Assembly: GCA_965261545.1 (NCBI GenBank)
Contig: CBDHDF010000002.1
Coordinates: 643,016 to 707,015, forward strand
Reading direction: 5' to 3'
DNA length: 64,000 nucleotides
From: Bdellovibrionales bacterium
GTDB taxonomy: Bacteria > Bdellovibrionota > Bdellovibrionia > Bdellovibrionales > UBA1609
Of the stretch, positions 1-64,000 are shown piece by piece. How positions within the stretch are numbered: the first letter of the stretch is position 1; each line of letters starts with the position of its first letter. The translations under genes and the position numbers were made by a program. The notes beneath the pieces were generated by a model. The model saw nothing but the letters and a program-made list of their open reading frames with translations, made no database searches and had not been told where the DNA came from.

Positions 1-325
1 TAAGGAAAAATCTGATTTTAGCTTCTCTTTGGATATCCCTGCTTTGTCCGCAAAGAGTTCATGAAGGGCTGCGGAGATAGAAAAGCCCCCGCCATGCCAA
101 TGAAGTGATTGAGAGAGCTTGGAAGAGCGGGCCACCGAGAGAGAGTCTTATTTGTACCCCAATGAGCACCCACAAATCCTCCAAAGGCGATGATGCCGTG
201 GAGAAGATTGGGTGAAAAAAATCATTTTTTGTGAATTTCTCTTGGACAAATAGTGGCTTTTCAGTATGATTTGAGAGTAGTGACCGCGAAGGTCAATAAC
301 ATCAATATACGGGGAGGAAGAATCC

Positions 326-865
326 ATGGCGAAGAAAAAAACAGCTACAAAAAAGAAGTCAACAAAGAAGAAAGTAGAAAGAAAGTCGACAACGAGGAAA
401 AAAGCAGCAAAGAAGTTGAGTCGAAAGGGAGCTTCTAAAAAGGCAATCACTGGAAAAAAAGCCACAAAGAAGAAGGCCACAAAGAAGAGCGTGACGGCTA
501 AAAGAGGGACTAAAAAGAAAACAAAGGCAGGAGTGAAGGTCAAAAAAAGCACGACCACAGCAAAAAAGTCCAAGGCAAAGAAAGCCACAAAGGCCGCAAA
601 AAAGACAAAGTTAAAAAGAAAGCCTAACCCCGCTTTTATGAAACCCTGGACCCCTAGTGAAGAACTTGCCGCTGTGGTGGGCCCCAAGCCTTTACCTCGA
701 ACTGAGGTCATGAAGAAGGTATGGGAGTACATTAAAGAGCATGACCTCCAAGATAGTAAAAAGCGTCGCAATATCAATGCAGATGAAGTTTTAAGGCCTG
801 TATTTGGTAAAAAGACCATCGACATGTTTGAATTGGCAGGACTTCTTGGCAAGCACCTAAGTTAG
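326..865 (+). CDS. SWIB/MDM2-domain protein with long histone H1-like Lys/Ala/Thr-rich N-terminal tail
   Basis: About 97 aa of KKA/KKT-rich sequence, then the SWIB signature (PNPAFMKP..PSEELAAVVG..RTEVMKKVWEYIKEHDLQD..RRNINAD); GA-rich RBS upstream. Confidence 0.92.
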   Translation: MAKKKTATKKKSTKKKVERKSTTRKKAAKKLSRKGASKKAITGKKATKKKATKKSVTAKRGTKKKTKAGVKVKKSTTTAKKSKAKKATKAAKKTKLKRKPNPAFMKPWTPSEELAAVVGPKPLPRTEVMKKVWEYIKEHDLQDSKKRRNINADEVLRPVFGKKTIDMFELAGLLGKHLS

Positions 866-899
866 GTTCTGTTAGGAGTTGTTCGTTAGATAGATAGAG

Positions 900-1799
900 A
901 TGAGTGCCTCCGCCTTTGACCTGATTTTTGACTTGCTTTTAAGGGCTCGAAGGGTTTTGAGGGCCTTTGGACAAGTTGGGTCAGGCAACAAAGCGCCCCT
1001 TGGATGTTGCATTCAGGCCATAATCTTGCTAGCTTTGGTTCCTATGACACCTCTTGCTGCCAATGAAATAAGTAAAATGGAAGGCTCTTGCCAACTTGCC
1101 GCAAGGACACTTGCCCATGTGGGCTCTTTCGTGAAAGAAGGCATGACCACCAATGAGTTGAACCAGATTGCCGACGATTTTATTCGGAGTCATGGTGCGA
1201 TTCCCGCCCCATTAAACTATCATGGTTTTCCCAAGTCTATTTGTACCTCGATCAATGAGTGTGTGTGCCATGGAGTTCCCAGTGAAGCTTCTTTAAAAGA
1301 GGGTGATATTATCAATATTGATGTCACTTGTATTTTAGATGGTTTTTTCGGGGACACATCTTCTATGTTTTTTGTGGGTACAGTGACAGAGCGGGCTAAG
1401 AGTCTTTCTGAATGTGCCTTGCAAGCGATGTGGGAGGGTATTGGTGCCCTTGGGCCTCAAGCGACGACAGGTGATGTTGGCTTTGCTGTGAACAAGTATG
1501 TGACAAGGCATGGTTTTTATGCCGTTCGAGATATTGGTGGTCACGGTATTGGAAAAGTCTTTCATGATGCTCCCTTTGTGCCCTCCCATGGCAAGAAGGG
1601 GCGTGGCCCCCAACTTAAACCTTGGTGCTGTTTGACAGTGGAGCCCATGGTCAATGAGGCCTCGGAGGACGTCATTGAGTTGAGTATTCCTAACTCTACC
1701 ATAAAATACTATGAAACCCGGGACAAAACTCTTTCAGCCCAATATGAACATACGATTATGATTACCGATTCAAGCTATGAGGTTTTAACACAACTATAG
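900..1799 (+). CDS. map: Type I methionine aminopeptidase (true start probably ATG 1044)
   Basis: GFPKSICTSINECVCHG, DVT..GDTS, GHGIG..H, EPM and QYEHT metal-ligand motifs. Confidence 0.95.
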   Translation: MSASAFDLIFDLLLRARRVLRAFGQVGSGNKAPLGCCIQAIILLALVPMTPLAANEISKMEGSCQLAARTLAHVGSFVKEGMTTNELNQIADDFIRSHGAIPAPLNYHGFPKSICTSINECVCHGVPSEASLKEGDIINIDVTCILDGFFGDTSSMFFVGTVTERAKSLSECALQAMWEGIGALGPQATTGDVGFAVNKYVTRHGFYAVRDIGGHGIGKVFHDAPFVPSHGKKGRGPQLKPWCCLTVEPMVNEASEDVIELSIPNSTIKYYETRDKTLSAQYEHTIMITDSSYEVLTQL

Positions 1800-1855
1800 T
1801 TCTTAAAAGTTCTTAAAAAAACTATCGTTTCTAAAGTGAAAAAGGAGTTAAGGAT

Positions 1856-3250
1856 ATGCAAGGCGTGGTTAATAGGACAGAGAAATTCACCAAATCAAAG
1901 AAAGCATTGGTTCAGCCACTGCAAAGTGAAAATGATTTTAGGGTTTGTGATGAGGCCATGGAGGACCCCAAGAGGTTTCAAGAGCTCGCTCGCTGGGGGC
2001 GCGAGGAAATCCAAATTGCTGAAACTGAGATGCCTGGACTTATGGCTCTTCGAAAGGAATACAAAGACAAACAGCCCTTAAAGGGGACACGCATTTCAGG
2101 CTGCTTGCACATGACGATTCAAACAGCTGTGCTCATAGAAACACTCAGGGTTCTAGGGGCTGAAGTTCGGTGGAGTTCCTGTAATATCTACTCCACCCAA
2201 GACCATGCTGCGGTGGCTATGGCAGCGGCAAGAGTTCCTGTATTTGCATGGAAAGGTGAAACAGAGGAAGAATTTAATTGGTGTATTGAGCAAACGATCA
2301 CTGGGTGGGGGCCTACAGGCTACAACCTCATTTTGGATGATGGTGGTGATTTAACCAATATGATGCACGAAGAGCGTTTTGCAGCGGAGATGAAAAACAT
2401 TGTTGGTCTCTCTGAGGAAACCACCACAGGGGTTCACAATCTTGTGAAGCTCCATAGGGAGGGGCGACTTAAGGTTCCATCCATCAATGTCAATGACTCT
2501 GTGACCAAATCTAAGTTTGATAATTTGTATGGGTGTCGTGAATCCTTAGCTGATGGTATCAAGCGAGCCACGGATGTGATGATCGCAGGAAAGGTGATTG
2601 TTATTGCAGGTTATGGGGATGTGGGTAAGGGCTGTGCTCACTCCATGCGTTCCTATGGGGCACGAGTGCTTATCACTGAAATTGATCCTATCTGTGCCCT
2701 CCAAGCGGCCATGGAAGGCTTTGAGGTGCTCACCATGGATCAGGCTCTGCAACAGGCTGATATTTACGTCACAGCCACAGGTTGCTGTGATATTATTTCT
2801 GCGCCTCATTTTATGAAGATGAAAGCAGGTGCCATTGTTTGCAATATTGGCCACTTTGACATTGAAATTGACATGGCCTGGCTGAGTGCTCACACAAAGG
2901 TACGAGAGGTCAAGCCCCAGGTAGACCTCCATACCTTTAAAGATGGTCGTGAGATTATTGTCTTAGCCAAGGGGCGTTTAGTGAACTTGGGTTGTGCTAC
3001 GGGACATCCTAGTTTTGTCATGAGCCACTCTTTTACAAATCAAGTGATGGCTCAGATTGATCTTTGGACCCACAAAGAAAAGTATCAAGATGTGGGGGTT
3101 TATGTCTTATCCAAGGAATTGGATGAAAAGGTGGCTTTTCTTCATCTGGAAAAGCTGGGGGTTCATCTCACCACTTTGTCTGATAAACAATCCCAGTACT
3201 TGGAAATTCCTAAATCGGGTCCCTTTAAGCCCGACCACTACAGGTACTAG
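1856..3250 (+). CDS. ahcY: Adenosylhomocysteinase
   Basis: [51 protein letters not shown] and C-terminal [10 protein letters not shown]. Confidence 0.98.
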
Positions 3251-3377
3251 GAGAGATGAGGTGACTTCTTGTGCATTGTGTCTTGTTATCGATAATTTTG
3301 AGGTTATTCGTTAGGTTTTATGATACTCCTTTGCATTCAGTCACTGTGCAACTGCGTATGAGAGGTCTAGGTATTTT

Positions 3378-4007
3378 ATGAAAAAACCAGGTAAAGTCGC
3401 TCGTTATAAGATTCAACGTCGTCTAGGAATGGAGCTTCCCGGTCTTGGGAAGCCTGGGGCTTTGGAGCGTCGCCCCTATCCTCCGGGTGAAAAGGGAAAT
3501 CGTCGGCGTAAATATTCGGATTTTGCCCTCCACCTTGAGGAGAAGCAAAAAGTTCGTTTTCACTATGAGTTGAGGGAGGAGCAACTTCGTCACTTTATCC
3601 GCCGGGCCAAGCATGGGCGTGGGGCTAATTGGGTTAGTAAGTTGGCGGGTCTTCTTGAGTGTCGTCTTGACAATGTGGTTTTTCGCCTGGGTTACGCTCC
3701 CAGTATTCGATCAGCTCGACAGCTTATTAGCCATGGTCACCTTCGTGTCAATGGTCAAAAGGTCAATATTTCATCTTTTATTTGTTCCGTGGGTGATAAG
3801 GTTTCCATAGCTTCTAAGGCCAAGGAAAATCAAATTGTTTTACAAGCTCAAAAGAGCCCTCGTTTAGAAATTCCAGACTTTCTTCGAAAAGAGGAGGATT
3901 CTGGAGAAGAAATGGGTATTCTCCAAAACACTCCTGGTACAGAGCATATTCCATTTGCCTTTGATGCTGGCTTGTTTACGGAATATTATGCTGCGCGTAA
4001 GGTTTAG
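3378..4007 (+). CDS. rpsD: 30S ribosomal protein S4, stand-alone copy without the Zn-ribbon cysteines
   Basis: RRPYPPG, EKQK.RFHY, LE.RLDNVVFRLG, ARQLISHGH; not next to rpsK/rpoA. Confidence 0.93.
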   Translation: MKKPGKVARYKIQRRLGMELPGLGKPGALERRPYPPGEKGNRRRKYSDFALHLEEKQKVRFHYELREEQLRHFIRRAKHGRGANWVSKLAGLLECRLDNVVFRLGYAPSIRSARQLISHGHLRVNGQKVNISSFICSVGDKVSIASKAKENQIVLQAQKSPRLEIPDFLRKEEDSGEEMGILQNTPGTEHIPFAFDAGLFTEYYAARKV

Positions 4008-4320
4008 TGAGATAGACTCTTCTCACTTATAAAGAGATATTTTAAATATTCATGATTTTTTCTCGTGATAATGAACACTAGTCATGGTGACCGACTAGGT
4101 CGCACATTTCTTTTGTGAAAGCAGTACCTCCTAAAATAATGCATCGCAGAAATCTCCCCCTGCTCATTGAAGCCTTTCAAAGTCCCAAAGACACTTGAGG
4201 CCTAAGAACTAGAAATGTATACTTAATGAAGATTAAAAAGGGGCATCAAAAGCAAAAAAGACTTCTCAGACCCCTTAAAAAAAGAGTGGCTTCATGCTTT
4301 AGGAGCAAAATATCAATTCA

Positions 4321-5961
4321 ATGTCAGCATCAACAGAAAATAAGCAAGAAGATAATGAAAGATACGGCCATGAATTATTTATTGGCCTTGTTGGGGCAAC
4401 AGGTTCAGACTTAGCTTCTGTGGAATCCTATATTAAAGACATACTCTCCAATTTTGAATATAAAATGACAGGCATCAAATTTAGTAGTTTTTTTGAATCT
4501 GAAGAAAGTCTTATCAAAAAATTTTTAACTCAAAAGGATATTGAAATTGATAGAACGAACTCAACGAATTCTTTTAATAAAATTTATTCTCAAATGGAAG
4601 CTGGCAATAAAATTCGATCTGGAACGCAGGATAATTCTATTTTGTCGGGATATGCTATCGGAGAAATTAATAGAAAAAGAATAAAAGAAGTAGATCAGAA
4701 AACCAAAACACATAAACCTATTATTTCTGAGTATAGCGCTTACCTCTTCAATTCTCTCAAACACCCTGATGAGTCTAAACTTTTGCAAAAGACTTACGGA
4801 GCTTCATATTATCAGATCAGCGTTTTTTCTTCTGAAAAACAAAGAGCTTCTTATTTACTTACAAAGAAGGGTATCCAAAAATTGTCTGATGTCTACAAAT
4901 TGATAGAAAAGGACATCTCTGAAGATGATGATTTTGGCCAACAAACAAGAGACACTTTTCATTTATCCGATTTTTTTATAAAACATGATCATGAAAATGA
5001 AGATGAAACAAGACGACAATTAGAAAGAATTTTTGATTTAATATTTGGACACCCCCATATAACTCCTACAATTGATGAGCATATGATGTATATGGCCTAT
5101 GCTTACTCCACGAGATCAGCAGATCTTTCACGCCAAGTAGGAGCCGTAATTGCAAATGAGTCTGGAGATATCTCAGGTCTCGGCTCCAATGATGTGCCAA
5201 GATATGGTGGTGGTCCATACTGGCCTTGCCCAAAGACAAATAATAACTTGGACTGGCGTGATTATAAAAAAGGTGAAGATGCCAATCAGATAAATAAAAA
5301 TAAAATGATAGTAGACGTAGTAAAAAATATAAAAAAGGAATTCAAAGAAATCATAGATGATATGGAACTTCATGAAGATGAGAAAAAGAAGCTTCTTGAT
5401 CATTTTGAAGACAGTAGCCCAGAAGATGGTTCTCTCCTTGAAATAGGAAAGAAATACTTTAAAGGAACTGACTTCCTTGACATAAGTGAGTTTGGTCGAG
5501 CAACACATGCTGAAATGTCAGCTATTTTAAATTGCTCAAGAAATGGTGTTATCCCCAAAGGAAAGATATTATACTGCACAACTTTTCCCTGTCATAATTG
5601 TGCCAAACATATTGTCGATGCAGGAATTAAAAAAGTTTTCTTTGTTGAACCGTATCCAAAAAGCAAAGCTCAAGTTCTACATAATGATGCTATTTCTTTT
5701 GAAGAGCATAAAGAAGGCAAAGTCATTTTTGATCACTTTATAGGGGTTGCTGCAAGGAAGTATCTGGATTTATTCTCATTAAAATTAGGTATGGGAGAAT
5801 CTCCACCAAGAAAAGATAAGAAAACAGGAAAAATAAATAAATTTGACAGAAAGACTTCTAACATTAAGGTGCATGGACATGTACACAAATATTTAGAAGA
5901 CGAAGAAAATGCTGTGGCATCTTTTAAAGAAATAATTGAAGAACTTAGGAAAAAGAAATGA
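4321..5961 (+). CDS. Anti-phage dCTP deaminase (P-loop kinase-like plus Zn deaminase; Dcd/AvcD family)
   Basis: N-terminal ELFIGLVGATGS, SLKHPDE, GQQTRDTFHLSDFF, RSADLSRQVGA, HAEMSA and TTFPCHNC motifs; visibly AT-rich. Confidence 0.93.
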   Translation: MSASTENKQEDNERYGHELFIGLVGATGSDLASVESYIKDILSNFEYKMTGIKFSSFFESEESLIKKFLTQKDIEIDRTNSTNSFNKIYSQMEAGNKIRSGTQDNSILSGYAIGEINRKRIKEVDQKTKTHKPIISEYSAYLFNSLKHPDESKLLQKTYGASYYQISVFSSEKQRASYLLTKKGIQKLSDVYKLIEKDISEDDDFGQQTRDTFHLSDFFIKHDHENEDETRRQLERIFDLIFGHPHITPTIDEHMMYMAYAYSTRSADLSRQVGAVIANESGDISGLGSNDVPRYGGGPYWPCPKTNNNLDWRDYKKGEDANQINKNKMIVDVVKNIKKEFKEIIDDMELHEDEKKKLLDHFEDSSPEDGSLLEIGKKYFKGTDFLDISEFGRATHAEMSAILNCSRNGVIPKGKILYCTTFPCHNCAKHIVDAGIKKVFFVEPYPKSKAQVLHNDAISFEEHKEGKVIFDHFIGVAARKYLDLFSLKLGMGESPPRKDKKTGKINKFDRKTSNIKVHGHVHKYLEDEENAVASFKEIIEELRKKK

Positions 5962-6398
5962 GTGAAGTAGATAAAATTAAATATGATGACAATGATGATT
6001 TATTTTCTTTAGAGTCTCAAAGGAATAAAGCCAATGGCACCTTCACTACCCACAATGAAAAATTTAAGAAAAAAAATGTAGATAACAATAAAGATTTCGA
6101 ATCAGAAAATCTAGAAGATACTTCTCTTTCTTTTGAAGAAAATGTTCGTCGTGCCGTAGGAGAAGTCTCTAATTGGCCAGCTTGGAAGCTAAAACACATG
6201 CGATCATCCTTTTCTGAAAAAAGAGAATGGAAAATCAAGGGGAAAGACTATCAGTTAGAAAATACTCCCCTTTCTTTTGAAGAAAATGTTCGTCGTGCCG
6301 TAGGAGAAGTCTCTAATTGGCCAGCTTGGAAGCTAAAACACATGCGATCATCCTTTTCTGAAAAAAGAGAATGGAAAATCAAGGGGAAAAAGTATTAA
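5958..6398 (+). CDS. Small hypothetical protein with a tandemly duplicated 48-aa unit, translationally coupled to the dCTP deaminase
   Basis: ATGA start/stop overlap at 5958-5961; SFEENVRRAVGEVSNWPAWKLKHMRSSFSEKREWKIKGK occurs twice. Confidence 0.7.
   Translation: MSEVDKIKYDDNDDLFSLESQRNKANGTFTTHNEKFKKKNVDNNKDFESENLEDTSLSFEENVRRAVGEVSNWPAWKLKHMRSSFSEKREWKIKGKDYQLENTPLSFEENVRRAVGEVSNWPAWKLKHMRSSFSEKREWKIKGKKY
6126..6389 (+). repeat. 144-bp-period direct repeat with about 120 bp identical between copies
   Basis: ctttcttttgaagaaaatgttcgtcg...aatcaaggggaaa at 6126-6245 and 6270-6389. Confidence 0.95.
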
Positions 6399-6658
6399 TT
6401 ATAATTGATAAATTTATTCCATGAGCTATTGCGAGAACGAAATAATTGCCCTCACCCATCGACCACGAAAATAACTTCTGTAGACATTGTCTATTTCGAT
6501 TTACCGGTTCAATGAGCCGTGGACTTGATTCATTCTGTCAGAAATTTCCATAGCCATAAAGGCAGGATAAGACTCTATGTGTCATTCAAGGTCCAGAGGC
6601 CCAGTTCAGAGTCAAAGGATGCGAAGAAGAGAGGCCCAAGAGGCAGAGCCTCTCCCAC

Positions 6659-7975
6659 TTATCTTATGTGTGTGAGTCCCCCTGTGTAGGGGTGGAGGGC
6701 TTTGGGGATTTTAACACTTCCATCTTTTTGCTGATAGTTTTCGAGAATGGCGATGAGAGCTCTTCCAATGGCGAGCCCAGACCCATTGATAGTGTGAACA
6801 AACTGAGGTTTTACTTTCGCCCCTCTATCCCTGTCCCTAAAGCGAATATTGGCTCTGCGTGCCTGGAAATCTTCAAAGACAGAGCAAGAGCTTATTTCTC
6901 TGTAGGCTTTTTGACCGGGAAGCCATACCTCTAGGTCGTAGCACTTTGAGGCTCCGAAACCGATATCTCCCGTGCATAAAGCCGAGACTCGGTAGGGAAG
7001 CTCTAGTTTTTGTAGAATTGCTTCGGCATCTGTAGTTAACATTTCAAGTTCATTATAGGATTCATTGGGGTGAACAAACTTTAAAAGTTCCACTTTGTTA
7101 AATTGGTGTTGGCGAATGAGCCCTCGGGTATCTCTTCCATAACTGCCAGCCTCCGAGCGAAAGCAAGGCGAATAGGCCACAAATCTTTGAGGTAAATCAT
7201 CCACGGAAAGAATCTCTTCTGCAAACATATTGGTGACAGGGACCTCTGCTGTGGGTACGAGGTAGTAATCTGTTCCATCCAAATGAAAGACGTCTTCCTT
7301 AAATTTGGGGAATTGGCCCGCTCCAAACATGGAGTGGCTATTGACCACAAAAGGGGGAATCACTTCAACATAGCCGTGCTCTCTGACATGAATATCCATC
7401 ATAAACTGGATGAGAGATCTTTCCAAAAGAGCTGCTGGACCCTTTAAAAAGACAAACCTTGCCCCTGTCACCTTACTTGCTCGTCCAAAATCTAAGATGT
7501 CCAACTTTTCACCGAGTTCAAAGTGTTCTTTGGCTTCAAAGTCAAAGGAAGGGAGTTGCCCCACAGACCTTAAAACTTGGTTCTCTGCCTCAGAGGCTCC
7601 TATGGGAGTTGTATGGTGACATATATTGGGAAGTTGGCTCAGGTGCTCCTTCAACTCAAAGGCTACTTTCTCCATATCCTTGGCCATTTCTTTGATCTTT
7701 CGGCTCAATGTTTTCATTTCTGTAAGCACTTCTGGGGGAGGGGCTTTTTTCTCTTTTTTTAAGTTGGCGAAGTCCTGTCCCACTTTGTTTTGGTGGGCTC
7801 TGGCCCTCTCCATTTCACCAATGAGTGTTTTTCGTTTGCCATTGATTTCAAGGAGATTGTGAATTTCCAGAGGATCCATCCCTCGGTTTTTCAAGGTGAG
7901 TTTATAGTCTTCTATAAATGTTCGTCCCGTTTCTGGAAGAGGATTTTCATCATCTAATTTCTTGAGGTCAATCAT
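6659..7975 (-). CDS. serS: Seryl-tRNA synthetase
   Basis: [46 protein letters not shown]. Confidence 0.98.
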
Positions 7976-8103
7976 AGCACTTGCCCTATGTGTTCAATGC
8001 ACCAAGCCCAATGTAGTTCAGTGTAGTTCAATATGGTATTGGTGTATTGATTCTATGTATAACTCTATGTATATTCAATTCAATGTATATATGTATATTC
8101 AAT

Positions 8104-8397
8104 TTAATTCAATGAAGATTGAATATACATCTTAAGGAGGAGGGCTATCAAGACACAAATGAAGTCAAAAATAAGGACGCTGGGAAGTCTCCAAGTCTGG
8201 GAAATTTTCATGAAAATACCGATGGTCACAACGGTGATAAAAGTGAAGCTGAGTTGATCGTAGCCAAGGATTTCTTGTCCAATGAGAGAGAGGGTGAGGC
8301 CAATAATTAAGCCTGTAAAGAGTTTAAGTGAATAAAACCCAAGGTGACTTGAGGTGTTTTTTACTTTCATATTGAGTTTGCCGGCCCATTCGGACAT
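8104..8397 (-). CDS. Small membrane protein of unknown function (about 3 TM segments)
   Basis: Three hydrophobic segments; AAGGTGAGG RBS upstream. Confidence 0.65.
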   Translation of the reverse strand: MSEWAGKLNMKVKNTSSHLGFYSLKLFTGLIIGLTLSLIGQEILGYDQLSFTFITVVTIGIFMKISQTWRLPSVLIFDFICVLIALLLKMYIQSSLN

Positions 8398-8573
8398 ATT
8401 TCCTCACCTTTCTGACCTTCATTGATTGCCTTATCTTCGTTGTTGTTTTTTCTTGCCTTATCTTATCTTGTCTTGCCTCTCAATGCTCTTTAAAGGATAC
8501 TTAACTTTATTGTAGTCCTTTATGGGTGAGAGATGCAATCCCTTGGATATCATAGGTGCTTCATAGTTGGTAG

Positions 8574-10784
8574 TTGGAGCTAGAGGAGGGGTTCATGTCT
8601 ATCATAAAGAGTCATAGAGACTGCCATCAGGGGGGGCACCGTGGCCTTCGTGGCCACCATAAAAAAAACTTTCAAATAGTCACGCCTTTTCAACCATCGG
8701 GAGATCAGCCCAAGGCTATTGCCCAAATGGTGGGAAATATTCGTGAAGGGGCTTTTCATCAAACTCTTTTAGGAGTGACAGGGTCTGGAAAAACTTTTTC
8801 CATGGCAAAGGTTATTGAAGAATTGAATCTTCCCACCCTTGTTTTGGCGCCCAACAAGACCTTGGCGGCTCAGCTTTACGCTGAGTTTAAGGAGCTTTTT
8901 CCCCACAATGCCGTGGAGTATTTTGTTTCCTACTACGATTACTACCAGCCTGAAGCTTATATCCCCTCCACCGGTACATTTATTGAAAAGGATTCTTCCA
9001 TCAATGAGCAGATTGATCGTATGCGACATTCTGCCACTCGCTCCCTTTTGGATCGTCGAGATGTGATTATTGTGAGCAGTGTTTCTTGTATTTATGGTCT
9101 TGGAAGTCCCGAAGTCTATGAAGGCATGCTCATCCAAGTTGTGGCGGGGACAGACATGCAAAGAGATCACCTGTTGCGGGAACTTATTCGGATTCAGTAC
9201 AAGCGTAACGACCTAGACTTTCATCGTGGCACTTTTCGCGTCCGTGGGGATGTGGTGGATATTCACCCCCCCTATGAAGAGGATCGAGTTCTTCGTTTGG
9301 AGTTCTTTGGTGATTTTATTGAGAAGCTGTCTTGGGTGGATCCCCTCCGAGGACAAGCCTTAGAGGAAGTGGATCAGGCAGCTATTTACCCGGGAAGTCA
9401 TTATGTGAGTTCTGATGAAAAAATACACATGGCCATTGAGACCATTCGAGAAGAGCTTCGTGAGCGCATTCAGTATTTTCGAGATGAAATTGAACATGGG
9501 AAAGCCGAGCGCATTGAGCAAAGAACTCTTTACGATTTGGAAATTATGCAAGAGATGGGATTTTGTTCGGGCATTGAAAATTATTCGAGACACCTGACAG
9601 GTCGTGCTTCGGGAGATCCTCCCCCCACCTTGTTGGAATATTTTCCCCAAGAGTTCTTAACTTTTGTGGATGAGAGCCATGTGACGATTCCTCAGATTGG
9701 TGGCATGTACCGGGGGGATCGGGCGAGAAAGCAAACTTTGGTGGAACATGGTTTTCGCCTGCCTTCGGCCCTTGACAATCGTCCCCTTCATTTTCAAGAG
9801 TTTGAAAAGTATGCGGATAAAGTAGTTTATGTTTCTGCCACCCCAGGTGACTATGAGTTCAAAAAGAGCGAAGGCTTGGTGGTGGAGCAAATCATTCGCC
9901 CCACGGGTCTTATTGACCCCATGGTGGAGGTGCGCCCTGTGGTTCATCAAGTGGATGACTTACTTGCAGAAATTGTGAAGAGAGGGGAGCGCAACGAGAG
10001 AGTCCTTGTGACCACTCTTACAAAAAGAAGTGCTGAAGAGCTTACGGACTATTACGAAGGTTTGGGGGTCAAGGTGAAGTATCTTCATAGCGATATTCAC
10101 ACCATTGAAAGAACGGAACTTATTCGTGATCTTCGCTTGGGAGTTTTTGATGTTCTCGTTGGAATCAACCTTTTGCGGGAGGGGCTTGATCTGCCCGAAG
10201 TGAGTCTTGTTGCCATTACAGATGCCGATAAGGAGGGTTTTTTGCGTTCGGAGCGATCTCTCATTCAGACCATTGGGAGAGCTGCACGAAATGTCGAAGG
10301 GCATGTGATTCTCTATGCAGATAAGGTCACAAAATCCATGGAGTCGGCTATGTCTGAGACCCAGAGGCGCCGAAAAATTCAGAAAAAACATAATGAGGTC
10401 ATGGGAATTGTTCCACAAACTGTGCAAAAATCCATGGGTAGGGGGCTCGTGGATGTTTACAGTGCTGAGCCCAGAGACGCAGGGGGGCTTGCTGTGGCCT
10501 CTTTCAGTCCTCCCTATCAGTCTAGAAAATCTCCATCTAAGAAGTCTCTATCTAAAAAGAAAGGGTCTCAAAAGAATTGTACCAAAGGCTTAGCCAAGGA
10601 GATTGCAAAATTACGCCGACAGATGAAGAAGCATTCAGATCGTCTCGAGTTTGAGGAAGCTGCCAAAACAAGAGATGAAATCAAGCGTTTGGAGATGATG
10701 GAGCTTGCCGGTCTTTCAGGGGCTATTGAAGAAGAGTCCTTGGCGGTGATATCCCATGGGTTGAAGGAGGGGGAGGGAGAGTGA
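8574..10784 (+). CDS. uvrB: Excinuclease ABC subunit B (likely start ATG 8595)
   Basis: [38 protein letters not shown] and C-terminal UVR domain. Confidence 0.98.
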
Positions 10785-12661
10785 GGTCTGGGCACCTAAA
10801 AAAAAAGTCCATTGGTGAGAAGTTTAAGGCTCGGGTGAAGTTATTTCCCGAACAGCCCGGTGTGTACTTGATGAAAGATATATCTGGAAAAATCATATAT
10901 ATTGGAAAAGCCAAAGAACTGCGTACAAGAGTGAGGAGTTACTTCACAGGTTCTAAGGATCACAGCATTAAAACCCAGTATTTGGTCAATCAAATTGATA
11001 ACATTGATTATATGATTACCCACACAGAGGTGGAAGCTTTTTTGCTTGAAGCTTCTCTTATTAAAAAACATCGGCCCAGGTACAATATTCGACTCAAAGA
11101 TGATAAGTCTTATCCCTATATTCGATGTAGTTTGGAGGTGGACTTTCCAAGATTTTACCTGAGTCGCAGAGTAAAAAATGATGGCGCTATGTACTTTGGC
11201 CCCTATACCAGTGGTTTGGCTGTTCGAGATACCATTCGCTTTTTGAATCGAATTTACCAGATAAGGGACTGCACCGATCATTTTATGAAATCGAGAAAAC
11301 GAGCCTGTATGACTCACCAAATAGGTCGATGTACGGCCCCTTGTGTAAACTATATTGCCAAAGAAGAATACCGTGAAAACATTCAAGGAGCACTTTTTTT
11401 TTTAAAGGGTCGGAGTAAAAAAGTTCTTCATCACTTGAAAAAAGAAATGAAGAAGGCCGCCAAAGAAGAGCGCTTTGAAGCTGCCGCAAGATTGCGGGAT
11501 AGTATTTCGGCGGTGGAGGTTATTTGGAAAAAACAGTTTATTGTGAACTCCCATGTAGATACAGATCAAGATGTTATTGCCTACCATGGAGATCACCGAG
11601 GTACCCTCATTGAGACTCTTCATGTTCGCAGTGGTCGTGTGACGGGGAACCGTTCTTATTTTTTCCCAAAGTTGAATGTGCAGGCTGAGGATGAAGACCC
11701 TCGTGAGTGGCTTACATCTTTTATCAACCAGTATTATAGTGAAAATGTCATTCCCGATGAAATTATTATCTCTGTGGACCTAGGGGAAGACCTTTATAAA
11801 CTTCTTGGACAAGTTTTGAAGATGCGTCAGGGCAAGGAGAGGGAAAGTCAGTTTATCTATGTCCATAGGGAAGAGCATGTCCAATTATTAGAACTCGCTC
11901 AAAGCAATGCTGTAAGTCATTTTGAAGACCAAGTTTCTAAGCAAGAAGACCTTGTCCAGGCTCTAAAGATCATTCAAACTCAGTTCAAGCTTCCTGCCCT
12001 TCCCCAAAGAATGGAGTGTTTTGACATCTCTAACTTTCAAGGTGATGAAAGCGTGGCAAGTCAGGTTGTCTTTGTGGGTGGTGTGCCTCAAAAAGATGAG
12101 TATCGTCGCTATAAAATCAAGACGGTGCAGGGGGTCAACGATTATGCAAGTATGAAAGAGGTTTTAGGGAGGCGCTTTCTTCATACGGAATATGATGATC
12201 CTCAGTTAGTTCTTGTGGATGGGGGACGTGGCCAACTCAATAAGGCTGTGGAAATCTTAAAAGAGCTAGGGCGTTCTGAAATACCTGTTGTGGGAATAGC
12301 CAAGGCAAGAACCGAGAGGAACTTTCAAAAAGAAGAAGTGGTTGAAAGCGAGGAGCGCTTTTTTTTGCCCCAAAGACAAAACCCTGTGACCTTCTCAAGA
12401 GGGGGGGCTCTTCACATATTGGTTCAAATGCGAGATGAAGCCCATCGATTTGCCATCACCTATCATAGGAATTTAAGAGGTAAGAATTTACTGTCCAGTG
12501 AACTCGACAAAGTAAAGGGGCTTGGGGAGGTGCGAAAAAAAGCTTTGCTTCAGAAGTTTGGCTCCGTGGAAAAGCTCAAAAACGCCTCTGCCGAGGAAAT
12601 ATCTAAAGTTCAAGGCTTTTCAATGAATTTGGTTGAGAAAATTCTGAAACAACTTGGTTAA
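10781..12661 (+). CDS. uvrC: Excinuclease ABC subunit C
   Basis: GIY-YIG (PGVYLM..IYIGKAK), [27 protein letters not shown] and C-terminal HhH. Confidence 0.98.
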
Positions 12662-12679
12662 ATTGAAAAATATCATTGT

Positions 12680-15154
12680 ATGATATGGCGCATATATTGT
12701 AGATATTACACCATTGCATGTGTTCTATCAAGTAAGGGGCAACTAGGGGGGGAACCAAGTTTGTTCATAATAAGGAACTTTGTAGTATTCATTTTTATAG
12801 GGCTTATCATTATTCCCGGAACTCTCATTTTTAAGATGGGCAGTCTCTCTGCGGAGTCCATTAAGGTTTTTGTTCGTCCAAAGCTTTTAGATCAGCTGGA
12901 AGAAATTGCGACTGTTGAGGTGATCGCCCTCATAAACAATGAAAGACCATTTGAAGTCAACGAGGAGCAAGTTCAAGAACTCAAAAACTTAGTGGCAAAC
13001 TCTCCATATCCAACGAGTCATTGGTTAGCTATAAGTCGCTTGGCCCGTATTTATCATAAAACTCAGCCTGATGGTTACAAAGATGAACTTGCTCAAATGC
13101 TGACGGAAAAATTTGCTTCTTGCCATGGTCACTTTAGCTGCATTCAAATGGTAGAGCGACTTTTTGAAATTGCTGAAACGATTCCCTCTATTGTCGTCGA
13201 TCATCTGCCCCATATTAAAAAAAGAATTGATAATCTGAGCTTTACCAATGATCTTATTAAATTTTATTTCCAGACAATTCACACCTATGCGGAGTTTATA
13301 AAATATACGGGTATTATGAATCATAGAAGTCGTTCAAAGGTCAATCAAACTTTGGGGGTGCCATCGGACGAGATTAAAAATATTCGCATGCAGCTCCATC
13401 AGCTCAATAATCACTACAAAGACCTTGAAACCATGCTTTTAAAGTGGCAACAAGAAAAAGAACAAGGAAAAAATTTTCCCGTTTATGTGGATATTCTTGA
13501 GGGAGAGGAAAAGGAACTTTTTAATCAACTTAACCCTGATGTAGAAATTTCTGAATATCTTATCAACTACATTCACCAAAAAATGGCTTATTTGAAAAAG
13601 GCCAACTATGCACTCTATCTTTATACAGAGAGGTATGAAGTAAGAACTCCCATGTCTTGGTTGATGAGTATTAAGGAAAAAACAGAGCTTTCTCTTGGCG
13701 ATACTCACTATTTGTCGACAAGGGATGCTTTTTGGTTACTTGTGAGATTTTGCCATCTTGAGTTTGAGCTTCCCTATCGACGTGAATGGATAGATGCGAT
13801 GAGGTCCTTGGGACATCTGGCTTGGCAAAAGGACCCAGAGCAAAGGGAGGGCATTGAAGCTATTCTTGCTCAGAAACAAAAAATTTATGAAAATATTAAT
13901 AATTTCTATGAAAGTTTTCTTGAAGAGGAGTATAACCATCTTTCCTCAGGAGAAAAAGAATTTATTAAACAGCAATTTAGTGAAGAACAAGAAAAACATC
14001 TTTTTAATCAAGGTGGTATTTTCTTAAGTTTTTTTAGTGAGTCTCTAAGCAAAATAAAACTCTATATTGAATTAGAAGAAGTTACAAGAAAACATGAAGA
14101 GATTAGAAATAAGAAAGAAAATCAAAGTAAGAAAGAAAATCAAAGTAAGAAAGAGATCGAACACTATGAAAAGAAGTACTACCAATTGGTTGATCTCAAT
14201 AGCATCCGTTGGCTTAGATTGCAGTGTAGCTTTATGGCAGCTACTTACAATCTCAACAAAACAAGATTTTCAAGATACCAAAATAGAGCTTGGTCACACC
14301 CCCATTGGCGGAGAACTCCCATTAGTCATGAAAATTATTCTATGCGTGAGGCTTGTTACTTCTATGGATCTCACCTTCGTAAACTAAGACAGTTTGCTGC
14401 TAGTCCCACTGTCTCCCAGTACGTTAGGAACTATATTACAAAGTTGGCTCCAAAACGAAGAGTATTGAAAAAGACACTTAATTCAACAGAGTTCCAATTG
14501 GCTCTAAGTATTGTTGCCATTTATATGACTGGTGGAACCTACAATCTGCTCTTTCAAGGTGGAAAATCTCTCATAAAAAGGATGGTGACCCAATCCACAG
14601 CGAAAAAAATTTCTCAAAAGATGGCTCAATTAGCTCCTTCGCTCGTTAATACCACAGGCCAAACTCTCACTTATATGGGAAAGGGGACTTTACAATCATT
14701 GATTTATACCTTGATGTATGGTTCATTGGCTGTGGCTGTCGGCAATAAAAGCGTTTTTAAGAAATTTGGCGATTATTACACTTACAATGCTGTTTTTTAC
14801 TTGGCTTATCCCGCCTATATGAAGGCGGCAGGGATGATATTTCAGAGGGCTTCAGTGGCTAAGGGAAGTCGCTCCATGGCTAAGAAGGCCAGGGTTTTGA
14901 TGCAAAAAACTCCCGCTTTGATGAAGTTGAATCCTGTGATGAATCACTCTTTGATGCGGGGTTTTTTGAGTGTCAATCGCCAGGTCCTTTCCTATGTACC
15001 GGTTGCCCCTATGGTGTCTGTTGTTGATAATATTTGGCGCAATAAAAGTAAGAAATACTGGAAGAATACTAAAGAACTCAGTGAAGAAATCTATATGAGC
15101 TATCTTTTTGTTATTTTTTCTCGTTGCTCTGCTCACTTGGTTTATTCCCATTAG
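12680..15154 (+). CDS. Large hypothetical protein with an N-terminal hydrophobic anchor, helical body and hydrophobic C-terminal helices
   Basis: 824-aa ORF; no family motif recognised. Confidence 0.7.
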   Translation: MIWRIYCRYYTIACVLSSKGQLGGEPSLFIIRNFVVFIFIGLIIIPGTLIFKMGSLSAESIKVFVRPKLLDQLEEIATVEVIALINNERPFEVNEEQVQELKNLVANSPYPTSHWLAISRLARIYHKTQPDGYKDELAQMLTEKFASCHGHFSCIQMVERLFEIAETIPSIVVDHLPHIKKRIDNLSFTNDLIKFYFQTIHTYAEFIKYTGIMNHRSRSKVNQTLGVPSDEIKNIRMQLHQLNNHYKDLETMLLKWQQEKEQGKNFPVYVDILEGEEKELFNQLNPDVEISEYLINYIHQKMAYLKKANYALYLYTERYEVRTPMSWLMSIKEKTELSLGDTHYLSTRDAFWLLVRFCHLEFELPYRREWIDAMRSLGHLAWQKDPEQREGIEAILAQKQKIYENINNFYESFLEEEYNHLSSGEKEFIKQQFSEEQEKHLFNQGGIFLSFFSESLSKIKLYIELEEVTRKHEEIRNKKENQSKKENQSKKEIEHYEKKYYQLVDLNSIRWLRLQCSFMAATYNLNKTRFSRYQNRAWSHPHWRRTPISHENYSMREACYFYGSHLRKLRQFAASPTVSQYVRNYITKLAPKRRVLKKTLNSTEFQLALSIVAIYMTGGTYNLLFQGGKSLIKRMVTQSTAKKISQKMAQLAPSLVNTTGQTLTYMGKGTLQSLIYTLMYGSLAVAVGNKSVFKKFGDYYTYNAVFYLAYPAYMKAAGMIFQRASVAKGSRSMAKKARVLMQKTPALMKLNPVMNHSLMRGFLSVNRQVLSYVPVAPMVSVVDNIWRNKSKKYWKNTKELSEEIYMSYLFVIFSRCSAHLVYSH

Positions 15155-15213
15155 TGCTTGGTTCACTCTCGTTAATTATATTGGAAAAGAGTTTTGAATC
15201 TCAGAAATAATTT

Positions 15214-16653
15214 TTAAATTCTTAAAACAGTTCCCAGCATTCTCATGCATTTGACTTTGAATTTTTGGATGAAATTTATTTGGATGTTGATTCTCTCAGA
15301 CATAAACATATTCATATCTCTGTAGATAACATTCCAAGTGATAGGATTGAGTCCCTTGGCACTGATGCAGACTGCTTTATCAATGAGAATAATATGGTGC
15401 TTAATTCCATTAAAAATAAGATGTCCATAGGAGTGGGGAGTTTTTCTAAATCCAATTCTTTTATAAGTCGGCCATAATTGATCGTCGGCAGAGGTGATAA
15501 CATAGTCTCTGTCTGAAGCTAAGAAAACTCTATAAATATGCTCAAATATCCTTATGAGAAGATCACTGCGCCTGTATTCATCATCAATGCAAAGTCTTGA
15601 TACTTCCATAAGATTCATTTTACGAGGCAAATCCTGAGGGTATATTTTTCCCAAAGCTCTTTCTACATCTAAAATAGTAATTTCACTTTTTGGAAATGAT
15701 AGCGCTACTGTTGCAATGATTTTAGACCCATGGTAGGCAGCAAGAATACGGCTAATATGATCCAAGGGGGCGATAAGTTCTCTGGGATCGATATCTTTAT
15801 CTAGCTTATGGACAGAAACATAAGCTTTTTTTCGTAGTTCAAGGACTTTATTGTATTCCATTATATCTTTTTCACAGTTAATGAAGCGAATACGAAAGTG
15901 ATTGGAGATGATTTTTGCCTTTAAACCAACTTTTCTTAATTGATGGGGAGTGTGAGTGTCATTGTAGAGAAGGTGGGCGACAAGGTCTTTTTCCAAGTCT
16001 TTCGTCAACTTCTTAATATTTAAAAGAACCTCAAATTTTTCTCCATTTCTTCGTATATCTGCCACCATTCCCTCAAGGGGTTTTTTTGTATTGTTGACAA
16101 TGGTCAAGTTCAACATGGCGGACATACCTGGAAAGATAAAGGCTTCTGTCGTCTGAAAGAGTTCAAATACAATTTTTGTTTGGCTTAGCATCTTGAGTTT
16201 TATAGCTATTTTTTCGTTGTAAAATATATCTTGATACAGGTAAGCCACAATGGGAACTTTGTCATTAACAGTGAGAACCTCAGTTTCACTAAAAATTTCT
16301 CGAAATGGTTTTTCCTCTTCTTTCCTTTGGAGTCCACAGCGCCGGCCGATATCTTCATCTTTGATCCATAAGCACTTGTAGTCCATTTCAATATGATTCT
16401 CTTTAGCCCATTTTCTATGAATGAATATTTTGTAGGTTTTCTCACACTGAAGAGCGTCTTTGTCGTCGTCTCCTAAGATGATAGAAAGTCCTGACAAAGA
16501 GATATCGTAAACTCGAACCTCTAGGTTTTTGTCACCCAAGCAAATTACGGCTGATAAGCCATCACTGGGCCGGATATCTATTCTTTCTGTTGCTCTTTTT
16601 TGAACAACAGATAAATGAGCTCTTTTTTTTGATATAAACTGAGTACGTGCCAC
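15214..16653 (-). CDS. PilZ-domain plus GNAT-fold N-acyltransferase (FeeM/N-acyl amino acid synthase or LuxI-like)
   Basis: KRATER (RxxxR) and DISLSG (DxSxxG) c-di-GMP motifs; C-terminal LELRKKAY..LDHISRIL..EVSRLCID..YKRIGF. Confidence 0.75.
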   Translation of the reverse strand: MARTQFISKKRAHLSVVQKRATERIDIRPSDGLSAVICLGDKNLEVRVYDISLSGLSIILGDDDKDALQCEKTYKIFIHRKWAKENHIEMDYKCLWIKDEDIGRRCGLQRKEEEKPFREIFSETEVLTVNDKVPIVAYLYQDIFYNEKIAIKLKMLSQTKIVFELFQTTEAFIFPGMSAMLNLTIVNNTKKPLEGMVADIRRNGEKFEVLLNIKKLTKDLEKDLVAHLLYNDTHTPHQLRKVGLKAKIISNHFRIRFINCEKDIMEYNKVLELRKKAYVSVHKLDKDIDPRELIAPLDHISRILAAYHGSKIIATVALSFPKSEITILDVERALGKIYPQDLPRKMNLMEVSRLCIDDEYRRSDLLIRIFEHIYRVFLASDRDYVITSADDQLWPTYKRIGFRKTPHSYGHLIFNGIKHHIILIDKAVCISAKGLNPITWNVIYRDMNMFMSERINIQINFIQKFKVKCMRMLGTVLRI

Positions 16654-16797
16654 TTTTCACCTTTGGAGTTGCCACGAAGTTATCGACTTCCTTCTCTTAG
16701 TCAAGCTTTCTTCCTATCCTATATATCTACCAAAGATATGAGAGAGGGCTTTTAGAGAGGTTTTTCGTTGTGACATCACCTAACTTTTCATAATCAC

Positions 16798-16824
16798 TTA
16801 TCGGACTTAAGTCCTAATACTTGA
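16798..16824 (-). promoter_or_regulatory. Putative sigma-28 (FliA) promoter for the PilZ-GNAT gene
   Basis: Minus strand TCAA-N15-TCCGATAA; sigma-28 consensus is TAAA-N15-GCCGATAA. Confidence 0.6.
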
Positions 16825-16848
16825 GTTGTTTTTTTAGAGAATAGAGGT

Positions 16849-18531
16849 GTGAGGCATTATTTCTTGGACATCTTCTTTCTATTATTATACATCAGAGGAA
16901 TGAAAAAAGTGGCTCAAATTACAAAAAGTAGCACAGCCGAGTATTTTGCTAAAAATCTACAGCAAGTGGGCTTTTCCTCTCCCTTGAAGGCTGTTCTCAC
17001 CACCTTGAAAGAGTCCGTAGATAATTCCTTGGATGCCTGTGAGGAAGCTCAGATACTTCCCAGCATTCAGGTTTCTGTTAAAAAGGTGGGAAAGGGCTCC
17101 ACAAGAAACAGCGATCTCATTTCTATCACTGTGGAAGACAATGGGCCCGGCCTCGATGGGGCCAGTCTTCCCAAGGTTTTTGGGGAATACTTGGCCTCAT
17201 CAAAGTTTGGACGTGGTCAATGCTCCCGTGGACAACAGGGTATTGGTATTTCGGCTGCTACGACTTGGGCTCAGTTGACCAATGCCGCTGGTGTGAGGGT
17301 CGTTAGTAAGACTCCAAATATGCGCCAAGCTTTGCAAGCCACAGTGGATGTGGATATCAAAGGTAACAAGGGGATTCTCAAAGATAAAAAAATCATGGAT
17401 TGGAATAAGCCCCATGGGTTAAAGGTGGAATTTCGAATTGATGGGCGCATTCAACTCAACGGGGATGGTGGTTTGATTACTTACTTAGAGGGAACCACCC
17501 TTGTCAACCCTCACTTGAGTCTTAGCTATGAACTCTTAGATATAAAAAAGCAGGTGGAAAGAGTTTCCCAAGAGGTTCCCCATATCCCCGAAGCGACCCT
17601 TCCCCACCCTCACACCATGAAATTGGGAGAATTTTTAACCCATGCTCATTTGTACGGCCACCTGTCCTTAAAGAACTTTTTAAAAAATGGTTTTTCAAGA
17701 GTCACAGATAGGACGCTTACAGAAATCATTCAAAAGGGGCTGCCTCGAAAGCATCTAAATACTCTGGTTAAAAAAATCTCTGAAAGTGATTTTAAGAAAA
17801 TCTTTCAAGCCATTCAGCAATCCGAACTTTCATCCCCCAGCACTCGTTCCGTTCTCACCGTGGGGGAGGAGGGGCTCACTAACAGCATTCACCGCCTCGG
17901 TCAAGTGGATTTCTTAAGTGTGGTCACTCGTACACCAAGAATTTGTGATTTTAAGCCCGTAGTGGTCGAAGTGGCCATTGCTCGTTTTGAAGATAAAAAA
18001 TCCGCTACAGAAAATGAGTTCATTCAGCTTTTAAGGTTTGCCAATCGGGTCCCCCTGCAATTTGATAAGTCGGCCTGTGCTATCACCCGTGCTGTAGAGT
18101 CGGTCAACTGGCGCTCCTATGGTTTGGCCCAGTCCAAGAATAGCCTCCCCCTAGGCCCCTATGTGTTTGCCATTTCAGTCACCTCACCTTTTATCAAATT
18201 TAAGAATGCTTCCAAGGAAACCATTGATGCCAGTGACGATCTTGTGGAAGAGCTACGCCTGGCCCTGATGCGCACGGGGCAAAAACTCTCACGCCACATC
18301 CGAAGGGAAAACAAGGCGGCGGACCTAGAGAGAAAAAGACAGCATATTGAAAAATTTGCTCCTATTTTAGTGGAGGGGCTCACGCGAATCGCGAAGGCTT
18401 CTCTTTCAAGAAAGGCCAAGGCCGAAGAGGGGCTTAAAAAAATTCTTGGGAGAGACGCCGATGCGGCTGAAAAAGACCTCCAAACGGCGGAGTCTCGTTT
18501 GGAAGCTCTTAAGAAGGCAGAAAGGAGTTAG
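16849..18531 (+). CDS. top6B: DNA topoisomerase VI subunit B (start probably about 16900)
   Basis: GHKL motifs ESVDNSLDA, VEDNGPG, SRGQQGIGIS; transducer motifs RFANRVPL and ASKE. Confidence 0.95.
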   Translation: MRHYFLDIFFLLLYIRGMKKVAQITKSSTAEYFAKNLQQVGFSSPLKAVLTTLKESVDNSLDACEEAQILPSIQVSVKKVGKGSTRNSDLISITVEDNGPGLDGASLPKVFGEYLASSKFGRGQCSRGQQGIGISAATTWAQLTNAAGVRVVSKTPNMRQALQATVDVDIKGNKGILKDKKIMDWNKPHGLKVEFRIDGRIQLNGDGGLITYLEGTTLVNPHLSLSYELLDIKKQVERVSQEVPHIPEATLPHPHTMKLGEFLTHAHLYGHLSLKNFLKNGFSRVTDRTLTEIIQKGLPRKHLNTLVKKISESDFKKIFQAIQQSELSSPSTRSVLTVGEEGLTNSIHRLGQVDFLSVVTRTPRICDFKPVVVEVAIARFEDKKSATENEFIQLLRFANRVPLQFDKSACAITRAVESVNWRSYGLAQSKNSLPLGPYVFAISVTSPFIKFKNASKETIDASDDLVEELRLALMRTGQKLSRHIRRENKAADLERKRQHIEKFAPILVEGLTRIAKASLSRKAKAEEGLKKILGRDADAAEKDLQTAESRLEALKKAERS

Positions 18532-18533
18532 TT

Positions 18534-19694
18534 ATGTCATTGATTAAAATACGCCGTCTGGACAAAAATATTCCCAAAGTGACCAAGGAATTATGCGACC
18601 ATATGCTTAAGGAATTGGAATCCGCAAGGCGCCCCATGCTCCAAGCCACCAAGTGTTCCCTAGATAATGCCACTTATAGTTCCACCAAGGGCTACTTAAG
18701 ACCTGGAAACAAGGTTGTCACCACAGAACTTAATGTGTCTTCGGTTCAAAAGCTTGCCAGAACCATATTTATGTTAGAAACACTCTTAAACAATTTAAAG
18801 ACGGGGGCTGTCAATACAAAGCGTGAGATTTACTATATCTCCAAGGGAGCCGTTAGATCCAACGTCCATTTTCAACCCATTGATTTTGAGACACAAGATG
18901 AGAGTGATGCCATCATTAACTACATTTGTGACTTGCTTGAAGTTTACCGCGAAGAAATGAATTGCTATGCCAATGATCGTGGAGGACAAACCTACTCTAA
19001 AAACCTTATTGTCGTGGAAACCCTTGAAGATGACTCCAAGGCCACCATAGATCTTTCTCTCTTGGGAACCACTCCCTTTCAGCCAAAAAATAAACCCCAA
19101 CAGTTCAAGCTGAGAGCTAAGGGAAAACTCGATTTTTGCTTAGTTGTTGAGTCTGAAGGTACAGCCAACACTCTTGTCACCAACGGCTTCACCAAAAGAA
19201 ACAAATGCATTGTTGTTGGAGCCCAGGGGGTTCCTAGCAATGGTGTTCGTGGGTGGTGTAAAACGATTCAAGATCAGCTGCAAATTCCCATTTATTTTTA
19301 CGGAGATTTAGATGCCTACACTTTGCAAAATATTTATAGAACACTGAAGGCCGGTTCGGCAGCGAGTCTCATTAGAAATCGCGATTTTTCGGCTCCCAAG
19401 GTGCGTTTTTTGGGAGTGTTACCCGAAGATGTCTCTAAATACGATCTTCACTGTTATGACGTCAACGACAAGAACCCCACAGAAAATCGTTCTCTCAAAA
19501 AGGCCAGAGATGTTCTTAGCAACGATCCATTTTTTATGGATAAGAAGAATAAGAAGCTGACTGAAATATTAAAGTGGCTCCTTAAAAATAAGAAACGATG
19601 TGAGCAACAAGCTATTTTTGCCGTGGACCCCAAAGACCCCCTTTTTCCTGAAAAGATTATTTTAGAGAAAATCAATAAAAAAATCTACGCATAA
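18534..19694 (+). CDS. top6A: DNA topoisomerase VI subunit A (Spo11 family)
   Basis: TKREIYY (catalytic Tyr region), Q.ESD, TOPRIM motifs VVESE, GAQGVP, GDLDAY; directly follows top6B. Confidence 0.93.
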   Translation: MSLIKIRRLDKNIPKVTKELCDHMLKELESARRPMLQATKCSLDNATYSSTKGYLRPGNKVVTTELNVSSVQKLARTIFMLETLLNNLKTGAVNTKREIYYISKGAVRSNVHFQPIDFETQDESDAIINYICDLLEVYREEMNCYANDRGGQTYSKNLIVVETLEDDSKATIDLSLLGTTPFQPKNKPQQFKLRAKGKLDFCLVVESEGTANTLVTNGFTKRNKCIVVGAQGVPSNGVRGWCKTIQDQLQIPIYFYGDLDAYTLQNIYRTLKAGSAASLIRNRDFSAPKVRFLGVLPEDVSKYDLHCYDVNDKNPTENRSLKKARDVLSNDPFFMDKKNKKLTEILKWLLKNKKRCEQQAIFAVDPKDPLFPEKIILEKINKKIYA

Positions 19695-19857
19695 TGTACT
19701 TGTATTACTTGGGCCATACACGAAACTAATGCGCTAAGTCGCCGATCTGCATTGACCTCTTTGACTCATCTTGGTAACTAATCGTCTAGCTGACCAGGCT
19801 GTTAGGTGTTACGTTAGGTGATTGCATAAGTGATTATAAGATGATTTAGGTGGTTGT

Positions 19858-21048
19858 ATGAAAAACTACTTTTTTACAAGTGAATCTGTCTCAGAAGGTC
19901 ACCCCGATAAAATGGCGGACCAAATTAGTGATGCTATTTTAGATGCTCTCCTCAAACAAGACCCTCAAAGTCGTGTGGCCTGTGAGACCATGATCTCTAC
20001 AGACTTTATTGCCCTTGCCGGAGAAATTACAACACAAGCGAAGGTGGATTTTGCAGAAGTGGCCCGTCAAGTGGTTCGAGATATTGGCTACGATGACAAG
20101 GGCAAAGGCTTTGATCACAAATCTTGTGATATTTTTACAGCCATGGACCCCCAGAGTTCTGATATTGCCATGGGAGTCAATGATGATAAGCACGAGCAGG
20201 GGGCCGGGGATCAGGGGATTATGTTTGGTTATGCGATCAGGGAGACCCCCGAACTTATGCCCCTCACTATTAGCTTGTCCCACCAACTTGTTTATAATTT
20301 AATGAAAATTAGGAAGAATAAAGATCATGAGATGTCTTGTTTTCTTCTTCCCGATAGCAAAAGTCAGGTGACAGTGGAGTATTTGGAGGGCCAGGCCCAT
20401 CGCATTGACACCATTGTTCTTTCCACCCAACACTCTGCGGATATCTCCATGAAATCTCTCAAAGCCTTTATCCTTGAGGAGTTAATTCCTTTGACGATTC
20501 CAAGTCATTGGATTGACAACAAGACCAAGTTTTTTGTGAACCCAACAGGACGCTTTGTCATTGGAGGCCCCCATGGAGACTGTGGGCTTACGGGAAGAAA
20601 AATTATTGTGGACACCTACGGTGGGCATGGAGCCCACGGTGGAGGTGCTTTTTCTGGCAAGGACCCCTCCAAGGTGGATCGTTCGGCTTCCTATGTGGCT
20701 CGACATATTGCCAAGAATATTGTAGGTGCAGGGCTGGCAGATAAGTGTCTTGTGCAACTGTCCTACGCCATTGGAGTGGCTGCGCCTACAAGTCTTATGG
20801 TTAATGACTTTGGAACAGGAAAGGTCTCCAGCGAGGTGTTGACTCAGGCGGTTCATGAGGTTTGGGATCTTCGGCCGGCGGCCATTGTGGAAAGTTTTGA
20901 TCTTCTTCAGCCACACTATCGCAAGACGGCGGCCTATGGTCATTTTGGAAGGGAATCCGAAGAATTCACCTGGGAGAAGCTCGACCGAGTGGATAAGCTC
21001 AATGATGTTGTGAAAACTCTTGGAACTTTGCGAGCCTGGGTCACTTGA
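19858..21048 (+). CDS. metK: S-adenosylmethionine synthetase
   Basis: [35 protein letters not shown]. Confidence 0.98.
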
Positions 21049-21058
21049 TGAGTATAAA

Positions 21059-22879
21059 ATGAGTATAAACCCCGAAAAGATTCGCAACTTTTCTATTATT
21101 GCTCACATCGATCACGGGAAATCCACTTTGGCCGATGGGCTGCTCAAGCTCACTGGAGCTCTCTCTGATCGCGAAAGCAAACAGCAATTCCTAGACAGCA
21201 TGGACCTTGAAAGGGAAAGAGGAATCACCATCAAGGCCCAAACTGTACGACTTAACTACAAGGCTCCTGATGGGGAGACCTATCAGTTGAATCTTATTGA
21301 TACTCCAGGGCATGTTGATTTTTCTTATGAAGTCTCTCGCTCTCTTGCGGCCTGTGAAGGGGCTATCCTTGTGGTGGATGCCGCCCAGGGGGTGGAGGCG
21401 CAAACCCTTGCCAATGTCTATTTGGCTCTAGACAACGATTTGGAAATTATCACCGTGCTTAACAAAATTGATCTTCCCGCGGCGGATCCTGAAGGGGTCA
21501 AGAGTCAAATCGAAGAGGCTATTGGACTAGACACCGAGGAAGCGATTTACGCTAGCGCCAAAGAGCTAAAGGGCATTGAGGAAATACTTAAAGCAGTTGT
21601 GGAGAAAGTTCCTCCTCCCCGGGCAGATCGTAGTCAACCCCTTCGAGCCCTTATTTTTGATTCCTGGTTTGACAGTTATCAGGGGGTGGTTATTCTTTGC
21701 CGTATTGTGGATGGAGTGCTTCACAAAGGAGAACGCATTAAGTTTATGAACTCGGGTCAAGATTACGAGGTTTTAAAGTTGGGTGTTTTTTCTCCCTTTG
21801 CCGAACACTTAGAAAGTCTTGGGGCCGGAGAGGTTGGCTTTATCATTAGTGGAATTAAAGATATTCGAGATGTGACTGTGGGGGACACGATCACCCATCT
21901 TAAGAGAGCTCACCAAAAGGAGTCCCAGAAGCCTCTTGCTGGATTTCAAAAGGTTTCTCCCATGGTGTTTTCGGGAATATTTCCCGTGTTTTCTACGGAC
22001 TATGAACCCTTGAAAAAAGCCATGGAGAAGCTTTCTCTCAACGATTCAAGTCTTATTTACGAGCCTGAAAAATCCATGGCCTTGGGTTTTGGTTTGCGTT
22101 GTGGTTTTTTGGGTCTCCTTCACATGGAGATTATTCAAGAAAGGCTGGAAAGGGAATTTAACTTGGATCTTATCACCACAGCGCCCACTGTGGTCTACAA
22201 GGTATTTACCACGGACGGCCGCATGGAGGAGCTTGAAAATCCGGCCGATCTACCGGAGGCTGCAAAAATTGATTGTATCCAAGAGCCTTATGTGAAGGTC
22301 ACTCTCCACACACCTTCTGAGTACATTGGAAGCATTCTCAAGCTGTGCGAGGATCGGCGTGGGACGCAAATAAAGATGGAATATATTTCTGACTCAAAGG
22401 TAATTATTGAGTATAAAATTCCCCTCAATGAAGTTGTCATGGATTTTTATGATCGCTTGAAGTCCATTTCAAGGGGCTATGCTTCCATGGAGTATGAGAA
22501 GATGGACTTTGAAGAGGGAAATTTATGTAAAATGGATGTTCTTCTCAATGGAGACCCCGTGGATGCTCTTTCGGTGATTATTCATAAATCCAAGGCGCAC
22601 TTTCGTGGCCGACAACTCATAAAAAAGCTCAAAGAACTCATACCCCGGCAGCAGTATCAGGTGGCGATTCAAGCGGCCATTGGAGCAAAAATTGTGGCTC
22701 GTGAAACCTTGGGGGCTCTTCGCAAAGATGTGACAGCCAAGTGCTATGGTGGAGATATCACTCGAAAGAGGAAGCTTCTTGAAAAGCAAAAAGAAGGCAA
22801 GAAACGCATGAAGCAAATTGGTCAGGTGGATGTTCCCCAAGAGGCTTTTCTGGCCATTTTAAAAGTGACCGATTCTTAG
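21059..22879 (+). CDS. lepA: Elongation factor 4
   Basis: [49 protein letters not shown]. Confidence 0.98.
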
Positions 22880-22901
22880 TGGGTGGCTTGGTGGTGGTTG
22901 G

Positions 22902-25136
22902 TTACCTTTGACTGGCGAGCAGGGCTTCTTGGGCGCTTTCTATGAATTTGCGAAGGTTTTTTTGGGAGGGGTCCTTGGTGCTGGCGAGGACGCTAATCAC
23001 AGAGCAGGTGGAGTGCTCCATAATTTTGTCATCTGTGGATCCAAAGAGGCGCTGGTAGAAACTTGTTGTGTTTTGGGACTCAAGGATGAGCATATCAAAC
23101 TCGTCACTAACTTGGCAGAAGGCTTCCCATTTTTTGTCCCCTGAAATGATAAGTGTATCCACGCTGTGGCTACAGATTTCGGACATTTTTATAAGAAGTT
23201 GCTTTTTCCATGAAGAGACTTCTTTCTTGGAACCTGGGGCTATATAGGTGGCGAGTGTGATTTCTGCTTTGTTGACGCTTGCTAGGTGGTCAGCTGTTTG
23301 GAGGAGAAGCTCATTGGACTGGTCTGTTTCAACGATCACAAGAATATTTTTGAAGTAGTGAACTCCTTTATCTCGAAAGGTCATGAGGTTGCATGAGAGG
23401 TGGTTTTTGAGCCATCTCATGGGGTCAATGAGTGTGAAGGTTTCTCGGGATCTCCCTCCCCACTCCGTCACGAGCCATTGGCTATGCATCCTTTGGGAGA
23501 TATCATGAATCGTTTTGTAGATGTCGTGGGAGACGATGGCATTGAAATCGAGGTCTGCCTTTTTTCTTTGAGCCATATGTTTGATCCGGCGTCGTATAGA
23601 TCGTACTTGAGAACTTTCATAATCGAGGCGATTGAGTTCCGTTTGTTCGGGAACTTCCGTGACATGGACAACCTCAAGTTTTTTTTCATTGGCGAGAGCA
23701 ACACCCATTTGTGTGAGAACTTCAGGAGATCTTTCATTGCCAAACATGGCGACAATGACGGAGGCTTTATTGAAGTCGATATCCTCTATATTTTCTATGC
23801 TCCTTTTGTGCATATCTTCCTTAATGAGGTCTTTCCTAGGGCCACGAATGCCAAGCACTCCTTTTCGGTCTGTACGTGTTCGACTAAAGAAAAGATAAAT
23901 CAGCAGGCCAGGGACACTGATGGTAAGAAGTGCCAAGGGAACAATGGAACCCATGGCAATCAGGAGAGCGATGCATGCTATCATACCAAAGAGCTGAGTG
24001 AAGGGGTAAAGGGGAGAGTGGTAGGCGGGTTGGTACCATTGTACATGGGTCTCTCGCAGCACAATGACTGCAAAATTGACAAACATAAACATTGTAATCA
24101 TAAAGGCACTGGCAAGCTTGGCAATTTTGATCATATCGAGGTTGAGAATCGCCAAGGCCACGAGGAAACCTGACAGAAGAATACTCCAAAAGGGAGTTAA
24201 GAATTTTGGGTGAATTTTCCCTAAAAAAGGGGGTAAAAGGTTGTCGCGGCTCATAGCAAAGGGAAATCTGGAGCCCGCCAAAAGAGCTGCATTGGCCACG
24301 GAAAACATGGTGAGGATAGCGATGACAGCAATGATAGTTCCCACATGCTTGCCTCCGATATGCTCGGCAAGGGTATAAACAGGACGAAGGTTGCCTGATA
24401 ACATATCCATTGGCAGAACTCCTGCAATAATAAAGGTGACGCTACAGTAAATAGTGGTTGCGAAGATAAGGGAGAAGAGAATTCCTCGAGGAAGATTGCG
24501 TCCTGGATTTTTTATTTCTTCTGCAATGGCGGCAATTTTTGTGACACCCGCAAAGGAAACAAAAACGAGAGCGGTGGAGGCCATGAGTCCTGAAACTCCA
24601 TTCGTTAAGAGAGGTTCAAAGTTGATTCTCTGAACTTGTGGGAAACTATACACTGTAAGGACTGATAGGGTTAAAATTGTGATGGCAGTGACAATGCCTA
24701 GGAGCCATCCCACTTTGCCCACTCCGAGAAGGTTGATGGCAACAATAATGGCCAAGAGGGTGAGGGCGGCGAGTTCTAAAGGTATATTGGCGAGAATTTC
24801 AAGGTAGGCTCCAAAGCCCACGAGGGCAAAGGAAGCCTTGAGAATTATAGAAAGAAAGAGGCCAAGTCCTGCAATGGTTCCAGCCAAAGGTCCAAATGTT
24901 CTTTCCATGTAGACATAAGTTCCCCCTGAGGTAGGCATGGCTGTGGAGAGTTCCGATTTACTCATTGCTGCGGGTAAAATACAAAGGGCGGCGAGAAAAA
25001 AGGCCAAAAATAGGGAGGGGCCGGTGATGGTAAATCCCACACCTGGCAAGACAAAAATCCCACTGCCTAGCATTGAGCCAATACTGATGGAGACAACAGC
25101 TCCTAAGCCCAATCGTCGTTCAAACTTCTTAATCAA
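22902..25136 (-). CDS. APC-family amino acid permease with C-terminal USP-like domains
   Basis: GSMLGSGIF, ELSTAMP.SGG.Y, AEEIKNP; about 12 TM segments; C-terminal FGS..DKI...STCSV USP-like motif. Confidence 0.88.
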   Translation of the reverse strand: MIKKFERRLGLGAVVSISIGSMLGSGIFVLPGVGFTITGPSLFLAFFLAALCILPAAMSKSELSTAMPTSGGTYVYMERTFGPLAGTIAGLGLFLSIILKASFALVGFGAYLEILANIPLELAALTLLAIIVAINLLGVGKVGWLLGIVTAITILTLSVLTVYSFPQVQRINFEPLLTNGVSGLMASTALVFVSFAGVTKIAAIAEEIKNPGRNLPRGILFSLIFATTIYCSVTFIIAGVLPMDMLSGNLRPVYTLAEHIGGKHVGTIIAVIAILTMFSVANAALLAGSRFPFAMSRDNLLPPFLGKIHPKFLTPFWSILLSGFLVALAILNLDMIKIAKLASAFMITMFMFVNFAVIVLRETHVQWYQPAYHSPLYPFTQLFGMIACIALLIAMGSIVPLALLTISVPGLLIYLFFSRTRTDRKGVLGIRGPRKDLIKEDMHKRSIENIEDIDFNKASVIVAMFGNERSPEVLTQMGVALANEKKLEVVHVTEVPEQTELNRLDYESSQVRSIRRRIKHMAQRKKADLDFNAIVSHDIYKTIHDISQRMHSQWLVTEWGGRSRETFTLIDPMRWLKNHLSCNLMTFRDKGVHYFKNILVIVETDQSNELLLQTADHLASVNKAEITLATYIAPGSKKEVSSWKKQLLIKMSEICSHSVDTLIISGDKKWEAFCQVSDEFDMLILESQNTTSFYQRLFGSTDDKIMEHSTCSVISVLASTKDPSQKNLRKFIESAQEALLASQR

Positions 25137-25313
25137 TAATGCCTACCCCTTCCTTCATGTCTACGTCTTCCTTTGGTGGAGCCCTTTTTATTTTATCAAA
25201 TTTTATTAAAGGGGAGTTCTTTTTTACATAGTAGTCCCTCTATTGATCCTGGATTGATTGCGCAGGGTGGCAATTTATGTCACTGAAGATATGTCAGGTT
25301 GTGTCAGTGAAGT

Positions 25314-27002
25314 GTGTCAGGTATAACACATAACATGGCAATAAAAATGATAATAAGAATAAATAAAACCACTTTCTTTCTTATCAGCTTTATCAGCATG
25401 ATGATTATGAGTGGCCCTGTTGTTCAAGGGAATCCAGAAATAAACCTAGAAAATACCTCAGAGGCTCCTCAAGGAACTATAGGGGATCTTAGTATTTCCT
25501 GTGAGGATTTAGACCATTGCCCCGACTATGTGGGAGGTCTTTTTACGGTGACTCAAGAAGACACCGCGAACTCTTTCATACCTCAATGGGGAATTGGTCT
25601 TTGCTCACAAACTCTCATAGCTCCCGACAAGATTTTGACAAACCGACACTGCTTACCTGAACAGAGCCTCGAACCCAACCTCCCCTGCAGCAATATCACG
25701 GTGATTTTTCCAAAAACAAAGAGCAAAGAGGCTGAGATCGTGGGATGCCAATCTGTGATTGCACTGAGTGAAGAAATTTTTGATGAGGTTGATGGAAAAA
25801 GCACTTTAGAAGAAGATTGGGCTATTCTTCAATTGGATCGTCCCGTCCGTCGAACACCTATTGAAATAAGTTTGCAAGGAGTACCTCACCAGGCGAACTT
25901 AACAGCTTTTCCCGTGTATTACGAAAAGTCCAAGGTGAGATATTTTTCTGACACTATAAAACCTGTGGTCAAAGGTCAAATTAAGAAGGTTTCATGTCTT
26001 GCACACATGAATAGTGCTCTCATTCCAACTTATAATTACCCCCACAATTCGATTTTATCTCTTGTTTGCAATAGAAAAGTCATAGGTGGAAACTCCGGTT
26101 CAGGACTCATTTCAGATGGAGGAAAGCTTTCTGGTGTTCTTAGCGTTGTATTGAAGAACTTCGAAGGTCAAACATTTGCCTTCATGGGGTCTACAGATTA
26201 TCAGTTCTTGGGGGGTTACACTGTAGGTGCCACCAACACCCAATGCATAGATAAAGCTTACAAAATTGGCAAGGCCAATAGAGCATACAGTCGTGAATGG
26301 ACTCCCTTTTGTGTTCGCAATAAAAATGAATCAGAATATGCAAATTGGATGCTCACTGTATTTTATGGATCCACTCTTTTCAAAGATTCTCTGCAAGAAA
26401 TATCGAAGGATCTTTTAAGGGATCCTACTATTCAATGGGAAGATCATAACAAACATTTTTTCCAAAACTTGTCTCGTCCTCGTTCAGCAGGCCGATTGTC
26501 GGAGCTAGTGACTTCCCCTGTTTTTGAGTACTTTTATACCACCTTAGGAGCCTTGTTGTACCCCAAAACACCACAATGTATTAAATCCTCAAGAAGGGGA
26601 GAGACCTTTTCTCTTATGCTGCCCCAAATGGTGCTCTCCTACGGAGAAATGAATCTCAATGAATATACCTTGTTTACTTTACCACTTAAGCTTAAATTTT
26701 TAAAGTTTGGAATGACATACGATGCTTCTCTCGACTCTTTTCGCGGAACCCCATTGCGTCTCGGCGACACCCATCTCAAAGAAAAATTCTTAGATATTTC
26801 TAAAAAAATATCAAAGGGGCTACTCCAATGTATGTTTGCAAAACAAGAATGCCATGAATTTGACAAGCGACTCAATGAAAGAGAGAAACTACTAGAAGGC
26901 ACCGATTCGACTCAAAAGGTTTTATTGGAGAATGAACTTTTCATTCAAAGTAATCAATTTGGCGCCATTGATATCTATGTCCCTGTTTGTATAGATAAAT
27001 GA
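25314..27002 (+). CDS. Secreted trypsin-like serine protease with a C-terminal extension
   Basis: Signal-like N-terminus; catalytic triad motifs LTNRHC, EEDWAIL, GGNSGSG. Confidence 0.8.
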   Translation: MSGITHNMAIKMIIRINKTTFFLISFISMMIMSGPVVQGNPEINLENTSEAPQGTIGDLSISCEDLDHCPDYVGGLFTVTQEDTANSFIPQWGIGLCSQTLIAPDKILTNRHCLPEQSLEPNLPCSNITVIFPKTKSKEAEIVGCQSVIALSEEIFDEVDGKSTLEEDWAILQLDRPVRRTPIEISLQGVPHQANLTAFPVYYEKSKVRYFSDTIKPVVKGQIKKVSCLAHMNSALIPTYNYPHNSILSLVCNRKVIGGNSGSGLISDGGKLSGVLSVVLKNFEGQTFAFMGSTDYQFLGGYTVGATNTQCIDKAYKIGKANRAYSREWTPFCVRNKNESEYANWMLTVFYGSTLFKDSLQEISKDLLRDPTIQWEDHNKHFFQNLSRPRSAGRLSELVTSPVFEYFYTTLGALLYPKTPQCIKSSRRGETFSLMLPQMVLSYGEMNLNEYTLFTLPLKLKFLKFGMTYDASLDSFRGTPLRLGDTHLKEKFLDISKKISKGLLQCMFAKQECHEFDKRLNEREKLLEGTDSTQKVLLENELFIQSNQFGAIDIYVPVCIDK

Positions 27003-27005
27003 GTT

Positions 27006-27374
27006 TCAGTCTATATTTTTATGCACACAATCTGGGGACTTCCATTGGGCAGCCGTCCTTTTCTTCTCTTCCTCTTTCCATTCTTGAGGAGTTAATAGTT
27101 TTTGTGCCAAAGCATGGATAGGCCCTCCGCCTGCCAATTCATCTCTCAACAACTCATTGAGAGAGCGCTGCCTTTCCAAAGGGTTCTGATTTTCAAATTT
27201 GGAAGACACCACAAGCACCCTAAAATGGGATTGAGCCCCCTTAGGCACACGGTGGGTATGGCTTTCATCAACGACTTCTACGTAAATGGGGTCAAATCTT
27301 TTTTGAACCTTTATTTCAATGATATCTCGAAGGCACATGTTGACCTTTTTAGCACCATTCAAGAGATACAGCAA
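27006..27374 (-). CDS. bolA: BolA family protein
   Basis: DESHTH..SHFRVLVVS.KF..ERQR..IHAL....TPQEW. Confidence 0.92.
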   Translation of the reverse strand: MLYLLNGAKKVNMCLRDIIEIKVQKRFDPIYVEVVDESHTHRVPKGAQSHFRVLVVSSKFENQNPLERQRSLNELLRDELAGGGPIHALAQKLLTPQEWKEEEKKRTAAQWKSPDCVHKNID

Positions 27375-27463
27375 AACAGATGACTCATAGCATACTCTCC
27401 CTTGGATTTTTGTTGAGAGGAAGGTCGTGATAGAGATAGCATCGAATCATAGGGGGGTGTTGT

Positions 27464-28252
27464 ATGTCCACGGGGTTTCGTTTTCTACACTGGGTTGTTT
27501 GGGTGACCTTGGTTTCTTTTGTCATCTTTTATGGGATGAAGACTTGGATTTTTTCCCCCATAGTCTCCATAGGGAGTCAAAAGTCTCCAAAGTCAAGCAT
27601 GTCCCGTGGGGACTTTCTAGGTGAAAAAAAACATGGGGATAGAAATAAAGAAGGGGAGTTTTCTATAAAAATATTGAGGAAGGACGTCTCAATGACAGTT
27701 CCCTCTCCCAATAAGAAACTACCCTTGGGCATACCAAAGGCCTCTAGACTTTCCCCAGGTGTGGCCACCTCTTCTCCAACAGAAGAAGACAACGAAAGTT
27801 GGGTGACTCTTAAGAAAAAAATCATTTACGAAAGCCACCAAGTGGGAAAACTAAACCCCGACCCTAAGGAAACAAAGAAACGCTTGGCAGCATTGGCCGA
27901 AGGACTGACTGAAGAGGAAAAGAACTACTTAAGTCAACAAGCTATTGGAGAGAAAGCCAAAGCCAGCGCCAACGCCGATTTGAGGTTCTTAAGTGTCTAT
28001 CTTCTCAATAAAAATGGCACTTCTTTCAAGCATTTAATGAATATCGCCCGGCACCCCATTGAAGTGCCTTTCAATCAACGGAGACTTTTTGAACAAGAAG
28101 TTTTGTTAAGGGCTATGGCCCTTGAAGGGATAGTTCAATCATTGAGTCCTGATGAAGCTCAGAGAAGAATCCTCGAATTTATCTCTCAGCAAGATAACAC
28201 GATGTTAATACACCAAGCCCGTCAGCTGCTCTTTCGTGTTCGAAAGATGTGA
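27464..28252 (+). CDS. Hypothetical membrane-anchored protein
   Basis: N-terminal TM helix, low-complexity linker, helical C-terminus; GGGGGG RBS upstream. Confidence 0.65.
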   Translation: MSTGFRFLHWVVWVTLVSFVIFYGMKTWIFSPIVSIGSQKSPKSSMSRGDFLGEKKHGDRNKEGEFSIKILRKDVSMTVPSPNKKLPLGIPKASRLSPGVATSSPTEEDNESWVTLKKKIIYESHQVGKLNPDPKETKKRLAALAEGLTEEEKNYLSQQAIGEKAKASANADLRFLSVYLLNKNGTSFKHLMNIARHPIEVPFNQRRLFEQEVLLRAMALEGIVQSLSPDEAQRRILEFISQQDNTMLIHQARQLLFRVRKM

Positions 28253-28387
28253 AAATTCAGTAAATATAAAAATTTAGAAGAATAGATATGAAGAATTAGG
28301 TCTAGCTTAGAGCGCCTTGGACACGTTTAAGGTGCGGAATTGAGGTTGAAACTTGTATTTCTCATTCAAGTGGGTAGAATGTAAAGA

Positions 28388-28852
28388 ATGGCAGTGACCC
28401 AAGAAGCAAGTGAGAAAAAGCAGAAAAACTCTTCCAAAGACAAAGGTATCTTGGTTTTACCTCCTGTTGCCACCAGTACTTATCACTTTTGTAAAAAGTG
28501 TGATACAGATCGGTACCATAGGGTTCAAGCTCACTCTAGCCCCTCCAGTGCTAAGTTGGAATGTGAAGTTTGCAAAAGAAAAAGCACTTTGAAGATAGCC
28601 AAGAAAAAACCGGTAAGGTCAACTCGACTTCGTGAAAAGAAAGAAAGCGACGCCCAAAATGCCCTTTGGACACGCCTTAAAACAGAAGTTAATGTCGAGT
28701 CTGTCAGCCCCTATAGCATGAAAGGCTCCTTTGTCCTCCAAGCGGCCATCAATCACCCTAAATTTGGTATTGGTTTTGTAACCTCTGTCCAAGATAAGAA
28801 AATTGAGGTTATTTTTGAAGAGAGTTCCCGACTTTTAATCCACAATAAGTGA
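28388..28852 (+). CDS. Zn-ribbon protein with C-terminal HPKFG-type Tudor/SH3-like domain
   Basis: CKKC..H..CEVC and YSMK.SF..HPKFGIGFV..KIEVIF. Confidence 0.75.
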   Translation: MAVTQEASEKKQKNSSKDKGILVLPPVATSTYHFCKKCDTDRYHRVQAHSSPSSAKLECEVCKRKSTLKIAKKKPVRSTRLREKKESDAQNALWTRLKTEVNVESVSPYSMKGSFVLQAAINHPKFGIGFVTSVQDKKIEVIFEESSRLLIHNK

Positions 28853-28912
28853 CTGCAGGTGACACTAAATAAATAAGGGTGCGACCACGAGATGACGTAT
28901 TGTGCTATGCAC

Positions 28913-30329
28913 CAATGCCGTTTCCTTAAGCCACCACACCCCTCTGCCTCTGCGTTAAGCTATTTCTTTTAAAAGAACTCCCAGCCCTTTTGATAGACCT
29001 TTCATAGCTTCTTTTGAAGTGCCTCCTCTTCTCCATTGAAATCTTCATCAGCAACTTTATCTGCTTCCTAAATTTCTGATAGAGCCCCGCAACAAAAAGA
29101 GGGATGCTATCCATTATGAAATCAAGAATCAGTTTAAAGTTAGGTTTTTTGTAGTCATTTTTTACCAACTGATTCACACTGTCTTCATCCTCATTTATGC
29201 TCATTTGAATCTTTGTATAATTGAAGAGCCAAAAATAAGAATACAGCTCTTGCAATATTCCATTAAGGCTTGTTGAGTGCCACTGCTCCATTTTCATTGT
29301 CGATGTAAAATCACGAAATGTCGTTTCTATTTCCCAACGACGAGAGTAAAGAGCAACCATATCCTTCTTGTCCAAGGAGCCATGCGGAAGATTAGTGGCC
29401 AAAACAGAGAACTCCCCAGTCTTTGGGTTTTTATACTTATAGAGATGAATGACCACCCCCTCAATAACCATTCGTGAATACCAACCTGGGCCATTAAATA
29501 AATTTACAATGGGGATAAAAGTAGAGCCTCGCTTACAACGCGCAATAAAGAAGTTACTGGCTTGAGCATGGGCCTTAATAATCTCTGTAGATAAATAAAG
29601 CCTATCGTAGAGAGTTATGCTATTACTCTCAAAACTACCTATCATTTGAATAGCATTGGCGATTTCGTTGAGAGCGGGAGAAAAGCAAAGATTCTTTGTC
29701 ACACCCGATAAAACGTCATAAGCATGAGATAGATACATACGTAAGAAATGAGTTTCCATCTCATTTGGGCAAGGGTACCCACAATAACCCTCCTTTAAAA
29801 GATCTTTAGAGCGAGGAAGTGCTAATTGGTCGCCATCTATGGCATAGATATAAAAACCATGAAACGTTTTTCTCAATGGTTCGTAGTCTGTAATCAAAGA
29901 TTCAAAGATATCTTTGAAAAATAGGTAAGAAATACTTTGACGTATCTTGCTGAGACTGCTTTTGACTGGCATGAGAAGCAGGTCACCAAAATGAGTCCAT
30001 ACCGTCTTAAGAGCGATTTGGTAGCCTTCGTAATTTGTTCCGGAAATAAGATAGATAATGGTAAAAAAGAAAATTTGAGGATTAAATTTTCGATTCCTTT
30101 TTTGTTTTTCTGGATCGACAAGGTGCTCTGACTTGAAGGAAGAATCAAGTTTTGGTAGAATAAAATGGTCATCTGTGACGCGAACTCGTCATTTGGGGGC
30201 TTTCGAGATCAATATTGGATTGCATGTGACTTACTCCTTGGTTGAGGGTTGGGTGTAAAATAAAACAAGTCTTATTCTTGTCGATTTATCTAATAATTTC
30301 AAGAGATTTTTCTTAAGGAAACGGCATTG
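28913..30329 (-). mobile_element. IS4-family insertion sequence (1417 bp)
   Basis: Perfect 18-bp terminal IR CAATGCCGTTTCCTTAAG at 28913-28930 and 30312-30329; 10-bp target duplication TGCTATGCAC at 28903-28912 and 30330-30339. Confidence 0.95.
28926..30225 (-). CDS. IS4-family DDE transposase; the RBS-linked ATG at 30225 is out of frame with the main ORF
   Basis: AIDG, YDRLY and Y..RW.IE..FR (YREK) motifs; frame is open up to 30188 but has no ATG before 29972; stop codon lies inside the IR. Confidence 0.85.
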
Positions 30330-30436
30330 TGCTATGCACACATACTGTTCATCTTAAGTGCTGTGAGTCAGGTGGCCCCGTACCAAAGAGTGAAAATGAA
30401 CCTCACTTGCCAATAATCACAAAATAGTCTACACAA

Positions 30437-31750
30437 GTGTCTATGGTTTTAAATCCAAAAATACCAAATTTTAAACAAGATATGCACGATATGACTTCCA
30501 AGGACCTTAAGAGCCCTCAGACAGCCCTGCCCCAGAACCTTATAAAGAACACTTACATAAAGGACTCTCAATTAAAGAACCTTCAACTCTTTGAAAAAAG
30601 AAAGGAAGATCACATCTCTCTCTCATTGGAGAACTCCAGTGAAGCCCTAGGGGGAAGTGAGTTGGATAGGGTTCGCCTCACCCACAATGCTCTTCCCGAA
30701 ATAAACTTAGAAGATATTGATATCTCCCAAAGGGTCTTGGGCCACTATAAAATGAAAACACCCTTTCTCGTGAGTTCTATGACTGCTGGACATACTGAAT
30801 CCACGGAGCTCAATACTTGCCTGGCCCGAGCCTGTGCCCAACGGAGTTGGTTGATGGGGGTGGGTTCTCAAAGACGAGAGTTGGAGGATGAGCGGGCCAA
30901 GGATGAGTGGAAAAAACTCAAGGATAAGGTGCCCAATGTTCATTTGATGGGCAATATTGGCATCTCACAACTCATTCAAGTATCTCCTCAAAAAATACGT
31001 GAATTGACCACCGCCTTGGAGGCCGTGGCCATGATTGTCCACACAAACCCCTTGCAAGAGTCCATCCAAATGGAAGGAACTCCCCATTTTGCCCATGGAA
31101 TGGAGGCTCTTAGTCACCTCACCCAAGAGCTTGATATTCCCGTCATTCTCAAAGAAACAGGCTGTGGGATTTCAAGGGAAACATTCTTGAAAATATCGGA
31201 TTTAAATTTGGAGGCCGTGGATGTCAGCGGCTTTGGAGGAACTCATTGGGGACGCATTGAGGGATATCGCGCCAAAATACACTTAGAGGGACATCCAAGA
31301 TATCCCGAAAAGTCAAAGCCACCAAGGCACTCAGAAAGGCACTCAGAACAGCCAAAGCAACAAGAGCCCTCCGTACAACGAGAGTCGTCCATAGAGGAGC
31401 AACTCAAAATACGCAAGGCCCGCAGGGCCCTTGAGACATCACAGGTTTTTGCCCACTGGGGTATTTCGACCTTAGACTCATTTCTTGCCGGACGAGACTT
31501 ACAGCTTCCCTTTGAACTGTGGGCCTCGGGGGGTGTACGAACGGGGTTGGATGCCGCCAAGCTTTTAGCTCTTGGTGCACAAATGGTAGGCTATGCCAAA
31601 CCCATTCTCCAAGCAGCCCTTCTAGGGGAAGACGAACTCGACTTCAAAATGTCCAATCTTGAGTATCAACTCAAGGTCGCCATGTTTTGTACGGGCTGCA
31701 TAAATTTAAATCAACTGAAGGAGGCACATGTATGTCAGATTCATTCGTAA
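30437..31750 (+). CDS. fni: Type 2 isopentenyl-diphosphate delta-isomerase
   Basis: RKEDHI, SSMTAG, GVGSQR, HTNPLQE, KETGCG, DVSGFGGT, ASGGVR; low-complexity insertion near HSERHSE. Confidence 0.93.
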   Translation: MSMVLNPKIPNFKQDMHDMTSKDLKSPQTALPQNLIKNTYIKDSQLKNLQLFEKRKEDHISLSLENSSEALGGSELDRVRLTHNALPEINLEDIDISQRVLGHYKMKTPFLVSSMTAGHTESTELNTCLARACAQRSWLMGVGSQRRELEDERAKDEWKKLKDKVPNVHLMGNIGISQLIQVSPQKIRELTTALEAVAMIVHTNPLQESIQMEGTPHFAHGMEALSHLTQELDIPVILKETGCGISRETFLKISDLNLEAVDVSGFGGTHWGRIEGYRAKIHLEGHPRYPEKSKPPRHSERHSEQPKQQEPSVQRESSIEEQLKIRKARRALETSQVFAHWGISTLDSFLAGRDLQLPFELWASGGVRTGLDAAKLLALGAQMVGYAKPILQAALLGEDELDFKMSNLEYQLKVAMFCTGCINLNQLKEAHVCQIHS

Positions 31751-33123
31751 GTGCTCCATCTTCCCCCATGAATGACGTCGACTTTTTTAAAGGTTTTTCC
31801 AAACTGAATCGATCAGAAAGGCTTATGCGCCTTTACGAAATGGGGGTCTTAAACACCGAAGACATGGAGTTTCTCACCCTGGGTTCTCCTATGGACATGG
31901 ACCTTGCAGAAAAATTCATTGAAAACGCTATTGGCTATTTCAAAATTCCCATGGGTGTTGCAGCTCATTTTGTAATCAATAGAAAAGCCTATGTTATTCC
32001 CATGGCCGTGGAAGAAACATCCATCATTGCCGCTGCCAGCAAAACAGCCAAGTGGATTGGGGAGCATGGAGAAATCACAGCGCAAACTGTGGGAGAAAAT
32101 ATTATTGGACAAATTCAAATGGCCAAAGTCAAAGATTTTGCCAAAACTAAAACGCACATTATTGGTGCCAAGCAAAAGCTTATTGAAATGGCCAATAAAA
32201 ATGTGGCTCAAAAAATGGTGGCACGTGGAGGAGGGGTCAGAGAAATCACTGTACGCCATGTACACAGAGGGGCCCCCACAAATAGGGGTGGCGGCGACAT
32301 CATGGACGACAACTCAATGTTGGTTGTGCATGTTCATGTGAATACCTGCGAGGCCATGGGAGCCAATATCATGAATCAAATCTGCGAATACTTAAAGAGG
32401 CCCCTTGAAGAACTTACAGGTGAAAAGGTTCATATGTGCATTCTTTCCAATCTCGTGGACACAAAAATAACCCGTGCTCAAGTGGTGATGAAGGGATTGG
32501 GGCAAGAGGTGATGGACAACATTGTCGAGGCCTCTTTATTTGCTCAACAAGACCCCTATCGAGCTTGCACCAACAATAAGGGAGTCCTCAATGGCATCGA
32601 TCCCATTGCTATTGCCACAGGCAATGACTGGCGAGCTGTGGAAGCAGGAATTCATGCCTATGCTGCCAGAGACGGTCGGTATCGCTCTGTCACCAAGTGG
32701 TCTCAAAGGGGAGGAGAGCTTCGCGGGACCTTTGAAGCCCCAGTGATCCTAGGAACCGTAGGCGGTGTCACCACCCTTCACCCCATGGCTAAAGTGAGTT
32801 TACGTATCATGAAGACCCAATGTGCCCAAGAGCTTTCAAACGTTTGTGCCAGCGTCGGACTTACTCAAAACCTCGGGGCCCTTAGAGCCTTAACATCCGT
32901 GGGAATTATTGAAGGGCATATGAAGCTTCACATCAGAAATCTCGCCATGAGGGCTGGGGCCAAACCCAAAGAAACCCCCATTGTTCAAAAAAAACTCGAA
33001 GAAATCCTCACCATGACCAAGGGAGTTTCCCTCCGACATGCTGAAAGAGTGATCGCCCACCTACGCCGCCAAAAAGGAGACCTTTCTAGGGAGGGAGGCT
33101 TCAACGATACCACCACCTTTTAA
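31732..33123 (+). CDS. mvaA: Class II HMG-CoA reductase
   Basis: ENAIG, EETSIIAA, EAMGAN, NKGVLNG, GNDWRAVEA, GHMKLH. Confidence 0.95.
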   Translation: MSDSFVSAPSSPMNDVDFFKGFSKLNRSERLMRLYEMGVLNTEDMEFLTLGSPMDMDLAEKFIENAIGYFKIPMGVAAHFVINRKAYVIPMAVEETSIIAAASKTAKWIGEHGEITAQTVGENIIGQIQMAKVKDFAKTKTHIIGAKQKLIEMANKNVAQKMVARGGGVREITVRHVHRGAPTNRGGGDIMDDNSMLVVHVHVNTCEAMGANIMNQICEYLKRPLEELTGEKVHMCILSNLVDTKITRAQVVMKGLGQEVMDNIVEASLFAQQDPYRACTNNKGVLNGIDPIAIATGNDWRAVEAGIHAYAARDGRYRSVTKWSQRGGELRGTFEAPVILGTVGGVTTLHPMAKVSLRIMKTQCAQELSNVCASVGLTQNLGALRALTSVGIIEGHMKLHIRNLAMRAGAKPKETPIVQKKLEEILTMTKGVSLRHAERVIAHLRRQKGDLSREGGFNDTTTF

Positions 33124-33136
33124 AGAAGAGTTCTCT

Positions 33137-34216
33137 TTGAAAACCCTTCTCTCTTTTCCCAGCAAAACATTTCTCACAGGAGAATACACCGCCATCGTCG
33201 GTGGCCCAAGCCTTGTTATAAGCACAAAACCTCGATTTAAACTTGAGGTTATATACCCATCGGTATCCCCATCTACGGAGGTATCTTCGTCTGTAACTCC
33301 TTCTCTAATGGATACAAGAAAAATCAAAAGAAAAACGTCTCAAAGAAGTTCTGGAACCTGCCGTGGCATTCACAAAAGAAGTCCTGGGGGCATTTGGGTA
33401 AGAAATCACCCCTCTTGCTTTCACAATGCAAACATTCACTTTATAGATCCCCATAAAGGAGGTGGTGGCTTTGGAGCTTCCACAGCCCAATTTTTAGGTG
33501 TTTATACATGGACCCAACTATGGGAACAAATAACTTCCTCCCCCCAGCACTCAACACTCTCAACTCCGATCATGAACACCCATATGTTGGAAACTCTCTG
33601 GCACAAGTATAGAAAAACGGCATGGGTGGGAGAGGGAGCACGCCCAAGTGGAACCGACCTTCTAAGTCAAAGACAAGGAAAAATCAGTCTGTTTTCGTTT
33701 CCTCCCTTTCACCATGAGATTTTTTCATGGCCCTTTCATGGGCACGGTTTTTTAATAGTGCGAAGTCACCATAAATTGGCCACACATAAACACTTAAAAG
33801 GCAAAAGAGAAAATGATTTTAAATCTCTCAAGCCTTTATCTTCAAATGTGGTTGACGCCTTTAAGAAAAAAAACTGGATTGACTTCATGTTTGCCCAGAG
33901 AGAATTTTATAAAGCTCTTAGCAATATGGAACTCACGGATATTCGTTCCAAGGAAATGATCTGTAAAATAGATAAAAATCCAGAGATTCAGTTTGTCAAA
34001 CCCTGCGGAGCCCTCGGGCTCGAAGTTCTCATGGTGTTTTTTGAAGATATTCATCGAACGAAAGTCCAGTCTTATTTACACAACTTGGAGCAAAATCTTG
34101 GCTTACAAGTGGTTTCTTCAGACAAAGATATTTGCAATGGGCAAGATATTGACTTTATTGTAGATGAGGAAAGCCAAGATAAAGAAACTATGAACCACAA
34201 GGAAAAAGTGCCATGA
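33137..34216 (+). CDS. Divergent GHMP kinase, probable phosphomevalonate kinase
   Basis: PSKTFLTGEY, GFGASTA, SGTD, KPCGALG; lies inside the mevalonate operon. Confidence 0.75.
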   Translation: MKTLLSFPSKTFLTGEYTAIVGGPSLVISTKPRFKLEVIYPSVSPSTEVSSSVTPSLMDTRKIKRKTSQRSSGTCRGIHKRSPGGIWVRNHPSCFHNANIHFIDPHKGGGGFGASTAQFLGVYTWTQLWEQITSSPQHSTLSTPIMNTHMLETLWHKYRKTAWVGEGARPSGTDLLSQRQGKISLFSFPPFHHEIFSWPFHGHGFLIVRSHHKLATHKHLKGKRENDFKSLKPLSSNVVDAFKKKNWIDFMFAQREFYKALSNMELTDIRSKEMICKIDKNPEIQFVKPCGALGLEVLMVFFEDIHRTKVQSYLHNLEQNLGLQVVSSDKDICNGQDIDFIVDEESQDKETMNHKEKVP

Positions 34217-35208
34217 ACCAAAAAGGGGAAAGATTCTCCAAGAAATTAAGCTGGTCTGCGGAAGCCCCCTCCAATATTGCATTGATTAAATACATGGGCA
34301 AAAAAAAAGAAAACCTTCCCACCAACCCCTCTCTTTCCTATACCTTGCATCATCTGCGTTCCATTGTTGAGGTGGTGCAAAGCCCAAATTTGAATGTCGA
34401 CACCTGGGCACCCATTCTGGACAAACCATGGAAAAATCCACAACTTTCGGAACTGGGAAGAACAAGATTTTTAAATCACTGGGCCTTTTTAAAAAGGGAA
34501 TTGAGCATTGATGGATTCTTTACAGTGAAATCCGCCAATAATTTTCCTTCAGACTGTGGCATTGCAAGTTCAGCCTCAAGCTTTGGAGCCCTCACTCTTT
34601 GTGCCCACAAAGTGGCAAAGGATCGTGGCTCTCTTCAAGAGCTTAATAAGGAGATGGATGTCGAAATGATAGCTCGTTTAAGCGTTAAGGGTTCAGGCTC
34701 TTCCTGCCGTTCTTTTTTTAGCCCTTGGGCTCACTGGTCAGAAGAAAGAGGGGAGCATTGCTTGCACGCTGTAGATTTTCCATATAATAAATGGCTTCAC
34801 AATGTCATACTCATAAGCGATGGTAAAAAGAGCGTGACTTCCAGTGAAGCCCATCTTCGCATACAAACCAGTCTCCTCAACAAAGACCGAGACCTTCGAG
34901 CGAAAAAAAGAATGGAAAACTTGATGCAATCCTTGAAGTCCCAAGACTGGGCATCGGCTTTTGAAGTGATTTGGAGTGAATTTTGGGATATGCATGCTCT
35001 GTTTGAAACGAGTGATCCTCATTTTGGCTATATGTCCAGCCAAAGCATGGATGTCTTAAGTACGGTTCGAAGATTCTGGCAACAGCACAATGATGGCCCC
35101 CTTGTCACCATGGATGCTGGCCCCAACATTCACCTACTCTACAGAGAGGATCAAAAGAATTTACAAAGTCAGTTGAATCAACAACTTCAAGGCTACCTGC
35201 GTTTATGA
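34213..35208 (+). CDS. mvaD: Diphosphomevalonate decarboxylase
   Basis: NIALIKYMGK, NNFP..GIASSAS, GSGSSCRS, TMDAGPN. Confidence 0.95.
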   Translation: MNQKGERFSKKLSWSAEAPSNIALIKYMGKKKENLPTNPSLSYTLHHLRSIVEVVQSPNLNVDTWAPILDKPWKNPQLSELGRTRFLNHWAFLKRELSIDGFFTVKSANNFPSDCGIASSASSFGALTLCAHKVAKDRGSLQELNKEMDVEMIARLSVKGSGSSCRSFFSPWAHWSEERGEHCLHAVDFPYNKWLHNVILISDGKKSVTSSEAHLRIQTSLLNKDRDLRAKKRMENLMQSLKSQDWASAFEVIWSEFWDMHALFETSDPHFGYMSSQSMDVLSTVRRFWQQHNDGPLVTMDAGPNIHLLYREDQKNLQSQLNQQLQGYLRL

Positions 35209-35350
35209 TAAGACTGGGGTTATAGGTAAGATGACTTGCAGTATGATTATGATAAGATTTCTTGGGTTATGGTAGGGTTTACCTGGGGTATGTGTGACCC
35301 TGGGTTGTGTGGCCCCGGGTCGTTGGGGGCCTTCTTAAGATGGATTTAAT

Positions 35351-36247
35351 ATGATATCGATATCGAAATGTCATCACTTTATAGCCTACAGTAAGTGGAT
35401 TTTGGCAGGTGAACACTCCATTTTAAGGGGGGGAACTGCCTTGGTTTTTCCCCACAAAAGTTGCAAAATAGCTGCTCAATTTGAAAGGTTAGATCAAGAA
35501 TTGGAAGTTCAGTTTGCAGGCCCCCGTGGAGAAGAACTGCAAATTGTTTTTTGGGGGGTTTTTGAAAAGGCCCTCCAGTTGACAGGAAAAACAAGGAAGC
35601 AAATTCGGGGGCGCTTATCTCTTTTCAGCAACATTGCCATGGGAACAGGACTTGGAGCCTCAGCCACTTTATGTGTGACCCTGGGGCGTTGGTGGGCCAT
35701 CTTAGGATGGATTCAAGAAAGTGATATCTATGCATTTTCTAGAAAACTTGAAAATATTTTCCATGGCGAAAGCAGTGGAGTGGATATTGCTGGAGCCATG
35801 TCCACGGAGGGAGTGCGATTTGTAAAGGGTGGATCTATAACACCCATTAAGATCAAATGGAAACCTCAGTGGTTTTTAAGCGACTCTGGACAAAGGAGCC
35901 TAACCTCAGAATGTGTTTTAAAGGTAAAATCTCTTTGTAGAAATCACCCCGAACACAGCCTCAAAATTGATGAAAATATGCATAGGGCTGTGGAACTTTC
36001 TGCTCAAGCTCTTGTTATGGATGAAAAAATGGGACTTTCCCTTTTAAAGGAAGCCATTTATATGGCACAAGATTGTTTTCGACAATGGAATCTCATAGAG
36101 GGTACTTTGGAAAAACACATGCAAGAACTCTTGCACCATGGGGCCCTCGCCGTAAAACCCACAGGCTCAGGTGGAGGAGGCTATGTCTTGAGTCTCTGGA
36201 ATATTCCACTTCCAGAAGCCCTTCGTCCCTCACTGCTTATTATTTAA
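35351..36247 (+). CDS. mvk: Mevalonate kinase (GHMP family)
   Basis: KWILAGEHS, GLGASA, ENIFHG.SSGVD, KPTGSGGGG. Confidence 0.85.
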   Translation: MISISKCHHFIAYSKWILAGEHSILRGGTALVFPHKSCKIAAQFERLDQELEVQFAGPRGEELQIVFWGVFEKALQLTGKTRKQIRGRLSLFSNIAMGTGLGASATLCVTLGRWWAILGWIQESDIYAFSRKLENIFHGESSGVDIAGAMSTEGVRFVKGGSITPIKIKWKPQWFLSDSGQRSLTSECVLKVKSLCRNHPEHSLKIDENMHRAVELSAQALVMDEKMGLSLLKEAIYMAQDCFRQWNLIEGTLEKHMQELLHHGALAVKPTGSGGGGYVLSLWNIPLPEALRPSLLII

Positions 36248-36372
36248 CCCCAGTTTCGGGTTTTTTAGAAAGCCTTTAGAAGGCTTTGCTCATGGTGTGC
36301 CCGGCATGGAGAGGAACTCAATGAAAGAAGGAACTTCACCCCTTGGTCTTTATCCCTGTGTACGGATCATTT

Positions 36373-37029
36373 TTATTCCTTATAATAGATCTTACACATT
36401 TTAATGTGGAAGGCCAAATCTTGCCTTGTCATAGATTCCAAGTAGCATTTGAGTGGAAAGTAGTTCTCCTTGGCACTTTCATTGGTGATATATGCATTTG
36501 TTTTGGCGACGTCACGGGCATGAACTCCGGCAAGGACCCAACCCTTGTATTGAAATCGCATAATAAGATTGATGGCAGAATTTGTATTGTATTTGAAGAG
36601 CCGTTTGAGGATGGCCAATAGAAAGTCCATAGGGGTATAGTCAATAATATGGGCCGGGAGGATTTTGGTTCTCATAAATACAACCTTGGATAGGGTGGAT
36701 GTTCTCTTGGGTTTGGCTTCAGAAATGAGATAATTTTCATTTTTTACAAGAATTTTAGGGTTATTACTGTAGTTTTCGTCACAGTTTTCTGTTTGAAGAG
36801 AATCCATCATCGTCGTATGTGGTGGTATAAATTCTTTTTCTTCATCCATATCGGTGCTGTTCTCAGTGGGACTATAGGTGCTGTTCTCAGTGGGACTATA
36901 GGTGCTGTTCTCAGTGGGACTATAGGTGCTGTTCTCAGTGGGACTATAGGTGAAAAGGTTTCTAATTCTCATTTCTCGGAGAGTCATTTTAGGTGTGTCC
37001 AAATCTGTATTGTCAAAAGTTGGGTTCAT
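36373..37029 (-). CDS. Divergent ClpS-domain protein with a long N-terminal extension containing TYSPTENS repeats
   Basis: C-terminal DYTPMDF..IL..LF..A..L......G..LAGV..RDVA.T....A....FPLKC.LE matches the ClpS core. Confidence 0.75.
   Translation of the reverse strand: MNPTFDNTDLDTPKMTLREMRIRNLFTYSPTENSTYSPTENSTYSPTENSTYSPTENSTDMDEEKEFIPPHTTMMDSLQTENCDENYSNNPKILVKNENYLISEAKPKRTSTLSKVVFMRTKILPAHIIDYTPMDFLLAILKRLFKYNTNSAINLIMRFQYKGWVLAGVHARDVAKTNAYITNESAKENYFPLKCYLESMTRQDLAFHIKMCKIYYKE
36853..36952. repeat. Perfect 24-bp tandem repeat, 4 copies
   Basis: (ggtgctgttctcagtgggactata)x4 plus ggtg; encodes TYSPTENS on the minus strand. Confidence 0.97.
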
Positions 37030-37182
37030 TTTAGCCTTATCCTACTATTTTTAAAGGTTTACGCTTTTATAGCTTTATTTTTTAAATTTCTTTTTTTTGA
37101 AATATCTAGGAGATAATAGTTTTTTCTTTTTTTTAAGTCATCTTTTTTCTTCTAGAGTTTATGGGTGTTTTGTATGAGTGTG

Positions 37183-38790
37183 TCAAGGCGCCGGGGGGTA
37201 ACTACGTGGCTTTGGCTGTGGCTTTATGTCGGGGCTCGGTGTTGGACTTGGAGTTGTTTTTTGTAAGGGCTTCAGGGCGAGGATTGTAAAAGCCCAAATG
37301 TTTTGGTATCCGCCGGTAGAAATGGTTCCACCAATAAAATAGAGCTTTCTTTTCGGCAGGGTGGGAAGGGTGCCGACAAAGCTATTTGTACTTTCATCGT
37401 AGGTGATACCTGAACCACTATTGTAAAATACTTGAATTTTATAGCTTGTTCCAGATGGAACATTCGAAATATCTTTATCTTCATCAATGGTATAGACGAA
37501 GGGGGAGCCTCCTGTTGTGGCTTGAATCAGAGGAATAGATAAGGAAGGAAGCCCAGAGCTGGATTGATTTGACTCGGGGGGATCGTACATGCAACGGAAT
37601 CCATGGGCACTATTTTTTGATTCCACAAGGGAAACGGCAAAGGCTCCTCCTTGATCCCCGCTTCGATAATGGCCGCCTCGAAGAATGGGGCCTTTGTCAG
37701 CTTCGAGGAGGGCGTAACCAAAGCCTCCGTAGGGAGATTGGTCGAGGTGGTTATAGTGACCTTGAGTGCCGAATTGTTCCTTGGCGGAACGATTTTTTTG
37801 GGATTCACTGACTTTTTTTCTATCAGAATGGGTTATGTTTGTGATTTGTGATATGTAATCGTCTGTGCCGTAGAGTGGGGACCATCTGTTTTGGTTATTG
37901 AGATTATCATCTTTGACCCACTCGGCGACATTTCCTCCCAAGTCCCATATAATTTCTTTATTGGAAAGTGTGAGGGTTCTCTTTTGAGAGTGCCATGTTT
38001 CGTTGCTGCAGCTTGCTGTCTTTCCAAAGCAACCGTTGTTATCAGGGCCTGCTTCCAGCCCCTGGGGAGGGTTATTATCTGTGTGGCCTTGGCTCATTCC
38101 CCCAGCAGAGCCTACACTGTGATCCATCCAATTTTTATGAAAAGTTTCAGCATTTCTTACTATGTTCTGCCACCTGTCGTTGGTGAGAAGGCTGTAGCGG
38201 TGGCCTATCTTTTTGCACTGAGAGATGGCACCTTGCCGCTGGATTCGCCAAGGTTGACTCTTAGGGTGGGAGGTCGCTTTGCGGCTTTTCTTTTTCATTT
38301 CGTATTTGGCGACACAAAAGCTTTTTTTGGAGTATTCTTGGTTGGCTGGAATTCCCACAAAGTCTCTGGGGCAAGTGAAGTGGTTTTCAACAGTGTGGGA
38401 TACAGGCACTGTTGTCTTGTTATTGATTTTGTGATAAGCGAGAACGATGACCATACCGGGGCGCTTATTTAAACCTGTAACATCAATGATGGTTGACCAA
38501 GAGCCATTGGCACAAATTGTCTCGACTTCAAATCCTCCGACATTGGCAAAAATGGGGTGCCCATTGGCGGAGCATCTTCCGCGTATAGAGTAGCTGGCAG
38601 CGTTGTAACTATAAATGTCTTCTAGATTATGAAAATCTATGGTGATGAGAGAGTTGGGTGATAGGGGTGATCTTTTTTTGTTGCCACCATCGGAGCAGGC
38701 CAACGAAAATAGGCAAAGGACAAAGATTATAAATAAGTTGGTTCGTAAATTTTGATAATTGGTATGACGGTTGGTAAATAAGATCTTCAT
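37183..38790 (-). CDS. Lipoprotein with an Ig-like module, FGE-sulfatase (C-type lectin fold) domain and Pro-rich tail
   Basis: Lipobox LFSLAC; CP..F..IP..FCVAKYEM, IWDLGGNVAEW, RGG..GFRC; RBS AAGGAG before ATG 38790. Confidence 0.8.
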   Translation of the reverse strand: MKILFTNRHTNYQNLRTNLFIIFVLCLFSLACSDGGNKKRSPLSPNSLITIDFHNLEDIYSYNAASYSIRGRCSANGHPIFANVGGFEVETICANGSWSTIIDVTGLNKRPGMVIVLAYHKINNKTTVPVSHTVENHFTCPRDFVGIPANQEYSKKSFCVAKYEMKKKSRKATSHPKSQPWRIQRQGAISQCKKIGHRYSLLTNDRWQNIVRNAETFHKNWMDHSVGSAGGMSQGHTDNNPPQGLEAGPDNNGCFGKTASCSNETWHSQKRTLTLSNKEIIWDLGGNVAEWVKDDNLNNQNRWSPLYGTDDYISQITNITHSDRKKVSESQKNRSAKEQFGTQGHYNHLDQSPYGGFGYALLEADKGPILRGGHYRSGDQGGAFAVSLVESKNSAHGFRCMYDPPESNQSSSGLPSLSIPLIQATTGGSPFVYTIDEDKDISNVPSGTSYKIQVFYNSGSGITYDESTNSFVGTLPTLPKRKLYFIGGTISTGGYQNIWAFTILALKPLQKTTPSPTPSPDIKPQPKPRSYPPAP

Positions 38791-38847
38791 TTTACATCTC
38801 CTTTTGATTGTAGTCAAGGGCAGTCATTGAGTGTCCCACAATTTTAC

Positions 38848-38874
38848 ATATCGGTCCCCACTGCATCCACTTGA
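38848..38874 (-). promoter_or_regulatory. Putative sigma-28 promoter for the FGE-domain lipoprotein
   Basis: Minus strand TCAA-N15-ACCGATAT, about 60 nt before the ATG. Confidence 0.6.
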
Positions 38875-39019
38875 ATCAAATTTCAATATCTTGAGAATTT
38901 TTATCAAAGTTTTATGAAAGAATGATGATTTTGTATTAAAATGAAACATAATGTGAGTGGGACAATCATAGATTAAGATAGATCAGACATAGAGAGATCG
39001 GAGAGGGGATCCTAGGAAT

Positions 39020-42000
39020 TTGAGAACCGTGGTTGGATTTTTTGCAAGGGAGCATTTGCTGGGGAACCTCATGACAGTGTTTATTATTGTCTTTGGGGTT
39101 TACATACTTACAAAGATGAGGCGCGATGTCTTTCCCAATGTTGATTTTAACCACACGATTGTTTCTACGGTCCTTCCAGGAGCTTCTCCCAAACAAATGG
39201 AAACCCTTGTTATCAATGTTATTGAGCCTCGTCTTAGGGAAGTGGATGGGCTTCGACTCATTCGTTCCACAGCCATTGAAAGTGTCGCTACGATCACGAT
39301 TCAACTAGACCCCGACGCCAAGGACCCCGACAAAACCAATAGTGACATACAAAAGGCCATCGATCAGTTGGAGGACCTCCCTGAAGATGCTGAAAAGCCG
39401 ATTATTACCACTGTGGAGTCGGGCAAAAGGCCTGTCATAGAAGTGAATATTTCTGGGGATGAGGCCACTCCCCTAGAATTAAGGGAAGCGACCAAGCACC
39501 TGTACGATGAACTTAGCAAGATCAGGGATGTTTCAAGCATTTACAAAATGGGTTACCTTAAGAAAGAGTGGGCTGTGGTCGCAAATCCTGAAAAGCTTGC
39601 CCAGCGAAATATTTCCCTAAACACATTGATTCAGAAAATACGGCGCAATAATATTTCTTTTCCTGGGGGCACGGTGAAGAGTGGAGGGGGAACGGAGGCT
39701 CTTGTTCGCACGGAGTCCCAGTTTCAAAGTTCCCAAGAACTTTTAGACTCTGTTCTTCTTATCAATGATGCCGGTTTTGAAACACGTATTTCCGATGTTG
39801 CTAAGGTCTATGAGACCTTTGAAGAGCCCAGAAGACTCTATCGTGCAGATGGAAAAGAGAGTCTTGTTTTGAGGGTGGCAAAGAAAACCAATGGAGATGC
39901 CCTTGATCTTGTGAAGCAAGTTAAGGGTAAAATCACCGAGGTTCAAAAAGACCTAAAAGATACCATTCAATTGAGTTTTTCCAATGATGCCTCCGTTTAT
40001 TTAGCCAACCGGCTTCGTACTTTGACTTGGAGCCTCACCATAGGTCTTGTTCTTGTCGTTTTGGTCCTCATTTTTTTTCTGCCTTGGCAGCTCACTCTCG
40101 TCGTTTCCGTGGGGATTCCCATGGCTCTTTTTGCCACTCTTATGATGGCTTCGCTTCTCGGATTTTCTCTCAATGTGGTGAGTCTTTTGGGGTTGATTAT
40201 TGTTCTTGGGATGCTTGTGGATGACGCCATTGTCGTATGTGAAAATATTTGGCGCCATGTGGAAAAAGGTAAAAATAAAACTCAAGCTGTCATTGATGGC
40301 ACTTGTGAAGTTTTCTCCCCCATTGTTGCTTCTATATTAACCACTATTTCAGCCTTTGCCCCCATGCTTTTTATGTCGGGGGTTTTTGGTGCCTTTGTCT
40401 TTCACATTCCTGTTATGGTTATTCTCGCTTTGATTTTTTCTCTTCTTGAAGTTTTTCTTATTATGCCCTCCCATTTTACAAGTTGGGTGAATCCCTTTAT
40501 CAATCATTCGAAATTGGTGGCTAAAGCCCAACGCAAGACATGGTTTGACCGTGTGAATCAAGTTTATCAAGGCTATATTCATTGGAGCCTTAAATTTCGT
40601 TATCTCGTGATTCTTTTTACTATCATTTTGGCGGCTCTGACTATACAGACTTTGAAAACCAAGGGGCGATTTGTTCTCTTTCCCAACGATGGGGCAGATA
40701 TTTTTTTCGTGAATATAGAGGCTCCCACAGATGTTTCTCTTGAAACTATGGCCGAGACGATTGTCCCCATTGAAAAAGCTGTGGCTCGTATACCCGCCCA
40801 TGAACTCAAGGATTTTTCCTCGACCGTTGGAGCCATCGAGCAAGATAGTTTTGATCCTCAAAAAAAGAGGGGTTCTAACTATGCGAGTATAAGAGTTACC
40901 CTAGCTCCTAGCAATACAAGAAAGCGTACCGCTCAAGAGATCATTGATGAACTGCGTTCACTTATAGAGCCTCCTCCTCCTGGGGTCACTCAAGTGAAAG
41001 TGAATCTTGCGAGAATGGGGCCACCCCAAGGGCGTGCTGTTTCTATAGACTTGGTGGGGACTGAGCTTGATAAACTGCAAGTGATTTCTCAGAGGGTGAA
41101 AAGTGAACTTGCAAAAATAGTGGGTGTAAAAGATATAAGTGACTCTTTTATTGAAGGAAAAAAGGAATGGCAGGTGTTGCCACGCTTTAAAGACATGGCT
41201 CTTGTGGGTGTAAGCTCTTCGGAGGTGGCGCTCTCTGTGCAAGCCGCTTTTGCAGGGGTTGTGGCATCTTCTATTCGAGACCTTGATGAAGAAACAAATA
41301 TTCGAGTTCGCCTTAATGAAAGAAGGATGAAAGAAAAGAAGGGGAAAGAGAACAGGGTGAAGGGTAAAAAAATAAATCATCCCTTTACCTCTATCCACGT
41401 GGGCAATTCAAGAGGGCAACTGACACCTCTTACAGAGATCGTCGATGTGAAAAAGGTTCGTAGTTTAAGTACTATTCAGCATGTCAACCATCAGAGGGTG
41501 ATTAATGTCTCTGCTGATGTGGATGTGAAGCAAACAACAGCGACCTTAGCCAACAGGCAAATCCAACCCATTGTGGAAAAAATTCTCAAGGAGTACCCCA
41601 GTCATTCGGTGAGATATGGAGGGGAAGACGAAGACACGAGGGAATCTCTCGGCTCCCTTTACACGGCTTTTACTTTTGCGGCTTTTATTATTTTTGCCCT
41701 TCTTGTGATCACTTTTAAGAATATTCTCCAACCCATTGTGATTCTGACTTCGATTCCCATGGGATTTATGGGAGCCTACTACGCTCTTTTGCTTCATGGT
41801 CGCCCCTTTAGTTTTATGGCCCTGCTCGGGGTGGTGGCACTGGCTGGAGTGATTGTCAACAACGCTATTGTTTTCACCGATTTTGTCAATCAACAACGCA
41901 AGAAGGGAGTGGGGATCAACGACTCCATTGTTCAAGCCGCAGGGATGCGCTTTCGCCCGATTCTTTTAACGACGGTGACCACCGTGTGTGGTCTTCTCCC

Positions 42001-42226
42001 CACAGCCTACGGGGAAACCATTCAAGATATATTTGGTGTGGGTGGGGGAGACCCTTTTGTGGTTCCCATTGCTCTGGCACTGGGTTGGGGGCTTGCCTTT
42101 GGATCTGTGATGACGAGTCTTTTCTTTCCTGTCTTTTTGCGAGTCTTGGATGATTTTAAATGGTGTGGTGACCAGGTATATCGTCTTTTTAAGTGGATAT
42201 TAGGAGGAGGGGAGCAGCCACTATGA
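39020..42226 (+). CDS. RND efflux transporter permease (AcrB/AcrD/AcrF family)
   Basis: FP..D, PGASP..ME, LGMLVDDAIVV.EN, GVIVNNAIV, RFRPILLT. Confidence 0.95.
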   Translation: MRTVVGFFAREHLLGNLMTVFIIVFGVYILTKMRRDVFPNVDFNHTIVSTVLPGASPKQMETLVINVIEPRLREVDGLRLIRSTAIESVATITIQLDPDAKDPDKTNSDIQKAIDQLEDLPEDAEKPIITTVESGKRPVIEVNISGDEATPLELREATKHLYDELSKIRDVSSIYKMGYLKKEWAVVANPEKLAQRNISLNTLIQKIRRNNISFPGGTVKSGGGTEALVRTESQFQSSQELLDSVLLINDAGFETRISDVAKVYETFEEPRRLYRADGKESLVLRVAKKTNGDALDLVKQVKGKITEVQKDLKDTIQLSFSNDASVYLANRLRTLTWSLTIGLVLVVLVLIFFLPWQLTLVVSVGIPMALFATLMMASLLGFSLNVVSLLGLIIVLGMLVDDAIVVCENIWRHVEKGKNKTQAVIDGTCEVFSPIVASILTTISAFAPMLFMSGVFGAFVFHIPVMVILALIFSLLEVFLIMPSHFTSWVNPFINHSKLVAKAQRKTWFDRVNQVYQGYIHWSLKFRYLVILFTIILAALTIQTLKTKGRFVLFPNDGADIFFVNIEAPTDVSLETMAETIVPIEKAVARIPAHELKDFSSTVGAIEQDSFDPQKKRGSNYASIRVTLAPSNTRKRTAQEIIDELRSLIEPPPPGVTQVKVNLARMGPPQGRAVSIDLVGTELDKLQVISQRVKSELAKIVGVKDISDSFIEGKKEWQVLPRFKDMALVGVSSSEVALSVQAAFAGVVASSIRDLDEETNIRVRLNERRMKEKKGKENRVKGKKINHPFTSIHVGNSRGQLTPLTEIVDVKKVRSLSTIQHVNHQRVINVSADVDVKQTTATLANRQIQPIVEKILKEYPSHSVRYGGEDEDTRESLGSLYTAFTFAAFIIFALLVITFKNILQPIVILTSIPMGFMGAYYALLLHGRPFSFMALLGVVALAGVIVNNAIVFTDFVNQQRKKGVGINDSIVQAAGMRFRPILLTTVTTVCGLLPTAYGETIQDIFGVGGGDPFVVPIALALGWGLAFGSVMTSLFFPVFLRVLDDFKWCGDQVYRLFKWILGGGEQPL

Positions 42227-42284
42227 AAGGGAAGAAAAAGAAGAGAAGGAGAAACACCACTATGAGAGGGAAGGACGCACCATT

Positions 42285-43661
42285 ATGAGTTGGTTTGTGA
42301 AATGGAAATGGCGAAGAAATGCATGGATTTCGCCTCGCTTTGGTCAACTTGGTCCACGGGGTTCTATGAACTCCATGGGTATGACGTGGCAAGTTCTTCA
42401 TCATTACCTTTTTTCTCCGCGAGCAGGTGCTTTTATTAAAATCATGGCATGGCTTTGCATGGGTGGTGTGGGCATCGGAGTGGGGGCATTGACCATTGTG
42501 ATGTCAGTGATGAATGGTTTTACCGATACCATGCAAGAAAGTCTTCTGTGGACAGAACCTCATATTGTGGTTCGTGGGGGAGGGACCCTTGAAAGTATAC
42601 AAAAAAAGCTTAGTTCATTGAATATAGAGGACGTCTATCCATTTGAGCAACAGGACGTCATTGTGCGTACAGTGGAGGGGGAGTTCAGTGGAGCAGTGGC
42701 TAAGGGCATAGGGTTCTTACCTTTGAAGCGGTTTCTTCGGAGAATGGAGAAGGCGACGGGTCGTCATCAAGTAGATTCAGTGGATAAAGCAGATCTGGTG
42801 AATGAAGTAGACCAAGTGAATGAAGTAGACCAAGTGAATAAAGTGGATATGGTGAATCAAGGGGATGTGAGTCAGGTAGATAAGTTCCAGGTTCTTATTG
42901 GTCGAGAGCTTGCAAGGTCTTTGGATATTTTTGATGGAGATTCCATAACATTAATTCCCCCAGAGGCCCTAGTGCTTCCTAAGGATGCGTTGCCTATGCT
43001 GGAAATATTGGAGGTGAAAGCCGTATTATCCACAAGGGTTCAGGCTTTTGATAGTCAAACAATACTTTACAACAAGAGTCACACCTTAAGGTCTTTTGTC
43101 AATACGTCGAGTTTTGAAAGGGGTTTTGAAATTTGGCTGGAAGATCCTTTGCAAGCGGTCGAGGCCAAGCTCCTACTAAGTGGAGAAGGAAAAGTTGAAA
43201 CCTGGGAAGATCGAAATCGAGCTTTACTTTGGGCTCTGCGTTTGGAAAAAACAGCTATGAGTATTTTATTGAGTTTGGGGGCTTTGATTGCTTCTTTTTC
43301 CATTGTGACTGTGCTTGCACTTTTGCTCACCCAGAAGAAAATTGATATTGGCCTGATGATGGCTATGGGCATGTCTCGTTCGCAAACAAAATGGATGTTT
43401 ATGAAAATAGGTATGTTGCTATCTATGATGGGTATGGGCTCAGGGTTGGCAGTGGGTGTGCTTGTGAGTGCTTTCTTTGCCTTCACTTCGTTTGAAATAC
43501 TCCCCTCAGAGATTTATTATGAATCCACGCTTCCCTCTGAGATTAGTCTTGCACACTTGGCTGTGATTTTTCTGGGTTCTCTGATTATTGCTTTTTTTGC
43601 ATCTTGGCTTCCTGTGAGGTCTTATATTGGCAAGAGCATTTCGACCATATTGAGGAGTTAG
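42285..43661 (+). CDS. lolE: Lipoprotein-releasing ABC permease (LolC/E family)
   Basis: GIGVGALTIVMSVMNGF, EPHI, W..RN..L..ALRLEK; internal VNEVDQ repeat. Confidence 0.85.
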   Translation: MSWFVKWKWRRNAWISPRFGQLGPRGSMNSMGMTWQVLHHYLFSPRAGAFIKIMAWLCMGGVGIGVGALTIVMSVMNGFTDTMQESLLWTEPHIVVRGGGTLESIQKKLSSLNIEDVYPFEQQDVIVRTVEGEFSGAVAKGIGFLPLKRFLRRMEKATGRHQVDSVDKADLVNEVDQVNEVDQVNKVDMVNQGDVSQVDKFQVLIGRELARSLDIFDGDSITLIPPEALVLPKDALPMLEILEVKAVLSTRVQAFDSQTILYNKSHTLRSFVNTSSFERGFEIWLEDPLQAVEAKLLLSGEGKVETWEDRNRALLWALRLEKTAMSILLSLGALIASFSIVTVLALLLTQKKIDIGLMMAMGMSRSQTKWMFMKIGMLLSMMGMGSGLAVGVLVSAFFAFTSFEILPSEIYYESTLPSEISLAHLAVIFLGSLIIAFFASWLPVRSYIGKSISTILRS

Positions 43662-43675
43662 CATATTGAGGAGTT

Positions 43676-43940
43676 GGAAGGGAGAAGAAGGTTTCAATAG
43701 GTGCTTGTCCGGGCGCACTCCACCAATACATTGTCGGTCTCATGATGGTATCATGGCTATCTGTGTGCCACTTAAAGATCTTTCAGGGATTAATTTGCGA
43801 AACGAAGTGTTTCACAATAAAACAAGTTACGAATAAACTCGAAGTTAACCTCTCATGGGGTCCACCTCACTAAACGGGGACTTACGTCCGGAAAACATAC
43901 CTAGATCGGCGGCACTTCCATAGGTGGACCCATTTTTTTG
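43676..43940 (+). ncRNA. Candidate structured RNA (6S-like long hairpin, or alternative terminator fold); strand uncertain
   Basis: 43698-43721 is complementary, with G-U pairs, to 43878-43903; GGGTCCACCT (43858-67) pairs with AGGTGGACCC (43922-31), followed by a T-run; no ORF. Confidence 0.4.
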
Positions 43941-43979
43941 TTGAGAAAGCGGATATACCCCAAAAAATCATCTTAATCT

Positions 43980-44006
43980 TCAAGCCCTTTCTGAACATGC
44001 CGATAC
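43980..44006 (+). promoter_or_regulatory. Putative sigma-28 promoter for spoVG
   Basis: TCAA-N15-GCCGATAC. Confidence 0.65.
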
Positions 44007-44093
44007 AATCTTAGTGTGATGACATATGATTTCTTCACTCTATATCCTATAAATATAAAGAAACTAAGTAAATAAGCCATGGAGGAGAGTTTA

Positions 44094-44381
44094 ATGAAAA
44101 TAACTGCTATTGATGTTGTTCCAATCAATCAAGATCGTTTGAAGGCCTATGTTTCCATAACTATTGAGAATAGTTTTGTTGTCAGAGATTTGAAGATTAT
44201 TCGTGGAAACGGTGGGTTATTTGTTGCCATGCCTAGCCGGAGAAAAAAAAATGGGCAGTTTAAAGATATTGCCCATCCCCTCGATCAAGAAACTCGAAGC
44301 CAAATTGAAAAAGCTATCTTTGAGGTTTATAAAGGAGCGATTCATGTAGAGGACTCTTCTTACATGGGCAATACTGGTTAA
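44094..44381 (+). CDS. spoVG: SpoVG family nucleic-acid-binding protein
   Basis: MKIT..LKAYVSIT..FVVRDLKII.G..GLFVAMPSR..FKDIAHP; GGAGGAG RBS. Confidence 0.95.
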   Translation: MKITAIDVVPINQDRLKAYVSITIENSFVVRDLKIIRGNGGLFVAMPSRRKKNGQFKDIAHPLDQETRSQIEKAIFEVYKGAIHVEDSSYMGNTG

Positions 44382-44460
44382 TTTCACTTAGCAGTATGAA
44401 AAAATAAAGTAACAACTGCTCACACTCATTTGATGTAATATCAGGTGTGTGTTGTGGTGC

Positions 44461-45965
44461 CTAAATGGGCTGGCACCTTAAGGGGAGTTGTTCAAAGGCT
44501 AAGGGTTCTGACTCGCCCTTCACTGTATAAACTCGAAGAGAATTGGTTTTTTTTTTTCTGGAACAGGGACGCCGAGGGTGAGTATCACTCGGTCTCCTTG
44601 CTTGACAAGGCCATAGTGCAAGAGCAAAGACTCCATCTGAGTTATAGCCTCATCCGTGGAGTTATAGGGGGCTATCTTAAAAGTTTGTATCCCCCAGGAC
44701 AATTCCAATCTGTTTAAAGTATCTTCGAGATGAGTCATAGCAATGATACGAGATCGAGGTCGGAAGCCAGAAATTAAAGTGGCTGTTCGTCCCGTAGTTG
44801 TTAAACAAACAATGGCTGCGGCCTGTAAATGAAGGGCTGAAAGGCAAGCGCTGGCACCAATGGCCTCAGGAATATTCACAAACTCCCGGTTCAAAGATAT
44901 TTCGTAATAAGCTCTCTCGTTCTTTTCCACTTCTAAAATAATGTCATGCATGGTGCGAATGCACTTGAAGGGATGACGACCACTGGCGGTTTCGGCAGAG
45001 AGCATCAGAGCATCCGAACCATCAATGACGGCATTGGCAATATCCGTGATTTCAGCCCTTGTGGGACGAGGATTTTCTACCATGCTATCAAGCATTTGGG
45101 TGGCCGTAATGACAGGACAGCCCACATTGTTACACAGCTTAATAATTCTCTTTTGAAGACCCGGCAGTTGGCTCTGCCCCACCTCTACGGATAAATCCCC
45201 CCGGGCCACCATCACGGCATCACTTAAAACCACAATCTCTTCGAGATTTTCAATGGCTTCCAACATCTCAATTTTGGCCACAATTTTTATACTTGGATTT
45301 TTAGATTGAACGATCTCTCGAACCTTGCGGATATCATCACCACAACGAACAAAACTCAGGGCCACATAATCCACATTATTTTCAAGTCCAAAGTTTAAAT
45401 CCGCCAAATCCTTTGATGTTAAGCAATCAACAGGCAGTGAAACCCCCGGTAAATTGATGCCCTTTCTCGATTTTAAAGTTCCACCAAAAATGACCTCGCA
45501 ATGAACTTCATGCCCTATTACCTTCACCACTCGAAGTTCCAACAAGCCATCGTCTAAGAAAATCTTAGTGCCAGTCTTGCAACAATTTGGAAGTTTTTTG
45601 AAATCAGAGGATATACGATGGCAAGTGCCCAACCCGCTTTTATCTTTGGTCTCTTTGATTCCTTTGGTGTCTTCGGTGGTGATAATGAGTGAACTCCCAG
45701 ACTTAAGTTCCACTTGCCCCTTTTCCATCAAGCCCACACGAATTTTAGGACCCTGGAGATCTTGTAAGATAGCCACAGGAGCCTTAAGCTCCCTGGAAAG
45801 CTCTCTGAGGTGATTTAAAACAGATTGGTGTTCCCCATGGTCTCCATGGGAAAAATTAAGCCTGGCCACATTCATACCCGATTCAATGGCTTTTCTCAGA
45901 TTTTCTTTAGATGATGTGGAAGGACCAATGGTAGACACAATCTTCGCTCTTCGATGGGATAGCAT
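44461..45965 (-). CDS. pyk: Pyruvate kinase with an apparent frameshift in an A11 tract near the C-terminus
   Basis: KIVSTIGP, ARLNFSHG, DLQGPKIR, MVARGDL, ATQML, MLSAETA; conserved TN.LRV tail lies in another frame ending at 44461 (annotated frame stops at 44520). Confidence 0.93.
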
Positions 45966-46093
45966 AAAGATATACTAGCAGAAACTTACCCATAAATCAC
46001 CCTATAAGTATTTTGTAACTCTAAATTGCTCGCAGAAGTTCTTCTTCGGCATAGATAGTTTTAACATGTTGAGTGATATTCTGGGGGGTTGTA

Positions 46094-47843
46094 CCTGAAT
46101 TCTACAAAAATGGTAACAAGGATTCTGGCCTAAGGTCCTGACATTGTGAAGCGACGGCTGGGATTAATATTTGTACTTACATTGAACGCCTTCAAAATAT
46201 CTTTTTGCTTTTTTGACACTTCACCAAGTATGGGAGTGCCTGTGGCTAGCTCATACAACTTGAGACGGTCTAATATCTTATAAAGTTCGGCTTTTGTCAT
46301 TTTTTTGTATAGCTCATTTTTCTTCATCACATGATCAACCCATGTAATCAAAATTAAAGAGATAAAATTAATGAAAATACTTCCTCTCATTGCGATCAAC
46401 GAATGTGTCCTATTTCTTTTCTCATCTATGTCATGCTTAAAAGCACGAAAAACCTTTTCTACACAATCTTTTCTTCTATATAATCTTAAAATTTCATCCC
46501 GATCCATTTGAATGTTATTAGTGATGAGAATCAAGCAGCCCATCTTTATCATCTCATCTCGAAAAACATTGAGGTTTCTCTCAATTACAAATTTATTCTC
46601 GGATTCTTCAATGAAAAAAAAATTTTTCTTAGTTTTTAATGTCTCTTTCAAATAAAGAGATGCATCATCCTTACTTGAAAAATTTTTTTCTAAAAAAAGA
46701 TTTTCTAAATCTGATATCTTTCTTATAAAAATAGACTCCTGATCAGACCGCCTCTTACCTTCTAAAAAAACATGAGCCATACAACTTTCACTTCCAATTT
46801 CTATTTCTTTCTTAGAGTAGGAGTATACTTGCTCATAGAAAGCAAATAATGATCCAGGAGATAATAACTTGTCATGCAAGTCAAATAAAATTTCTTTAGA
46901 TTTCTGAGTGCTGAAGCTCATAGGAACTATATAGCTCAAGCCTTGTTTGTTCATATTCTTTATGTTTTCTTGACTATAAAACCCTTTGTCCATCACTAAA
47001 ATATCAAGATTTAACTTATATCTACCCACAAGATCTGTTACATTCCTCAGTGTCGTTACATCCGTAATACTGCCAGGGTATACCCTGTAAGCTAAAGGTA
47101 AGCCTATTGAATTAGTGCTGGAAGCTCGTGCAATCAAACCCAAATTTACTTGTTCTAAATTTTCGCCATCTCTATTGTAACCTCGTTCCAAAAATTCATT
47201 TTTGGACCCATAAGAAGAAATAGATGTAATATCAAATAGGATAGAGCCAGTAGATTTAAGCTCTTTTATCCAATTTGTAAAAAAAATATCTATTTTTTTC
47301 TCGTCTTGACCAATAGAGTGTAAAAGTCTACTAGTTTTGGTCGATCCCATAGAAATTTCTTTGGAAACGTAAGACTCTTCACACCAAGACTTATAAAAAT
47401 AATAAGGCTCTTTCTTTATAATCTTAAAACATGACAAATGAAGAATCTTTTCATATTCCTCAGGAAAAACTTGTTTGACAACTTTAAGTAGTTTGGATTG
47501 TTTACAAATTTCTTTCAGAAAATATAAAGATCCAACAGTATAGGAGCCTATAGGGACTTTTTTCTTTTTAGTTTTAATCTCACCGCTGACCTCATCTTTA
47601 CGCCCTAAATAGGTTCTTTTTTGGCGAGATTGTTTTTTCTTTGAGTCCCAATAGCCGTGTATCTCATAAACGTAAATTTTACCGTTTCTCTTTTGCTCAT
47701 GTAAATAAGACATTGTTACCAATGGTAACAAGGATTTTGAATTCTTTCAATTCAAAAGAGGTCTGAAACCGCGTTATATTTGTTCTGAAGTCAGATTCTA
47801 GACTTTAGACCTAAACCTTGTTACCATTTTTGTAGAATTCAGG
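46094..47843 (-). mobile_element. IS1634-family insertion sequence (1750 bp)
   Basis: 28-bp perfect IR CCTGAATTCTACAAAAATGGTAACAAGG at 46094-46121 and 47816-47843; 6-bp TSD GTTGTA at 46088-93 and 47844-49. Confidence 0.95.
46130..47713 (-). CDS. IS1634-family transposase
   Basis: YWD..KKQSR..YLG, FDITSISSY, GYNRD, VMDKGFYS, YRRKD.VEK.F..K; ATG at 47713. Confidence 0.92.
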   Translation of the reverse strand: MSYLHEQKRNGKIYVYEIHGYWDSKKKQSRQKRTYLGRKDEVSGEIKTKKKKVPIGSYTVGSLYFLKEICKQSKLLKVVKQVFPEEYEKILHLSCFKIIKKEPYYFYKSWCEESYVSKEISMGSTKTSRLLHSIGQDEKKIDIFFTNWIKELKSTGSILFDITSISSYGSKNEFLERGYNRDGENLEQVNLGLIARASSTNSIGLPLAYRVYPGSITDVTTLRNVTDLVGRYKLNLDILVMDKGFYSQENIKNMNKQGLSYIVPMSFSTQKSKEILFDLHDKLLSPGSLFAFYEQVYSYSKKEIEIGSESCMAHVFLEGKRRSDQESIFIRKISDLENLFLEKNFSSKDDASLYLKETLKTKKNFFFIEESENKFVIERNLNVFRDEMIKMGCLILITNNIQMDRDEILRLYRRKDCVEKVFRAFKHDIDEKRNRTHSLIAMRGSIFINFISLILITWVDHVMKKNELYKKMTKAELYKILDRLKLYELATGTPILGEVSKKQKDILKAFNVSTNINPSRRFTMSGP

Positions 47844-48025
47844 GTTGTATCAAATAGTTTCGCTATTTGGGCTTGGGAAAGCCATATTGTTTGGCTCTCA
47901 TGGTCCAGCTTGATTTCAATTTCAACCTGACCATCATCAGTACGGTAAAGGAGAATTTCACTATTCTCACTCATCATTTTAAGCCTCTCTTAGTCTTTGT
48001 CTTGATTAGGTTTGCTCAATCATGG

Positions 48026-49405
48026 CTAGCTTTTATCCCCCCATCCTATCCGGGATCCTGGAGCCTCGAATGAAAGGTTTTTTGCTGCCTTTTTGTAAGC
48101 ATGGTTGGTCAGGAACTTGCAGATACGCGGGTCAGTTAGGATATGTTTCTTTTTAATCGGCACTTTCAGCCTCATTCCTTCAAATGAGGTACAACGGCTT
48201 AACGCCACGTAGGTTTGACCACTGGCAAAAGTGCCATACCCAAGATCAATGACAACTCGATCAAAGGTTTTTCCCTGGCTTTTATGGATCGTAACGGCCC
48301 ATGCCAGCCGGAAAGGATATTGGGTGAAGCTACCTATAGGTTCTGAAACAATTGCTCCGTTTTTGAGTGAGAATTTATACACCTCCCACGTAAAGGGATA
48401 GACCGATACCCGTTTGTGACTATCATGCAACTGCACACATAGGTATTCTTCACCCCCATCGCGTTTACTAGCTTCAATGATGCCGATACTGCCATTGACC
48501 CAGCGGTTTTTCTGATCGTTATTGAGCAGCATAATTTGCGCACCCACCTTATACCGTAGATCGGTGACAGTGGGATAATACTCTTTGCCCACATCACCGC
48601 ATACCTTGGCCCCATGCTTGTGGAGCCTGCCAGCCAAGGCATTCAACTGAGCCGCATTGATTTCATCGGCTTTCTTGTTGGTTGTGGTCAAGTTGATGGA
48701 GAAATTTTCATTTGCTGATGGGGTTGCATCGGGCGAATGGCGTTGGTTCAGCTCTTCAATATCTCTATCCTCAACTGAATTATTGCGGATTTTATTCAGC
48801 AGGCTGACAAACTGTTCATTCTTCTGACGATAGACAGTTTCAAGTTCTACAACGTCTAGTACTACAGGCTCCAAGGCTTTGGCACTGAAGAAATAAGGCG
48901 TTGCATAATGGTTGCGGAAAATGTTTTGTTCATCACGACTTACCACTGGTGGCAACTGATACAGATCACCGACAAACACCATCTGTATGCCACCAAAAGG
49001 CTGTGATGCATTCGGCCCATACATGCGTAAAAACACATCAATACAATCCAGCATATCCGCTCGCAACATCGACGCTTCATCAATGATAATGGTTTTCAGT
49101 TTTCGATATAGTTTCGGATCGCGCGGGCGCGTGCCTTTGTTACGAATTTTCTCCAGCGTGACATCGATATAAAAGTTGAAAAAACGATGAATGGTTTGCC
49201 CTTTCACATTCAGCGCTGCGACGCCAGTTGGCGCCAACACCACTGGTTTTTTCTTTGTGCTATTGCAGAAATAATCCAGCAGGGTTGATTTGCCTGTTCC
49301 CGCCTTACCGGTGATGAATAGATGCTGCCCATTCTCTTCCAGCAACTGCAGCGCCTGTTTGAATTGTGGGTTTAGGTCCAGTTTCACCTTCGCTTTCACT
49401 TTCAC
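48026..49405 (-). CDS. Pif1/RecD-like SF1B helicase, possibly C-terminally truncated
   Basis: GKAGTGKS, IIDEASM, PFGG.Q..VGDLYQLPPV, AWAVTIHKSQG, QTYVALSR; GTGA overlap with the upstream gene. Confidence 0.9.
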   Translation of the reverse strand: MKVKAKVKLDLNPQFKQALQLLEENGQHLFITGKAGTGKSTLLDYFCNSTKKKPVVLAPTGVAALNVKGQTIHRFFNFYIDVTLEKIRNKGTRPRDPKLYRKLKTIIIDEASMLRADMLDCIDVFLRMYGPNASQPFGGIQMVFVGDLYQLPPVVSRDEQNIFRNHYATPYFFSAKALEPVVLDVVELETVYRQKNEQFVSLLNKIRNNSVEDRDIEELNQRHSPDATPSANENFSINLTTTNKKADEINAAQLNALAGRLHKHGAKVCGDVGKEYYPTVTDLRYKVGAQIMLLNNDQKNRWVNGSIGIIEASKRDGGEEYLCVQLHDSHKRVSVYPFTWEVYKFSLKNGAIVSEPIGSFTQYPFRLAWAVTIHKSQGKTFDRVVIDLGYGTFASGQTYVALSRCTSFEGMRLKVPIKKKHILTDPRICKFLTNHAYKKAAKNLSFEAPGSRIGWGDKS

Positions 49406-52400
49406 CTGACCTCCATAACAGTGTTCATAACAGTGTGTTGTGCATACTCATCCAAGCAGCAGAAGGTGTTGACCAGTTTCATCTGTTCGACTGTGTTGCA
49501 AGGGGTTTCCAGCAGCTTTGGATTGGCGACGACAACGGCCAGACATTGTGCGCGGGAGATTGCAACATTCAGTCGGTTTTTACTGTACAGGAATTCGATG
49601 TTACGGGGTAGGTCTTTGGCGCTGGATGTAACCATGGAGATCAGCACAATCGGTGCTTCTTGTCCTTGGAATTTATCAACTGTTCCAATCTTGGCGGTGT
49701 CTGGCAGGATGGAGCGTAGGTAGTTCACCTGTACGTTATAGGGTGTGACCACCAGAATATCGTCTTCGGTGATTGGGTGGGTGGTGCCGTCTCGATCGGT
49801 AAAGGGCTGGCCAAGCAATGCCTGATATTTCGCTTTGATGATTTCACCTTCTTCCACGCTCTTTTGTGAGCAGCCCTCATGGTCCGACGGGATCATCACA
49901 ATGCCCTCATTGGGCAGGTCAATACCTTGTTGTTGCAGGTTAAGACTGCGTTCAGAGGTGCTTTCATGAGCCGTTAGGCGGCCATCATAGAAAACATTGG
50001 AAATAAATTGGCAGATACTCGGACACATGCGTCGTGTTTTCTCAAGAAAAATTCCTCGTTCGGCAGGAATGGTTGAATGATCACCTAGGAGAAACTCCAA
50101 CACCGATAATCCAGCCTCCCCCGGATGGATGCCTTGAATGGGCTGGCCCAGTTGCATCTGGTCGCCTACCAAAATAATGTTCTTGGTGGACGTTGCCATT
50201 GCCACAACATTGGCGGTGGCAACTTGTCCAGCCTCGTCAATGAACAGGTAGTCCAGTTGACCATCAAAATGCGGATTGGCGAAAGTCCAAGCCGTCCCAG
50301 CAAACAGATCTGCATCGAGGCTCATATCCTCAGTCTTGGTCTTCGAAAGGATGAATGAACCATCATAGAAGGTTTCCCTATTACCACCGCTGGCTTTCTT
50401 CAGCCCGTGGAAATGGACGTCTTTTTCAGCGGCGATACTTTCAACTTTTTTTAGCAAGTTATGAATGGCCTTGTGGGAGTTGGACGTGATACCGATTTTC
50501 TTCCTACGCTTGATCAAGTCCACAATGATATGGCTGCTGGTATAGGTCTTCCCAGCACCCGGAGGACCTTGGATAAAGAGATAGCTGTGATCCAACGCTG
50601 CGATCGCCTTTAATGCATCATCTTGTAAATCATCGGATGTGATGATGTCCTTACCCACCTGCTTGCCTTGGATGCGTGGGATATTTCGTGCCAGCAATTC
50701 TGTGGCAGCATGGGTATTTTCAGGTGCTTCCAGCACATGGTCTGCATAACGATAAATGGCCGCGCGAATGATTTTGCTGTCGATAGGTCCTGGAGGTCCG
50801 ATAGACAGGCTCTCTGGCAGTGGGTCTCTCTTGGCCCCACGCTTGATTTTTACGGTGCCTTCATCAATCTCAGCAATGGTGCCTGCGCTTTCCATGGAAG
50901 CAATGTTAAAAGCTTGCGAACCGACCTTTAGTTTGTATTCCTGTGATGGAAAGCGATAGGTATAAATGAGCGAGCGCTTTTCAGGTTCAGGAGTACCCAT
51001 CTGCTGCAAGCCACCAAGGCATTCGGTGTCATCAATCAACTCATCTTCAAATTTGTTCTGGCGTTCAAAGTGGCTCCACCATTGGGGCTTGGCCTCCCGG
51101 TTATGAAACTCCAGCAAATGGGCAAGACGCTCATTGCTTGGTGGTGGATTCTCTCCAGTGATGCCCAGGCGATTTTGGTAGTCCTCGTACTCGATTTCCC
51201 AATTCTTGCGCTGAAGTTCTTCTTCCTCTGCATGTTCTGGCAAACTCTTAAACCATGGTGCATCATCGGGTTTGAAAGTCAGCAGCCAATCACGCAGTAG
51301 ATGTGTGGATACACAATCCACCTCATTGTAATCGGCAATCTTTTCCAGTAACTCATCTGTGCCGGTTTCGCGCCACTCGTTATAAACAATGATGCTATCG
51401 GCAGCAGTGGCCACCGCATTGTCCCGTTTGCCCATATAGAAGGTTTCAAGATCCTTAATGGAGTAACCAGGCTCAGAGATACGAATGCTCTCGCGGACGA
51501 CCAGATACAGATCGATGAATTTCTGGTTGCGTAACAGGTTGTCCAACTGCTCTTCGCATACGGCATAACGACAGGCCAAGCGTTTGAGTGCCGTCGTCTC
51601 ATAATGATTATAGTGATAAATATGGGCGTGGGGGTGTTCTTTCAGGTGGTTAGCCAGAAACACCATAAAGTGTTTGAAAGTTTCTTTTTCTTCCTTATGG
51701 TTATGCGCCCAGAATGGCTTGAAAATCTTTTCGCCGCTCTTTTTGCTACTTTTGAGATAGTAGACCCCAAACAGATATTCCAAGCCGTTTGGATAGAGCG
51801 GATCACCCTCCATATCAAAGAACAGGTCACCATCATCCGGCACTGGCATACGAGTGAATCCCTTACCCATTGAAAAAGGAATGATCTCGCACTTGTTTTC
51901 GCCAGTTGTTGCTTTGTGCTGTTGAAGTACCGCCTGAGAATGCAAGCGCAGGAACACATCACGGCTCAAATTAGAGATTTTGGTATCTGGGGAAGTTGTA
52001 GCCAAATCGGCCACCGTCCGTATACCTGCCTTGCGGAGCTTGTCCATTTGTGAGCGCTGGATATTCGCCACAAGGCTGAGATGATTGTCAGCCTCCCACT
52101 GAGCTTTACAGCCATCACGCCACTGGCAGAAATTACAGTGGCCGCAAGGATCAGAATAGGATTCAGTAGGCAAGTTCTGGATATAGTTTTCAAAACGGCC
52201 CTTGGCGCGGGTGTAGTAATAGAAGAAATCAGCCACCCGGAAGCTGTGTTTTTCGCCATCCCCTAAAAACAGATGCATGTTCGCCGGACGCAAATCCTGC
52301 AACTTGGTCAAAATCTCGGAATAGACACACAGTTGCATGATGTTTTTAGGCTCGGCAGTCCGCGCCAGTTTGGTATCCAGAACCTCGTAGCTGAAATTGC

Positions 52401-52773
52401 CCAAACCGGAGGGCGTATCGCATTTGATCAGGAAGTCAGCATCACCCCGCCATGGGGCCTCAAAAAATACAGCCTGATAGATCACATCTGCGCCGGACTT
52501 TATAGCATCGAGCGCTAAGGCTGCCCGATCTTGCAAATTGCGGTCTTTGGGAATTTCAATGACGGTTTTGCCTTCATCCTTCAGGTGCTGCAGGTAGGCT
52601 GCCTCATGTTCCAAACCTTTCTTCTGCAATAGTTGGCCGGTCGTGCTGGCCCCTGTAGTTTCCATATCTTCGCTCAGAGCTTTGACATCAAGAAAGCTCG
52701 CATGGTGACACCCCAAGAAGGTGACCAAGTCCGAAGGTGAGTAGAGAATCTGTTTGTCACCGTATTGCTGCAT
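49402..52773 (-). CDS. TM0106-family RecB-like nuclease fused to RNase H-like and Upf1/Dna2-type helicase domains
   Basis: SPSDL..FLGC.H, ADFL..DTKLA..QL..Y, CGHCNFC.W..C, FFDMEGDP..YHYNHYE..YNEVDC, QGPPGAGKT, DEAGQ, TVDKFQGQE, RLNVAISRA. Confidence 0.9.
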   Translation of the reverse strand: MQQYGDKQILYSPSDLVTFLGCHHASFLDVKALSEDMETTGASTTGQLLQKKGLEHEAAYLQHLKDEGKTVIEIPKDRNLQDRAALALDAIKSGADVIYQAVFFEAPWRGDADFLIKCDTPSGLGNFSYEVLDTKLARTAEPKNIMQLCVYSEILTKLQDLRPANMHLFLGDGEKHSFRVADFFYYYTRAKGRFENYIQNLPTESYSDPCGHCNFCQWRDGCKAQWEADNHLSLVANIQRSQMDKLRKAGIRTVADLATTSPDTKISNLSRDVFLRLHSQAVLQQHKATTGENKCEIIPFSMGKGFTRMPVPDDGDLFFDMEGDPLYPNGLEYLFGVYYLKSSKKSGEKIFKPFWAHNHKEEKETFKHFMVFLANHLKEHPHAHIYHYNHYETTALKRLACRYAVCEEQLDNLLRNQKFIDLYLVVRESIRISEPGYSIKDLETFYMGKRDNAVATAADSIIVYNEWRETGTDELLEKIADYNEVDCVSTHLLRDWLLTFKPDDAPWFKSLPEHAEEEELQRKNWEIEYEDYQNRLGITGENPPPSNERLAHLLEFHNREAKPQWWSHFERQNKFEDELIDDTECLGGLQQMGTPEPEKRSLIYTYRFPSQEYKLKVGSQAFNIASMESAGTIAEIDEGTVKIKRGAKRDPLPESLSIGPPGPIDSKIIRAAIYRYADHVLEAPENTHAATELLARNIPRIQGKQVGKDIITSDDLQDDALKAIAALDHSYLFIQGPPGAGKTYTSSHIIVDLIKRRKKIGITSNSHKAIHNLLKKVESIAAEKDVHFHGLKKASGGNRETFYDGSFILSKTKTEDMSLDADLFAGTAWTFANPHFDGQLDYLFIDEAGQVATANVVAMATSTKNIILVGDQMQLGQPIQGIHPGEAGLSVLEFLLGDHSTIPAERGIFLEKTRRMCPSICQFISNVFYDGRLTAHESTSERSLNLQQQGIDLPNEGIVMIPSDHEGCSQKSVEEGEIIKAKYQALLGQPFTDRDGTTHPITEDDILVVTPYNVQVNYLRSILPDTAKIGTVDKFQGQEAPIVLISMVTSSAKDLPRNIEFLYSKNRLNVAISRAQCLAVVVANPKLLETPCNTVEQMKLVNTFCCLDEYAQHTVMNTVMEVR

Positions 52774-52793
52774 CAACAAAAAACCTTTATATT

Positions 52794-53540
52794 TTATCTG
52801 TCATGGGCCTTCACAGCCTTGACGATATCTTCAAGGGAATGTTGTTCATGCATTAAAACCCCCTTGGCTTGGTAGTAGGATTTAGAAAATGTATCTCCCA
52901 ATGACCTGATCAAGCACTCCACAAAGGCACTGCCTTGGGGAATATCCTTCACAAGATCACGGTTAATATCAATCTCAATACCTTTGCCCTGGCTGAAAAC
53001 TTTGACAAGGTGCTTGGAGGTGCCGCCATATTTGCACTTCAAGCCTTCTTTAAACTCTTCCTTGATAAATCCGTACTCCATTTTCTGAGACAATTCATCA
53101 AAAATTTTCGCTCTTTCAAATTGTTCCCATGTCTTTCTTCGAATCTCTTGACTGGGGGTCAAATCAGAAGCTCTGCGTTGAAGCCAAATCTTTGTGTATT
53201 CGTTCAACCGATTCACATGAGTTTGAATCAAGTAATTGTTTTGATACTTGTCTCCGAGATCCCCTCGACGGGCTTTAATCTCCCATCTGTCGATAATCTC
53301 TCGCCAAGTCAACCCGCGACCTTCAATCTTTGCAATCTGCTCGATCACTTCTGTGAAAAGAGCTTTTTCAAGTTTTTGAGCCTCCCGAAAAGAAACAATT
53401 TTCTTTCTCTTACGTTGAAGTCTCAAATTTTTATCCTCTTTTCCTTTTGCTTGAACATAAACACAATAAAATTCTCTACCATTTTCTTTGTATGTACTAA
53501 CTGCCATAACAATAACCTCCTTTAATAAGTGAGGTTTCAA
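52794..53540 (-). pseudogene. Chimeric ORF: tyrosine integrase N-terminal part joined to an unrelated C-terminal segment
   Basis: First about 125 aa resemble integrase arm/core-binding regions; no R..HxxR..Y catalytic domain; follows an excisionase-like HTH. Confidence 0.55.
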
Positions 53541-53797
53541 TCAAGGCATCCAGTTCATTCCTCTTAAAAAGTAGAGTCTTCGACGAAATTTTCTAGCCTT
53601 AAGAATCTTTTATGAACCATGATTCTTAAAGCATTGGCACTTTTACGCAAATACCGAGCCGCTTCTTCTGTCGTCATCCATATTAAATTTTCAAAGAACA
53701 TATCAGAGTCACACACCTCAAGGTTAGCACTCTGATCACTGCCAAACACTTTCTGACAGGTACTTTTAACCATATCAAATACTCCTTTCTCAGGCAA
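53510..53797 (-). pseudogene. Excisionase-like HTH gene with two frameshifts
   Basis: WMTTEEAARYLRKSANALRIMV, then ARKFRRRLYF and KRNELDALIETS in two other frames. Confidence 0.65.
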
Positions 53798-54000
53798 GCG
53801 TTGTCCTAAGAATTTGTTAGTTTTTTAAATTTTTTTTGAGGTTTTTTTCTACTTTTAAGCTTGTTGTAAGTCATCTCTGCCCCTGGTGACATCATCAAAT
53901 GATTGGTGGAAGCTTAAAATTGAGGCTTTGAGGGCTATCGACTTCTGATGGAGGTTTGAATTGGACAACTGCCTGGCCCGAGGGGTTTAGAGGAACATTA

Positions 54001-54909
54001 TTATAGATACAGTTTTTCCTTGAGATCTTGATATTGTTCTTCATGTTTTTTGGGGTTAGTAGCTTTTAGTTTTTTCAGATTTTGAATTTTCCATTTTACA
54101 GCTGGAAAATGTTCAAAATTATAAATACTCCAATCTGGACTTATCCCTTTTATGCTTAGGAGAAAGGATTTGTCTTGATCGGTCAACGTACTTTTAATCT
54201 CCTTAATTAAATTTTCCCGAGTTTGTTCAAAATCATTATAGGAAAATTTTTCTTCACTCATCCCAATGAAATGGTTTTCCATAGTCTTGCGTTGGTCTTG
54301 TAAGCTAGGTGAGATAAGTTCGTTCATTGGACGGTTACTACACAGTAAGCACAATAAGAAACCTCTGCGAACTTCATAAGAGAATCCTTGATTTTTAAGA
54401 AGATATTTCACGTCAAACAAGTCCCTAGGATGCTGCCGATCTAGTGCTGCACAAATTTTTCCTCCATAAAGTTGACCTATTGGCACAACGGGCATGGATA
54501 CAAAGGCATCAAAGTCCGATTGTACCTTATCACATAAAAACATCTTTTTGGGGGGCGAAAATGTACCACGCATGACAAGGTTGACCTCTAGTTTTACCTG
54601 TACATGATTCAAAGAAATAAGAAGCTTTCCTTTATTATTATGGATAATGTGGGAGCCCCTAATTATTTTTTCTGTCTTATCTTTAATCCTCTCCAGTGCT
54701 ACACTGATACGAGCTAGAGTTATTGTTCTATTTTCAATGGGCAAATAGGTAAGATCAATATCCACTGACATTCTTGGCATATTAAGTACAAAAAGATTGA
54801 TCGCTGTCCCACCATGCAAGGCAAAGCAACTCTCCTTTGTAAGCCCTGAGAGAACATCAATTAACAATCGAACTTGATCTTTATATCTCTGGTTCTTCAT
54901 TTTTCTCAA
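54001..54909 (-). CDS. abiEii: AbiEii/AbiGii-type nucleotidyltransferase toxin (type IV TA)
   Basis: FALHGGTAINLF..RMSVDIDL, GGKICAALDRQHPRDLFD. Confidence 0.93.
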   Translation of the reverse strand: MRKMKNQRYKDQVRLLIDVLSGLTKESCFALHGGTAINLFVLNMPRMSVDIDLTYLPIENRTITLARISVALERIKDKTEKIIRGSHIIHNNKGKLLISLNHVQVKLEVNLVMRGTFSPPKKMFLCDKVQSDFDAFVSMPVVPIGQLYGGKICAALDRQHPRDLFDVKYLLKNQGFSYEVRRGFLLCLLCSNRPMNELISPSLQDQRKTMENHFIGMSEEKFSYNDFEQTRENLIKEIKSTLTDQDKSFLLSIKGISPDWSIYNFEHFPAVKWKIQNLKKLKATNPKKHEEQYQDLKEKLYL

Positions 54910-55663
54910 ATTCTTTTGGAACAGTTATTTTGTATTTACCTATGTAAACACCTTTTTTGACAAGACTTCTTTTCCCAGACCCTAAATCCACTTTCCTCAA
55001 ATTAAGAGAGTCTAGCCATTGGTGATTAAATTTCTCGGCTAAATATAAAAATAACCTCTTAACTTTTATAGATGAGCAATTTTCTAATAGTACCTGTACT
55101 GATTTGGGGCGCAGACTATTAAGTCCTTCCATCAACTCATAACATTCAAAAAGCTCTTGGTACTTAGGTGCAAGAAAGAGACACTCCATGATAGCACGAG
55201 CCGGACTGGATACTTTAATTGAGAAACCCTTTTCCTCTAAACTTTTCAAACCCATATCCACTGGCAAAAATGATGTTGCATAATAATCAACCTTCAGTTT
55301 CCATCTATAATTCTTGAACCATTCTGGCAACCTCTCTTGACTCCCTCCAAAAAGAACAACCCGACCAGCAGACATCTCTATATAATGACCTCTCCCTTGA
55401 AGGGATAGGGCTGTTCGTCCACCTATATGCACCGATAAGCCTGCTTGGTTTTGAAGGGCATATATTCCACCAGGATAATCCACAGAGTCGCCTGAGCGAA
55501 TCATCGCCCCGAAACCTATGGACTCAAGCCAGTCACTTTTTTTGTACCTTTTCTGGAGGTCTAAGCTGTACCCCTTTTGAACAAGCCATGAGGACAACAT
55601 GACTGTTCCATGGGGGGTTGTACTCAACAAATAGTTTATTTTTGTCTTCTTTTTGGTACTCAT
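54881..55663 (-). CDS. abiEi: AbiEi-family antitoxin/transcriptional regulator
   Basis: KIN.LL...P.G..WL..GY..Y..S.W, GGRTAL..G..HY, S.P.RAIME, C.SIKVKRLFL, LGSGKR; overlaps the toxin start. Confidence 0.92.
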   Translation of the reverse strand: MSTKKKTKINYLLSTTPHGTVMLSSWLVQKGYSLDLQKRYKKSDWLESIGFGAMIRSGDSVDYPGGIYALQNQAGLSVHIGGRTALSLQGRGHYIEMSAGRVVLFGGSQERLPEWFKNYRWKLKVDYYATSFLPVDMGLKSLEEKGFSIKVSSPARAIMECLFLAPKYQELFECYELMEGLNSLRPKSVQVLLENCSSIKVKRLFLYLAEKFNHQWLDSLNLRKVDLGSGKRSLVKKGVYIGKYKITVPKEFEKNEEPEI

Positions 55664-55764
55664 AATACCAAAATATCATAAAATATGAACTATGACAAGG
55701 CCAATAGTTTATTTTAAATTATAAAAAGGTACTGTAAGTACCTTAAAAATGAAAAATATAAACT
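55630..55764. promoter_or_regulatory. Twin palindromic operators of abiE, one overlapping the start codon
   Basis: Two about 62-bp units AATAGTTTATTTT-N12-GGTACT-N4-TACC-N10-AAAATATRAACT at 55630-55691 and 55703-55764. Confidence 0.7.
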
Positions 55765-55780
55765 CTCCTTTGATCTTATC

Positions 55781-56100
55781 AACCACTATCGGCTAAAGCC
55801 GATAGTTTGGAAAAACGCTTGCAAAGCAGATTATAGCGTAAACGCCTTCGTATCAGAACTCACTTACTCTTAAAGTCCACTTTTTTTGTGATGCTCTTCT
55901 TGTTTCTATATCCTTTTTGCGTCTTCTCCATTTACATTGTACAGAATTAAGTACCCCCCAAAATATTGGCTCCGCTCTCTTTCTCTTTGTATGCTCCTAC
56001 TATAGCACTTCAAATTATAGAAACTATGTGATCCTTTACAGTATCCTGGCAGAAGGATACTAAAGTTTTCGCCTAAAGGCGAGGGTGTCAACCCTCCCCA
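55781..56100 (-). mobile_element. Internally deleted IS200/IS605-type remnant with both subterminal hairpins
   Basis: ACTATCGGC-TAAA-GCCGATAGT (55785-806) and TCGCC-TAAA-GGCGA (about 56069-82); degraded tnpA-like reading QEEHHKK between them. Confidence 0.6.
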
Positions 56101-56398
56101 GCGGCTACATGAAAATGACACTTCACCTGCAAATGGAACTCTAAATTAGCCTAGATGACTGGTGCTCCTTGTTGATTAAATTTTGGTTCTTTCCAAACCT
56201 AATTTAATCAAACTTGTGGCATCTTGGATATTTTTTTCTAAAAACCTTGATTTTATCGGTGTTTCACGGTGCCAAGGGTCCAAAACAATTTACTGTAGCT
56301 AATTTTAAGAAAATTAACTCATTTTCGTGACGAATTCAAGTACTTAGGATCTGTTAAAAAATAACTTAGACATTTTCAGATTTTTTTGTTAAAATTTA

Positions 56399-56496
56399 TG
56401 AGTGATATCAGACAAGGATCGTCGCTTAAGGCTAAATCTCTCTGAAACTTTTCATTTATTAAATGAAAAGCAAAAAAGAATTTTAGCAGGATCAGA
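56399..56496 (+). pseudogene. N-terminal scrap of a possible ISAzo13-family transposase, cut by the partial IS256
   Basis: Reads LSETFHLLNEKQKRILAGSE (LNE.Q.R motif) and ends at the IS256 end. Confidence 0.4.
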
Positions 56497-57287
56497 GGGA
56501 CTGTAAAAATAATTGTGTAACTGCAATTTTTTTCTTAAATCTTAAAGCCACTTATGTGGCTCCACTCCTGGTAAAAAGCACAGCTCCATATTATTCGTCA
56601 ATGTATAATTGACATTTGTTCCTTCAAGCGATTTTGTCAGTCACAATGCATTATAAGTTAATGGGGAGATGGAGCCGTAATGGGATCATATCAGAACTGG
56701 AAAGAACTCAAATAAATAATTATCATCTTGGTTGGAAAAAAATCAGCAATGGTTCTCTCAAAAAAATGGAAATTCCAATCTCATCAAAGGGTTCATGTGT
56801 TTAGGTTCCCATACTATATTACCCCCTTTTTTTTATTTTTTTTAACTTAGGATATTCGAGAAATACCAGCATTGGGATGAAATATGAAAAAAAATGGAAA
56901 CCCAAATCTGCACCAAGAGGGCATGTATTTAGGTTCCCATACTATATTACCCTAACCATAGTCTCGGTATTCCAGTACTTCTGTCAACGCCTTAGAGGGG
57001 CTTTTAAGCCCCCTTATAAGGCAGGTGGTGGACCTTATTAAAAAACTTAGTTGTCAAAACGGTCACCGTATTCAATGGCAAACCTGTTCATGGCTGGCTT
57101 CCAGTTGTGTAATGGTCGTGTCCATCGCTTAGAGGCCATTTTTATCGCTAAATATACAACTTTTAAAGCCGACCGATCACTGGGAAATATCTTACGATTT
57201 CTGATCGCCTTGCGGATCACGCTATTTAACGACTCTATGGCGTTTGTGGTATAAAAAATCTTTCTGATTTCATCCGGATAATCGAAA
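56497..57287 (-). mobile_element. Partial IS256 copy (right end plus 3' end of the transposase), inverted relative to the full copy
   Basis: Near-identical reverse complement of about 59889-60742, with one internal deletion of about 63 bp. Confidence 0.93.
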
Positions 57288-57378
57288 GATGTCAAAACTT
57301 TATCGAATATTATTGAGATCATAACAAGTTATAAATTAGATTTAGATTGTTTAGTTATGGATAAGGGTTTTTCGTAAC
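57288..57378 (+). pseudogene. Internal fragment of a second, diverged IS1634 transposase
   Basis: Reads DVKTLSNIIEIITSYKLDLDCLVMDKGFS; the intact copy has DVTTLRNVTDLVGRYKLNLDILVMDKGFYS. Confidence 0.65.
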
Positions 57379-57517
57379 ATTCATGGGGGCGCCTTGCTTT
57401 CCCACCCACGCTCGCCCATGAGTCTTTTATAGATTCCCTACTCTTCATGCAAAGAGTTTGAAATGCCACGAAGCACAAATGAGTTCCGTGGAACAATTTT
57501 GCTTTCATCTTCACGCC

Positions 57518-58300
57518 TCAAGCTACCACCTGAGAATTGTGAGCCACGGGCCTTTCTTGGCGAGCATTCGTGGGAAGATAGCTCATAAGTGCGTGTTCAA
57601 GAACATAGGGGGCCTGCCCCTTTGCCATACCAACCACAGCATCACACACTATAGACTGTAGAAGTTGCTCCTCTTCAGCTCGAAGCTCTAGCTTGTCTGC
57701 AATAGGCTTGGCCACCATATGGGCCAAAATAGCACCATACAAAGTTGTGAGAAGGGCAATGGCCATGGCAGGTCCCACGAGTTTCGGGTCAGACATATGA
57801 GATAGCATTTGCACAAGACCTATAAGAGTCCCAATCATTCCCATGGCAGGGGCCACATCACTTAGAGCACGAAAAATCTTTCGCCCATTTTCATGACGAA
57901 CTGCTGTTTGAAGTTTTTCACGCATGAGAATGCTCTGGCAAATCTCTGGATCAGTGGCATCCACAAGCATATCAATGCCTCGGGCAAGAAATCCATTGCG
58001 GACCTTGACATTGGTCAGGGCCAAAGGTCCGTCTTTGCGAATGACTCTAGAAAGCCCAATCACTTCTGCAATAAGATCTAGAGGATCATCGACTTTGAAA
58101 ATAAACGCCTTCATTGCCACAGCAAAGGCCGTCTTCATTTTGCCCAAGCTAAACTTCATTGTGACGACAAATAAAGCTCCTCCAGCAACAATAAGAACCG
58201 CAGGAATATTAAAGAAGAGGAAAGGGCTTCCTCCAAGGACAATAGCCAACCCAACAATCACCAAGCCACCGATAAAACCAATTATTGTTGCAAAGTCCAT
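57518..58300 (-). CDS. pomA: Flagellar stator A subunit (PomA/MotA), with no adjacent B subunit
   Basis: MDFATIIG..LIVAGG, RKDG.LAL, APAMGMIGTLIGLVQML, GPAMAIALLTTLYG, PIADKL. Confidence 0.88.
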   Translation of the reverse strand: MDFATIIGFIGGLVIVGLAIVLGGSPFLFFNIPAVLIVAGGALFVVTMKFSLGKMKTAFAVAMKAFIFKVDDPLDLIAEVIGLSRVIRKDGPLALTNVKVRNGFLARGIDMLVDATDPEICQSILMREKLQTAVRHENGRKIFRALSDVAPAMGMIGTLIGLVQMLSHMSDPKLVGPAMAIALLTTLYGAILAHMVAKPIADKLELRAEEEQLLQSIVCDAVVGMAKGQAPYVLEHALMSYLPTNARQERPVAHNSQVVA

Positions 58301-58379
58301 AGGGGCTCCTGGTTATTGTATATGCTCATGTATACATAATATATAGCTACGACATGCATTATAGCTACTGCATGTATAT

Positions 58380-58407
58380 ATATCGGAACACCCACCTAAA
58401 AACCTTA
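58380..58407 (-). promoter_or_regulatory. Putative sigma-28 promoter for pomA
   Basis: Minus strand TAAG-N16-TCCGATAT. Confidence 0.5.
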
Positions 58408-58596
58408 TTGTACTTAATTTTGTAATTTTGTAACATTATTATATTTAATTTTGTATCTATGCAGAGGGTATCGCTTTCATTCAAGAGATTCTTAATGAAA
58501 ATAGTACTATTCAGAAGGTCGCATCGCCTCATAACGTATTACCGTATAGTGTATAGTATATTACCTCATAAATAAACGATACGATAGTTAAGACAC

Positions 58597-58624
58597 TCAA
58601 AATTTCTTGTTGAATAACCGATAA
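58597..58624 (+). promoter_or_regulatory. Putative sigma-28 promoter facing IS256 and the DUF285 gene
   Basis: TCAA-N16-ACCGATAA. Confidence 0.45.
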
Positions 58625-58853
58625 CGATTCATAGGTAAAATTCATAGGTAAATATGATGGATGATAGTTGTTAGACGACAATAGTGACATTTCATTTTTA
58701 TTTCTTTATGTCATTTGTGGACAATTTTGATTTATTTTGTAACGGAATAAAGAAAAAGAAGAATTTTAGAGTGAGTATTTGGATTATTGTGAGACAGTAA
58801 ATAAGAATTTCTTGTCAGATTCAACAATTTAACTGTATTCTTTAGAAATACAG

Positions 58854-60742
58854 GAGCCTGTAAACTATTTTGTGTAACTGCCGAATCATATTAGGATGAA
58901 CTATCATCCTGAAAGGAGAAGGCAAAATGGATATCAAGACAATAGGCAAGGAACTAGCGAAGAACGTCAAGACCCAAAAGGATTTATCCGACATAACGGG
59001 TCAACTGATGAAGGTTGTTTTAGAGACAGCTCTTAATGCGGAAATGGACGATCACCTAGGTTATGAGAGGCATGAGAAGTCTGAGACCCGCAAATCCAAC
59101 ACTCGCAATGGTTACAGTAGAAAGACCATAAAGGGAGAGAAAGGCGAGGTGGAGCTTCAGGTCCCCCGTGACCGAAGTGCCTCCTTTGAGCCCCAAGTCA
59201 TTCCCAAAGGCAAGACTCGTCTTGAGGGCTTTGAAGACAGTATTCTGACCCTCTATGCGAGGGGAATGACGACCAGGGATATTCAAGGAGCTATCAAAGA
59301 CCTCTACCATGGTGCAGAGATATCCCACTCAGTGATAGCCAACGTGACGGATGCTGTTATTGATGAAGTTACGGCTTGGCAGAACCGCCCCTTGGATAGC
59401 ACTTACCCTATCGTATTTTTGGACTGTATCGTGGTGAAGGTCCATCAAGACAAGAGAGTTATTAATAAGGCGATTTACCTAGCTCTTGGTATTACAGAGG
59501 AGGGTCAGAAAGACTTGTTGGGCCTATGGATTTCTGAAAATGAGGGTTCAAAGTTTTGGTTGAGTGTTTTGACTGAGCTGCAAAATCGAGGGTTGAAAGA
59601 CGTATTTATATTTTCTGTAGATGGTCTTACAGGTTTTCCTCAAGCCATTTCAGCGGCTTTTCCCAAGTCTAAAGTACAACTGTGCATTGTCCATATGGTC
59701 CGCAATTCCCTTCGCTATGTTCCTTCCAAGGATATGAAAGCTGTCGCCCAAGACCTCAAGTCCATTTATGGCTCTACGACTCTGACAGAAGCTGAAAAGG
59801 CCCTTGAGGAATTTTGTACCAAGTGGTCTTCAAAGTATCCGAATATTGAAAAGTCTTGGCGTAGGAATTGGGACAATCTCATCACTATTTTCGATTATCC
59901 GGATGAAATCAGAAAGATTTTTTATACCACAAACGCCATAGAGTCGTTAAATAGCGTGATCCGCAAGGCGATCAGAAATCGTAAGATATTTCCCAGTGAT
60001 CGGTCGGCTTTAAAAGTTGTATATTTAGCGATAAAAATGGCCTCTAAGCGATGGACACGACCATTACACAACTGGAAGCCAGCCATGAACAGGTTTGCCA
60101 TTGAATACGGTGACCGTTTTGACAACTAAGTTTTTTAATAAGGTCCACCACCTGCCTTATAAGGGGGCTTAAAAGCCCCTCTAAGGCGTTGACAGAAGTA
60201 CTGGAATACCGAGACTATGGTTAGGGTAATATAGTATGGGAACCTAAATACATGCCCTCTTGGTGCAGATTTGGGTTCCCATTTTTTTTCATATTTCATC
60301 CCAATTCTGGTATTTCTCGAATATCCTAAGTTAAAAAAAATAAAAAAAAGGGGGTAATATAGTATGGGAACCTAAACACATGAACCCTTTGATGAGATTG
60401 GAATTTCCATTTTTTTGAGAGAGCCATTGCTGATTTTTTTTCAACCAAGATGATAATTATTTATTTGAGTTCTTTCCAGTTCTGATATGATCCCATTACG
60501 GCTCCATAATACAATCAAAAGTCCAGAGTAACTAAAGAGGCCAATTATATAGACCAGCGAAGATGTCCACCTCCCCATTAACTTATAATGCATTGTGACT
60601 GACAAAATCGCTTGAAGGAAAAAATGTCAATTATACATTGACGAATAATATGGGACTGTGCTTTTTACCAGGAGTGGAGCCACATAAGTGGCTTTAAGAT
60701 TTAAGAAAAAAATTGCAGTTACACAATTATTTTTACAGTCCC
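58854..60742 (+). mobile_element. IS256-family insertion sequence (1889 bp, long 3' tail)
   Basis: Imperfect 28-bp IRs GAGCCTGTAAACTATTTTGTGTAACTGC / GGGACTGTAAAAATAATTGTGTAACTGC; 8-bp TSD AAATACAG at 58846-53 and 60743-50. Confidence 0.95.
58927..60129 (+). CDS. IS256-family transposase
   Basis: RNGY, VPRDR..FEP, YARGMTTRDI, VFLD, DGLTG, QLCIVH, YTTNAIES. Confidence 0.97.
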   Translation: MDIKTIGKELAKNVKTQKDLSDITGQLMKVVLETALNAEMDDHLGYERHEKSETRKSNTRNGYSRKTIKGEKGEVELQVPRDRSASFEPQVIPKGKTRLEGFEDSILTLYARGMTTRDIQGAIKDLYHGAEISHSVIANVTDAVIDEVTAWQNRPLDSTYPIVFLDCIVVKVHQDKRVINKAIYLALGITEEGQKDLLGLWISENEGSKFWLSVLTELQNRGLKDVFIFSVDGLTGFPQAISAAFPKSKVQLCIVHMVRNSLRYVPSKDMKAVAQDLKSIYGSTTLTEAEKALEEFCTKWSSKYPNIEKSWRRNWDNLITIFDYPDEIRKIFYTTNAIESLNSVIRKAIRNRKIFPSDRSALKVVYLAIKMASKRWTRPLHNWKPAMNRFAIEYGDRFDN

Positions 60743-60922
60743 AAATACAGTGGAGTTATACTTACATAATTTTATAGAAATTTAATTTTCATAGAAATTT
60801 AAATAATTAATTATTTCTTTTTTTTATTTCTTCGAGATGGAGCGTCTTCGATTTTAGAAAAGTAAGAAAATATAATTCAAACAAAGAACAAAGACAAAGA
60901 ACAAAGAACCAAGGAGTGTTAA

Positions 60923-63900
60923 ATGAAAACCAAATGTACTCACATATTAAGATGCATGAGTTTATTAAGTTTTTCAATTTTTCTTTTATTTTCCTCTTCT
61001 CATTCTTACTCAACCACACCGAATGTTCCCGCGCCAACATCAACACCTGCAGCAGGAGTGGGATCCTCTGGAAACTCGGCACCTCAAAGCTCATCGAGTT
61101 CGAGCTCTAGGGGGGCGGCTCTTCTGAGTATCAATGACCCGGGGCCCTTACCCACTCGTCTGGCCGACGTCACTGGGTTTACTTTTTATAAACCACGTCA
61201 ATCAAAGGAAGATGCCAAGACAACTCCTCCATTTAGATACTACGGAGGATCTGACGCTTCTAACCCTGAACGCTACAACAGATATAGCCATAGAGTGTAT
61301 TACAACAATTGGTCTTATAAGCAAATGAAAAGATTATATACAAACTTACTTGAGATGCACATCAATTGGTGTAGGCAGCTTCGTGGCAGCGAAGATTCGC
61401 CCAGAAGAAGCGAGAACTTTCGTCGTCAGCTATCTTGGCATCGTAAAATTTGCTACGCAGATGCCTCTCACGATCCTGCATACCGAGTCAATGGAACTTG
61501 CGATTCAAGTTTAGGGGATGTCAGAGTCTCTATTGGAAGCAGAGGAACGCATCAATATGTTTCTTGTGAAAAAGACAATACGTTTGAAGCACGTTTTGGT
61601 GCAAATATACTTCTTGTCAGTGTGGCTGATTCTCCAGCTAAGGTTGTCGCAAGTCAAGAGCAAGCCATGGGCAGAAATAGATCTCTCACAACAAAAGCAA
61701 TTATTTCCGTTGCCAATGAATTCCCTATTTTTATAACAAGATGGAATATCCCAAGTGATAACTATAGCTTCACGCTTCCTCTTAAGCCAGGACTAAATTA
61801 CAATTTTCTCGTGCATTGGGGGGATGGTGCGGGCATAGACGTAAGGTGGGGGGAGACATATACTATAACATCTTTTGATGATGCCGATAAGACATTTGTT
61901 TATTCCAATCGTGGAGATACTATCATCATGATTATAGGCACTATGGAAGGATTTCAAAATACCTCAGACGAAAGGGGAAATTTGTATGAAGTTTCCAAGC
62001 TAGGAAATATGGGATGGAAAGACCTCTCTGAGGCTTTTTCAGGTAATATTGAGCTTCGTGGAGTGTATGGAGGAAACACCTCAAAGGTCACAAATATGTC
62101 AGCTATGTTTGCAGGTGCTTCCGTCGTACATCCAGATACAATCTGGGACACCTCAAATGTTACTAACATGTCAGCTATGTTTGCCAATGCTTTCGTGTCA
62201 CAGCCAAATACAAGCAACTGGGACACCTCAAAAGTTACTAACATGTCAGCTATGTTCGAAAATGCCCAGTATCCAAATCCCAATACAAGCAACTGGGACA
62301 CTTCAAAAGTTACTAACATGTCATCTATGTTTAAAAATACCCAGGATGCAAATCCCAATACAAGCAACTGGGACACCTCAAAAGTTACTAACATGTCAGC
62401 TATGTTTGCAAATACCCATCGAGCAAATCCCAATACAAGCAGCTGGGACACTTCAAAAGTTACTAACATGTCAGCTATGTTTGCAAATAATATCCATCGA
62501 TTAAATCCAAATACAAGCAGTTGGGACACTTCAAAAGTTACTAACATGTCATATATGTTTGCAGATAATACGAAGGCAAATCCAGACACAAGCAACTGGG
62601 ACACTTCAAAAGTTACTAACATGTCAGCCATGTTTAAAAAGGCCCTTCGAGCAAATCCAAATACAAGCAGCTGGGACTTTACACAGGTGCAATCTCTCGC
62701 TCGACAACTTGACCACGTATCATTTCTTACCTATGGAGCTGGAGCTGCAAATAGTCTTCAGCCCGGGAAGTTTCATACCCCCATACAAGAAGTGGCCATA
62801 CCTTCCTCTGAAAGAGGCTTGGCGAGTGTATTTAAATCGCCCAGCCTATCCGTTGACAATTATTCAAAATTTTTAATACGCCTCGATCAAAAACCACCCA
62901 CAAGCAGCAATCTCATAAAGGTTATCGATGTGGGCACGTTAAAATACAAACCAAGTGCTATAAATGCGCGAGAAGGCTTAGCGGAGAAAGGTTGGAGCAT
63001 CACTGATGGAGGTCCTGATGCCAAAGATCTTTATTTTGACTCAATATCTTTACCGGTACTTTCTCAAAACAATGCACGAGCTTACAAAGTTCGAGGAAGC
63101 TGTGACCCCGATCTTGGAAATGTCACAATTACGATTGGAGTTGGAGATTCAAAAGTGGTGAAGGAATTCACTTGTAACTCAGACAACACATTCTTAGCAA
63201 TTCTTGATTTACGAAATATAGTTTCCCCTCAAGTGACTATCAGATCCAGTCAGGGCACAGGTGATTCGGTATTCGGTGTCAGTAAATCCTTTGTATTGGC
63301 TAATGATATGAATCACTTTGTTACAGAGTGGTCGATATCAGAACCACCCTTCACATTCACTCTCCCCCTTAAACCAGGATTGAGATATAACTTTACTGTG
63401 GATTGGGGAGACGGAAGTTCTAAGAGTGAAGTGACGTCCTTTGATGATAGTGACAAGGTCCATACTTACCAAAATATAGGCAAAGTGACAATCAAGATCA
63501 CAGGTCTTGTTGAAGGATTCCACAATAGTTTCGATAATGGTCTTCTTCACAACAACTTACTTCTTAAGGTGTTAAACCTTGGAAATATGGGGTGGAAGGA
63601 TCTCTCTCATGCTTTTGAAAATAATGTGAACCTCACAGTATTTCGTGGAGGAAACACCTCCAATGTCACCAATATGTCTCATATGTTTAATGGTGCCACC
63701 AAAGCAAATCCAGATACCAGTGGTTGGGACACTTCTCGTGTGTTCGATATGTCCGCGATGTTTTCTGAAGCGGCCCGAGCCAATCCCGATACCAGTGGTT
63801 GGGACACTTCCCATGTGGTAACTATGGGGCACATGTTTTCTAAAACGACTCTAGCCAACCCCGATACCAGTGGTTGGGACACTTCCCGTGTGGTAAATAT

Positions 63901-64000
63901 GGAGCAGATGTTTTTGGAAGCGACTCAAGCCGACCCCGATACCAGTGGTTGGGATTTTCAAAGCCTCTATGCATTAGCACCACAGTTTACCGATTTACCT
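60923..64000 (+). CDS. Large secreted DUF285/BspA-like repeat surface protein (partial; runs off the window)
   Basis: AAGGAG RBS, ATG 60923, signal-like MKTKCTHILRCMSLLSFSIFLLFSSSHS; same frame at the start, both repeat arrays and 64000; two modules of Ig-like + FTLPLKPGL.YNF.V.WGDG + WDTS.VTNM..MF repeats. Confidence 0.88.
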   Translation, partial: MKTKCTHILRCMSLLSFSIFLLFSSSHSYSTTPNVPAPTSTPAAGVGSSGNSAPQSSSSSSSRGAALLSINDPGPLPTRLADVTGFTFYKPRQSKEDAKTTPPFRYYGGSDASNPERYNRYSHRVYYNNWSYKQMKRLYTNLLEMHINWCRQLRGSEDSPRRSENFRRQLSWHRKICYADASHDPAYRVNGTCDSSLGDVRVSIGSRGTHQYVSCEKDNTFEARFGANILLVSVADSPAKVVASQEQAMGRNRSLTTKAIISVANEFPIFITRWNIPSDNYSFTLPLKPGLNYNFLVHWGDGAGIDVRWGETYTITSFDDADKTFVYSNRGDTIIMIIGTMEGFQNTSDERGNLYEVSKLGNMGWKDLSEAFSGNIELRGVYGGNTSKVTNMSAMFAGASVVHPDTIWDTSNVTNMSAMFANAFVSQPNTSNWDTSKVTNMSAMFENAQYPNPNTSNWDTSKVTNMSSMFKNTQDANPNTSNWDTSKVTNMSAMFANTHRANPNTSSWDTSKVTNMSAMFANNIHRLNPNTSSWDTSKVTNMSYMFADNTKANPDTSNWDTSKVTNMSAMFKKALRANPNTSSWDFTQVQSLARQLDHVSFLTYGAGAANSLQPGKFHTPIQEVAIPSSERGLASVFKSPSLSVDNYSKFLIRLDQKPPTSSNLIKVIDVGTLKYKPSAINAREGLAEKGWSITDGGPDAKDLYFDSISLPVLSQNNARAYKVRGSCDPDLGNVTITIGVGDSKVVKEFTCNSDNTFLAILDLRNIVSPQVTIRSSQGTGDSVFGVSKSFVLANDMNHFVTEWSISEPPFTFTLPLKPGLRYNFTVDWGDGSSKSEVTSFDDSDKVHTYQNIGKVTIKITGLVEGFHNSFDNGLLHNNLLLKVLNLGNMGWKDLSHAFENNVNLTVFRGGNTSNVTNMSHMFNGATKANPDTSGWDTSRVFDMSAMFSEAARANPDTSGWDTSHVVTMGHMFSKTTLANPDTSGWDTSRVVNMEQMFLEATQADPDTSGWDFQSLYALAPQFTDLP
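62075..62680 (+). repeat. 66-bp (22-aa) DUF285-type tandem repeats, about 9 units
   Basis: Recurring aatacaagcaactgggacacytcaaaagttactaacatgtca. Confidence 0.92.
63650..63960 (+). repeat. Second 66-bp DUF285-type repeat array
   Basis: Recurring gataccagtggttgggacacttc. Confidence 0.9.

Follow-up and report, generated by a model that had tools for sequence, protein, structure and literature searches.

A conserved small protein gene, left unannotated at most of its loci, is shown by sequence comparison to be coupled to the deaminase gene in a whole branch of the anti-phage dCTP deaminase family. In the window (the whole 64,000-nt stretch of DNA that was analysed), the deaminase gene is overlapped at its stop codon by the gene for a 146-aa partner, which carries two copies of a unit made of an amphipathic helix followed by the motif WPxWK. 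As a tentative explanation, held with a little less than even confidence, we propose that the locus represents an AvcD/DcdV system with two genes, in which the partner is the regulatory subunit of the deaminase and most probably inhibits it as a labile protein. Anti-phage dCTP deaminases are currently annotated and modelled either as a single gene or as a protein with an upstream sRNA, and the partner gene is mostly unannotated, so that defence-finding tools overlook this component; the activation mechanism of the partner-bearing branch is probably different. No description of a downstream protein partner of an anti-phage dCTP deaminase was found in a search of the openly accessible literature.

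The deaminase gene and its surroundings

The two-gene locus sits in an AT-rich islet (4010..6650) between rpsD (3378-4007, plus strand) and serS (6659-7975, minus strand), as an earlier note made from the letters of this DNA had described, with a GC content of 0.31-0.37 over 4001-6400 vs about 0.44-0.50 in the rpsD and serS flanks. No tRNA genes were found in 1-12000 and no integrase was matched near the islet, the closest PF00589 matches on the contig being more than 130 kb off. In the 16 relatives, all belonging to other genera, that were compared for an empty site, rpsD had neither serS nor ahcY within 1.5 kb, so insertion of the islet was not demonstrable by synteny.

The 546-aa product of 4321..5961 (plus strand), which the same note had taken for a dCTP deaminase of a candidate defence, was confirmed by its profile matches as an enzyme of the AvcD/DcdV type. 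It scored 445 bits with the NCBIfam equivalog for anti-phage dCTP deaminases (NF041025), above the cut-off of 400 bits and with residues 18-487 aligned to profile positions 1-432 of 437, and 495.6 bits with the PADLOC dCTPase model PDLC02373 (6.9e-149). The C-terminal zinc cytidine/dCMP deaminase domain was recognized by Pfam (PF00383, dCMP_cyt_deam_1, 1.5e-16), and the catalytic HAE and PCxxC motifs were present, with H396-A397-E398 and P423-C424-x-x-C427 invariant in a 38-sequence alignment. For the N-terminal P-loop-kinase-like half no separate Pfam model matched; it is covered by the NF041025 profile, and its GLVGATGSDL segment aligns with the nearly invariant G22, L23, V24 and G28. A PDB sequence search with the deaminase returned dCMP deaminase domains only.

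This arrangement of a P-loop kinase-like half followed by a zinc dCMP/dCTP deaminase places the enzyme in the same family as the VSP-1 system AvcID/DcdV-DifV of Vibrio cholerae and as the anti-phage dCTP deaminase described by Tal et al.; like AvcID/DcdV-DifV, such loci appear on islands or mobile DNA, and the enzyme would be expected to deplete the dC-nucleotide pool. According to the published reports, AvcID/DcdV-DifV is controlled post-translationally by the product of a small adjacent gene (10.1101/2021.03.31.437871, 10.1101/2021.04.26.441389, PMC10511110); canonical AvcD is kept inactive by a labile sRNA encoded upstream, which disappears when transcription is shut off (10.1101/2021.03.31.437871; PMC10511110). 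Unlike the upstream untranslated sRNA of AvcID, the adjacent gene found here lies downstream, overlaps the deaminase stop and encodes a conserved protein.

The partner gene (5958..6398, plus strand) begins within the last codons of the deaminase gene, in the ATGA overlap that had been noted before: its ATG occupies 5958-5960 and the deaminase TGA 5959-5961. By this overlap the two adjacent, co-oriented genes would form one transcription unit, and relatives showed the same coupling. Upstream of the deaminase, a 313-nt spacer (4008..4320, plus strand) leaves room for a promoter and contains a terminator-like hairpin (4087-4103) 3' of rpsD and a promoter-like site (4195-4223). An Rfam scan of 3300-7000 gave no match at E<=1, and the spacer DNA did not resemble the DNA that precedes the deaminase genes at the paralogous loci. 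This spacer could hold a putative AvcI-like RNA, in which case the partner may not be the sole regulator, or may not be an inhibitor.

Coupling of the partner to deaminases across loci

That homologs of the motif would lie directly downstream of dCTP deaminases, including as unannotated short ORFs, held at many independent loci but not for the wider family. In this genome, the start of a family member lies at -3 to +4 nt relative to the stop of the deaminase at all four AvcD-like loci (4/4), and in two genomes of the same order a 65-aa member overlaps the deaminase by ATGA (G064) or a 69-aa member follows it as TAAATG (G317). An unannotated member ORF was located directly 3' of the deaminase on the Vibrio nigripulchritudo plasmid NZ_AP027047.1, and the closest IMG/VR deaminase loci (L067-L075) had a downstream member in 9/9 evaluable cases; all 10 of these loci lay outside the alignment on which the HMM was trained. 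Among more distantly related deaminase loci with downstream room, none had a member (n = 0/53), and in an enterobacterial relative on a Klebsiella plasmid a small ORF precedes the deaminase and no WPxWK ORF follows it. Tight coupling was observed in 7 of the 11 evaluable loci of this class vs 3.2% of the long ORFs genome-wide (n = 36/1133). Three further two-unit proteins were assigned to contigs that also encode close homologs of the deaminase (P0003 with P0025/P0050, P0004 with P0032, and P0015 with P0043); the adjacency of P0002-P0016 to deaminases was judged solely from the matching sizes of the source contigs.

Partner-bearing deaminases, unlike AvcID, occupy their own part of the family tree. 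A maximum-likelihood analysis of 70 deaminases put 12 of the 14 partner-bearing rows in one 18-row group (SH-aLRT 92), with the L074/L075 pair outside this main clade, and no deaminase without a partner was found in the partner clade. The partner label required 4 changes on the tree vs a shuffled mean of 13.0, with 0/500 shuffles as low, a test that overstates the association because the rows are related, on a tree obtained by a quick search.

At the second of the partner's paralogous C10 loci in this genome, an internal deletion of ~890 nt has reduced the deaminase to a 224-aa remnant while the partner is intact, and G317 also holds a lone partner copy. Together with the lack of partnerless deaminases in the clade, these cases suggest antitoxin-like behaviour of the partner. 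In the mechanism that we favour, the 546-aa enzyme would, as its family membership implies, deaminate dCTP/dCMP and starve phage DNA synthesis, and the 146-aa protein, made by coupled translation of the shared mRNA, would act as its regulatory subunit, with the helix-WPxWK units docking on the oligomeric deaminase and holding the enzyme off. On shutdown of host expression by a phage, the unstructured, labile partner would disappear and release the enzyme, which would make the partner the protein counterpart of the AvcI sRNA.

Such an organization would resemble that of toxin-first anti-phage toxin-antitoxin pairs. In RnlA-RnlB and LsoA-LsoB the effector gene comes first and a small labile partner next, and the T4 protein Dmd is a phage-encoded antitoxin mimic. 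The locus described here shares with these pairs the effector-first order, the partner lying immediately 3' and the proposed switching on of the effector once host shut-off has removed the partner, and phage-encoded look-alikes of the partner may correspond to Dmd; it differs in the internal tandem duplication of the partner, whose inhibitory activity and lability are putative, and a relation to these pairs in sequence or fold would not be expected. The partner matched no Pfam, NCBIfam or PADLOC family, and none of the DNA-binding domains common in type II antitoxins was found in it with these libraries. Prediction of the complex between the deaminase (38-row alignment) and the partner (10-row alignment) gave an ipSAE of 0.00 in both runs, which were made without controls and are uninformative either way.

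The module in phage contigs and beside another effector

As judged from its sequence, the helix-WPxWK module represents an unnamed family without prior description, defined by an amphipathic helix and the WPxWK that follows it. In phage contigs, 52 of the 113 pattern matches reached E<1e-5, these 52 frames carrying upstream helix features that lie outside the search pattern, and all three helix features occurred in 15 of 101 frames vs 0.5 expected; 51 of the 52 frames had no deaminase within 2 kb. Their neighbourhoods were mostly of replication or nucleotide metabolism: 56 neighbours were scanned, most of them without any match, and those named by PHROG comprised DNA polymerase, polymerase exonuclease subunit, SSB, helicase, primase/helicase and exonuclease, as well as DNA methyltransferases, HNH endonuclease and pyrophosphatase. 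A 73-aa single-unit module ORF was also found 118 nt 3' of an IetS-like gene (PADLOC IetS 2.9e-32) in a cluster of defence-candidate genes, at a single such locus in which ietS is cut by the contig end; IetS, the S8 protease of IetAS, is an effector unrelated to the deaminase. The neighbours of another cellular member (G358) have no known family. The presence of the module in deaminase-free phage frames, by IetS and in G358 fits poorly with an inhibitor of one particular enzyme.

A role as sensor or bait is a serious rival to the inhibitor role, although we consider it somewhat doubtful. According to this explanation, the module is a docking motif by which phage replication-associated proteins would bind a presumed common factor, and defence islands carry this motif on a small adaptor seated on an effector, so that a phage-borne or phage-altered factor binding the bait would switch on the effector, the deaminase here and IetS elsewhere. 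The frequency of the module in phage contigs, its replication-gene neighbours, the position of the motif in phage members (often 5-26 residues from the C-terminus) and its company with two unrelated effectors are all consistent with a bait, as is the faster divergence of the partner, which is 40-43% identical between the window and the C10 paralogs, the deaminases being 54-56% identical. Structure searches, however, returned no analogue: for the 49-aa unit, the wide search with VIA-align reached Z 3.4 at most, with generic helical hairpins only, and Foldseek found nothing in the PDB at E<=0.001 for the 146-aa model. Neither the unit profile against PDB sequences nor a protein-atlas search gave a usable match. 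Retention of the partner after deletion of the deaminase is neutral for this model. A conserved second helix is present in the cellular deaminase-linked members and absent from the phage members, which may therefore bind something else than the cellular ones.

A broader version, which we regard as unlikely, extends this to a three-way mimicry in which helix-WPxWK would be a phage docking motif, bacterial bait copies on small proteins would guard different effectors (AvcD-type deaminases and IetS), with the doubled form as a bivalent bait, and phage copies, either free or fused to, for instance, an Acb2/Tad1 domain, would act as decoys.

A module of 25-30 residues that is common in phage replication modules and occurs beside a second effector is a candidate for a general interface between phages and host immunity, and the presence of WPxWK in many phage proteins and in the deaminase-linked partner points to a protein regulator of the deaminase defence that has gone unrecognised.

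Less probable than a bait is a counter-defence origin, in which the module would primarily be a phage inhibitor or decoy of AvcD-type deaminases, like the antitoxin mimics, with the cellular genes as its source or as captured copies; this would be compatible with the inhibitor explanation. Two large IMG/VR contigs (L144 and L180) contain a 68-aa ORF, with no deaminase within 2 kb, that is 48% identical over its whole length to the partner of the deaminase locus L070 (E 2e-17), and in L138 and L172 the module shares a reading frame with the Acb2/Tad1 hairpin domain of Pfam (50.7 bits vs a cut-off of 27; phrog_1454 1.2e-16), a domain of known phage anti-defence proteins. IMG/VR contigs can, however, contain host or prophage-borne defence DNA, the 68-aa ORF is the one close phage-side relative of a deaminase partner that was found, and an internal start in L138 may split the module from the Acb2/Tad1 part. 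The fusion of some module copies to large proteins without known function would also be left unexplained.

Two PHROG families with no assigned function share the helix-WPxWK core in short, weak matches: phrog_29728 (P0002 3.9e-7, P0003 1.8e-6, window protein 0.0024) and phrog_38465 (L139 1.4e-5, L207 2.8e-4). When the whole genome was searched with phrog_29728, the partner gene of the window was not among the matches at E<=1. The L142 ORF is a candidate polymerase fragment, as judged from its PHROG neighbours and from a DTDS motif that we take to be a polymerase motif; its search against PDB sequences gave nothing meaningful.

The first homology search with the 146-aa partner matched only the protein itself, tblastn of the window partner against plasmids and phages gave no match, and the one match of P0002 against phages was at chance level. 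Against 109 genomes at family level the partner had two weak matches (L006, E 1.2e-3; L007, 9e-3 with stops). A strict motif pattern, which overlooks diverged members such as the Vibrio one, yielded 29 stretches in genome contigs with one confirmed (L008, an alternative frame of high-GC DNA judged spurious), 21 in viral contigs with none confirmed, and 93 in metagenome contigs with one confirmed (L009). The DUF285 repeat proteins among the phmmer matches (P0007, P0008 and P0010) were dismissed as repeat-driven, and a 410-aa protein with a WPDW motif (L029, E 7e-4) was not accepted as a family member.

Coding character and doubled unit of the partner

The 146-aa ORF was confirmed by its substitution pattern as a real, selected protein gene, as had been supposed. 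Between the window and the C10 paralogs of the same genome dN/dS was 0.15-0.17, and the two C10 copies differed by eight synonymous and five non-synonymous changes (dN/dS 0.12); substitutions were concentrated at third codon positions, all length differences between paralogs preserved the frame and the antisense frames were broken. The best amino-acid similarity reached E 5.6e-25 (phmmer, 1.84-billion-protein library), with more relatives recovered by profile search, and the WPxWK motif was conserved among loci whose GC contents span 39-64% and which all have a Shine-Dalgarno sequence and an ATG start.

Type III antitoxins are known as tandem repeats, and the repeat might be read as an RNA antitoxin of that type with an incidental ORF, as in DifV/AvcI of V. 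cholerae, where AvcI overlaps an ORF that is dispensable for AvcI function (10.1101/2021.03.31.437871). This RNA-level reading is already disfavoured and very improbable: the dN/dS of 0.12-0.17 points to action as a protein rather than as an RNA, the protein is conserved among these loci without DNA similarity, and there are single-unit relatives without any repeat.

Tandem Repeats Finder detected one array in the partner gene (6112-6389; period 144 nt, 1.9 copies, 97% matches, no indels), and a second repeat search aligned 6112-6255 with 6256-6399 at 95% identity. The two 144-nt units (unit 1, 6112..6255; unit 2, 6256..6399; both plus strand) differ at seven positions, all in the first 14 and last 10 nt, and their central 120 nt are identical, in agreement with the two copies of 48-aa period that the earlier note had read as identical over about 120 bp. 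The 37-aa cores (SFEENVRRAVGEVSNWPAWKLKHMRSSFSEKREWKIK) are 100% identical, and each unit has the amphipathic helix ending in E-V-x-x-W-P-x-W-K, of which W, P, W and K show little or no variation in a 58-row alignment of the module.

The junction between the units was bridged in Logan unitigs of four DNA runs (6216-6299 in X1 and X2, 6216-6285 in X3 and X4), each reaching more than 31 nt to both sides; these runs stem from a single sample of a single study, probably the source sample, and so are not independent support. The search of sequencing runs listed no RNA run that contains the sequence. A spurious ORF or assembly artefact, which the presence of the sequence in one sample only might suggest, is almost certainly to be dismissed given the junction unitigs, the seven substitutions at the repeat edges, the paralogs and homologs and the purifying selection. 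The two-unit form also recurs in six other proteins, which likewise argues that the doubling is no assembly artefact.

In these seven two-unit proteins (period 48-52 aa), the units were 92-100% identical within each protein and 38-92% identical between proteins, whatever their position, revealing concerted evolution of the units. The duplication is in frame, as the earlier note had stated, but its view that it is simply recent did not stand: the comparison indicates a two-unit form kept homogeneous within each gene. Gene conversion may keep the units identical, which would suit two equivalent sites on a symmetric enzyme. The doubling may, as the earlier note had inferred, raise the valency of the partner for the oligomeric enzyme, and the homogenised two-unit form offers a natural series of one vs two units for valency.

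The N-terminal 55 residues of the partner are acidic, as previously noted (net charge -5, pI 4.6), and the remainder is basic (charge +9, pI 10.0). In the AlphaFold2 model of the whole protein, residues 1-53 had pLDDT <50 and are predicted to be disordered, with helices predicted at 59-71, 75-86, 107-119 and 123-134 in two helix-WPAWK-helix units, and a single unit modelled with the 58-row alignment gave a predicted two-helix hairpin with a pLDDT of 93-94 across the helix-WPAWK core.

The deaminase and its overlapping small gene

Two ORFs, encoding proteins of 546 aa (4321-5961, + strand) and 146 aa (5958-6398, + strand, its ATG lying within the ATGA that ends the first), were located within a 2.6-kb AT-rich interval (GC 0.31-0.37) between rpsD (3378-4007, + strand) and serS (6659-7975, - strand), both with a GC of about 0.45. 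The small ORF carries a tandem 144-nt duplication (unit 1, 6112-6255, and unit 2, 6256-6399; 97% matches, zero indels), whose seven differences are restricted to the edges, leaving 120 identical nt; the AT-rich islet, the overlap, the 146-aa ORF and the doubled unit described in the earlier note were thus all present. The doubling was also recovered from reads, where the junction was bridged by unitigs of four runs of one sample, probably the source sample and hence not independent, ruling out a simple assembly slip and leaving an artefact a negligible chance; the depth of the repeat core was ~2x that of the flanks in two of the four runs.

The 546-aa protein matched the PADLOC dCTPase model (6.9e-149), the NCBIfam equivalog NF041025 "anti-phage dCTP deaminase" (445 bits, cut-off 400) and Pfam dCMP_cyt_deam_1 (1.5e-16), and the HAE and PCxxC zinc motifs were invariant across a 38-sequence alignment. 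Of the 7999 candidates scored in a word-indexed search, 6203 proteins reached E<=1e-20, and NCBI names many of these "anti-phage dCTP deaminase". Judged by these profile scores, zinc motifs and named homologues, the protein is a member of the AvcD/DcdV family. According to one report (10.1101/2021.03.31.437871), DcdV requires both domains, deaminates dCTP and dCMP, and is subject to post-translational inhibition by the untranslated sRNA DifV/AvcI, located immediately 5' in the same orientation and overlapping an ORF whose translation is dispensable. Two other reports describe AvcI as labile, disappearing once phage or rifampicin halts host transcription (PMC10511110), and the E. coli dCTP deaminase as needing both its kinase-like and deaminase motifs, with T7 escaping via gene 5.7 mutations (10.1101/2021.04.26.441389).

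Given the DifV precedent, the possibility that the repeat is an RNA antitoxin, acting at the RNA level, needed serious weighing. The 146-aa partner belonged to no Pfam, PADLOC or NCBIfam family, and a first word-indexed search matched only itself. Two paralogous 133-aa frames were found on contig C10 of the same genome (40% identity, E about 1e-22), and an exhaustive phmmer search of 1.84 billion representatives gave 12 matches at E<=1e-3: the query, eight true relatives (62-159 aa) and three DUF285 repeat proteins, rejected as repeat-driven. A profile search gave 16 matches. The dN/dS ratios (Nei-Gojobori) were 0.15-0.17 for the window gene against the C10 paralogs and 0.12 between the C10 copies (8 synonymous and 5 non-synonymous changes), the effective sample being smaller than the codon count because units within one gene are not independent; alignment gaps among the paralogs were whole codons throughout. 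These ratios, gaps and protein-level relatives make an RNA-level function very improbable and uphold the protein-coding partner claimed in the earlier note; the small ORF is a genuine protein gene.

Linkage of the partner family to deaminases

Four AvcD-like loci were detected by tblastn in the same genome: the window, an intact C10 gene (162119-163588, 54% identity), a second C10 copy in which the internal loss of about 890 nt leaves a 224-aa remnant, and a gene on contig C11 (889235-890665, 35% identity). At all four, a partner-family member started -3 to +4 nt from the deaminase end, with two units at the three closer loci, the C11 member being a diverged single unit of 64 aa (…EKWEPWKF…) with AAGGAG upstream. 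The three non-window loci adjoined tyrosine recombinase genes (PF00589, 88-94 bits).

On C10 (158000-198500; L002, L003, L020, L024), the deaminase, two-unit partner and tyrosine recombinase form a module that occurs twice, at a distance of about 27 kb and with 97-98% identity, the partner being intact in the copy whose deaminase lost about 890 nt. An extra deaminase fragment lies at 194386-195160 and a third integrase match, of equal score, at 181662-182174, among 23 PF00589 matches in the genome. On C11 (886500-893500; L023, L040), the fourth AvcD-like gene encodes 495 aa, the 64-aa WEPWK ORF follows 3 nt downstream, and a neighbouring 478-aa ORF, a putative transposase, has a copy of 99.7% nt identity next to the C10 locus with the damaged deaminase.

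Of 390 genomes of the same taxonomic class, ten gave an AvcD-like match (E<=1e-30). In genome G064, the deaminase (57% identity), adjoining a DRT-type reverse transcriptase, overlaps by ATGA a 65-aa ORF (…REIRNWPQWKILNTRLAFSE…) recognised by the profile of the helix-WPxWK family (HMM E about 1e-8), and in G317 a 69-aa ORF (…AKEVDGWPAEMK…), with AAGGAGG upstream, directly follows the deaminase stop. Small downstream ORFs of 51-74 aa at four further loci (L015:1175-1387, -; L016:1094-1249, -; L017:2780-3004, +; L019:1051-1266, -), all in genomes of the same taxonomic order and in two cases overlapping the deaminase by 4 nt, were not recognised by the HMM and bore no recognisable resemblance to WPxWK family members; they may be either unrelated genes or partners that have diverged strongly. 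No convincing small downstream ORF was found at L013 or L018, and L014 was cut by the contig end. Tight coupling (start between -3 and +5 nt relative to the stop) was observed in 7 of 11 evaluable class loci, which come from related genomes and are not independent; the genome-wide rate was 3.2% (36/1133) among ORFs of 400 aa or more.

The closest plasmid-borne deaminase was that of two near-identical Vibrio nigripulchritudo plasmids (38% identity, 4e-97; annotated as an anti-phage dCTP deaminase), its end overlapped by a conserved but unannotated ORF (…SRVESWPAWKQ…, HMM 5e-7; L063:2918-3100, NZ_AP027047.1 120708-120887, also NZ_AP024089.1), missing from the record's gene table, which is stated to be incomplete. 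The three deaminase loci of Klebsiella, Zymomonas and Pararhizobium plasmids had no WPxWK partner; that of Klebsiella, like AvcID, has a small gene upstream (an annotated 61-aa ORF 12 nt from the deaminase, the AvcI position), but lacks the downstream partner. A scan of IMG/VR gave 65 deaminase-related loci (L067-L123 analysed). All nine of the ten closest (L067-L076) with room downstream had a motif-bearing ORF of 56-80 aa there (HMM 2.6e-7 to 0.016), each with a Shine-Dalgarno sequence and ATG, at GC of 39 to 64%. The HMM training set excluded all ten of these independent loci (nine IMG/VR plus the Vibrio plasmid). With family members also at the 4/4 own-genome loci, G064 and G317, the linkage test proposed in the earlier note favoured a deaminase partner.

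In a quick maximum-likelihood tree of 70 deaminases (L012 and L120 left out by the ORF filter), 12 of the 14 partner-bearing rows, four of the 14 being in the HMM training alignment (window, L003, L011, L023), fell in one 18-row group (SH-aLRT 92), whose other six rows were relatives from the class in which the small ORF is missing or unrecognised; the remaining two partner-bearing rows, L074 and L075, were placed outside. The partner label required 4 changes, against 13.0 for shuffles (0/500 as low). Matching "longest contig" values link partner relatives P0003 to deaminases P0025 and P0050 (42877), P0004 to P0032 (59933) and P0015 to P0043 (14310), which shows co-occurrence, adjacency being unproven. 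Outside the main partner clade, 55-58-aa ORFs with …LE[TS]WKKEII… were coupled to deaminases in IMG/VR (L084:2844-3011, L085:2034-2210); this may be a degenerate motif form, not scored by the HMM.

The unit, its doubling and its spread

Unit identity was 92-100% within each of the seven complete two-unit proteins and 38-92% between proteins (mean 58.6%, 58.6 for like and 58.5 for unlike positions). The window protein had a period of 48 aa, five of the others 51 aa and the remaining one 52 aa, and the linkers were alignable (e.g. QLEN with QVEN). Homogeneity within and divergence between proteins bear the signature of an old duplication under concerted evolution, the alternative being independent duplications repeated at the same place. 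"Recently duplicated", as the earlier note had it, fits the 120 identical nt of the window, but not a two-unit form common to seven diverged proteins. Some close relatives have a single unit (P0005 and P0006, sharing 57-65% identity with the window unit), so that the number of units is labile; none of the family members found had three. Units identical within and diverging between lineages would fit a symmetric partner offering two equivalent sites for binding; dCMP deaminases are hexameric, and PDB entry 2w4l lists six chains.

AlphaFold2 modelled the whole partner (10-row alignment) with a mean pLDDT of 60.6, residues 1-53 below 50, and each unit as helix-WPAWK-helix (helices 59-71, 75-86, 107-119 and 123-134); a single unit (58-row alignment) reached pLDDT 93-94 over the core. 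No structural or sequence relatives above noise were found in the PDB. The module core gave short, weak matches to phrog_29728 and phrog_38465 (no assigned function), and phrog_29728 failed to retrieve the window gene when searched against the genome.

The EVxxWPxWK DNA pattern occurred at 113 IMG/VR loci, about half of them expected by chance (an estimate); against the family HMM, 52 of these frames scored E<1e-5, compared with about 1e-3 for motif-only matches arising by chance. Upstream helix features that were not part of the search pattern (aromatic at -10, hydrophobic at -6, small residue at -3) were all present in 15/101 evaluable frames, against 0.5 expected. Just one of these 52 frames (L244, which coincides with L070) had a deaminase within 2 kb. 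In phages the module occurs in ORFs of 40-150 aa or inside larger ones, with conservation limited to the first helix plus WPxWK and the protein often ending soon after; one 68-aa protein (L144, L180) shares 48% identity (E 2e-17) with the deaminase partner at L070. Most of the 56 neighbouring ORFs scanned had no match; named PHROG neighbours included DNA polymerase, its exonuclease subunit, SSB, helicase, primase/helicase, exonuclease, DNA methyltransferases, HNH endonuclease, pyrophosphatase, metallophosphoesterase and small terminase. In a 141-aa ORF (L138:1866-2288, +; identical in L172), an N-terminal helix-WPAWK module is in frame with a C-terminal Pfam Acb2/Tad1 hairpin domain (PF24729, 2e-13; 50.7 bits, cut-off 27), although this could be two genes in one frame, via an internal Met near residue 71. 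The module ends a 285-aa ORF (L142:1245-2099, +) between ORFs matching PHROG DNA polymerase and polymerase exonuclease subunit; its DTDS string is a candidate polymerase motif, and no library or PDB match supporting a polymerase was found.

In a JGI metagenome contig (L009:1-3444), a 73-aa single-unit WPDWK ORF stands between a gene for an IetS-like S8 protease (PADLOC IetS 2.9e-32), 118 nt upstream, and PDC-M41B/A candidate defence genes, so the module also accompanies a non-deaminase effector; a 127-aa protein of genome G358, with an N-terminal unit, has neighbours of no known family. From the IMG/VR, IetS and G358 settings, the wider family is not deaminase-specific, and the proposed linkage of motif homologs to deaminases holds for the cellular subfamily of the window gene only. 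Separately, G317 has a second partner copy inside a 1446-nt, 99.7% identical duplication beside purD (L027, L012), which also carries an epimerase-like gene and is separated from the deaminase locus by about 135 kb.

Possible roles of the partner

We tentatively favour, at somewhat short of an even chance, a regulatory subunit that would act as a labile protein inhibitor of the deaminase, on account of the obligate coupling in the clade, the partner retained where the enzyme was lost, the predicted disorder of the N-terminus and the AvcI precedent. This reading is weakened by the module's association with other effectors and its occurrence in many proteins of phages, the same observations that speak for its main rival, a bait or sensor copying a phage docking motif, which we consider possible but unlikely and which, if true, would amount to molecular mimicry between phage and defence. 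A counter-defence role of the phage copies, compatible with either an inhibitor or a bait, seems improbable. The enzyme is already known; the literature searched and the domain libraries contained neither a conserved downstream protein partner for a deaminase-family branch nor the module family and its phage spread.

An additional upstream RNA may exist at the window locus, as a candidate only. On the opposite strand, the window frames 6017-6238 and 6251-6382 are broken, so that a 101-aa ORF open opposite the C10 partner genes (L002/L003:1468-1773, +) is probably a by-product of the repeat.
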